Positions 1 through 29,113 of a stretch of DNA of 29,113 bases are shown one piece after another. A program made the position numbers and the translations under genes. Location of the stretch: assembly GCA_050049835.1 (NCBI GenBank), contig JASFVM010000001.1, positions 1 to 29,113 on the forward strand. Direction: 5' to 3'. The stretch comes from Gammaproteobacteria bacterium. Lineage in GTDB: Bacteria; Pseudomonadota; Gammaproteobacteria; SZUA-229. The notes beneath the pieces were generated by a model. The model did not search any database and was not told the DNA's origin. It was given only the letters and a program-made list of their open reading frames with translations. Numbering within the stretch: position 1 is the first letter of the stretch; each line of letters starts with the position of its first letter.

Positions 1-652
1 TACACCTGATGATTTCATCAGCATTGCCGAAGAAAGCAATCTTGTGCTTGACGTCAGCAACTGGGTATTGGATACAGCCTGCGCTTTCACCAGGCAATTG
101 AAATCAGTGACAGCAAACAACCCTGCTTTCCAGTACGTCACGATCAATATCAGTCCAAAACAATTCAAACAGCAGAATTTCGTACCAGCTCTGATCGAGG
201 TGTTGAATAACTATGATCTGTCACCGGGTGATATCCGGCTTGAATTCACTGAGAACATCCTGATAGATAACATCGATGACACCATTTCCAAGATGCAGGA
301 ACTGTTGGCATCAGATATTAAATTCATCCTCGATGATTTTGGTACCGGTTACTCTTCCTTATCGTACTTGCATAAGCTGCCTATACGAACCATCAAGATC
401 GACAAGTCATTTGTTACCGGTTTCAAACACAAGAGCTATGCCAACAAGGCGATTGTTGACGCCATTATTGCCATGTCTGACAGGATGGATCTGCAGTGTG
501 TTATCGAGGGCATCGAAACCAAGGATGATGCTGATTACTTCATCAACAAGGACGTTTATGCAATGCAGGGATTTTATTACTACCGCCCTCTTTCCGCTGA
601 CGGCCTGATTGATTTACTGCGGCACGATCAGCAAAAAGCAGTCAGTGAATGA
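1..652 (+). CDS. EAL-domain c-di-GMP phosphodiesterase, C-terminal part (5' end outside window)
   Basis: Frame is open from base 2 (TPDDFISIAEESNLVLDVSNWVL, the usual segment after the EAL motif). Has INISP, LDDFGTGYSSLSYL, IKIDKSFV, EGIE and QGFYY motifs. Confidence 0.93.
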   Translation, partial: TPDDFISIAEESNLVLDVSNWVLDTACAFTRQLKSVTANNPAFQYVTINISPKQFKQQNFVPALIEVLNNYDLSPGDIRLEFTENILIDNIDDTISKMQELLASDIKFILDDFGTGYSSLSYLHKLPIRTIKIDKSFVTGFKHKSYANKAIVDAIIAMSDRMDLQCVIEGIETKDDADYFINKDVYAMQGFYYYRPLSADGLIDLLRHDQQKAVSE

Positions 653-950
653 AGCCGTTGATGATACTAAAACCGTAGGCGTACTCATCGCTGCCCTCAT
701 CCTCATTGCAATAACAGATCCTGCCAATAGTTTCCTGTGAACGGCCGTCAGTGTAAATAATCAGGGCCTTGATCCGGTCTTCAAGTTCAAACCGTTTCGA
801 TGTCACAAAACGAAAACCACCCTTGCTGATATTTTCGATAATGCCTGCGTATTGCTGGGTTGGCTCCGGCCGCTTGCCATTGACTGATAGTATTTCGCAA
901 CGTAGAGCTTTACATGGTTGCCTTAGATCTTTACGCGTCTTTGCGTCCAT
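642..950 (-). CDS. PilZ-domain c-di-GMP receptor (stand-alone)
   Basis: RxxxR (RKDLR) and [D/N]xSxxG (NISKGG) motifs in a 102-aa protein; SD-like AAGGGA just upstream. Confidence 0.85.
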   Translation of the reverse strand: MDAKTRKDLRQPCKALRCEILSVNGKRPEPTQQYAGIIENISKGGFRFVTSKRFELEDRIKALIIYTDGRSQETIGRICYCNEDEGSDEYAYGFSIINGFIH

Positions 951-1021
951 TCCCTTTCTATATATACCTCTTGTTATTCAGATTTTTGTTATCTACAAGT
1001 AAACAAAAGCAAAATCATCTG

Positions 1022-1819
1022 TCAGTAGCCAAATACGCCGTCGAGCAGATCCGCATAACCGGCATAGACTTCTGCAGATGCATCTTCGAAATACTCGATG
1101 TTCATATCCGCGAGCATCTTTTTGCCTTGCGGCGTATCAGGTGCATCGAGTAAAGCCTGTTTCACCGCCAACGCAACATCATCGGGCACTTCCGGAGAAG
1201 CTGACAGTGCCATGTGCGGCACCGGATCTGTAGAGACAACAGAATTCAGATTTGTGTAATTGCCAACCAGCGGGCTGGGAATGATTGCAGCATCGACATC
1301 GCCATGAATTACCTTGTTGACAGCATCAACCGAGTTATTCGCCTCTATAATGAATGGCAGCCTTACCGGGTTCGGGAACATACTGCTCAGGCGTACTGCA
1401 CCCATACCAGGCGCTGCCATGGTTGCTATTCTCTTGGATATCAGTTCATCCATTTCAAAAACGAAATTTTCCTCACCGGTGACAACAGTGAAACTCACCG
1501 TGTCTGGCAACTTGACCAGTACGCGGTAATTTTTACGCTGCACGCGAAAATCAGTGAAATGGGCCGCATCAAGAATAAAATGCATGTCTTTGGCTTTTTG
1601 CATACGCGCCCAGTAGGTCAAAAAATTTCTGTATGTCTTGATATGAAAAGTATGGCCTGTTTTTGCGGACAGGTAACTGGCCAACGGCGCATAACCCTGC
1701 TTGACCTGGTCAGCAGGCAAAACGGGTTGCACGGAAAGCATGTAATCAGCTGCTGAAGATGCCGCTGATATGATTGACAGCAGTGAAGCCAACAGGATTT
1801 GCCGGATAGATATTTTCAT
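1022..1819 (-). CDS. PhnD/SsuA-like periplasmic substrate-binding protein (phosphate/phosphite/phosphonate type), orphan
   Basis: Signal peptide (MKISIRQILLASLLSIISAASSA), then LSVQP..YAPLASYLSAKTG, V..GDVDAA and VPHMALSASPEV segments typical of the PhnD-like family. Confidence 0.75.
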   Translation of the reverse strand: MKISIRQILLASLLSIISAASSAADYMLSVQPVLPADQVKQGYAPLASYLSAKTGHTFHIKTYRNFLTYWARMQKAKDMHFILDAAHFTDFRVQRKNYRVLVKLPDTVSFTVVTGEENFVFEMDELISKRIATMAAPGMGAVRLSSMFPNPVRLPFIIEANNSVDAVNKVIHGDVDAAIIPSPLVGNYTNLNSVVSTDPVPHMALSASPEVPDDVALAVKQALLDAPDTPQGKKMLADMNIEYFEDASAEVYAGYADLLDGVFGY

Positions 1820-1895
1820 GACTGTGACCCGTACAGAGTTTATCTATTAAAAGCATAGTCAAATAACCTGCATTTTCCAGACAACACGTCCAAAT

Positions 1896-2006
1896 TCACA
1901 ACCACTGCAGCCATTCCCTGAGCACATAGATAACCGCGGCAGCAACGCCGGCACAGCCTGCGCACAAGAACAGGATTTTTACTGTCAACTGCACTTTCTC
2001 ATTCAT
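1896..2006 (-). CDS. Putative 36-aa single-TM small protein (absent from ORF track)
   Basis: Translated by hand: MNEKVQLTVKILFLCAGCAGVAAAVIYVLREWLQWL*. It is a GC-richer island in an AT-rich gap, with only a weak SD. Confidence 0.45.
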   Translation of the reverse strand: MNEKVQLTVKILFLCAGCAGVAAAVIYVLREWLQWL

Positions 2007-2134
2007 GCGACCCGGCCAGGCGGGGATATTTGATTAAAGTGGATTCTGCGCATGAATCAGTACTATATTTTTATTATATTTCAATAATTTGTTTAATATT
2101 TTTAATGTTAATAGTTACACGCATGCACGACCGT

Positions 2135-3475
2135 TCACTTTTTTCCTGTCCTGTTTTTCCGGTTCAGCTCCCTCAGGCTCGACAACTTCTCAGCGATCTT
2201 GATTTCAAGCCCGCGCTTGACCGGGTGATAGTAGATTTTTTCATCCATCGCATCCGGGAAATAGGTTTCGCCGGCGGCAAACGCATCTTCCTCATCATGG
2301 GCATAGCGGTAATCCTTACCATGACCGAGATCCTTCATCAGGCGCGTCGGTGCATTGCGTATGTGCAGGGGCACTTCCAGGGTTCCAAGTTCACGCGCAT
2401 CCCTCATAGCCTGACCAAACGCGGTATATACCGCGTTACTTTTCGCGGTTGATGCCATATAGGTAATCGCCTGGGCAACTGCCAGCTCACCTTCGGGGCT
2501 TCCGAGACGCTCATAGGTATTCCAGGCATTGAGCGCAATCTCCAGGCCCCTGGGATCAGCATTACCAATATCCTCGGATGCCATACGCACTACGCGGCGC
2601 GCGATATACCTGGGATCACAACCGCCATCAAGCATGCGCGCGAACCAGTATAAAGCGGCATCAGGATTACTGCCCCGGACTGATTTATGTAAGGCGGAAA
2701 TCTGATCATAGAAAAGATCGCCGCCTTTATCGAAACGTCGAAAGCTCTGTGAAGTAACATCCTGCACGATTTTGGCCGTAATCACATTATCACCAGCAGC
2801 AAGATCTGCCGCGATTTCGAGCATATTGAGGGCGCGCCGGGCATCGCCATCAGCAATCGATGCTATTTGATTGATTTGCTCATCATCAACACTGAGATGA
2901 CGGTCGCCCAGCCCCGCTTCCCCGTCAGTAATGGCCCGTTTCAGCAGTTGCGCAATGTCGTCCTCTTCGAGACTCTTCAACACGTATGTTTTCACCCGTG
3001 AGAGCAACGCGTTGTTCAGTTCGAACGAGGGATTCTCCGTGGTAGCGCCGATAAAGAAAATCGTGCCGTCTTCGACGTAAGGCAAAAAGGCGTCCTGCTG
3101 GGACTTGTTAAAGCGATGCACCTCGTCGACGAACAGGATCGTTGCCTTGCCGTAGGCCTGTTCCTGCTTTGCTTTGTCTACCGCTGCGCGGATATCCTTG
3201 ACACCGGATAACACGGCGGAAATACTGAGGAACTGCGCATCGGCGCTGTTGGCAATGATGCGGGCCAGTGTCGTTTTCCCCGTACCGGGAGGGCCCCAGA
3301 ACACCATCGAATGCAGCGTTCCGGATTCTATTGCCTGACGCAAGGCACCGCTGTTATCCGAGCCTTCACCCAGCATATGCCGCTGGCCGATAAAATCGTC
3401 CAGCACTTGCGGCCGCATCCGGTCTGCCAGCGGCGCATATACCTGGTTTACTGCGCTGGATTTGGCTGTAGCCAT
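2135..3475 (-). CDS. rarA: Replication-associated recombination protein A (AAA+ ATPase, MgsA/RarA)
   Basis: LADRMRP N-terminus, Walker A GPPGTGKT, Walker B LFVDEVHRF, ATTENP, SALHKSVRGS, SEDIGNADP; located after lolA. Confidence 0.97.
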   Translation of the reverse strand: MATAKSSAVNQVYAPLADRMRPQVLDDFIGQRHMLGEGSDNSGALRQAIESGTLHSMVFWGPPGTGKTTLARIIANSADAQFLSISAVLSGVKDIRAAVDKAKQEQAYGKATILFVDEVHRFNKSQQDAFLPYVEDGTIFFIGATTENPSFELNNALLSRVKTYVLKSLEEDDIAQLLKRAITDGEAGLGDRHLSVDDEQINQIASIADGDARRALNMLEIAADLAAGDNVITAKIVQDVTSQSFRRFDKGGDLFYDQISALHKSVRGSNPDAALYWFARMLDGGCDPRYIARRVVRMASEDIGNADPRGLEIALNAWNTYERLGSPEGELAVAQAITYMASTAKSNAVYTAFGQAMRDARELGTLEVPLHIRNAPTRLMKDLGHGKDYRYAHDEEDAFAAGETYFPDAMDEKIYYHPVKRGLEIKIAEKLSSLRELNRKNRTGKK

Positions 3476-3481
3476 TATGAC

Positions 3482-4099
3482 CTATGATCCACCAAAAACG
3501 TCAACACCCTCCGGCGGTATGAATTCGAAGATCGATCCGTCAAGCTCGGGGTTGGTGCGCAGTTCAGTGAAATAGATAAAGGTGGTCTGTTCGAATTGAT
3601 CATGTAACTGCAAGAAGCGCAGTCCCTTCTGATCCAGACCAATCATTACGCGATCAAAATCAGCATCATTTTTTTTATTCAGCAGTTCTATGCGATGCAG
3701 GCCTGAGTCAGAACCGCGTTCATGTATCTCAAACGCATCTTCAAGATCCTGCCGGTTTTGCAACAATGCCATCGGCGTATTGTTATGGCCCTGGTCCTGT
3801 TTCTGCACTGTCACCTGCTCGAGGTCGACATCGAAAATCCAGACATTATCCCCGTCCGAAACAATTTCCTGCGGATACGGCTCGGTGTAGTTCCAGCGAA
3901 ACCTGCCCGGCCGCTGCAGGTAGAACTCGCCGGTTGATTCCTGTAACAATTTGCCGTCGCTGGCTTTCAGCGTCTGTTTGAAATTCGCCGACATGGTTTG
4001 GGTTTCAGTCAGGAACCTGTCGAGCAAAGCCCTGCCCTCGCCGGCGAATGACAAGCTGCTGAACAGTGTGACAAAAAGGAATAACGAGATTGGTTTCAT
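3482..4099 (-). CDS. lolA: Outer-membrane lipoprotein carrier protein LolA
   Basis: Signal peptide, LQRPGRFRWNY, IVSDG..VWIFDVDLEQVT, F.F.PPEGVDV end; lies between ftsK and rarA. ATG 4099 preferred over TTG 4105. Confidence 0.95.
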   Translation of the reverse strand: MKPISLFLFVTLFSSLSFAGEGRALLDRFLTETQTMSANFKQTLKASDGKLLQESTGEFYLQRPGRFRWNYTEPYPQEIVSDGDNVWIFDVDLEQVTVQKQDQGHNNTPMALLQNRQDLEDAFEIHERGSDSGLHRIELLNKKNDADFDRVMIGLDQKGLRFLQLHDQFEQTTFIYFTELRTNPELDGSIFEFIPPEGVDVFGGS

Positions 4100-4193
4100 A
4101 TACAAGCTTAATGCAGCGGATGTTTATCTGACGACTGACCAGCGATTTCGTTCAAGATTAAAGAGTGTTCTAGAGCCGGCACAGGATGCGTGT

Positions 4194-6545
4194 TTACCCG
4201 GCATCGGGCGGTGGCGGCGCCAACACTTCCCGACTGCCGTTAGATTGCATCGCACTGACAACACCGGCTGCTTCCATTTCCTCGATCATCCGCGCTGCCC
4301 GGTTATAACCGATCTTCAAGCGTCTTTGTACATATGAAATCGAAGCTTTGCGTGTCTCGGTCACGATCATGACAGCCTCGTCATAGAGGGCATCGGCTTC
4401 TTCCCCGGAACCATTGACCGGTTTTTCACCGGGCAGGACGGTTGACGTATTTTCCTTGAGTACATCCTCGACATAATCGGGCTCGCTCGAACGTTTCAGA
4501 TGTTCCGCCACATTATGCACTTCATGGTCAGCGACAAATGCACCGTGAACGCGCGTAGGCAGGTTGCTGCCAACTTCCATAAACAGCATGTCGCCGTGTC
4601 CCAGCAACTGCTCGGCACCCATCTGATCAAGGATGGTTCGCGAGTCCACCCTTGATGACACCTGGAATGCAATTCGACTTGGTATGTTGGATTTGATCAG
4701 GCCGGTGATAACATCAACCGATGGCCTCTGTGTTGCCAGAATCAGGTGAATCCCGGATGCACGTGCTTTCTGCGCCAGCCTTGCAATCAGCTCCTCTATC
4801 TTCTTGCCCACGACCATGAACAGGTCGGCGAACTCGTCAACGACGACCACGATATAGGGCAAGGGCTTCAACTCGGCCGGCTGGGCCCCTGGGGCAGCAT
4901 GGTCAGGGTCGAATAACGGGTCTTCCAGCGGCTTGCCCTTGTCTGCCGCTTCCTTGACCTTACGGTTATAGCCGGAGATGTTTCTGACCCCGAGTGCGGC
5001 CATTAACTCATAACGGGTTTCCATTTCAGCCACACACCAGCGTAAGGCATTTGCCGCTTCCTTCATGTCCGTTACCACCGGTGCCAGCAGATGCGGGATG
5101 CCTTCATAGACATTCAACTCGAGCATTTTCGGATCGATCAGGATCATACGCACTTCGCTGGGCTTGCTCTTGTAGAGCATGCTCATCAGTAAGGCATTGA
5201 CACACACCGATTTACCCGAACCTGTGGTACCGGCCACCAGCAGATGAGGCATACGCGCGAGGTCAGCCACCACCGGCTTGCCTGAAATATCCTTGCCGAG
5301 CCCGAGCGTCAGCGGCGAGGTTGACTTGTCATACTCCCTGGACATCAGGATCTCGCTGAGCGATACCAGTTCACGCTGCTCATTGGGAATTTCCAGGCCG
5401 ACGACCGTTTTACCCGGTATAACTTCAACAACCAGCACGCTGACCACAGACAGCGAACGCGCCAGGTCTCTTGATAACGCGGTAATCTTGCTCGCCTTTA
5501 CCCCGGGAGCCGGCTGCATCTCGAAACGCGTAACAACGGGGCCCGGATGGACTGCCACCACTTCGACTTCAACACCGAAATCAGCCAGCTTGATTTCAAC
5601 CAGTCGCGACAGCGCCTCCAGTGCGTCCTTGGTAAAACCCTTCTCCGAAGGTTGCGGTTTGTCGAGCAGGCGTAGCGGCGGCAATTCAGTGTCGGTATGG
5701 GTATCGAACAGGGCGATCTGCTTTTCCCGGTCAAGGCGCTCGGAAATCTCGACTTGCTTGACAACCGGTTCGATGCGCACCTTGCTGCCGCCCTTGGCCT
5801 TGCGTACGGCTGTTTTCTGTCTGTCGGCTTCAAGCACTTCGCTGCGATGCTGCCGCGCCTCTTCACCTGCCTTGCGCTCCTGCAGATACTCGATCAGCGC
5901 CACCAGCCGGTTGCTGATCCAGTCATAGGCTATAAAGCAAAATGCACCGACCATATCGATGACACTGAACCAGGACAGACCGGTAAACAACGTGATGCCG
6001 GCGAGCAGTACGGCAAGCAGTATCATGGTCGAGCCGAGCAGACCAAGCACACCGGCAAGACCATCACCCAGCCATTGTCCGAGGATACCGCCACCATCCA
6101 GCGGTAGCGTTTCAGGCGGCACGATGAAGTGCAGGCTGGTCAGCGCACAACCGGCCGCCAGGGTAACGAGGAAACCGGCCCAACGCAGGCCGAGTACACG
6201 GTAATTGATATCTGCACTGCTGGCATCGTTGTTTACGCCACGCATCACCAGCCAGCCGCTGTAAGCGATCATCACCGGCAGCAGGTAGGCAAGGTAGCCA
6301 AACAGGCTGAACAGCACATCGGCAAACCAGGCGCCGACAACGCCGGCGGCATTATCAATGCCGTTACGGGAACCGGTGTAAGACCAGCCGGGATCGGCAG
6401 GATTATAGGTCACCAGCGCGGTCAGGAAGAACAGCGCCAGCGCAATGAGTACAAGCATGGCGCCTTCGCGCAAACCATGCTGGATATGCGTGGTCAGGCC
6501 CGGACTACCTGTTGTTGTTATTTTTTTAGGGCGTGCTTGAGCCAA
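4194..6545 (-). CDS. ftsK: DNA translocase FtsK
   Basis: N-terminal TM domain ([12 protein letters not shown]), [40 protein letters not shown], and gamma domain [11 protein letters not shown]. Confidence 0.98.
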
Positions 6546-6596
6546 ACAAACTGTCCTGATTCTTTTTCAGTAACGACCAATACGGCACTGCGGTCA

Positions 6597-7664
6597 TTAT
6601 AAACCCAGTTCCTCCTTCAATACAGGGTCAACGACATCACCATCGCGCACGGCCATGGCCGCCTTCAGGCTGCTGTCATCCACCCCTTTTTCAAGCAATT
6701 CAATAACATACGGTAAAACAGCGGCTGAAAGCGCCTGCGATGCCGTTCTCGGCACGGCACCCGGCATGTTCGGTACTGCCTCGAAAAGCACATCACTATG
6801 CATATAAACCGGCTGCTCGTAGCTGGTGGCGTGAACGTTTTCGACACTGCCGCCCTGGTCAATCGCGATATCCACGATGACGCTTCCGGCCGACATTGCC
6901 TCGATCATGTTTTCCCTGATAACTACCGGTGCACGCCTGCCCGCCACCATGACAGCACTGACTACCAGGTCTGCAGCGCTGATGGCTTCTGCTACATTCT
7001 CTTCAGTTGACAGCATACCCCTGCAATTGTGGTAGCGTGACTCGAGCCGTGTCAGACGGTCCTGGTCGAGATCAAATACGGTAATGTCGGCGCCCAGTGA
7101 AGCCGCGGCCCCGACGGCGTGCTCGCCGGCAACACCGGCTCCCATCACCACGACACTGCCACAGTCTGTCGAATCGATGCCGCCCAGCAAAATACCCTTG
7201 CCGCCATTGTTCTGGAACAGGTAACCGGCACCGCCAATCACCGCCAGCCGACCGGCAATCTTGCTCATTGGCGCCAGCAATGGCCGCGCACCACTGGCAT
7301 CGACCACCGCTTCAAAGGCGATTGCAGTGAGGCCGATATCACACAACTGCCGGGTCAGCACCGGCTGGGGTGCCAGGTGCAGAAAACTGAAAACACAGTG
7401 CTTGCCGTGCAGGTATTCAAGTCCTTCCTCGAGCGGCTGTTTGACCTTGACGATCAGCTCTGCTGCCTTGAACAGTGTTGCCTTGTCATCGACGATTTCG
7501 ACACCGGCATTGCGGTAATCCAGATCGCTATAGCCGCTGCCAGCACCCGCGCCTGTTTCCATGTACACTCTGTGCCCGGCCGAGGTCAGTACCTGGCAAT
7601 CGCCGGGAACCAGTGCCACACGTCCCTCACCGTACATAATCTCCTTTGGAATTCCGGTATTCAT
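6597..7664 (-). CDS. ald: Alanine dehydrogenase
   Basis: GIPKEI..E.RVAL, VKVKQP, FLHLA, PMS..AGR, GAGVAG, DIAIDQGG, VPNMPGAVP. ATG 7664 chosen because GGAG lies about 5 nt upstream. Confidence 0.9.
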   Translation of the reverse strand: MNTGIPKEIMYGEGRVALVPGDCQVLTSAGHRVYMETGAGAGSGYSDLDYRNAGVEIVDDKATLFKAAELIVKVKQPLEEGLEYLHGKHCVFSFLHLAPQPVLTRQLCDIGLTAIAFEAVVDASGARPLLAPMSKIAGRLAVIGGAGYLFQNNGGKGILLGGIDSTDCGSVVVMGAGVAGEHAVGAAASLGADITVFDLDQDRLTRLESRYHNCRGMLSTEENVAEAISAADLVVSAVMVAGRRAPVVIRENMIEAMSAGSVIVDIAIDQGGSVENVHATSYEQPVYMHSDVLFEAVPNMPGAVPRTASQALSAAVLPYVIELLEKGVDDSSLKAAMAVRDGDVVDPVLKEELGL

Positions 7665-7693
7665 TCTGTCTCCAGTCATGCAATGTGTAATTA

Positions 7694-7710
7694 TGACAAG
7701 CGGTTTGTCA
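7694..7710. promoter_or_regulatory. Perfect palindrome TGACAA-N5-TTGTCA between divergent ald and trxB; candidate operator
   Basis: Seen directly; cognate regulator unknown. Confidence 0.35.
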
Positions 7711-7753
7711 CGGGATTCATAAACTTTTGCTAATATATGCTGCCTAAAATTGA

Positions 7754-8755
<1,002 letters not shown>

Positions 8756-8777
8756 TACTCGCAGCTGAACCGACTTC

Positions 8778-9914
8778 ATGAAGCTGACCACAGTTTCATC
8801 GCTGGCTGATATCGCCCAACACGACTGGGACGCAATCGCCGCGACCGACAATCCGTTTGTGCAGCATGATTTTCTTTTCGCACTGGAAAAACATAACTGT
8901 CTGGAACCATGGGGATGGCAGTCACACCATATTGCTGCCTATGATGATGGCAAACTTGTTGGCGCCTGCCCCGCCTATATCAAGAACAATTCCTACGGTG
9001 AATTTGTTTTCGACTGGGCATGGGCTGATGCCTATCACAGAAACGGGCTGGAGTACTATCCCAAACTCGTCATCGCTGCACCTTTTACACCGGCGTTCGG
9101 TCCCCGGCTGCTGGCCGCAGAAAACGACAACAGTGCAGCCGTAAAACAGCAACTGATACAGGCCGCTGTTGAAACAGTTAACGCAAACCAGCTGTCCACC
9201 GCGCACTGGCTGTTTGTTGACGACGATGACCGCGCACAACTGCAACAGGCCGGCATGCTGCTGCGCAGTGATTTTCAGTATCACTGGTCAAACAATGATT
9301 ATGAAAGTTTCGATCACTTCCTTGCCGAGCTCAGCAGTAAAAAACGCAAAAACATTCGACGCGAACGCAGGAAAGTAACCGAAGCAGACATAACCACAGA
9401 GATCATTCATGGTGATGATCTAACAGATGAACTCTGGCAAACACTGTATGATTTTTACCGCATCACCTTTTTGAAGAAGTCCGGTACACCCACGCTGTCG
9501 CTTGAATTTTTTCAGGCAATGTCACATCGGCTGCGCGCGATTTTTGCACGACATGATGCAAGCATCGTGGCCGGTGCAATCTGCTTCGAAAGCAATGATA
9601 CCCTCTATGGCAGACACTGGGGTTGCTACGAAGATTACGACAGCCTGCATTTCGAAGTCTGTTATTACGCAGGTATCGAGTACTGCATCAGGCATCGGTT
9701 GAAGCGTTTTGAACCCGGTGCCCAGGGCGAGCACAAAATCGCCCGTGGCTTCTTGCCGACGCGCACATGCTCGGCCCACTGGATCGCACATGAGGGTTTC
9801 CGCAATGCCATCCACCAGCACCTGGAGTACGAAGCGGCAGCAATGGATGACTATTATCAACAACTTATTGCCAGCCAGCCTTTCAGACAAAACTCAAGTG
9901 AAAACCGTGACTGA
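8778..9914 (+). CDS. DUF482 / FemAB-like GNAT-fold protein
   Basis: NSYGEFVFDWAWA, YYPKL..PFTP, QYHW.N, KRKNIRRER, LYGRHWG, LHFEVCYY, GAQGEHKIARGF motifs. Confidence 0.9.
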   Translation: MKLTTVSSLADIAQHDWDAIAATDNPFVQHDFLFALEKHNCLEPWGWQSHHIAAYDDGKLVGACPAYIKNNSYGEFVFDWAWADAYHRNGLEYYPKLVIAAPFTPAFGPRLLAAENDNSAAVKQQLIQAAVETVNANQLSTAHWLFVDDDDRAQLQQAGMLLRSDFQYHWSNNDYESFDHFLAELSSKKRKNIRRERRKVTEADITTEIIHGDDLTDELWQTLYDFYRITFLKKSGTPTLSLEFFQAMSHRLRAIFARHDASIVAGAICFESNDTLYGRHWGCYEDYDSLHFEVCYYAGIEYCIRHRLKRFEPGAQGEHKIARGFLPTRTCSAHWIAHEGFRNAIHQHLEYEAAAMDDYYQQLIASQPFRQNSSENRD

Positions 9915-10009
9915 CAATAAATAAATCACCACAACACTTGAATTGCGCATTGAGCTTACATAGGATTGCTTCCTTGACACACCACTATTCAGCGCCACTG
10001 GAAACTCAC

Positions 10010-10816
10010 ATGAAACTGTTCACCCGCTTACTGCTATCACTGTTGCTCCTGCTTGCCACAGGCGGCACCTCGTTCGCCGCAGCTGATGATGTTTTCGACC
10101 GGATAATCAAAAAAGGTGAAATCAGAGTCGGCATATCGATCATGGCGCCCTGGGTGATGAAAGACAAGGACGGGAAATATATAGGCTTTGAAATAGACGT
10201 CGCCAAACAACTGGCATCGGACATGGGCGTAAAGCCGGTATTCAGGGAATACGAATGGAACAAGCTGATACCGGCACTGCTCGACAAGGAAGTTGATATC
10301 ATTGCCTCCGGCATATCGATAACACCGAAACGCGGTTTGCAAATACGCTTCAGTAACCCGTATTCCAGCTCCGGCTATAACCTGGTATCGAACCTCAAAC
10401 TGACCAAGGATTTCACCAGCATCAAGGACCTTAATGACAGCAAGGTCTATATCGGCGTCGTCAAGGGCACTGTCTCGGAAAGCCTGGTGCCCAAGGTGTT
10501 CCCGCGCGCCAGGCTGGACAGCTACAAGGACAACAAGGAAGCAACGGACGCCGTAGTGAATGGTACCGTCCATGCCTTTGTTGCATCAGCACCGACGCCG
10601 CGATTCGTTGCGCTGAACCATCCTGATGATGTCGACCTGCCACTGGATAAACCACTGCTGGTGACCAAAGAGGCTTTTGCTATCAACCGGTATAACCCTG
10701 AAATGCTGGCCTATCTGAATTCATGGATCACCGCGCACGAAGCAGATAACTGGATAAAAAGTACCCATGGTTACTGGTTCAAGTCACTGAAATGGCGCCG
10801 CAAAATCAGTGACTAG
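10010..10816 (+). CDS. Family-3 (polar amino acid type) periplasmic substrate-binding protein, orphan
   Basis: Signal peptide, GEIRVG, GFEIDVAKQLA, LIPALL...VDIIASGISITPKR, FSNPY. ATG 10010 preferred. Confidence 0.88.
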   Translation: MKLFTRLLLSLLLLLATGGTSFAAADDVFDRIIKKGEIRVGISIMAPWVMKDKDGKYIGFEIDVAKQLASDMGVKPVFREYEWNKLIPALLDKEVDIIASGISITPKRGLQIRFSNPYSSSGYNLVSNLKLTKDFTSIKDLNDSKVYIGVVKGTVSESLVPKVFPRARLDSYKDNKEATDAVVNGTVHAFVASAPTPRFVALNHPDDVDLPLDKPLLVTKEAFAINRYNPEMLAYLNSWITAHEADNWIKSTHGYWFKSLKWRRKISD

Positions 10817-10819
10817 ATA

Positions 10820-11182
10820 ATGACGCTGCCAGTCAATACCACTGAATATAACAGCCCGTTTTATTTCTGGCTGATGCCGCTGATGATGTTCAGTGCAGTA
10901 GTCATTGCCGGCAGCCAGGGCTACCTTGAGCTACCCGAGTACTATCGTACCCCCCTGTCCGATGTGATCTACGATGAACACACGACATGGCGTACCACAC
11001 CGGAGGATGACAACGGCTGGCGCAAGGGTCAGGGAGACCTTATACATCAGGGCCGCTTACGCAGAGAAGTACTGCCGCATGTTGATTACGACCGGCGCAG
11101 CGATCCGACACTCGATAACACTTTCATGAATGAAAACGAGCTGGCCAAACCGAAGACCAATGTATTCAGATTTAATTTTTAA
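10820..11182 (+). CDS. Hypothetical exported or membrane-anchored protein, 120 aa
   Basis: Fills the gap between SBP and aat with 3-8 nt spacing; N-terminal hydrophobic stretch; ends NVFRFNF. Confidence 0.6.
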   Translation: MTLPVNTTEYNSPFYFWLMPLMMFSAVVIAGSQGYLELPEYYRTPLSDVIYDEHTTWRTTPEDDNGWRKGQGDLIHQGRLRREVLPHVDYDRRSDPTLDNTFMNENELAKPKTNVFRFNF

Positions 11183-11190
11183 ATACACCG

Positions 11191-11838
11191 ATGTCTTCAA
11201 TCGTATGGCTCGAAGATAACGATTACGAATTTCCACCGGTTGCACAGGCACTCTCTGATCCGGATGGCTTGCTGGCGGCCGGCGGTTCGCTGTCACCCGA
11301 GATCCTGCTGAAAGCATATCGGCACGGTATCTTTCCCTGGTATTCCGAAGGCCAGCCTGTCCTGTGGTGGTCACCCGACCCGCGTTTCGTGCTGTTTCCA
11401 GAAAAACTGAAGATTTCGCGCAGCCTGAAAAAAACACTCAACAAAAAAGTGTTTGGCATCAGGCAGGATACGGCTTTTCGCGAAGTCATGCTCAACTGCG
11501 CCAAACCGCGCAAGGATGATGCCGGCACCTGGATTACACACAACATGCTCGAAGCCTACTGCCGGATGCACGAACTAGGCTATGCGCATTCGATCGAATG
11601 CTGGCATGATGATGAGCTTGTCGGCGGTCTCTATGGAATTGCGCTTGGCGAAATGTTTTTCGGCGAATCCATGTTCAGCAAACAAAACGATGCATCCAAA
11701 GTTGCGCTCGTGTATTTATGCAATAACGTGAAACCAAAACTCATCGATGTACAGGTCTATTCCAGTCATATGGAACGGATGGGTGCGGAAATGATACCGC
11801 GTGCGCGATTTATAGAATACCTGAACAGGTATCTGTGA
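11191..11838 (+). CDS. aat: Leucyl/phenylalanyl-tRNA-protein transferase
   Basis: GLLAAGG.L, AY..GIFPW, WWSPDPR, LVGGLYG, FFGESMFS, ASKVAL. Confidence 0.96.
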   Translation: MSSIVWLEDNDYEFPPVAQALSDPDGLLAAGGSLSPEILLKAYRHGIFPWYSEGQPVLWWSPDPRFVLFPEKLKISRSLKKTLNKKVFGIRQDTAFREVMLNCAKPRKDDAGTWITHNMLEAYCRMHELGYAHSIECWHDDELVGGLYGIALGEMFFGESMFSKQNDASKVALVYLCNNVKPKLIDVQVYSSHMERMGAEMIPRARFIEYLNRYL

Positions 11839-11850
11839 CCTGGTTTTTAT

Positions 11851-12119
11851 TTCACCACAGAGGCACAGAGGGCACAGAGACTTTTGTTGTTTTCTACAGG
11901 AGCGACATCAGTCGCGAGCTATAGCAGTTAGCTTTTTCAGCCAATCATTTCACTTCGTGGACAAAATGATGAAGGCTAAATACACCTATAGATATCATTC
12001 GCGACTGATGTCGCTCCTACGAAATAAACAGTAACAACCTGTGTGTCTGGTACGCTCAAAAGGATTTATGTTTACAACATAGAATATTTTCTCTGTGTTC
12101 TCTGTGCCTCTGTGGTGAA
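11851..12119. repeat. Nested inverted-repeat element, copy 1 (outer CACAGAG arms, inner REP-like arms)
   Basis: Outer arms 11851-11880 / 12090-12119 (28/30 match). Inner arms 11899-11917 / 11999-12017 are a perfect 19-bp inverted repeat, GGAGCGACATCAGTCGCGA. Confidence 0.9.
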
Positions 12120-12148
12120 AAAAAAGGGTTATAACCATAAGTGGCATT

Positions 12149-12168
12149 CCCTGTGCCCCTGTGGTGAA
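12149..12168. repeat. Extra degenerate outer arm
   Basis: CCCTGTGCCCCTGTGGTGAA versus CTCTGTGCCTCTGTGGTGAA at 12100-12119 (18/20). Confidence 0.75.
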
Positions 12169-12262
12169 CCATCAGCATCGCACTATGAGCAGCTGCAAAT
12201 CAGGGTGAAGGAAGCCGATCCTGCTGGTATAGTGGCTGCAAGTCGATAACAAAACTGAAAGC

Positions 12263-13693
12263 ATGCAACAGGAAAATACCTACGAACTGGTCTCGGCACT
12301 GTTTATCAAGCTGCTGGCCCTGGTCTATTTTATCGCCTTTGCCTCCCTTTCCAGCCAGATCGTGGCTCTTGCCGGCCAGGATGGCATCCTGCCACTCACG
12401 CATCTGCTCGAAAACGCCACCACCGAATTCGGCTGGAAACGCTATCTTGCCTTTCCGACAGTTTTCTGGATTAACGCCGGAGACACCGCATTAACCGCGG
12501 CAACATGGCTGGGATGCGCTTTTTCGGTTCTGCTTCTACTCAACTATAAAACACGGTTCTCTCTGATAGCCCTGTATCTGCTCTATCTCTCGCTATACCA
12601 CGCCGGCCAGACCTTCATGAATTTCCAGTGGGATTACCTGCTGATAGAGGCAGGTTTTCTCGCGATTTTCCTGACGCCGAATTCACGCATCATCATTTTC
12701 CTGTTCCGCTGGTTATTATTCAGACTCAGATTCATGTCAGGGTTATCAAAGATACTCAGCAACGACCCCGGCTGGGCGGGACTGTCTGCACTGACTTTCT
12801 ACTTTGAAACACAGCCGCTTCCGCATGTTGGTGCCTGGTATGCACATCAGTTGCCTGAATGGATACTGATTCTTGCGACGGCTGCGACATTGTTTATTGA
12901 ACTCGTTGTCCCGTTCATGATGTTCATGGCGCGCAGATATCGTTTTATTGCCGCCTGGTTAACCCTGCTGCTGCAAGTGCTGATCATACTCACCAGCAAC
13001 CACAACTGGTTCAACATATTGACCATCATACTCTGCCTGTTCCTGTTTGATGATAAAGCGATCGCCCGCGTTATACCAGACCGGCTGTGCAACTGGTTGC
13101 TGCAACAGAAACAGGTTACCAGCATACCGGCTTATTCCAGGCCTGTCTCGTACGTGTTTGCTGCGATAATCCTGGTAACCAGCAGTGTTCAATTATGGGA
13201 AATGGCCTCGGGTAGCAGGATCAGGGGCAACGCGGGGCATGTTCTTGACTACATCGAACGCTGGTCACTGGCAAACAACTATCATGTTTTTCCAACAGTT
13301 AACCAGCAACGCGTTGAATTGATTATCGAGGGTACCGCGGACGGCCATACCTGGCTGCCATATTCTTTCAAATATAAACCGGGAGCACTTAATAAACCGC
13401 TTTATGTTGTTATTCCACATCAGCCCCGCCTGGACTGGATGGTATGGTTTGTGCCCCTTCATCCTGTTTTTACCGACTGGTTTGAAAACTTCCTTGATGC
13501 CCTGCTGGATAATTCACCGAGCGTTATCGCCATGCTCGAGCATAATCCCTTCCCTGCGGCACCACCGGTCGCAATCAGGGTACGGGCTTATGAATACAAA
13601 TTTACTGATATCGATGAACATAATACGACCGGCAACTGGTGGAAGCGCCACTACCTCGGGCCATTTGAACCCTTACCGGTGGTATATCGATAA
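12263..13693 (+). CDS. Lipase maturation factor (LMF) family membrane protein
   Basis: FQWDYLLIEAGFLAIFL, FRLRFMSGLSK, FETQPLP, N.NWFN.LT, PHQPRLDW motifs; multiple TM helices. Confidence 0.9.
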   Translation: MQQENTYELVSALFIKLLALVYFIAFASLSSQIVALAGQDGILPLTHLLENATTEFGWKRYLAFPTVFWINAGDTALTAATWLGCAFSVLLLLNYKTRFSLIALYLLYLSLYHAGQTFMNFQWDYLLIEAGFLAIFLTPNSRIIIFLFRWLLFRLRFMSGLSKILSNDPGWAGLSALTFYFETQPLPHVGAWYAHQLPEWILILATAATLFIELVVPFMMFMARRYRFIAAWLTLLLQVLIILTSNHNWFNILTIILCLFLFDDKAIARVIPDRLCNWLLQQKQVTSIPAYSRPVSYVFAAIILVTSSVQLWEMASGSRIRGNAGHVLDYIERWSLANNYHVFPTVNQQRVELIIEGTADGHTWLPYSFKYKPGALNKPLYVVIPHQPRLDWMVWFVPLHPVFTDWFENFLDALLDNSPSVIAMLEHNPFPAAPPVAIRVRAYEYKFTDIDEHNTTGNWWKRHYLGPFEPLPVVYR

Positions 13694-13706
13694 CAGCAGC
13701 TGATAT

Positions 13707-13846
13707 CTAGCCCGCATTTCTCACCGGGCGGACAAGGGCGGTTACAGCGTGTCATCGTTGCACCCTGTTGTAATGCTGAACATTTTTCATTGACATCAAA
13801 TGCTTATGAACCAGCCATTGGCCGTCCGGTGAGAAATGTGGGCTAG
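13707..13846. repeat. 140-bp element with 29-bp terminal inverted repeats ending in CTAG (REPIN- or MITE-like)
   Basis: CTAGCCCGCATTTCTCACCGGGCGGACAA (13707-13735) versus reverse complement of 13818-13846: 26/29. Confidence 0.75.
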
Positions 13847-15003
13847 TCACGACGCTGGCTGGCTTCACTGGAGATGGGCGTCGGGTATTTATTGATAACC
13901 CAGTATGTCGATATAACAAAAGTGAGCACGACAACTGTCTGGATGAGGTAGCTTGTCCTCTGGTCGATCACACCCGCATGCTGGGCACTGTAGGCCACCA
14001 GCAGAGAGAACTCGCTGGCCTGACCCAGTCGTATGCCAAGTTCTTTCGATATGTAGTCTTTCTCACCGGTGATGTTGAATCCCCAACGATATACAATCGG
14101 CTTGATGATGATGACAAGGACAGCAATGGCAATACCGGGAAGAATAATATCCTGCATCGCCAGCAAATCAAATTGCGCGCCGATAGAGAAGAAAAACAGG
14201 ATAAGAAAAAAGTCTCTCAGCGGCTTCAGTTCTTCAGCTATAACCAGTGCTATCGGCAAGGTAGCTATCGAGACGCCTGCGACAAATGCGCCCATTTCAA
14301 ACGACAGGCCAAAATACTCAGCGGCACCTGCAACCATCAGGCCCCATCCCAGTGACATCAGGAACGTGTGTTCGCGAATGGTATCAAACTTGATGTATAA
14401 CGCGGTGATGACATATTTGACAACATAAAAAGAAATAGCTGTTAAAGCTACCAGTTTCAGTAACAGCAACGAAATCGTTAACGGTATATTGCTCTCCTGA
14501 CCACCGGATATCAGCAGGATGACGACGATTGCGAGTATGTCCTGCAGCAACAGCACGCTCACCATCATTTCACCGCGGTGCTTGTGGTGTAGCGTCGTCG
14601 TCGGTATGAGCTTCAAGCCGATGATCGTGCTCGAGAATATCAGCGCAGCGCCGATAACCAGGCTATGCAACACGGTAAAGCCCATCAACATTGCTGCCAG
14701 CATAACCAGTATCATGAAGACAGATGAAGTGACCAGGGTCAGCATACTGGTTTTGGCGAACAGGCCTGTCATTCTGTCGGGCCTCAGATTCAGCCCGATC
14801 AGAAACAGTAACAGAATAATACCAACTTCGGACAACTGCTCGATGTGATGAGGGTTGTTGATCAAACCGAGACCTGATGGTCCTATGGCAACACCAAGCA
14901 CGATATAGGCAAGGATAATCGGCTGCTTCAGGTACAGAAAAAGTGTTGCAAGAATTGCAGCGCCTGCAAAAATCAGCACAAGTTCAAGGATGATGTTATC
15001 CAT
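13843..15003 (-). CDS. CPA2-family cation:proton antiporter (KefB/C-like membrane domain, no KTN domain)
   Basis: AYIVLGVAIGPSGLGLI, GIILLLFLIGL, SST, LLLQDILA, GAFVAGV, RDFFLILFFFSIG, QASEFS. ATG 15003 preferred. Confidence 0.9.
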   Translation of the reverse strand: MDNIILELVLIFAGAAILATLFLYLKQPIILAYIVLGVAIGPSGLGLINNPHHIEQLSEVGIILLLFLIGLNLRPDRMTGLFAKTSMLTLVTSSVFMILVMLAAMLMGFTVLHSLVIGAALIFSSTIIGLKLIPTTTLHHKHRGEMMVSVLLLQDILAIVVILLISGGQESNIPLTISLLLLKLVALTAISFYVVKYVITALYIKFDTIREHTFLMSLGWGLMVAGAAEYFGLSFEMGAFVAGVSIATLPIALVIAEELKPLRDFFLILFFFSIGAQFDLLAMQDIILPGIAIAVLVIIIKPIVYRWGFNITGEKDYISKELGIRLGQASEFSLLVAYSAQHAGVIDQRTSYLIQTVVVLTFVISTYWVINKYPTPISSEASQRRD

Positions 15004-15205
15004 AGTGATAATTTGCCTTTGTCGCTGCATCAGATGCCAGCCAGGCGCCTTCAGGCGATATCGCCCCGGACTCCCGTCAATGCGTTGAGCTTACTACAAA
15101 TTCTCAACGGGAACTGCGCCGCGCCTTTACCGGGTTCAGCATACGGATGCTGGTACGTGGCAGTTGAAATTCGATATAATTCGGCAAACTTTCTCTGGAC
15201 CGACA

Positions 15206-16675
15206 ATGAAATTCATAGAAACACGCGGGAATGATGGCCGTCACCCCGGGAGCGTAAGCTTCTCCGAGGCCATACTGACCCCCATATCCTCTTTTGGCGG
15301 GTTGTATTCCCCGGAATCGCTTCCCGTACTGGGCGAGCCGTTCTTATCAGAACACATCGAGTCCGACTATAAAACGCTGGCACGGGCAATTCTCGCCGCC
15401 TTTGAAGTGGATATCGACGCTGCAATTATCGACCAGGCTCTCGACCTCTATGACAGGTTTGATGACCCGTCGAATCCGGTTCCTGTCGTCAGGGTGCTTG
15501 ATGATCTCTACATCAGTGAGCTCTATCATGGGCCGACGCGTGCGTTCAAGGACATGGCACTGCAACCCTTTGGTATCGTACTGTCATCAATAGCGCAAAA
15601 CCGCAATGAGCATTATCTTATTCTTGCCGCCACTTCCGGTGATACCGGACCCGCCGCACTGGAAACCTTCAAGAACAAGGCCAATGTACAGGTCGCCTGT
15701 ATGTACCCCGTCGGCGGCACCTCCGATGTGCAACGTTTGCAAATGGTCACGGAAAATGCCAGCAACCTGAAAGTTATCGGCGTCAAAGGTGATTTTGATG
15801 ACACACAACACGCATTGAAGAGCCTGCTGGCTTCCGCCAGTTTCAGAAAAACGCTGAAAGAAAAAAACATACATCTTTCTGCAGCAAACTCGGTCAATTT
15901 CGGACGCATCATCTTCCAGACGATCTATCACGTGCATTCCTACCTGGAACTGGTACGTCAGCATGCGATCACAATGGGTGAAAAAGTTTATCTGGATGTC
16001 CCGAGTGGCAACTTCGGCAATGCCCTTGGCGGCTACTATGCACTGAAAATGGGCCTGCCCGTTGAGAAGATCCTGATTGCCTCCAACAAGAACAACATCC
16101 TGACCCGCTTCATTAACACGGGTACTTATGACCTGAGAACACTTGAAGTGGTGCCGACGACCTCACCCGCGATGGACATCCTCAAGTCATCAAATATAGA
16201 ACGCATACTGTTTGATCTTTTCGGCCCTGAACGCACAAAAGAACTCATGCAAAAACTGGACACTGAAAAATGCTATGAACTTACCGCGATTGAGCATCAG
16301 CAGATACTGTCTTTTTTTGCTGCTGATTTTTGTGAAGACCATGAAGGCAAGGCATTCATCAAGGAAACCTTTGCAAAAGGCTACCTGATGGATCCGCACA
16401 CGGCAACGTGTTTCAAGCCCTATAAGACGTGCCGTGACAAACCGCTCAAGACGATTGTCTACTCAACGGCCGAATGGACCAAGTTTTCACCGGTGATTGC
16501 CAACGCCCTGACTGGAGAAGTTGATGCACGCGATAGCGATGCCCTCAAATCGATCGCAACAGAGGCCGGTATTTCAATACCACCGATGATCAGCGAACTG
16601 TTTGACAAGGAAATCGCGCAGAAAAGTATTATCGAGAAAGACAGGATCGAAGCAGAGATACTTTCTTTTCTGTAA
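15206..16675 (+). CDS. thrC: Threonine synthase (Campylobacterota-like type)
   Basis: ELYHGPTRAFKD (PLP lysine), ATSGDTG, ANSVNFGRI, VPSGNFGN, SPAMDILKSSNIER, DPHTA. ATG 15206 gives MKFIETRG. Confidence 0.95.
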   Translation: MKFIETRGNDGRHPGSVSFSEAILTPISSFGGLYSPESLPVLGEPFLSEHIESDYKTLARAILAAFEVDIDAAIIDQALDLYDRFDDPSNPVPVVRVLDDLYISELYHGPTRAFKDMALQPFGIVLSSIAQNRNEHYLILAATSGDTGPAALETFKNKANVQVACMYPVGGTSDVQRLQMVTENASNLKVIGVKGDFDDTQHALKSLLASASFRKTLKEKNIHLSAANSVNFGRIIFQTIYHVHSYLELVRQHAITMGEKVYLDVPSGNFGNALGGYYALKMGLPVEKILIASNKNNILTRFINTGTYDLRTLEVVPTTSPAMDILKSSNIERILFDLFGPERTKELMQKLDTEKCYELTAIEHQQILSFFAADFCEDHEGKAFIKETFAKGYLMDPHTATCFKPYKTCRDKPLKTIVYSTAEWTKFSPVIANALTGEVDARDSDALKSIATEAGISIPPMISELFDKEIAQKSIIEKDRIEAEILSFL

Positions 16676-16689
16676 CGTTATATTTTTTT

Positions 16690-16724
16690 CAACGCAAAGA
16701 CGCCAGGGCGCAAAGCACATAAAG
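16690..16724. repeat. Solo CGCAAAG-type repeat arm
   Basis: CAACGCAAAGACGCCAGGGCGCAAAGCACATAAAG; same unit spacing as the CACAGAG arms; no partner arm seen. Confidence 0.45.
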
Positions 16725-16736
16725 ATTTATGAAGCT

Positions 16737-16827
16737 TGTAGCCCGGATGTAACGAAGTGAAATCCGGGAAAGCCTGTTAATACCGATACTGTTAACCCGG
16801 ATTACGTTTCACTTCATCCGGGCTACA
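16737..16827. repeat. GTAG-tagged REP doublet (REPIN-like)
   Basis: TGTAGCCCGGAT..ATCCGGG (16737-16768) and inverted CCCGGAT..ATCCGGGCTACA (16796-16827); each is an internal hairpin; 27-nt spacer. Confidence 0.85.
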
Positions 16828-16865
16828 GTACTGTATCCAGTTAAAATATCTGGTACAGCATATGC

Positions 16866-16964
16866 TCTCGCGGAGACGCCGGGAAAGCAGAGGGAGGCCA
16901 GTTCAATATGCGCCTCATCAGGTAAAACATATGCTAGCTCTGCGTACTCTGCGACTCAGCGGGA
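16866..16964. repeat. Degenerate CGCAGAG-type inverted-repeat pair
   Basis: 16866-16892 versus reverse complement of 16938-16964 (TCCCGCTGAGTCGCAGAGTACGCAGAG): 20/27. Confidence 0.55.
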
Positions 16965-17082
16965 TGACAGTATTTAAACCTGTGGCACAGGGATATGTTG
17001 ACGATGGAAAACCTGACAATGTTTGTGCGATCAGGTCAAGACCACTACACCCCCCTTTTCACTCGTCCCTGGTGCCTGTTTT

Positions 17083-18417
17083 TCACCCGAGATGTTCAAG
17101 CCGTATACGCGCAACGCTGCCATCGATCTCGTCCAGGCTCTCCACCTCGGCGATAGCTGTATTGAGATTGCTCTCCTTTACTTTCTGTGTCAGCAATACC
17201 AGGTGCACCCTGTCTGCGCCTTTGGCCGGCTCTTTCTGCAGGACAGCTTCAAGACTGATATTGTGATTGGCGAATATTTCCGATACTTCGGCAAGTACGC
17301 CTGGCTTGTCGAGCGCTGTCATACGCAGGTAACACGCGGTATCAACATCATCGATCGACATAATCGGAACATCAGACATCGCTTCCGGCTTGAAGCCGAG
17401 CAAAGGCAGCTTGTGGTCTGCATCCATGTCAATCGTGCGCGCAGTATCGATGATATCCGCAATCACTGCTGAAGCCGTCGGTTCAGCGCCAGCGCCCGCA
17501 CCGTAATAAAGTGTCGGCCCGACTGCATCGCCCTGTACCAGTACCGCGTTCATCACACCGTCGACGTTTGCAATCAAACGCTTGTGCGGGATCAGTGTCG
17601 GATGAACACGCAACTCTATACCCCTGTCAGTCTTGCGGGTAATACCCAGATGCTTGATGCGGTAGCCAAGCTCGCCGGCATAGGTAACATCTTCAGTTGT
17701 GATCTTGCTGATACCTTCCGTGTAGCACTTGTCGAACTGCAGCTCGATGCCATAAGCAAGAGATGCCAGAATGGTCAGTTTGTGCGCAGCATCGATACCT
17801 TCGACATCAAATGTCGGATCTGCTTCGGCATAACCGAGCACCTGGGCTTCCTTGAGCACATCGGCAAAGTCACGGCCCTTGTCACGCATTTCGGTCAGAA
17901 TAAAATTACCGGTACCGTTGATGATGCCGGCGATCCACTCGATCCTGTTGGCGGCCAGACCTTCGCGTACTGCCTTGATGATGGGGATGCCACCGGCTAC
18001 TGAGGCCTCGTAAGCGACATTCACACCCCTGGCCGTTGCAGCCTGCATGATTTCCTGGCCGTGGGTAGCTATCAACGCCTTGTTGGCAGTCACAACATGT
18101 TTGCCGTTTTCAATAGCTTTCAGCACAAGCTCTTTTGCCAGTGTATAACCACCAATCAGCTCGACAACGATCTGCACTTCCGGATCGTTAACCACTGCGA
18201 AGGCATCTTCAGTCAGCTTGACCTTGCTGGCATCCACGATGTTCTGTTCGGCAATACCCAGCCCGGCAACATGCGTAATTTCAATTCTGCGTCCAAGACG
18301 GCGCTGGATCTCGTCCGCATTCCTCAGCAAAACGGTGGCAGTACCACCACCCACTGTTCCCAGCCCGAGCAGGCCAATCTTTACAGCTTCCAACGAAATC
18401 TCCGGTTTCAGGTTCAC
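17083..18417 (-). CDS. hom: Homoserine dehydrogenase with C-terminal ACT domain
   Basis: GLLGLGTVG, VVTANKALIA, YEASVAGGIP, GIINGTGNFIL, LGYAEADPTFDVEG.DAAHK, GAGA.PTASAV, D.PGVLA. Start is GTG 18417 or TTG 18393. Confidence 0.96.
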   Translation of the reverse strand: MNLKPEISLEAVKIGLLGLGTVGGGTATVLLRNADEIQRRLGRRIEITHVAGLGIAEQNIVDASKVKLTEDAFAVVNDPEVQIVVELIGGYTLAKELVLKAIENGKHVVTANKALIATHGQEIMQAATARGVNVAYEASVAGGIPIIKAVREGLAANRIEWIAGIINGTGNFILTEMRDKGRDFADVLKEAQVLGYAEADPTFDVEGIDAAHKLTILASLAYGIELQFDKCYTEGISKITTEDVTYAGELGYRIKHLGITRKTDRGIELRVHPTLIPHKRLIANVDGVMNAVLVQGDAVGPTLYYGAGAGAEPTASAVIADIIDTARTIDMDADHKLPLLGFKPEAMSDVPIMSIDDVDTACYLRMTALDKPGVLAEVSEIFANHNISLEAVLQKEPAKGADRVHLVLLTQKVKESNLNTAIAEVESLDEIDGSVARIRLEHLG

Positions 18418-18465
18418 TAAAGCAGCGCATTCTACTGCATATCATCCCTGTCGTATAATACGAGG

Positions 18466-18846
18466 ATGAAATTCAGCGAAGACAAAATCGATCAGGGTTA
18501 TTATGTCAGCGGGTACGATACAGGCGTCATTCTTGTCAATGGCGCCCCGAAAACAGCCAGCTTTGTCATCTCCCGTGAAAAATTGATCGAAGACTGGGCA
18601 CCAACCCGTATTGATGAACTACGCACCCGGCACCTGGAGCCCCTGCAGGCGATGCAGCCCGAGCTGGTACTGATTGGCACCGGTGAGACACTCAGGTTCC
18701 CGTCAGTTGAGCACTATGCCTGTCTGATAGAGCAGAATATCGGCGTCGAGATCATGGACAGTGCCGCTGCGTGCCGCACTTACAACATACTTCTGGGAGA
18801 AGGCAGGAATGTGGTGGCAGGGATAATTCTGGGGATAAGGGACTAG
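18466..18846 (+). CDS. Mth938-like (DUF498/DUF598) protein
   Basis: PELVLIGTGE.LRFP, GVEIMDSAAACRTYNILLGEGR.V. Confidence 0.92.
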   Translation: MKFSEDKIDQGYYVSGYDTGVILVNGAPKTASFVISREKLIEDWAPTRIDELRTRHLEPLQAMQPELVLIGTGETLRFPSVEHYACLIEQNIGVEIMDSAAACRTYNILLGEGRNVVAGIILGIRD

Positions 18847-18896
18847 GGTCTGTCGTATGGCGTCTGGCATCTGGAAGTTGAAGACTGATACCTGCC

Positions 18897-18934
18897 AAAA
18901 AAAAAGCCGGCCCGCAAATGCAGGCCGGCTTTAA
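18897..18934 (-). terminator. Rho-independent terminator of rpoS (possibly bidirectional)
   Basis: AAAGCCGGCC-N10-GGCCGGCTTT (18903-18932); the A9 run gives a U-tract on the minus strand about 20 nt after the rpoS stop. Confidence 0.85.
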
Positions 18935-18951
18935 TCTTGACTACCGGTAAA

Positions 18952-19992
18952 TCAGTCTTCCTGGAACAACAGCTGTTCAGTGAAGCCCTGGTTTTCCAGA
19001 ATCTTGCGTAACTGCTTCAGCGCGTCCATCTGGATCTGGCGAACACGTTCACGGGTAACACCAAGCTCACGCCCGACATCTTCCAGCGTTGTCCGTTCAT
19101 GGTTATATAATCCGAACCGGCGAACCAGTACTTCGCGCTGTTTTTCTTCCAGCTGTCCCATCCAGACTTCCAGGTTCGACATAACGTCTTCGTTCTGCAA
19201 CATTTCCGGTGGGGCCGGGATACGGTCATCAGCCACGATTTCCAGCAGCGGGCGATCATTTTCCTTGCCGACCGGCACATCGACCGAGGTAACACGGTCA
19301 CGCAGGCCCAGCATTTTTTCGACACCGGCAACAGGCTTGTTCAGCATTTTGGCGATATCTTCTGCTGTCGGCTCTCTGTCCATCTCCTGCTCCAGCTTGC
19401 GTGCTGCGCGCAGATAGACATTCAATTCCTTGATTACATGGATGGGAAGACGGATCGTACGTGTCTGGTTCATCAACGCACGTTCAATTGTCTGGCGAAT
19501 CCACCAGGTGGCATAGGTGGAGAAGCGGAAGCCTTTTTCAGGATCGAATTTTTCAACAGCCCTGATCAAACCGAGATTTCCTTCCTCAATCAGATCGAGA
19601 AGCGCAAGACCACGGTTCATATAACGACGGGAAATTTTTACCACCAGACGAAGATTGCATTCGATCATCTTCTTGCGCGCTTCCATGTCGCCCTTGAGTG
19701 CCAGGCGTGAGTAGAAAACTTCTTCTTCCGCGGTTAACAGGGGTGAGCCTTCAATCTCCCTGAGATAAAGACGTGTGGCATCCAGCTCTTTTCTGTTGAC
19801 CTTGGCATCGATATCATCGCCAGTCTTTGTGGTTGCACTGGCTTTCTTCGGAGGAAGGGTATCCTCCTCGTCATCAATATCAATATCATCGACATCGTCA
19901 AGATCGATACTGTCATCCTGCTCAAGATCACTTTGTGTCACGATGCTGAGCCCTTCAATACTCTCACCTGCGTCTGCAATGGCTTCTCTCAT
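18952..19992 (-). CDS. rpoS: RNA polymerase sigma factor RpoS
   Basis: [66 protein letters not shown]; located downstream of nlpD. Confidence 0.96.
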
Positions 19993-20132
19993 AATTTTAC
20001 CCTCACCCGGATCACTTTTTATTATTTTTATATTTGTGTCGTCTGAAAAAGGCTTTTCAAACGTTATTTTAATATCCTTTTATTTCCATGTACTTACGGC
20101 CCCTTCCTAACTCCTTCCTTAAGTTAGAAAAA

Positions 20133-20193
20133 TTTATAGCATTAAAAGTCTTTATGAATCAAGCATTTTTTTTCATATATTTAGATTTTTTTT
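20133..20193 (-). promoter_or_regulatory. Candidate sigma70 promoter for rpoS
   Basis: Minus strand TTGATT-18 nt-TATAAA with extended TG; two A8 tracts 20 bp apart upstream (20166-20173, 20186-20193). Confidence 0.55.
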
Positions 20194-20206
20194 AGATAAA
20201 TGCACT

Positions 20207-20228
20207 AAACCACAATATGATGTGGTTT
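20207..20228. promoter_or_regulatory. Palindrome AAACCACA-N6-TGTGGTTT; candidate operator
   Basis: Perfect 8-bp arms with no U-tract; central 16-mer resembles the NrdR box. Confidence 0.4.
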
Positions 20229-20240
20229 GCGCACTGACTG

Positions 20241-21143
20241 TCAACTACTGGGCAGGTACTTGAGCGGGTTCACCGGCTTGCCGTTCTTCCTGATCTCGAA
20301 ATGTAATCGCGGTGAATCTGTACCGGTCCTGCCAAGTTCAGCAATCTTCTGCCCTGCTTTGATGGTGTCGCCTTCTTTCACCAGTAACTTGCGGTTATGT
20401 GCGTAGGCACTCAGATAGCTACGGTTATGCTTGATAATCACCAGGTTGCCATAACTGATCAAGCCGTTGCCGCTATACACCACCTTGCCTGCCGCCGCAG
20501 CCTTGATCGTCTTACCTTCATTGCCCGCAATATCAATACCTTTTCTGCCGGTCTTGTTACTCTTGAAGGTAGTAATTAACTTGCCATGAACCGGCCATTG
20601 CCAGCTGACCTTCCGGTTGTCATCCGGCAGGGATACCGTTGCCGGCTTGCGCGTGGTTGTGGTCGTCCTGGTTGTCGCCCTGGTTGTCGTTCGGGTTGTT
20701 GGCGGTGAACGGTAGGTTTTCGCGGAACTGAGCCGCAGTGTCTGCCCCGGCTTGATGGTATAGGGTGACCTGAGCCCGTTGATCGATGCCAGCTGCCAGG
20801 TCGACATGTTGTACCGTTGAGCAATGGCGTAAAGCGTATCGCCCTTCCTGACCGTTACAGAGTCAGGCCTGGGCTTTGCACTGCGTGACGATGTCGTTAC
20901 CGGTCTCGATGAAACTGCATCAGCGTCCTCAGGCTTCATCTGCAGGCGTTGACCCGGATAGATCCTGTACGGGCTCGAGAGATTGTTCCAGCGAGCGAGC
21001 TCGAACGGATCGAGTTCGTACTTCCAGGCAATAGAATAAATCGTATCACCTGATCTCACCGGGTAGTCATCAGGGTCCCACCGCTGGTTTGAACAGGCAG
21101 TCAAGGCTGTCAGGAATACGCTGGCAATCAGTCCGCGAATCAT
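20241..21143 (-). CDS. nlpD: NlpD-like lipoprotein (2 LysM + M23)
   Basis: Lipobox LTAC, two LysM repeats, WQWPV.G, GIDI, YLSAYAHN, LHFEIR. ATG 21143 overlaps the yqaA stop (ATGA). Confidence 0.93.
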   Translation of the reverse strand: MIRGLIASVFLTALTACSNQRWDPDDYPVRSGDTIYSIAWKYELDPFELARWNNLSSPYRIYPGQRLQMKPEDADAVSSRPVTTSSRSAKPRPDSVTVRKGDTLYAIAQRYNMSTWQLASINGLRSPYTIKPGQTLRLSSAKTYRSPPTTRTTTRATTRTTTTTRKPATVSLPDDNRKVSWQWPVHGKLITTFKSNKTGRKGIDIAGNEGKTIKAAAAGKVVYSGNGLISYGNLVIIKHNRSYLSAYAHNRKLLVKEGDTIKAGQKIAELGRTGTDSPRLHFEIRKNGKPVNPLKYLPSS

Positions 21144-21724
21144 GATCCCTGGTTCATTTTCACCAGAACATATGCGACCAGTACAATCACCGTCAACCAG
21201 CCAAGCCACTCGATGTACTTGCGTACAACCGGTTCAAGTTTCGGTCCAGCCCAGGCCATCGCAAACGACACCAGAAAGAAGTGCCCTGCCCTGCCAATTA
21301 ATGATGCAAACAGAAAGGGCGGTATCGCCATCGACAGAGCACCGGCCGAAATCGTGAACAGCTTGAAGGGTATGGGTGAAAAGCCGGCGACAATCACAGC
21401 CCAGAAGCCCCACCTGGCGAACCAGTCCTGAGCCGTCATGTATTTCTCCCAGTAGCCTGCCGACTCGATTACGGGTTCGATAGCTGCAATGGCATAATAA
21501 CCCAGCGCATAGCCGAACAGGCCCCCGAACACAGAAGTCACGGTTGCTATCAACGCAATGCGCAGCGCACGTTCGGGCCGCGCCACCGCCATCGGCGCCA
21601 CCATCAATGCGGTCGGCACCGGAAAAAAAATAGATTCGATGATGCTGACGCTGGCGAGATAACGCTCAGCATGGCGATGCGCTGCACAGCGCATGGTCCA
21701 CTCATACAGGCCTTTGAATATCAC
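21140..21724 (-). CDS. yqaA: YqaA / DedA-family membrane protein
   Basis: [35 protein letters not shown]; lies between pcm and nlpD. Confidence 0.88.
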
Positions 21725-22386
21725 CTGACAGATCCATCCAGCAGGGGCACAAAACGCACCGCACTCAAGGTCTGCTCCTCATAGCCTGACACGGTGCGAA
21801 TAATCAGCTTGAGCGCCTGCTCGCCCGAGATGGTGCCAACCGGTATCACCATGCGGCCACCGATGCTCAATTGCTCGAGTAGTGACTCCGGCACATGGTC
21901 GGGGGCAGCTGTCACCATAATTGCCGGATATGGCGCATTTTCCGGCCAGCCCCAGGAGCCGTCACTGTGCTTGGAATATATATTTCTCAGTCTGAGTGCG
22001 CGATGACATTCACGAGCGCGCATCAACAGGCCGTTAATACGTTCAACCGTGTAAACCTTCGGCACCAGCCCGGCCAGCACGGCTGACTGGTAACCTGAGC
22101 CGGTACCGACTTCAAGCACCTTGTCGGGAACACCGTCCTCAAGAATAAGCTCGGTCATGCGTGCGACAATATAGGGTTGTGAAATCGTCTGACCCTGACC
22201 AATGGGCAGAGAACTGTCTTCATAGGCCCGGTGCGCAAGGGCTTCGTCAATAAACAGATGGCGAGCCGTAGTACGAATGACTCGCAGCACGCGTTCATTC
22301 TGAATACCTTTTGCACGCAGCCTTTCGATCAGTCGATCGCGGGTACGCTGCGAGGTCATGCCTATGCCCTGAAATTGATTGTTCAT
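21721..22386 (-). CDS. pcm: Protein-L-isoaspartate O-methyltransferase
   Basis: [44 protein letters not shown]. Confidence 0.97.
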
Positions 22387-22426
22387 ACTGCCTGTGTGTA
22401 CTGCCTGTTACCGGTTGCCGTGATAC

Positions 22427-23176
22427 TTATGATTGACCATGCAGCCAGTCGTCCAGATATTGCAGGCTATCATAACGGGTCAAATCTATTTGCAAAGGCG
22501 TTATTGAAATATAATTATGCTCAACGGCATGAAAATCAGTGCCCTCGCCCGCATCCTGTGCGGCACCCGGCGGACCGACCCAGTACATCGGGTTGCCACG
22601 CGGATCCGTTTGCCTGATAACACCCTCTGACTTGTGCCGGTTTCCCAACCGTGTCACTCTGATGCCCCTGATTTCACTCCAGGGAACATCGGGCACGTTG
22701 ACGTTCAGAATATTCCTCTGCTGCAGGGGCCCGTTGCGCAAACGATCTATTATACTCGAAATGGCCTTGACGCCCGTTTCATAATACTGCGGGTCATAAC
22801 TGGCCATGGACACCGCGACCGCCGGAAAACCGAGGAAGCGCCCTTCCATCGCTGCCGCCACTGTGCCCGAATAAAGCACGTCATCACCCATATTGGCGCC
22901 GGCATTGATACCGGACACAACCATATCCGGCTCCTCATCGAGCAAGCCGGTAACAGCGAGATGCACACAGTCCGTCGGCGTGCCATTTACAAAATAATAT
23001 CCGTTCTCCCCGATATGAACACGTAGCGGCCGCTCCAGGGTTAAAGAATTACTGGAACCACTGCGGTCACGTTCAGGAGCCACCACGGTGACTGAATCAG
23101 TTGCAGAAAGGGTTTCAGCCATCGCACCTAAACCAGGGGCGCGATAGCCATCATCATTGCTCAGCAGGATATGCAC
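22427..23176 (-). CDS. surE: 5'/3'-nucleotidase SurE
   Basis: [54 protein letters not shown]. Confidence 0.97.
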
Positions 23177-23228
23177 GTTAAACTTGGACTATAAATTACA
23201 ACAGACTAATGATACAGCATCCGGACGC

Positions 23229-23774
23229 ATGAACGACGACTCAGAGCAAGATAATGAAGATGACGATGATCTGTTTCGGCAGGCAATGAAAGGCGTGGCA
23301 CCACTGAAAGTCGATAACAGAATCCGGCACAAGCCACCACTGCGAAAGCCCCCCGGGCATCACCCGGGGTGTGAGCCCGCTGAAACCAGTGAGCGCTTCA
23401 CCGCAGGCATGTATGAAGAGCAATGCCCGGAAAACCTTTATTTCGAGCGCGCCGGCGGCGCCCAGAAATCCGTCATCAGGAAATTGCGCGGGGGCAAGCT
23501 GACTGCTGATGCCATACTGGATTTACACGGTCTGACGGTCGAACAGGCCCGCCTGCAGCTGGCCGACTTCCTGCAAGAATGCCGGCAGTACGGCTACCGG
23601 CATGTCATCATCATCCACGGCAAGGGCTTCCGTTCCCAAAGCAGGCCCGTGATCAAGCCGATGGTCAACCGCTGGCTAAGACAAGCGTATGAAGTGCTGG
23701 CGTTTTGCAGTGCCCGGCCGAAAGACGGTGGCACCGGCGCGGTGTATGTGCTGCTGCGCAGATCCAGGGACTAG
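23229..23774 (+). CDS. Smr/MutS2 domain protein (SmrA-like)
   Basis: LF..AM.GV.PL, LDLHG, IIHGKG, V..WL, AF.SA...DGG.GAVYVLL. ATG 23229 avoids overlap with surE. Confidence 0.93.
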   Translation: MNDDSEQDNEDDDDLFRQAMKGVAPLKVDNRIRHKPPLRKPPGHHPGCEPAETSERFTAGMYEEQCPENLYFERAGGAQKSVIRKLRGGKLTADAILDLHGLTVEQARLQLADFLQECRQYGYRHVIIIHGKGFRSQSRPVIKPMVNRWLRQAYEVLAFCSARPKDGGTGAVYVLLRRSRD

Positions 23775-23782
23775 GAAAAACA

Positions 23783-23995
23783 TTCACCACAGAGGCACAG
23801 AGGTTTATTACTGTTTATTTCGAAGGAGCGAATGTAGTCGCGAATTAAATAGATAAGGATTTCTTGGCTTTATTTACAGTGAAATATAATGACTGAAACC
23901 GCCAGGATTGTAACCACTAGCAATTTAAGTTCGCGACTAAATCGTTCCAACAGAAAACAACAAAATACTCTGTGTCTCTGTGCCTCTGTGGTGAA
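23783..23995. repeat. Nested inverted-repeat element, copy 2 (opposite orientation to copy 1)
   Basis: Outer arms 23783-23802 / 23976-23995 (20-bp perfect); inner REP-like arms about 23825-23843 / 23931-23948; linkers identical to copy 1. Confidence 0.9.
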
Positions 23996-23998
23996 TAA

Positions 23999-25330
23999 TT
24001 AATCCTTTTTTTCCTGCGCCAACAGCCGTGCGGTCATGAAGTTCTCGGCAAGTGCATAGTAAATCGGTTTCTTGCACACCAGCTTCGAGGCTCCGGATGC
24101 AATTAACGATGTTGCCATCAGAGCGAGCACCAGATCCTGGTTGTTGGTCATCTCCATAACGATCACGAAAGCGGTGATCGGCGTCTGCACCACCCCCGAA
24201 AAATAACCCACCATGCCAAGGATGACGATAGTTGATGCCAGCTCCGGTGGAAACAGTGCGGCAAGGCCACTGCCGAGTCCAGCACCACTTGCCAGTGATG
24301 GTGCAAAAATACCACCGGGGATGCCGCTGAGGTATGAGGCAACTGTTGCCAGTATTTTATACACTGGATACATCAGCCCGGTTTCTACAGCACAATCAGC
24401 AGAACCGGTACAGGAAACAATCTGCTTCGCCTCAAGGTAACCTGTTCCAAATGCATGGCCACCGCTTAATATGCCAATGGATGCAATGATCAATCCACAG
24501 ACGCCGGCGACCAGCAAGTAGTGCTGCTGTAGCAGCGGACGCAGTTTTCTTGAGCCATGAATCAGCACATAGCTGAAGCCGCCACCCAGCAAGCCGCCAG
24601 CGATGCCGCACACAACAACGCCAAGCCATACCCAGCTGAAATCAAGATGGACCGGTGAGGTGCCGTAATAGTTGTAGTTGTCCTGATGCACATAGATTGC
24701 CATCATTCCCGCCAGGATGACTCCCAGCAGAATCATGTCGCTGTTGCGACGATCAAATGAACGCGCCATTTCTTCAATTGCAAAGATAATACCCGCAATG
24801 GGCGTATTGAAGGCAGCTGCAATCCCTGCCCCGCCGCCAGTCATGATCAAACCTCGTTCGAGGTAAGATGCTGGCAGGTGGACATATCTCCCCAGCGAAT
24901 ACATGATGGCCGCACCAAGATGCACAGTGGGTCCTTCACGGCCAATTGACGCACCGGAAAACAGTCCCATCAACGTCAGCAACACCTTGCCGATGGCAAT
25001 CCTGAACGAGAGCAGTTGCTCTGCCAGCTCCTTGCCACCGCGTCCTTCGATGGCAATCAGCGTTTGCGGAATGCCACTGCCTTCCGCGCCCGGGAAAAAC
25101 CTGCGTGTCAGCCATACAATCAACATCAGGCCGAGCGGTGTTATAGCAAAGCTGAACCATGGATTTTCACTGTATACAGCACGATAAAAGTGATCACCTT
25201 TTTCGCCAAGCAGGGCAAATATTGCAGCAACGACACCGACCAGTATGGCGCCACCCCAGAAGATCAGTCGGGTTTTCCAGATAGTTGGCTTGAACAGTCG
25301 TTGCCGGGTGAGGCGGATTTGCTGACGCAT
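23999..25330 (-). CDS. ClC-family Cl-/H+ antiporter (no CBS domains)
   Basis: GSGIP, GREGP (gating Glu), IEEM (internal Glu pair), GIFAP, C-terminal PIY. Confidence 0.93.
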   Translation of the reverse strand: MRQQIRLTRQRLFKPTIWKTRLIFWGGAILVGVVAAIFALLGEKGDHFYRAVYSENPWFSFAITPLGLMLIVWLTRRFFPGAEGSGIPQTLIAIEGRGGKELAEQLLSFRIAIGKVLLTLMGLFSGASIGREGPTVHLGAAIMYSLGRYVHLPASYLERGLIMTGGGAGIAAAFNTPIAGIIFAIEEMARSFDRRNSDMILLGVILAGMMAIYVHQDNYNYYGTSPVHLDFSWVWLGVVVCGIAGGLLGGGFSYVLIHGSRKLRPLLQQHYLLVAGVCGLIIASIGILSGGHAFGTGYLEAKQIVSCTGSADCAVETGLMYPVYKILATVASYLSGIPGGIFAPSLASGAGLGSGLAALFPPELASTIVILGMVGYFSGVVQTPITAFVIVMEMTNNQDLVLALMATSLIASGASKLVCKKPIYYALAENFMTARLLAQEKKD

Positions 25331-25408
25331 CGGGTTAAAACAGGGTTGTCCTTACTAAGACTCTGATTCTACCGGAGTTTTAACCATAATGATAAAAGTG
25401 ATTTAATC

Positions 25409-25422
25409 TTGACCTGCGTCAA
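25409..25422. promoter_or_regulatory. FNR/CRP-family-like box TTGAC-N4-GTCAA
   Basis: Perfect palindrome with FNR spacing, one symmetric change from TTGAT-N4-ATCAA; between divergent ClC and RRM genes. Confidence 0.5.
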
Positions 25423-25443
25423 CTTTTTGTTCTGTCAAAACAA

Positions 25444-25473
25444 TTGCGCGTAATCAGGATTCGGGCGTACTAT
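25444..25473 (+). promoter_or_regulatory. Candidate sigma70 promoter for the RRM gene
   Basis: TTGCGC-18 nt-TACTAT. Confidence 0.35.
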
Positions 25474-25545
25474 GTTTTTTACGGAGGGGTTCCGTAGAAA
25501 TCCGGATTTTTGCGGTATATAAATAACTTAAGTATTATTAAAACC

Positions 25546-25788
25546 ATGTTCATACAAGTTAGAAACTTGCCTTGTGGCACCACGACTGAAGATGTCTATG
25601 ATCTTTTCTGCCACATGGGAATTATCGACAGCATTCATGTCTGTGATTCAACGATACCCGAGCATGTTGTGGCATGGGTAGCATTGCACTGTTCGCAGAC
25701 CGGCGCCAATGCCATATCAGATGTACTCGATGGTAGATTCTTCAAAGGCAGGCACGTTTCAACATACGCTGCACTGTTCCTGCATTAG
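25546..25788 (+). CDS. Small RRM-fold (RNP) protein, degenerate
   Basis: RNP2-like IQVRNLP, T.ED...LF...G, A..I..LDG..FKGR.V. ATG 25546 preferred. Confidence 0.7.
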   Translation: MFIQVRNLPCGTTTEDVYDLFCHMGIIDSIHVCDSTIPEHVVAWVALHCSQTGANAISDVLDGRFFKGRHVSTYAALFLH

Positions 25789-25853
25789 TCCGCACGGGGC
25801 AATGTCATCAGGCAAGCTCTGACAGGCCGACACTTCAAGGATAGCGTACCAGG

Positions 25854-26690
25854 CTACAACTGGCAGGCAGGTTTCCTGTTTTGCGCCTGCGCCTTGCTAT
25901 AGGTGTCGAGTGCACGCGGCATTCTTTGATTCAGGTCATTGATGCGCGTCGAGCTTGAGGGGTGTGTCGATAAAAATTCGGGCGGCTGTGCGCCTGCTTT
26001 TGCCATGTTCTGCCATAATTTCACACTCTCACGCGGATCAAAACCGGATCTGGCCATCAGGTCCAGCCCGATTAAATCTGCTTCTGATTCGTGAGTCCGG
26101 CTGAACGGCAGAATGACACCGTATTGCACACCCAGCCCGAGGCCGGCGAGTATCAGCTTTTTATTGTCATCACTGGTGCTGCTGGATCCAAGCGCGACGG
26201 CAGCAATCGTGAGCCCGGCCTGTGCCGTCAGTTGTTCGGAGACTCTTTCATTACCATGCTGGGCTATAACATGCGCCAGTTCATGCCCCATAACCGTCGC
26301 CACCTGGTGCTGATTTACTGCATATTGCAACAGACCTTCGTAGACGCCGATTTTATTGCCCGGCAAGGCAAAAGCATTAGCCTGATCGTCCGCGAAAACG
26401 CGCACTTCCCATAACGCAGGCTGATTGTCCTCATCCAGTTGAGGAATAATTGCATTGGCAATACACTGGATATAAGCCGTAATTTGTGGATCTGTTGTCT
26501 CTGCAGTTTGCTGTTTGATCTGCTCGAAGCTCTGCACGCCCATGCTGTCAATCTGATCTTCCGGCAACAGCCTTAATTGCGAACGCCCCTCCGGAGAGGT
26601 GGCACACGAAGTAGTTGCCATTGCCAGCCAGGCAGCAACTGTCGCTAACAGGACCAGACGGATTTTTTCAAACTTCAGTGTGTTACTCAT
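25854..26690 (-). CDS. M48-family zinc metallopeptidase, probable lipoprotein
   Basis: Lipobox-like TTSC, ANAFALPG, HELAH (HExxH), FSR.HESEAD..G, EFLSTHP. Confidence 0.93.
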   Translation of the reverse strand: MSNTLKFEKIRLVLLATVAAWLAMATTSCATSPEGRSQLRLLPEDQIDSMGVQSFEQIKQQTAETTDPQITAYIQCIANAIIPQLDEDNQPALWEVRVFADDQANAFALPGNKIGVYEGLLQYAVNQHQVATVMGHELAHVIAQHGNERVSEQLTAQAGLTIAAVALGSSSTSDDNKKLILAGLGLGVQYGVILPFSRTHESEADLIGLDLMARSGFDPRESVKLWQNMAKAGAQPPEFLSTHPSSSTRINDLNQRMPRALDTYSKAQAQNRKPACQL

Positions 26691-26704
26691 GTTTACCGGT
26701 TCAT

Positions 26705-27187
26705 TTATAGCTGTTTGATTTTTTCGAGTATATCCTGTGCATGGCCTTCTGCATTGACACCATACATTACGTCTTCAAGCACACCCTCTTTATTGATGAT
26801 AAAGGTAGAACGCACTATGCCCATCTTCTTTTCACCGTTTTTTTCTTTCTCCTGCCAGACACCATAGCGTTCACACAATTCGCCGTCGGTATCCGCGAGC
26901 AATTTCACAGCGAGGCCGTATTTAGTGATGAACGCTTTGTGGCTGTCGCAATCATCTTTGCTGACACCGATTATGACGGTATCAAGCGCTGAGAATTCAT
27001 TTGCCAGGGCGGTGAACTGCCTGGCTTCAATGGTACAACCGGGTGTATCGTCCCTGGGATAAAAATAAAGAACGACATTTTTATCATGTCGAAAATCTTC
27101 AAGATTTATTATATTTTCACTCTGGTCCGGGGCCTCGAATCCAGGTGCTAACTGTTTTTTCTCTAACACGCTCACCTCCGCGTTCAC
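26705..27187 (-). CDS. bcp: Peroxiredoxin, BCP/PrxQ family
   Basis: LYFYPRDDTPGCT.EA, GVS.D, RSTFII. Confidence 0.92.
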   Translation of the reverse strand: MNAEVSVLEKKQLAPGFEAPDQSENIINLEDFRHDKNVVLYFYPRDDTPGCTIEARQFTALANEFSALDTVIIGVSKDDCDSHKAFITKYGLAVKLLADTDGELCERYGVWQEKEKNGEKKMGIVRSTFIINKEGVLEDVMYGVNAEGHAQDILEKIKQL

Positions 27188-27567
27188 AAATGCTCAGGAT
27201 TATCGTTCACATCTTCATAGGCACTGCTGGCAAATCTCGGTGTACAGATTGCCAGAAATACGAGCGCATCCTTACCTGCGTTGGTAATGCGCTGGCGACA
27301 CATCGGCGGTATCAGCACCACATCACCGGCGCTGACCTCCTGCGGCTGAAGATCACCGATTTCAACACGCCCGCGCCCCTGCAGAATAACATAGCGCTCT
27401 GCTGTAGCATGAAGCCGGTGCCACCGGGTCGTCACGCCGGGCTCAAGACACGCACGTGCAATTGAAACGTCCGGGTCGTCCGGCGAATTTGAAATCTCAG
27501 TGATATAGCAGCCTTCAGAAGTATAAAACTCTTCATCCGCAACCAGCCGACGAATCCCCTGCTTCAT
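27184..27567 (-). CDS. Cupin-domain protein
   Basis: T.WH.LH...ERYVILQG.G, GDVV.IPP..RQRI.N.G..LVFLAICTP. Confidence 0.85.
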   Translation of the reverse strand: MKQGIRRLVADEEFYTSEGCYITEISNSPDDPDVSIARACLEPGVTTRWHRLHATAERYVILQGRGRVEIGDLQPQEVSAGDVVLIPPMCRQRITNAGKDALVFLAICTPRFASSAYEDVNDNPEHL

Positions 27568-27581
27568 AACATCCTTTCCGA

Positions 27582-28118
27582 TTAATGTTTCTGCTCATTC
27601 TGTTCGATCTTTCCCGCAAGGTAAATAACACGTGCTGTTATTACCATCGTCAACAGTACCGCTGAACCAAATGCATATAAACCATAATGGGTTTCGACGC
27701 TGACCACAGCACCGAGTTTCACAGCAACGACCAGTAACGCTACGACAAATACATCCAGCATCGACCATTTGCCATATTGATGCATCAGATGCAGGTAACG
27801 GCGCAAGGTTTCATTATCTCCCGCCTGCGAGGTCAATAACCTGAACAGCACGCCCAGCTTGATCATCGGCAGCGCTACACTGAACAGGAAAATGATGACA
27901 AAAAGAAAGTACCTTTCTTCCTCCAGCATCCGGGCAAGCCCGGAAACAATGGAAAATGTATTATCAATGATGAAGAACTTTTCAAGGGTCATTACCGGTG
28001 TCGTCAGGCCGACGCCCAGACAGATAGCCGTGATCAGCAGCGATCCCAGCAGTAGCCTCGACTCAACCGGAAAACGACCGGGTATGCCGCCGCCAGACCT
28101 GTTCATGCCACCAGGCAC
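27582..28118 (-). CDS. Single-domain paraquat-inducible protein A (PqiA family)
   Basis: SIVSG...L, FLFSV..P..KL, GKWSMLDVFVVA motif. Confidence 0.88.
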   Translation of the reverse strand: MPGGMNRSGGGIPGRFPVESRLLLGSLLITAICLGVGLTTPVMTLEKFFIIDNTFSIVSGLARMLEEERYFLFVIIFLFSVALPMIKLGVLFRLLTSQAGDNETLRRYLHLMHQYGKWSMLDVFVVALLVVAVKLGAVVSVETHYGLYAFGSAVLLTMVITARVIYLAGKIEQNEQKH

Positions 28119-28124
28119 ATCAGC

Positions 28125-28724
28125 CTAGAAATACCTGGCCAGCTGACGATCGTGCAGCCTGGAGAGGAGCATCAGCGCAGCGACAGCACCCATCAGGGCG
28201 TACCACATATCAGACTGGGTATCCCATTCATACCCCTGCATGCCCAGAAACGCCTCAGACGCTTCTTCGCTGAGCAGCGCCACCCACCACTCGAGCAGCT
28301 CATACAGTGCACTGAGTGCCAGGCAAAAACAGACAATGAAGAAATTCCGCCAATGAATGCCACGTATTATATCCAGCCTGATCATCAGTTCTCTCGCAAT
28401 CATCGCGGGGACAAAACCCTGCATGATGTGACCCAGCTTGTCGAAATTGTTGCGGTCGAATCCAAACCATATCTTCATATCATCGAACAGGGGCACTTCC
28501 GCGTAGGTGTAATGCCCTCCAATCAGTAACACAATGCAATGAAGCAATATCAGCACATATAACAAAGGCGTTAAGCGGAAAGAGCGATATGTAATCACCA
28601 GCACAAAAACACCTATGATTACCGGGAAAATCTCGAGGTACCAGGTAGTCCTGTCCTTCGGTTCAATAGCTGACCAGATAAAAACGCCGGCCAGTATGGC
28701 AATCCAGGTTACCTGCCTGTACAT
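28125..28724 (-). CDS. DUF2238 (YjdF-like) membrane protein
   Basis: TWYLE, GGHYTYAEVP, RNNFDKLGH..QGFVPA, YEL.EW, QG..WDTQSDM. Confidence 0.92.
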   Translation of the reverse strand: MYRQVTWIAILAGVFIWSAIEPKDRTTWYLEIFPVIIGVFVLVITYRSFRLTPLLYVLILLHCIVLLIGGHYTYAEVPLFDDMKIWFGFDRNNFDKLGHIMQGFVPAMIARELMIRLDIIRGIHWRNFFIVCFCLALSALYELLEWWVALLSEEASEAFLGMQGYEWDTQSDMWYALMGAVAALMLLSRLHDRQLARYF

Positions 28725-28780
28725 GGGCCTGTTATCAGCTCAGGAGCAAAGCGATGTAAACAATCACTGTCGCGCATGAA

Positions 28781-29059
28781 CTATTTTGAACATTTTTTAT
28801 GTTGTGCAAAGACAAGACCAACAATCAACGATATAACAAATGCGGTCACAGCGGCAAAGGATATGTCCATGATCGATGCCTGGGCCAGGCTATCTGCCTG
28901 AACACGTACCAGTGCCCACGTAATCAAGGTAGCAACGATCACACTCACTGTATTGGCAACGACACCTTTCTCAATCATAAAATGACTGAAGAAAGCTGTA
29001 ATTGTAGCCACGATGATGACCAGTTCCATATGCGCGTGTTGGAAAATTCTCGATAACAC
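28781..29059 (-). CDS. Small hypothetical membrane protein (about 3 TM)
   Basis: Hydrophobic ORF co-oriented with the downstream cluster; start is GTG 29059 or ATG 29029. Confidence 0.6.
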   Translation of the reverse strand: MLSRIFQHAHMELVIIVATITAFFSHFMIEKGVVANTVSVIVATLITWALVRVQADSLAQASIMDISFAAVTAFVISLIVGLVFAQHKKCSK

Positions 29060-29113
29060 ATGATAGTCTTTATCCTGCGAGACTGCTACTGTTGCGCAAT
29101 CCGGTCACTTGAT

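Follow-up and report, generated by a model that had tools for sequence, protein, structure and literature searches.

A multi-layer palindrome between aat and an LMF1-family gene belongs to a cross-phylum repeat family that also frames GxxExxY nuclease genes

What is the long nested palindrome that follows aat in this gammaproteobacterial genome, and by what route did its repeats come to lie inside one another? The window, the whole stretch of 29,113 nt that was analysed here, is contig C188 of the source assembly G000, a MAG of 2.66 Mb in 363 contigs that is 83% complete. The sequencing runs containing the element are wetland metagenomes, and the same element recurs in further metagenome contigs from this strain. 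A sequence-only reading of the window had proposed a composite non-autonomous mobile element or, as an alternative, a structured RNA of approximately 270 nt, and had suggested repeated addition of arms. The element starts 12 nt past the aat stop codon, and a TATAGT box (within ctggtatagt) that is common to congeners lies between the element and the LMF1 gene. The ctggtatagt sequence, just 5′ of the LMF1 gene (window 12170-12262, loci L138-L146), is kept in most congeners and resembles a -10 box; upstream of it, other congeners have a TTTACATTTGGG motif that is absent from G000, where the extra arm sits.

Sequence inspection and a repeat search showed that 11851-12168 forms a single long imperfect palindrome (Table 1). 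The two 30-bp outer arms differ from each other at two bases only, GG in one and AA in the other, exactly as had been claimed, and when their flanks are included the inverted repeat grows to 36 nt at 92% complementarity; the CACAGAG words within them are spaced 8-10 nt. The inner inverted repeat is perfect over 19 bp (11898-11916 and 12000-12018), each of its arms being a GCGAC-ATCA-GTCGC hairpin, which bears out the GCGAC-N4-GTCGC design described earlier. The GTAG tag is also where it had been placed, on the right REP unit alone when read on the minus strand, and the left unit has ACAG instead; the right unit has 3 mismatches to the family consensus and 5/5 stem pairs. The inner palindrome extends into the core with 45-nt arms that are 73% complementary. 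The core thus folds back on itself as proposed, but between the inner arms we counted 83 nt rather than 81 nt. A genome-wide search found no further copy of the core. When 11845-12175 was folded as RNA, one long hairpin was obtained (-147.5 kcal/mol, z -13.9), and the DNA fold of the same segment gave -82.7 kcal/mol (z -13.5).

Table 1. Features of the aat-LMF1 element, its neighbouring genes and the second composite in the window.
Feature	Coordinates	Strand	Basis
aat (leucyl/phenylalanyl-tRNA protein transferase), upstream gene	11191..11838	+	Pfam PF03588, E 2.3e-72; ORF
Left outer arm: head TTCACC and three phased CACAGAG words	11851..11880	+	sequence, repeat search
Left linker, T-rich; 14/14 match to copy 2; part of the copied composite	11881..11897	+	alignment
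Left REP unit, GCGAC-ATCA-GTCGC hairpin without GTAG tag	11898..11918	+	sequence
Core between REP units, imperfectly palindromic; apex of the whole hairpin near 11958	11919..11997	.	repeat search, fold
Right REP unit with GTAG tag, reads GTAGGAGCGAC... on the minus strand	11998..12020	-	REP family scan
Right linker; 15/15 match to copy 2	12020..12035	+	alignment
Putative decayed arm, where copy 2 has an intact arm	12036..12053	-	alignment and sequence; inferred
Spacer from decayed arm to intact right arm; like the A/T-rich tail beside other arms (C151, C159, C167)	12054..12089	.	
Right outer arm, partner of 11851-11880	12090..12119	-	repeat search
Outer stack unit: spacer with ATAAGTGGCATT and extra arm (12147-12168), no left partner	12120..12168	-	direct repeat
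LMF1-family membrane protein gene, downstream	12263..13693	+	Pfam PF06762 and PF25179
Second, inverted composite (copy 2): arms, both linkers, REP doublet, diverged core; between two convergent gene stops (site 2)	23783..23995	-	

The outer arm is not itself palindromic: it consists of a head and three direct words and pairs solely with a distant partner arm. In the wider group, called the word-arm family here, two or three phased 7-nt words stand behind a fixed head, and the arms are inverted. In G000, 104 copies of the arm 20-mer (up to 3 mismatches) were found in 47 loci, most of them paired in inverted orientation at distances of 70-450 nt and enclosing interiors that are unrelated. A generic word-arm detector that includes sibling words (CGCAGAG, CGCAAAG and others) gave 463 matches compared to 53 in the shuffled genome; once overlaps were merged these were 296 arms, 223 of them outside long ORFs. 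The exact arm 20-mer was found in at least 120 stretches of a species-level genome collection, where about 1 would be expected by chance. These stretches include Acidobacteriota, Planctomycetota, Chloroflexota, Cyanobacteria, Gemmatimonadota, Nitrospirota, Verrucomicrobiota and Proteobacteria as well as one archaeal (Methanotrichaceae) bin, and many of the matches are on megabase contigs. Across phyla, the similarity sets in sharply at TTCACC, runs through the words and then ends, with unrelated flanks, and a partner arm often follows 60-200 nt further on. A search of the full-text-searchable literature with the arm and its variants returned nothing relevant, only unrelated primers.

The abundance of the arms differs strongly between related species. 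Counting two 16-mer arm types on both strands, we found from 0 to 83 copies of the CACAGAG type and from 2 to 183 copies of the CGCAGAG type among the congeners. G000 has 19 CGCAGAG and 64 CACAGAG copies; the corresponding numbers are 171 and 21 in G007, 183 and 17 in G003, 118 and 2 in G010, 42 and 0 in G006, and 84 and 83 in G009. Such unequal counts argue for lineage-specific amplification.

The sequence-only reading had recommended a search for GxxExxY genes between the same arms, and this search was productive. All three PF13366/TIGR04256 genes of G000 (GxxExxY, PD-(D/E)XK) lie between inverted word arms of the same grammar; these arms are of the CGCAGAG/CGCGGAG and CGCAAAG types, and the exact CACAGAG type frames none of them. 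Twelve GxxExxY matches were found in five relatives. Word arms frame all 10 of those with both flanks visible, and the remaining 2 are cut by contig ends and have an arm on one side; CACAGAG-type words frame two of the relatives' genes (G009:C94 and G011:C36). At the cross-phylum loci, an HMM of GxxExxY proteins detected a gene at most 172 nt from the exact arm in 3 of 120, which belong to Gemmataceae, Phycisphaerales and Chthoniobacterales. The 127-aa GxxExxY protein retains the G-x-x-E-x-x-Y and D...E-x-K motifs. In an orthologous cassette (G000:C187, G003:C186 and G009:C277) the words differ by species, CGCAGAG versus CGCAAAG, and the change affects both arms and all three words at once. 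The gene at G000:C187:6375-6722 has an in-frame TGA within the GxxExxY motif region with its arms intact, and is probably a broken copy. Another cassette, at G000:C65:8623-8973 (L124), is intact and lies directly 5′ of a trpG-like gene (anthranilate synthase component II, assigned by eye). The third gene, G000:C148:7275-7616, is intact as well.

The ORF-bearing intervening sequences of 23S rRNA carry a small ORF within a long inverted-repeat stem, and the gene-bearing word-arm members resemble them in this respect. In contrast, the element studied here lies outside rRNA and is gene-less, and a search of the genome for the four-helix-bundle IVS protein (PF05635), another gene that the sequence-only reading had suggested looking for, found none. 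As for the GxxExxY protein, PF13366 occurs in prokaryotes and viruses, and its function is given as 'unknown' both by Pfam and by a survey of the PD-(D/E)XK superfamily (PMC3424549). A PDB sequence search returned no solved relative, and in the literature searched for GxxExxY, PF13366 and TIGR04256 we found no paper on repeats and no biochemistry.

GxxExxY genes are the only genes regularly found between the arms in G000 and its relatives, and therefore a nuclease acting in trans is the most likely mechanism. We propose that the element is a gene-less, multi-layer word-arm copy and that a GxxExxY nuclease likely acts on its arms, a reading to which we assign a probability of about 0.55. Since the arms are shared across phyla and frame a small nuclease gene, the palindrome behind aat would be a copy, lacking the gene, of a probably selfish DNA element that appears to be undescribed. 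The nuclease, supplied in trans, would recognise or cut the arms in the form of an extruded hairpin, a cruciform or a single strand, and repair or recombination between near-identical arms would copy, nest, flip or delete the content of the loop; it is in this way that we infer new copies and new layers to arise. Several observations speak against this reading: the exact CACAGAG type frames none of the three nuclease genes of G000, one of which is probably broken; the element is the same in other samples of the strain; and both copies are so old that other species have orthologues of them. In a broader version, which we regard as unlikely, word-arm hairpins as the GxxExxY substrate could be pan-bacterial, selfish or partly domesticated 'hairpin cassettes', with the near-identical arms as portable recombination or cleavage sites. 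Loop content (a nuclease gene, a REP doublet or an arm pair) could then be taken up, nested or inverted, and could be copied from locus to locus; on this view, the Russian-doll element is a cassette with a foreign repeat as its cargo.

In logic, the closest parallels for such an arrangement are REP/REPIN with RAYT (see below) and Ssn, GIY-YIG nucleases that are framed by NTS/SRM repeats (Chenal et al. 2025, PMC11893778). Ssn and the word-arm family both combine a small nuclease gene, a hairpin-forming repeat on both sides of it and hundreds of gene-less copies in several phyla (PMC11893778). They differ in the enzyme, GIY-YIG in Ssn and PF13366 PD-(D/E)XK here, and in the repeat, since the SRM is a single short hairpin and the repeat here is an array of words. 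If the link to the nuclease is true, a large family without a function gains a concrete candidate substrate, and one of the commonest intergenic repeats of environmental bacteria gains a candidate enzyme, as in REP/RAYT and NTS/Ssn. Only the outer family appears to be undescribed: in the literature searched we found neither the word architecture nor the identity across phyla nor the association with PF13366. The earlier suggestion of a candidate undescribed system thus appears to hold for the outer family; it does not hold for the REP dimers in palindromes, for which there is a published precedent (PMC3733652).

How are the layers arranged? In clusters, neighbouring arms were in the order '+-' 68 times, '++' 23 times, '--' 13 times and '-+' once. 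The ratio of 68 '+-' to 1 '-+' indicates that arms are arranged concentrically around one apex and that side-by-side hairpins almost never occur. Stacks of up to five arms were found, with a period of about 54 nt (C217, C167, C336). This nesting rule, together with the REP cargo in the loop, bears on how mosaic repeat clusters of the BIME-like kind are built. BIMEs of enterobacteria are mosaics of REP units and fixed linkers, and the element resembles them in that repeats of several types alternate in orientation, linkers recur and the location is a 3′ UTR. The likeness seen here is one of layout; the motifs appear to be different, and the layers are concentric around one apex whereas BIMEs are tandem.

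The second composite in the window (Table 1) was used to examine whether the layers form a unit. When copy 2 is reverse-complemented, copy 1 can be aligned to it over the arm, the linkers, both REPs and a portion of the core; past the right linker, copy 1 is longer by about 60 nt. The composite-specific linkers occur in the two window copies only and nowhere else in the assembly. Linkers common to both copies imply that the composite was copied as a unit, and the earlier view of a composite element is upheld. That view had also presupposed that outer and inner repeats are not distributed independently of each other. This is so for the two window copies with their shared linkers, but the outer family is mostly independent of the REPs, only about 6 of its 47 loci holding one.

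The alignment also bears on the addition of arms. Copy 2 has an intact arm right after the same linker that precedes 12036-12053 in copy 1, and for this reason 12036-12053 is plausibly a decayed arm, close to the position (about 12038-12053) at which one had been suspected. Of the right arms of copy 1, the innermost has decayed most; replacement of arms, or their addition on the outside, accounts for this better than a series of simple insertions into the loop. At the outer end, the previously noticed extra arm (12147-12168) repeats 12098-12119 in direct orientation with 91% identity, and its spacer is common to the stack at C261 (C261:3839-3894). The element is therefore layered, in line with the proposed repeated addition of arms.

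We next compared both sites in congeners, species whose genes are about 80% identical. The aat-LMF1 spacer, compared in ten congeners, is empty in G006 (88 nt, no repeat) and is about 207 nt long without arms in G010; in G008 it holds about 1.2 kb of other genes and no arms. Other spacers hold different repeats at the same place: CGCAGAG-type arms and a GTAG REP doublet in G007; CGCAAAG-type arms, a different GTAG doublet and a porin-like gene in G001; CGCAGAG arms with a non-REP interior and a porin-like gene in G003 and G004; CACAGAG arms around CGCAAAG arms in G009; and a hairpin of GTGAAWAG words in G005. The last of these (G005:C1:2769150-2769660, L146) is made of a quite different word in the same design. 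The porin-like gene, identified by eye, encodes about 385 aa on the opposite strand in G003, G004 and G001 (L138, L139, L140) and is absent from G000.

Site 2 is empty in G006, G001 and G002, with 9-36 nt between the convergent stops. G003 and G007 carry CACAGAG arms there, together with a GTAG doublet and linkers that can be recognised as orthologous, and G009, G005, G004 and G010 have other nested repeats. In G004 (G004:C62:10690-11140, L185) the end of the upstream gene runs into a tandem heptamer array of GGGACTA/GGGAACT, and the right-hand hairpin arm alone is left. The presence of orthologous composites in congeners shows that both copies predate the split of these species, and both sites are old insertions into very tight gene junctions. 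The element is non-autonomous, and its composite has been copied as a unit at least once and has since been inherited vertically. The orthologous arms agree with the dominant variant of each genome at site 1 (CACAGAG in G000; CGCAGAG in G007, G003 and G004) and disagree with it at site 2, where G003 and G007 have CACAGAG arms though CGCAGAG dominates. The sequence-only reading had called for empty sites and target duplications in relatives. Empty sites exist, in G006 at aat-LMF1 and in G006, G001 and G002 at site 2, but comparison of site 2 with its empty counterparts revealed no target duplication. As another candidate for an empty site, 'joints' in the DNA run were considered and rejected; on one side they have no more than 21-23 nt, and they come from other copies. 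Orthologous sites that are empty, simple, nested or swapped provide a natural series for the order of insertion.

The inner units fit the GTAG type of REP, an imperfect palindromic stem-loop with a GTAG tag, the tag being present on the right unit only. They are palindromes in the 20-40-nt range of REPs, but they lack the high copy number of extragenic REPs, as only 17 units of this GTAGGAGCG family were found in the 83%-complete assembly (up to 6 mismatches, with the stem). The window pair is an inverted doublet with a REPIN-like layout, perfect over 19 bp and 83 nt apart, and there are eight doublets genome-wide. Seven of the eight lie inside word arms of several word types: CACAGAG arms at C60, C229, C266 and both window copies, CGCAAAG arms at C201 and CGCAAAT-type arms at C219; the doublet at C74 has an arm on one side only. 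Of all units, 10/17 have a '+' arm before them and a '-' arm after them at no more than 250 nt, compared to 2.3% of random non-ORF positions. In a second REP family (GTAGCCCGG...), the same is true of 11/37 units. These proportions may be too high if repeats simply gather in permissive spacers, an effect that accounts less readily for the strict nesting.

REP dimers nested within longer palindromes were reported for the GTAG superfamily by Di Nocera et al. 2013 (PMC3733652), and nesting as such is therefore not new. This precedent raises the alternative that two independent systems are stacked here: a REPIN moved by a RAYT-type tyrosine transposase with a preference for single-stranded hairpin loops would repeatedly have landed in the apices of word arms, with no role for the outer arms in its spread. 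The reported cases in Anabaena, Thermomicrobium and Halothiobacillus (PMC3733652) agree with this, as do the GTAG tags and inverted doublets of the inner units, the occurrence of the same REP family within arms of four different word types, and the presence in G000 of a Y1-transposase-like gene and a pseudogene. We nevertheless consider it unlikely. The Y1-like gene runs into a contig end, which removes its upstream flank; with the RAYT model it reaches 47.8 bits, the cut-off being 80, and the flank that is visible has no REP. The genome has no more than the 17 REP units, and doublets sharing a core were never found with different arms around them; related pairs share both arms and linkers. 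In addition, neither GTAG REPs nor paired word arms flank any of the 11 Y1 genes of five congeners whose flanks were inspected, and no RAYT flanked by these REPs was found in G000 or among these genes; RAYT genes had been among those that the sequence-only reading suggested looking for. At least 7 of the 11 lie between GGGGTCAGA-type inverted repeats (TIRs), in the same layout as the published 'TIRtrons' (Di Nocera et al., PMC3733652). Across the genus, GGGGTCAGA-type inverted repeats enclose many Y1 (IS200-like) genes, with short tandem repeat copies on one side (L161-L180).

The word-arm family itself shares several properties with the REP/REPIN-RAYT systems ('REPtrons'): the inner units are 20-25-nt GTAG hairpins in an inverted doublet downstream of a gene, and many gene-less hairpin repeats coexist with few copies that frame an enzyme gene. 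It differs from them in that the outer arm is not a palindrome and has three direct 7-nt words behind a fixed head, that the framed gene encodes a PD-(D/E)XK nuclease and not a Y1 HUH transposase, and that no RAYT flanked by the inner REP was found in G000 or five congeners. Moreover, the outer palindrome is abundant without REPs; in Anabaena and Halothiobacillus, by contrast, no target palindrome was found apart from REPs (PMC3733652).

A role at the level of RNA was also considered. A 280-nt metatranscriptome contig spans 11691-11970 without a difference, from the 3′ end of aat to the hairpin apex, and because of this contig the element is probably read through from, or co-transcribed with, aat; the contig has a depth of 3.8, and DNA carry-over in the RNA library is possible. 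The stem might then be an exapted 3′-UTR hairpin that ends, insulates or stabilises the aat transcript before the LMF1 promoter, the repeat families being raw material only. Besides this RNA-library contig, the position of the element, which begins 12 nt beyond aat and stops short of the conserved TATAGT box, is as expected for such a hairpin, and 7/10 congeners have a hairpin of some family at the same spot, with quite different words. REPs are commonly downstream of genes and are considered to act as RNA elements (PMC3733652). In spite of this we judge the RNA reading quite unlikely. The U-run of an intrinsic terminator is absent: on the aat strand, eight A come after the right arm, and TTTTTAT stands before the left arm. 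G006 and G010 have no hairpin at aat-LMF1, and across phyla the arm is conserved as sequence and not as structure. An Rfam scan of 11600-12400 (E up to 1) matched no family, giving only plant miRNA-precursor models at 20-28 bits versus thresholds of 55-130. Partner arms of the CACAGAG subfamily were no closer to each other than non-partners (8.4 versus 9.2 mismatches in 32 nt, p = 0.11), so there is no sign of selection for pairing as such. Selection for arm pairing, which we had considered as an argument, was accordingly dropped, since partner-arm covariation was not significant. The structured RNA of the sequence-only reading is hence left with its fold only.

Highly improbable is a classical MITE, derived by deletion from a DDE-type insertion sequence and mobilised via its terminal inverted repeats in a cut-and-paste manner: the element does have terminal inverted repeats, small size, many copies and intergenic positions, but its arms are arrays of direct words with tandem stacks (period about 54 nt) and concentric nesting, the copies that carry a gene encode a 127-aa PD-(D/E)XK nuclease and not a transposase, and there is no consistent target-site duplication. 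Specifically, 3/23 elements had a flanking direct repeat of at least 3 nt compared to 4% in mismatched pairs, the flanks being A/T-rich, which does not amount to a duplication of fixed length; an outward-palindrome test on the elements gave no consistent signal. Correia/NEMIS MITEs are likewise short, gene-less elements with inverted ends and many copies at gene junctions. They differ from the element here in that its word-arm ends are common across phyla, no consistent target duplication accompanies it and no DDE transposase partner was found among the gene-bearing copies.

The arms also have practical consequences. Short-read contigs of DNA run X1 end exactly at the arms (pieces 11407-11879, 11851-12117 and 12092-13275), and three congener assemblies are split at the element at site 2. 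These breaks indicate that word-arm repeats are a systematic cause of MAG fragmentation. The arms thus break short-read assemblies, and they can in addition supply stop codons at gene ends. At G000:C336:3849-4606, a small CcoS-like ORF (cbb3-oxidase maturation, assigned by eye) lies between stacked arms, and its TGA stop is formed by the first three bases of an arm head (TGAACC for TTCACC), which shows that arms can supply or overlap stop codons. At G000:C278:112-500, three tandem units of about 119 nt were found, each with a CACAGAG arm, a CGCAAAT-type arm and a GTAGCCCGG REP, so that each unit is a mosaic of three repeat families that have been amplified together.

What the first reader, a model, noticed from the sequence alone, without database searches (positions are those of the whole stretch)
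23783..23995. Second, inverted copy of the nested element: linkers identical, core diverged
Against copy 1 (reverse complement), the outer 20-mer matches 20/20, linker TTTTGTTGTTTTCT 14/14 (11882-11895 vs 23952-23965) and linker CGAAATAAACAGTAA 15/15 (12020-12034 vs 23808-23822). The inner REP loops, GTAG tags and the core (87 vs 81 nt) differ greatly. The shared asymmetric linkers indicate the composite spread as a unit, and conserved frame around a variable core suggests selection on the frame or core exchange. It fills the smr/ClC convergent gap, 8 and 3 nt from the stop codons.
Basis: partly seen in the sequence, partly recalled or inferred. Interest (0 to 1): 0.68.

Follow-up and report, generated by a model that had tools for sequence, protein, structure and literature searches.

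The report
Decayed REP doublet nested in octamer-arm hairpin
This is the second, inverted copy of a selfish-looking hairpin repeat, a worn-out REP pair sitting inside a frame of 8-base repeats, wedged between two tail-to-tail genes. Its "conserved frame, variable core" pattern is what such repeats normally show.

Summary
At 23783-23995 lies an inverted second copy of the composite at 11851-12052. Both exact runs (14 and 15 nt), the 20-nt ends and the 8 and 3 nt distances to the smr and ClC stop codons are as stated.

- The exact runs were used to define the "linkers". The anatomical linkers are 14/19 and about 19/22 identical, much like the whole frame (85-86%).
- The cores are weakly colinear (z 2.2), not clearly unrelated, and match nothing in this genome, phages or plasmids.
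- Only these two copies carry these linkers. Their shared A/B asymmetry argues that they descend from one composite.

What it is:
- The inner part is a decayed GTAG-type REP doublet (REPIN). This family has over 112 copies in a complete same-genus genome and about 18 here.
- The outer arms are tandem-octamer arrays: 130 arm matches here, and tens to hundreds per genome in 13 of 18 sampled genera of the bacterial family.
- The same kind of arms frames all three PDDEXK_3 (GxxExxY) nuclease genes of this genome.
- About half of the REP doublets in the relative lie inside such arms, so the nesting is not random.

Variable spacers between conserved REPs are a published REPIN property. Earlier notes of this scan reported the octamer-arm and nuclease pairing on other DNA.

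The parts
23157..23774 (+). smr gene (Smr domain protein); stop codon TAG at 23772-23774, 8 nt before the element
   Evidence: ORF list; Pfam PF01713, E 2.3e-27
23783..23803 (.). B-side outer arm: TTCAC plus two CACAGAGG octamer units. The third unit is missing, as in copy 1's B side.
   Evidence: exact copy of the genome-wide 20-mer (32 exact copies)
23804..23824 (.). Linker B. It contains the 15-nt run 23808-23822, identical to the reverse complement of 12020-12034.
23825..23844 (+). Decayed REP, GGAGCGAATGTAGTCGCGAA. It has three substitutions from the genus consensus GGAGCGACTTTAGTCGCGAA, its tag reads GAAG instead of GTAG, and its stem is reduced to 4 bp.
23845..23929 (.). 85-nt core (the REPIN spacer). 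It is AT-rich and only weakly colinear with copy 1's core. It has no match elsewhere.
23930..23948 (-). Decayed REP' (TTCGCGACTAAATCGTTCC; on the minus strand GGAACGATTTAGTCGCGAA). Its tag reads GTTG instead of GTAG.
23949..23965 (.). Linker A. It contains the 14-nt run 23952-23965, identical to the reverse complement of 11882-11895.
23966..23995 (.). A-side outer arm with three octamer units, ending in ...CTCTGTGCCTCTGTGGTGAA
23999..25330 (-). ClC chloride channel gene; stop codon at 23999-24001, 3 nt from the arm. Its C-terminus is about 9 codons shorter than in the empty-site ortholog L043.
11851..12052 (.). Copy 1 of the composite, in the opposite orientation. Its parts are arm 11851-11880, linker A 11881-11898, REP 11899-11918, core 11919-11997, REP' 11998-12017, linker B 12018-12036 and decayed B-side arm 12037-12052.
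12100..12168 (-). Two further half-arms (12100-12119 and 12149-12168) in tandem behind copy 1. They resemble the half-arm arrays seen elsewhere in the genome.

Best explanation
The element is a non-coding, hairpin-forming intergenic repeat with two nested layers.

Inner layer: a decayed REPIN, that is, two inverted GTAG-type REP hairpins of the genus-wide family GTAGGAGCG(G/A)CTTTAG(C/T)CGCGAA, separated by an unusually long 85-nt spacer.

Outer layer: a pair of inverted arms built from two or three tandem CACAGAGG octamers. These arms belong to a high-copy repeat class of this bacterial family. In its gene-bearing form the same class of arms frames a small PDDEXK_3 (GxxExxY) nuclease gene.

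Shown here:
- The composite was inserted into a junction where smr and ClC otherwise abut.
- It shares an oriented, asymmetric frame with copy 1.
- The frame is 85-86% identical between the copies and the spacer much less.
- REP doublets of this genus lie inside such arms far more often than chance allows.

Inferred:
- The composite was copied once as a unit in this lineage, using whatever machinery or arm-to-arm recombination moves octamer-arm cassettes.
- Since then the REP family has been decaying in this genome, which holds about 18 degenerate REPs and no RAYT flanked by them.
- The terminal 20 nt of the arms stay at the family consensus because that family is still active or being homogenised.
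- The unpaired spacer drifts and accumulates indels fastest.

I see no evidence of a dedicated cellular function. At most it acts as a 3'-end RNA hairpin for the two convergent genes.
For: Anatomy and identities:
-.
- Long hairpin, z = -8.9.

Shared asymmetry:
- A-A is 82% and B-B 76% identical, against 62-71% for the cross comparisons.

REP family:
- At least 112 copies in the complete same-genus genome G005.
- 18 hits at up to 4 mismatches in this genome.
- Short matches in 8 of 10 same-genus genomes and in none of 14 other genera of the family.

Outer arms:
- 104 hits of the 20-mer in 47 clusters, 32 of them exact.
- 61 to 271 arm matches per genome in five same-genus genomes.
- Matches in 13 of 18 genera of the family, with near-zero controls.

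Arms frame nuclease genes:
- All three PDDEXK_3 genes of this genome.
- Eleven of 15 in the genus (eight on both sides, three on one), including CACAGAG-type arms.

Nesting is not random:
- 17 of 33 REP doublets sampled in G005 have an arm within 110 nt. The first batch gave 10 of 20, binomial P about 7e-6 against a generous 10% expectation.
- In this genome, the nine REP loci whose flanks I read all carry an octamer- or nonamer-type arm on at least one side.

Insertion and position:
- The orthologous gap is empty in L043, L049 and L050.
- Arm clusters sit at 3' ends of genes: 17 convergent, 13 tandem and 1 divergent junctions, against a 19/60/22% background, P = 7e-6.

Literature:
- REPIN spacers are less conserved than the REPs (PMC3116915).
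- The same is seen in G005, where similar arms enclose unrelated 22-26-nt spacers.
Against: - No RAYT flanked by these REPs was found. The Y1_Tnp genes of this genome and of G005 score below the NCBIfam RAYT cut-off (48-76 bits against 80) and have no REP within 1.5 kb.
- The mobilising enzyme of either layer is unknown, and no transposition intermediate or target-site duplication was seen.
- Composites also sit at the same two gene junctions in some sister species (L044 and L046 for ClC/smr, L058 for aat). Both copies could therefore be old, and their similarity could be due to gene conversion rather than to a copying event.
- None of this genome's three nuclease-bearing cassettes has the CACAGAG arm variant.
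- An 85-nt spacer is far longer than the 8-26 nt typical of the family, and its origin is unexplained.
- The draft genome is 83% complete and breaks at repeats, so copy counts are lower bounds.
Confidence: 0.62

Rival explanations
1. Both composites are old residents of their gene junctions. Their identical runs come from ectopic gene conversion or concerted evolution between dispersed copies, which homogenises the shared frame but cannot cross the dissimilar cores.
For: - Arm + linker + REP stands next to the ClC stop in sister species L044 and L046. A full composite follows aat in L058.
- The A-side frame of copy 2 is 82% identical to its paralog and 77% to the L044 ortholog, a small difference.
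- Mismatches within the frame are somewhat clustered (three long runs, P about 0.005).
Against: - The arm starts 3 nt after the ClC stop here, but 23-25 nt after a roughly 15-codon longer ClC tail in L044 and L046. The insertions may therefore be independent.
- Other species have an empty gap or different contents at both sites.
- Conversion tracts of 14-15 nt flanked by mismatches on both sides would be unusually short.
Confidence: 0.2
2. Two independent nestings: REP doublets insert preferentially into the loop of octamer-arm hairpins, and the two copies only look like one unit because they entered two sibling cassettes.
For: - REP doublets occur inside arms of different sequence variants, with linkers of 19-64 nt.
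- In G005, similar spacers (L029, L106) lie in different arm variants.
- Many arm pairs in this genome hold no REP at all.
Against: - Both linkers, which are not complementary to each other, are shared in the same arrangement. The REPs sit at the same distances, and the same B-side arm is shortened in both copies.
- No REP-free cassette with these linkers exists in the genome.
Confidence: 0.1
3. The element is a host-serving structure: a bidirectional transcription terminator or mRNA 3'-end stabiliser for smr and ClC, or a paired array of binding sites for a regulator, kept by selection on the frame.
For: - It sits within 3-8 nt of two stop codons and forms a very stable hairpin.
- Arm clusters are strongly enriched at convergent junctions.
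- Paired tandem-octanucleotide sites at variable distance were read as global-regulator binding sites in Geobacter metallireducens (PMC2700814).
- One metatranscriptome contig ends exactly at the smr stop.
Against: - No terminator-like site was found, and the T tract is on the wrong side of the stem.
- There is no Rfam family, only generic long-hairpin hits.
- The element is absent from the same gap in L043, L049 and L050, and other species hold different contents there.
- The REPs and their GTAG tags are decaying.
- The RNA evidence comes from low-depth assembled contigs that break at repeats.
Confidence: 0.08

Closest known systems
REPINs: REP doublets forming hairpins, associated with RAYT transposases (Bertels and Rainey 2011, PMC3116915)
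   Same: Two inverted REP hairpins with a spacer fold into one long hairpin. The spacer is less conserved than the REPs. The elements are extragenic and high-copy in a relative. One arm pair (copy 1) carries symmetric changes on both sides.
   Different: No RAYT gene flanked by these REPs was found. The family is low-copy and degenerate in this genome. The spacer is 79-85 nt instead of the family's usual 8-26 nt. The doublet lies inside a second, unrelated inverted-repeat layer.
GTAG-tagged REP families (Di Nocera et al. 2013, PMC3733652); Pseudomonas putida 35-bp REP (from my own knowledge)
   Same: The genus consensus GTAGGAGCG(G/A)CTTTAG(C/T)CGCGAA has the GTAG tag at one end and a short GC-rich stem-loop. 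From memory, it closely resembles the P. putida REP (GTAGGAGCGGGTTTACCCGCGAA...).
   Different: In copy 2 both tags are mutated (GAAG, GTTG) and the stems are shortened. That paper's main text mentions neither 'nested' nor 'composite' arrangements.
Paired tandem-octanucleotide 'predicted global regulator binding sites', classes 1-3, of Geobacter metallireducens (Aklujkar et al. 2009, PMC2700814)
   Same: Arms of three or four tandem 8-nt units occur on opposite strands at variable distance. The class 2 consensus TCTCCGTS(Y) is the reverse complement of the CACGGAGA-type unit seen here.
   Different: They were described as regulator sites, not as mobile cassettes. No link to REPs or to a nuclease gene was reported in the passages I read.
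Octamer-arm hairpin cassettes that carry a GxxExxY (PDDEXK_3) nuclease gene, as noted by earlier agents of this scan on other genomes
   Same: The arm design is the same. In this genome all three PDDEXK_3 genes are framed by such arms. Gene-less copies sit at tight gene junctions.
   Different: Here the cargo position holds a REP doublet instead of a gene. The association is unpublished as far as my searches show, and its mechanism is unknown.
BIMEs of Enterobacteria: mosaics of REPs and defined linker motifs (background in PMC2817692; details from my own knowledge)
   Same: A composite of palindromic units in alternating orientation with recurring linkers, placed at the 3' ends of genes.
   Different: BIMEs combine REPs of one system. 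Here two unrelated repeat systems are nested.

Membership tests
REP / REPIN (RAYT-associated) | Short imperfect palindrome with a GTAG (or CGTC) tag at one end | tested here: met
   The genus consensus GTAGGAGCG(G/A)CTTTAG(C/T)CGCGAA has the tag and a 5-bp stem. In copy 2 both tags are mutated and the stems shortened; copy 1 keeps one intact tag.
REP / REPIN (RAYT-associated) | Two REPs in inverted orientation with a spacer, folding into one hairpin | tested here: met
   The 85-nt spacer is atypically long for the family, where 8-26 nt is usual.
REP / REPIN (RAYT-associated) | High copy number within the genome | tested here: not met
   About 18 hits at up to 4 mismatches in this 83%-complete draft. 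The criterion is met in the relative G005, with at least 112 copies.
REP / REPIN (RAYT-associated) | A RAYT (Y1 HUH transposase) gene flanked by the same REPs | tested here: inconclusive
   Y1_Tnp genes exist but score 48-76 bits against a cut-off of 80 for NCBIfam REP_Tyr_transpos. None of the 12 inspected loci has a REP within 1.5 kb. One copy in this genome is cut by a contig end and another has an in-frame stop.
Octamer-arm hairpin cassette (PDDEXK_3 / GxxExxY-associated; Geobacter class-2-like paired sites) | Inverted arms, each made of 2-5 tandem 8-9-nt units | tested here: met
   TTCAC + CACAGAGG x2-3 on both sides
Octamer-arm hairpin cassette (PDDEXK_3 / GxxExxY-associated; Geobacter class-2-like paired sites) | Variable interior between near-identical arms; many gene-less copies | tested here: met
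   47 clusters with interiors of 48-342 nt and unrelated content
Octamer-arm hairpin cassette (PDDEXK_3 / GxxExxY-associated; Geobacter class-2-like paired sites) | Gene-bearing copies in the same genome: a PDDEXK_3 gene between such arms | tested here: met
   Three of three genes in this genome and 11 of 15 in the genus with an arm on at least one side. None in this genome has the CACAGAG variant, but L095, L092 and L093 in the genus do.
Octamer-arm hairpin cassette (PDDEXK_3 / GxxExxY-associated; Geobacter class-2-like paired sites) | Mobility catalysed by the nuclease | not testable with these tools
   The only evidence is insertion polymorphism at orthologous sites.
MITE derived from an insertion sequence | Terminal inverted repeats with target-site duplication and a parent IS sharing the ends | tested here: not met
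   No duplication is visible at either copy. No transposase-bearing parent was found. Interiors are unrelated among copies.
Intrinsic (Rho-independent) terminator | GC-rich stem followed by a U tract | tested here: not met
   No site in 23500-24300. Arms are typically preceded by T runs and followed by A runs.
Any curated RNA family (Rfam 15) | Covariance-model match at the gathering score | tested here: not met

The most novel reading that the evidence does not exclude
Octamer-arm cassettes may act as a general frame whose central slot is repeatedly filled or swapped. The slot can hold a PDDEXK_3 nuclease gene, a REP doublet, other REP types or unique DNA. REPINs would then hitch-hike on, or specifically target, this second hairpin system. 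The window's pair would be one composite mobilised as a unit by the arm machinery, a previously undescribed interplay of two selfish hairpin-repeat systems.
Probability: 0.25. Interest if true: 0.6.

Novelty: new variant of a known kind. Interest (0 to 1): 0.35.

Why it matters
On its own, the second copy is an ordinary ageing repeat. Its conserved arms and drifting spacer need no special selection or core capture.

Three wider points deserve attention:
1. In this uncultured wetland gammaproteobacterial lineage, REP doublets lie inside a second hairpin-repeat system about five times more often than my rough 10% chance estimate.
2. That second system, the tandem-octamer arms, is the one that frames GxxExxY nuclease genes. 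I found it in print only as presumed regulator sites in Geobacter.
3. These elements make up the whole spacer of many convergent gene pairs, and here one trims the ClC C-terminus.

If the nesting reflects targeting or co-mobilisation, it offers a handle on how both kinds of element move.

Tried and rejected
- Nitrosomonas origin. I guessed this from GC content and genome size. Related contigs are instead titled uncultured Gammaproteobacteria or Thiotrichaceae MAGs, and the runs that hold the window are wetland metagenomes.
- Curated RNA family. Nothing reached the gathering score, and only generic miRNA-precursor-like hairpin hits appeared below it.
- Captured phage or plasmid DNA in the cores. 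No blastn match.
- More copies with these linkers. There are none in the genome: the other 14-mer hits, one exact and four with one mismatch, have no arm or REP beside them and look like chance. The metagenome scan gave five hits, none with an arm or REP.
- The copy-2 core as a remnant of the roughly 530-nt element that sits in the orthologous REP doublet of L046 and L044. I thought I saw this by eye, but local alignments are no better than shuffles (z -1.1 to 2.0).
- Core flipped between the copies. Not so here (z 0.25), although a flipped spacer does occur in G005 (L036 and L115).
- Pair-specific co-variation of the two outer arms. Only marginal (11.0 against 12.2 mismatches, permutation p 0.04).
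- Intrinsic terminator. None found.
- Reads from other samples. Logan contigs break at the repeat, and the joints come from other arm pairs. There is no usable evidence on transcription ends or on an empty site.
- RAYT flanked by REPs. Not found.
- Literature search for the repeat sequences themselves. No paper found.

Full report
**Observation**

The sequence at 23783-23995 is as described. An exact 20-nt end, TTCACCACAGAGGCACAGAG, stands at 23783-23802, and its reverse complement at 23976-23995. The 14-mer TTTTGTTGTTTTCT (11882-11895) recurs on the minus strand at 23952-23965. The 15-mer CGAAATAAACAGTAA (12020-12034) recurs on the minus strand at 23808-23822.

The 15-mer occurs nowhere else in the 2.66-Mb draft genome. 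The 14-mer has one other exact hit, C244:6248-6261, which has no arm or REP beside it. That hit, and the four hits with one mismatch, look like chance matches.

The flanking genes are an Smr-domain gene ending at 23774 and a ClC channel gene on the minus strand with its stop at 23999-24001. The element therefore fills the convergent gap to within 8 and 3 nt. The whole region folds into one long hairpin of -83.6 kcal/mol, z = -8.9 against shuffles. Copy 1 does the same, z = -13.4.

**How alike the two copies are**

I aligned copy 1 with the reverse complement of copy 2.
- The frame (arm + linker + REP) is 86% identical on the A side (56 of 65 ungapped positions) and 85% on the B side (46 of 54).
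- The two exact runs were in effect used to define the 'linkers'. From the last octamer unit to GGAGCG, the A linker is 14/19 identical. From CGCTCC to the arm, the B linker is about 19/22.
- With mismatches placed at random in such a frame, a run of 14 or 15 is unremarkable (P about 0.08-0.09 each). The three long runs of 19, 15 and 14 together are unusual (P about 0.005), but I judged that after seeing the data.
- The cores (79-81 nt against 85 nt) align with 50 matches in 70 ungapped columns plus 27 gap columns. The score beats shuffles only modestly (z 2.2, p 0.03), and only in the colinear orientation (flipped: z 0.25).

So the frame is evenly about 85% identical, the terminal 19-20 nt of the arms are perfect, and the core is much more diverged but probably homologous.

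The two copies share their asymmetry. A against A is 82% and B against B 76%, while A against the reverse complement of B is 62-71%. The B-side arm lacks its third unit in both. This supports descent from one already composite ancestor.

**The inner layer**

The inner arms belong to a GTAG-type REP family with the genus consensus GTAGGAGCG(G/A)CTTTAG(C/T)CGCGAA.
- A complete same-genus genome (G005) has at least 112 copies within 3 mismatches.
- Short matches to REP plus linker occur in 8 of 10 same-genus genomes and in none of 14 other genera of the family.
- In G005 the REPs usually stand as inverted doublets with spacers of 8-26 nt.
- This genome has only about 18 mostly degenerate hits.
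- In copy 2 both GTAG tags are mutated (GAAG, GTTG) and the stems are shortened. Copy 1 has two perfectly complementary arms that share two loop changes relative to the consensus.
- RAYT-like Y1 genes exist in this genome and its relatives. They fall below the NCBIfam RAYT cut-off, and none of the 12 inspected loci has a REP within 1.5 kb.

The system's defining REP-RAYT link is therefore not shown.

**The outer layer**

The 20-mer has 104 hits at up to 3 mismatches, 32 of them exact. They fall into 47 clusters, mostly convergent pairs that enclose 48-342 nt of unrelated sequence, plus tandem half-arm arrays.
- A degenerate arm pattern gives 130 matches here and 61 to 271 per genome in five same-genus genomes. 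It matches in 13 of 18 genera sampled in the family, with reversed-pattern controls near zero.
- Of the 31 clusters with callable neighbours, 17 lie between convergent genes, 13 between tandem genes and 1 between divergent genes. The background is 19/60/22% (P = 7e-6). The arms often stand 2-15 nt from stop codons.

I followed a lead from earlier notes of this scan and searched for PDDEXK_3 (GxxExxY) genes.
- All three in this genome sit between inverted octamer arrays.
- In the genus, 8 of 15 have arms on both sides and 3 more on one side, including CACAGAG-type arms.
- I found no paper that links this gene family to such repeats.
- Aklujkar et al. 2009 described paired tandem-octanucleotide sites at variable distance in Geobacter metallireducens. 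Their class 2 unit is the reverse complement of the CACGGAGA-type unit here, and they read these sites as regulator-binding sites (PMC2700814).

**The nesting is not random**

- In G005, 17 of 33 sampled REP doublets have an octamer arm within 110 nt by a regex, and more by eye. The first batch gave 10 of 20, P about 7e-6 against a generous 10% expectation.
- In this genome I read the flanks of nine REP loci. All nine carry an octamer- or nonamer-type arm on at least one side.
- Linkers in G005 vary in length (19-64 nt) and sequence. Similar arms often enclose unrelated spacers, whereas spacer length clusters at 22-26 nt.
- That is the pattern published for REPINs, where the spacer is less conserved than the REPs and what matters is length and hairpin capacity (PMC3116915).
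- One G005 pair (L036, L115) has its spacer flipped relative to the frame.

**The element is an insertion**

- In sister species the ClC-smr junction is empty, with the genes abutting (L043), or carries only a short gap (L049, L050).
- In L044 and L046 an arm + linker + REP stands beside ClC, and in L045 and L047 arms with other contents.
- In L046 the REP doublet encloses a roughly 530-nt non-coding element with its own terminal inverted repeats.
- The junction after aat, where copy 1 sits, shows the same turnover, including a full composite in L058.

Both sites are therefore hot spots. I cannot tell whether the two copies here are recent copies of one another or old residents homogenised by conversion.

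**Searches that found nothing**

- No Rfam family.
- No terminator-like site.
- No phage or plasmid match.
- No third copy in metagenome contigs.
- No significant similarity of the cores to the ortholog's insert.
- Contigs of public wetland runs break at the repeat and give no usable evidence on RNA ends or on an empty site.

**Verdict**

There is no evidence for special selection on the linkers or for core exchange.

The element is a decayed REP doublet nested in an octamer-arm hairpin cassette. The specific finding is ordinary. The non-random nesting of two hairpin-repeat systems, one of them tied to GxxExxY nuclease genes, is the part worth following.

Noticed in passing
G000 contigs C65:8623-8973, C187:6375-6722, C148:7275-7616 (loci L081, L082, L080): All three PDDEXK_3 (GxxExxY) nuclease genes of this genome lie between inverted tandem-octamer arrays of the CGCAAAG or CGCAGAG type. 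One of the genes carries an in-frame TGA.
   Followed up: partly
L046:3940-4470; also L044, L014, L020, L010, L004 and G005 loci L111, L128, L130, L132, L140: A roughly 530-nt non-coding element with its own terminal inverted repeats of about 45 nt (ggtttcgcc...ggcgagttac) sits in the centre of REP doublets in relatives, splitting them into apparent single REPs. Rfam TwoAYGGAY (RF01731) matches at 44-57 bits in three of these loci.
   Followed up: partly
G005 loci L036 and L115: In these two composites the arms and linkers match best in inverted orientation, while the 24-nt spacer matches in direct orientation. The core has been flipped relative to its frame, as expected from recombination between the inverted REPs.
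   Followed up: partly
window 23996-24010 compared with L043:3823-3870: The ClC protein ends ...KKD, 3 nt before the arm. In the ortholog without the element it runs on about 9 codons and abuts smr directly. The insertion seems to have trimmed the C-terminus.
   Followed up: no
G000 C217:126-363: Five half-arms stand in the same orientation with a 54-nt period (20-nt arm end plus a 33-37-nt AT-rich spacer). This is a tandem array of half elements, superficially CRISPR-like but with near-identical spacers.
   Followed up: no
G000 C278:87-838, C253:2683-3056, C261:3457-3894; window about 16690-16964: A second GTAG-type REP family (GTAGCCCGGATGCAGCGAAGCGGAATCCGGG) and a further arm family (CCGCAAATGAACGCGAATGGACGCAAAT) also occur inside or beside CACAGAG arms. 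Intergenic space here is a mosaic of several repeat systems.
   Followed up: no
window 23889-23999: A 36-codon ORF (ATG at 23889) runs from the core through REP', linker A and the arm to a TAA. It has no Shine-Dalgarno sequence and no counterpart in copy 1, so it is probably spurious.
   Followed up: no
window 23538-23774: A 237-nt metatranscriptome contig (run X12, 0 mismatches) ends exactly at the last base of the smr stop codon, 8 nt before the arm. Its depth is only 3.7 and assembled contigs break near repeats, so this shows no transcript end.
   Followed up: no
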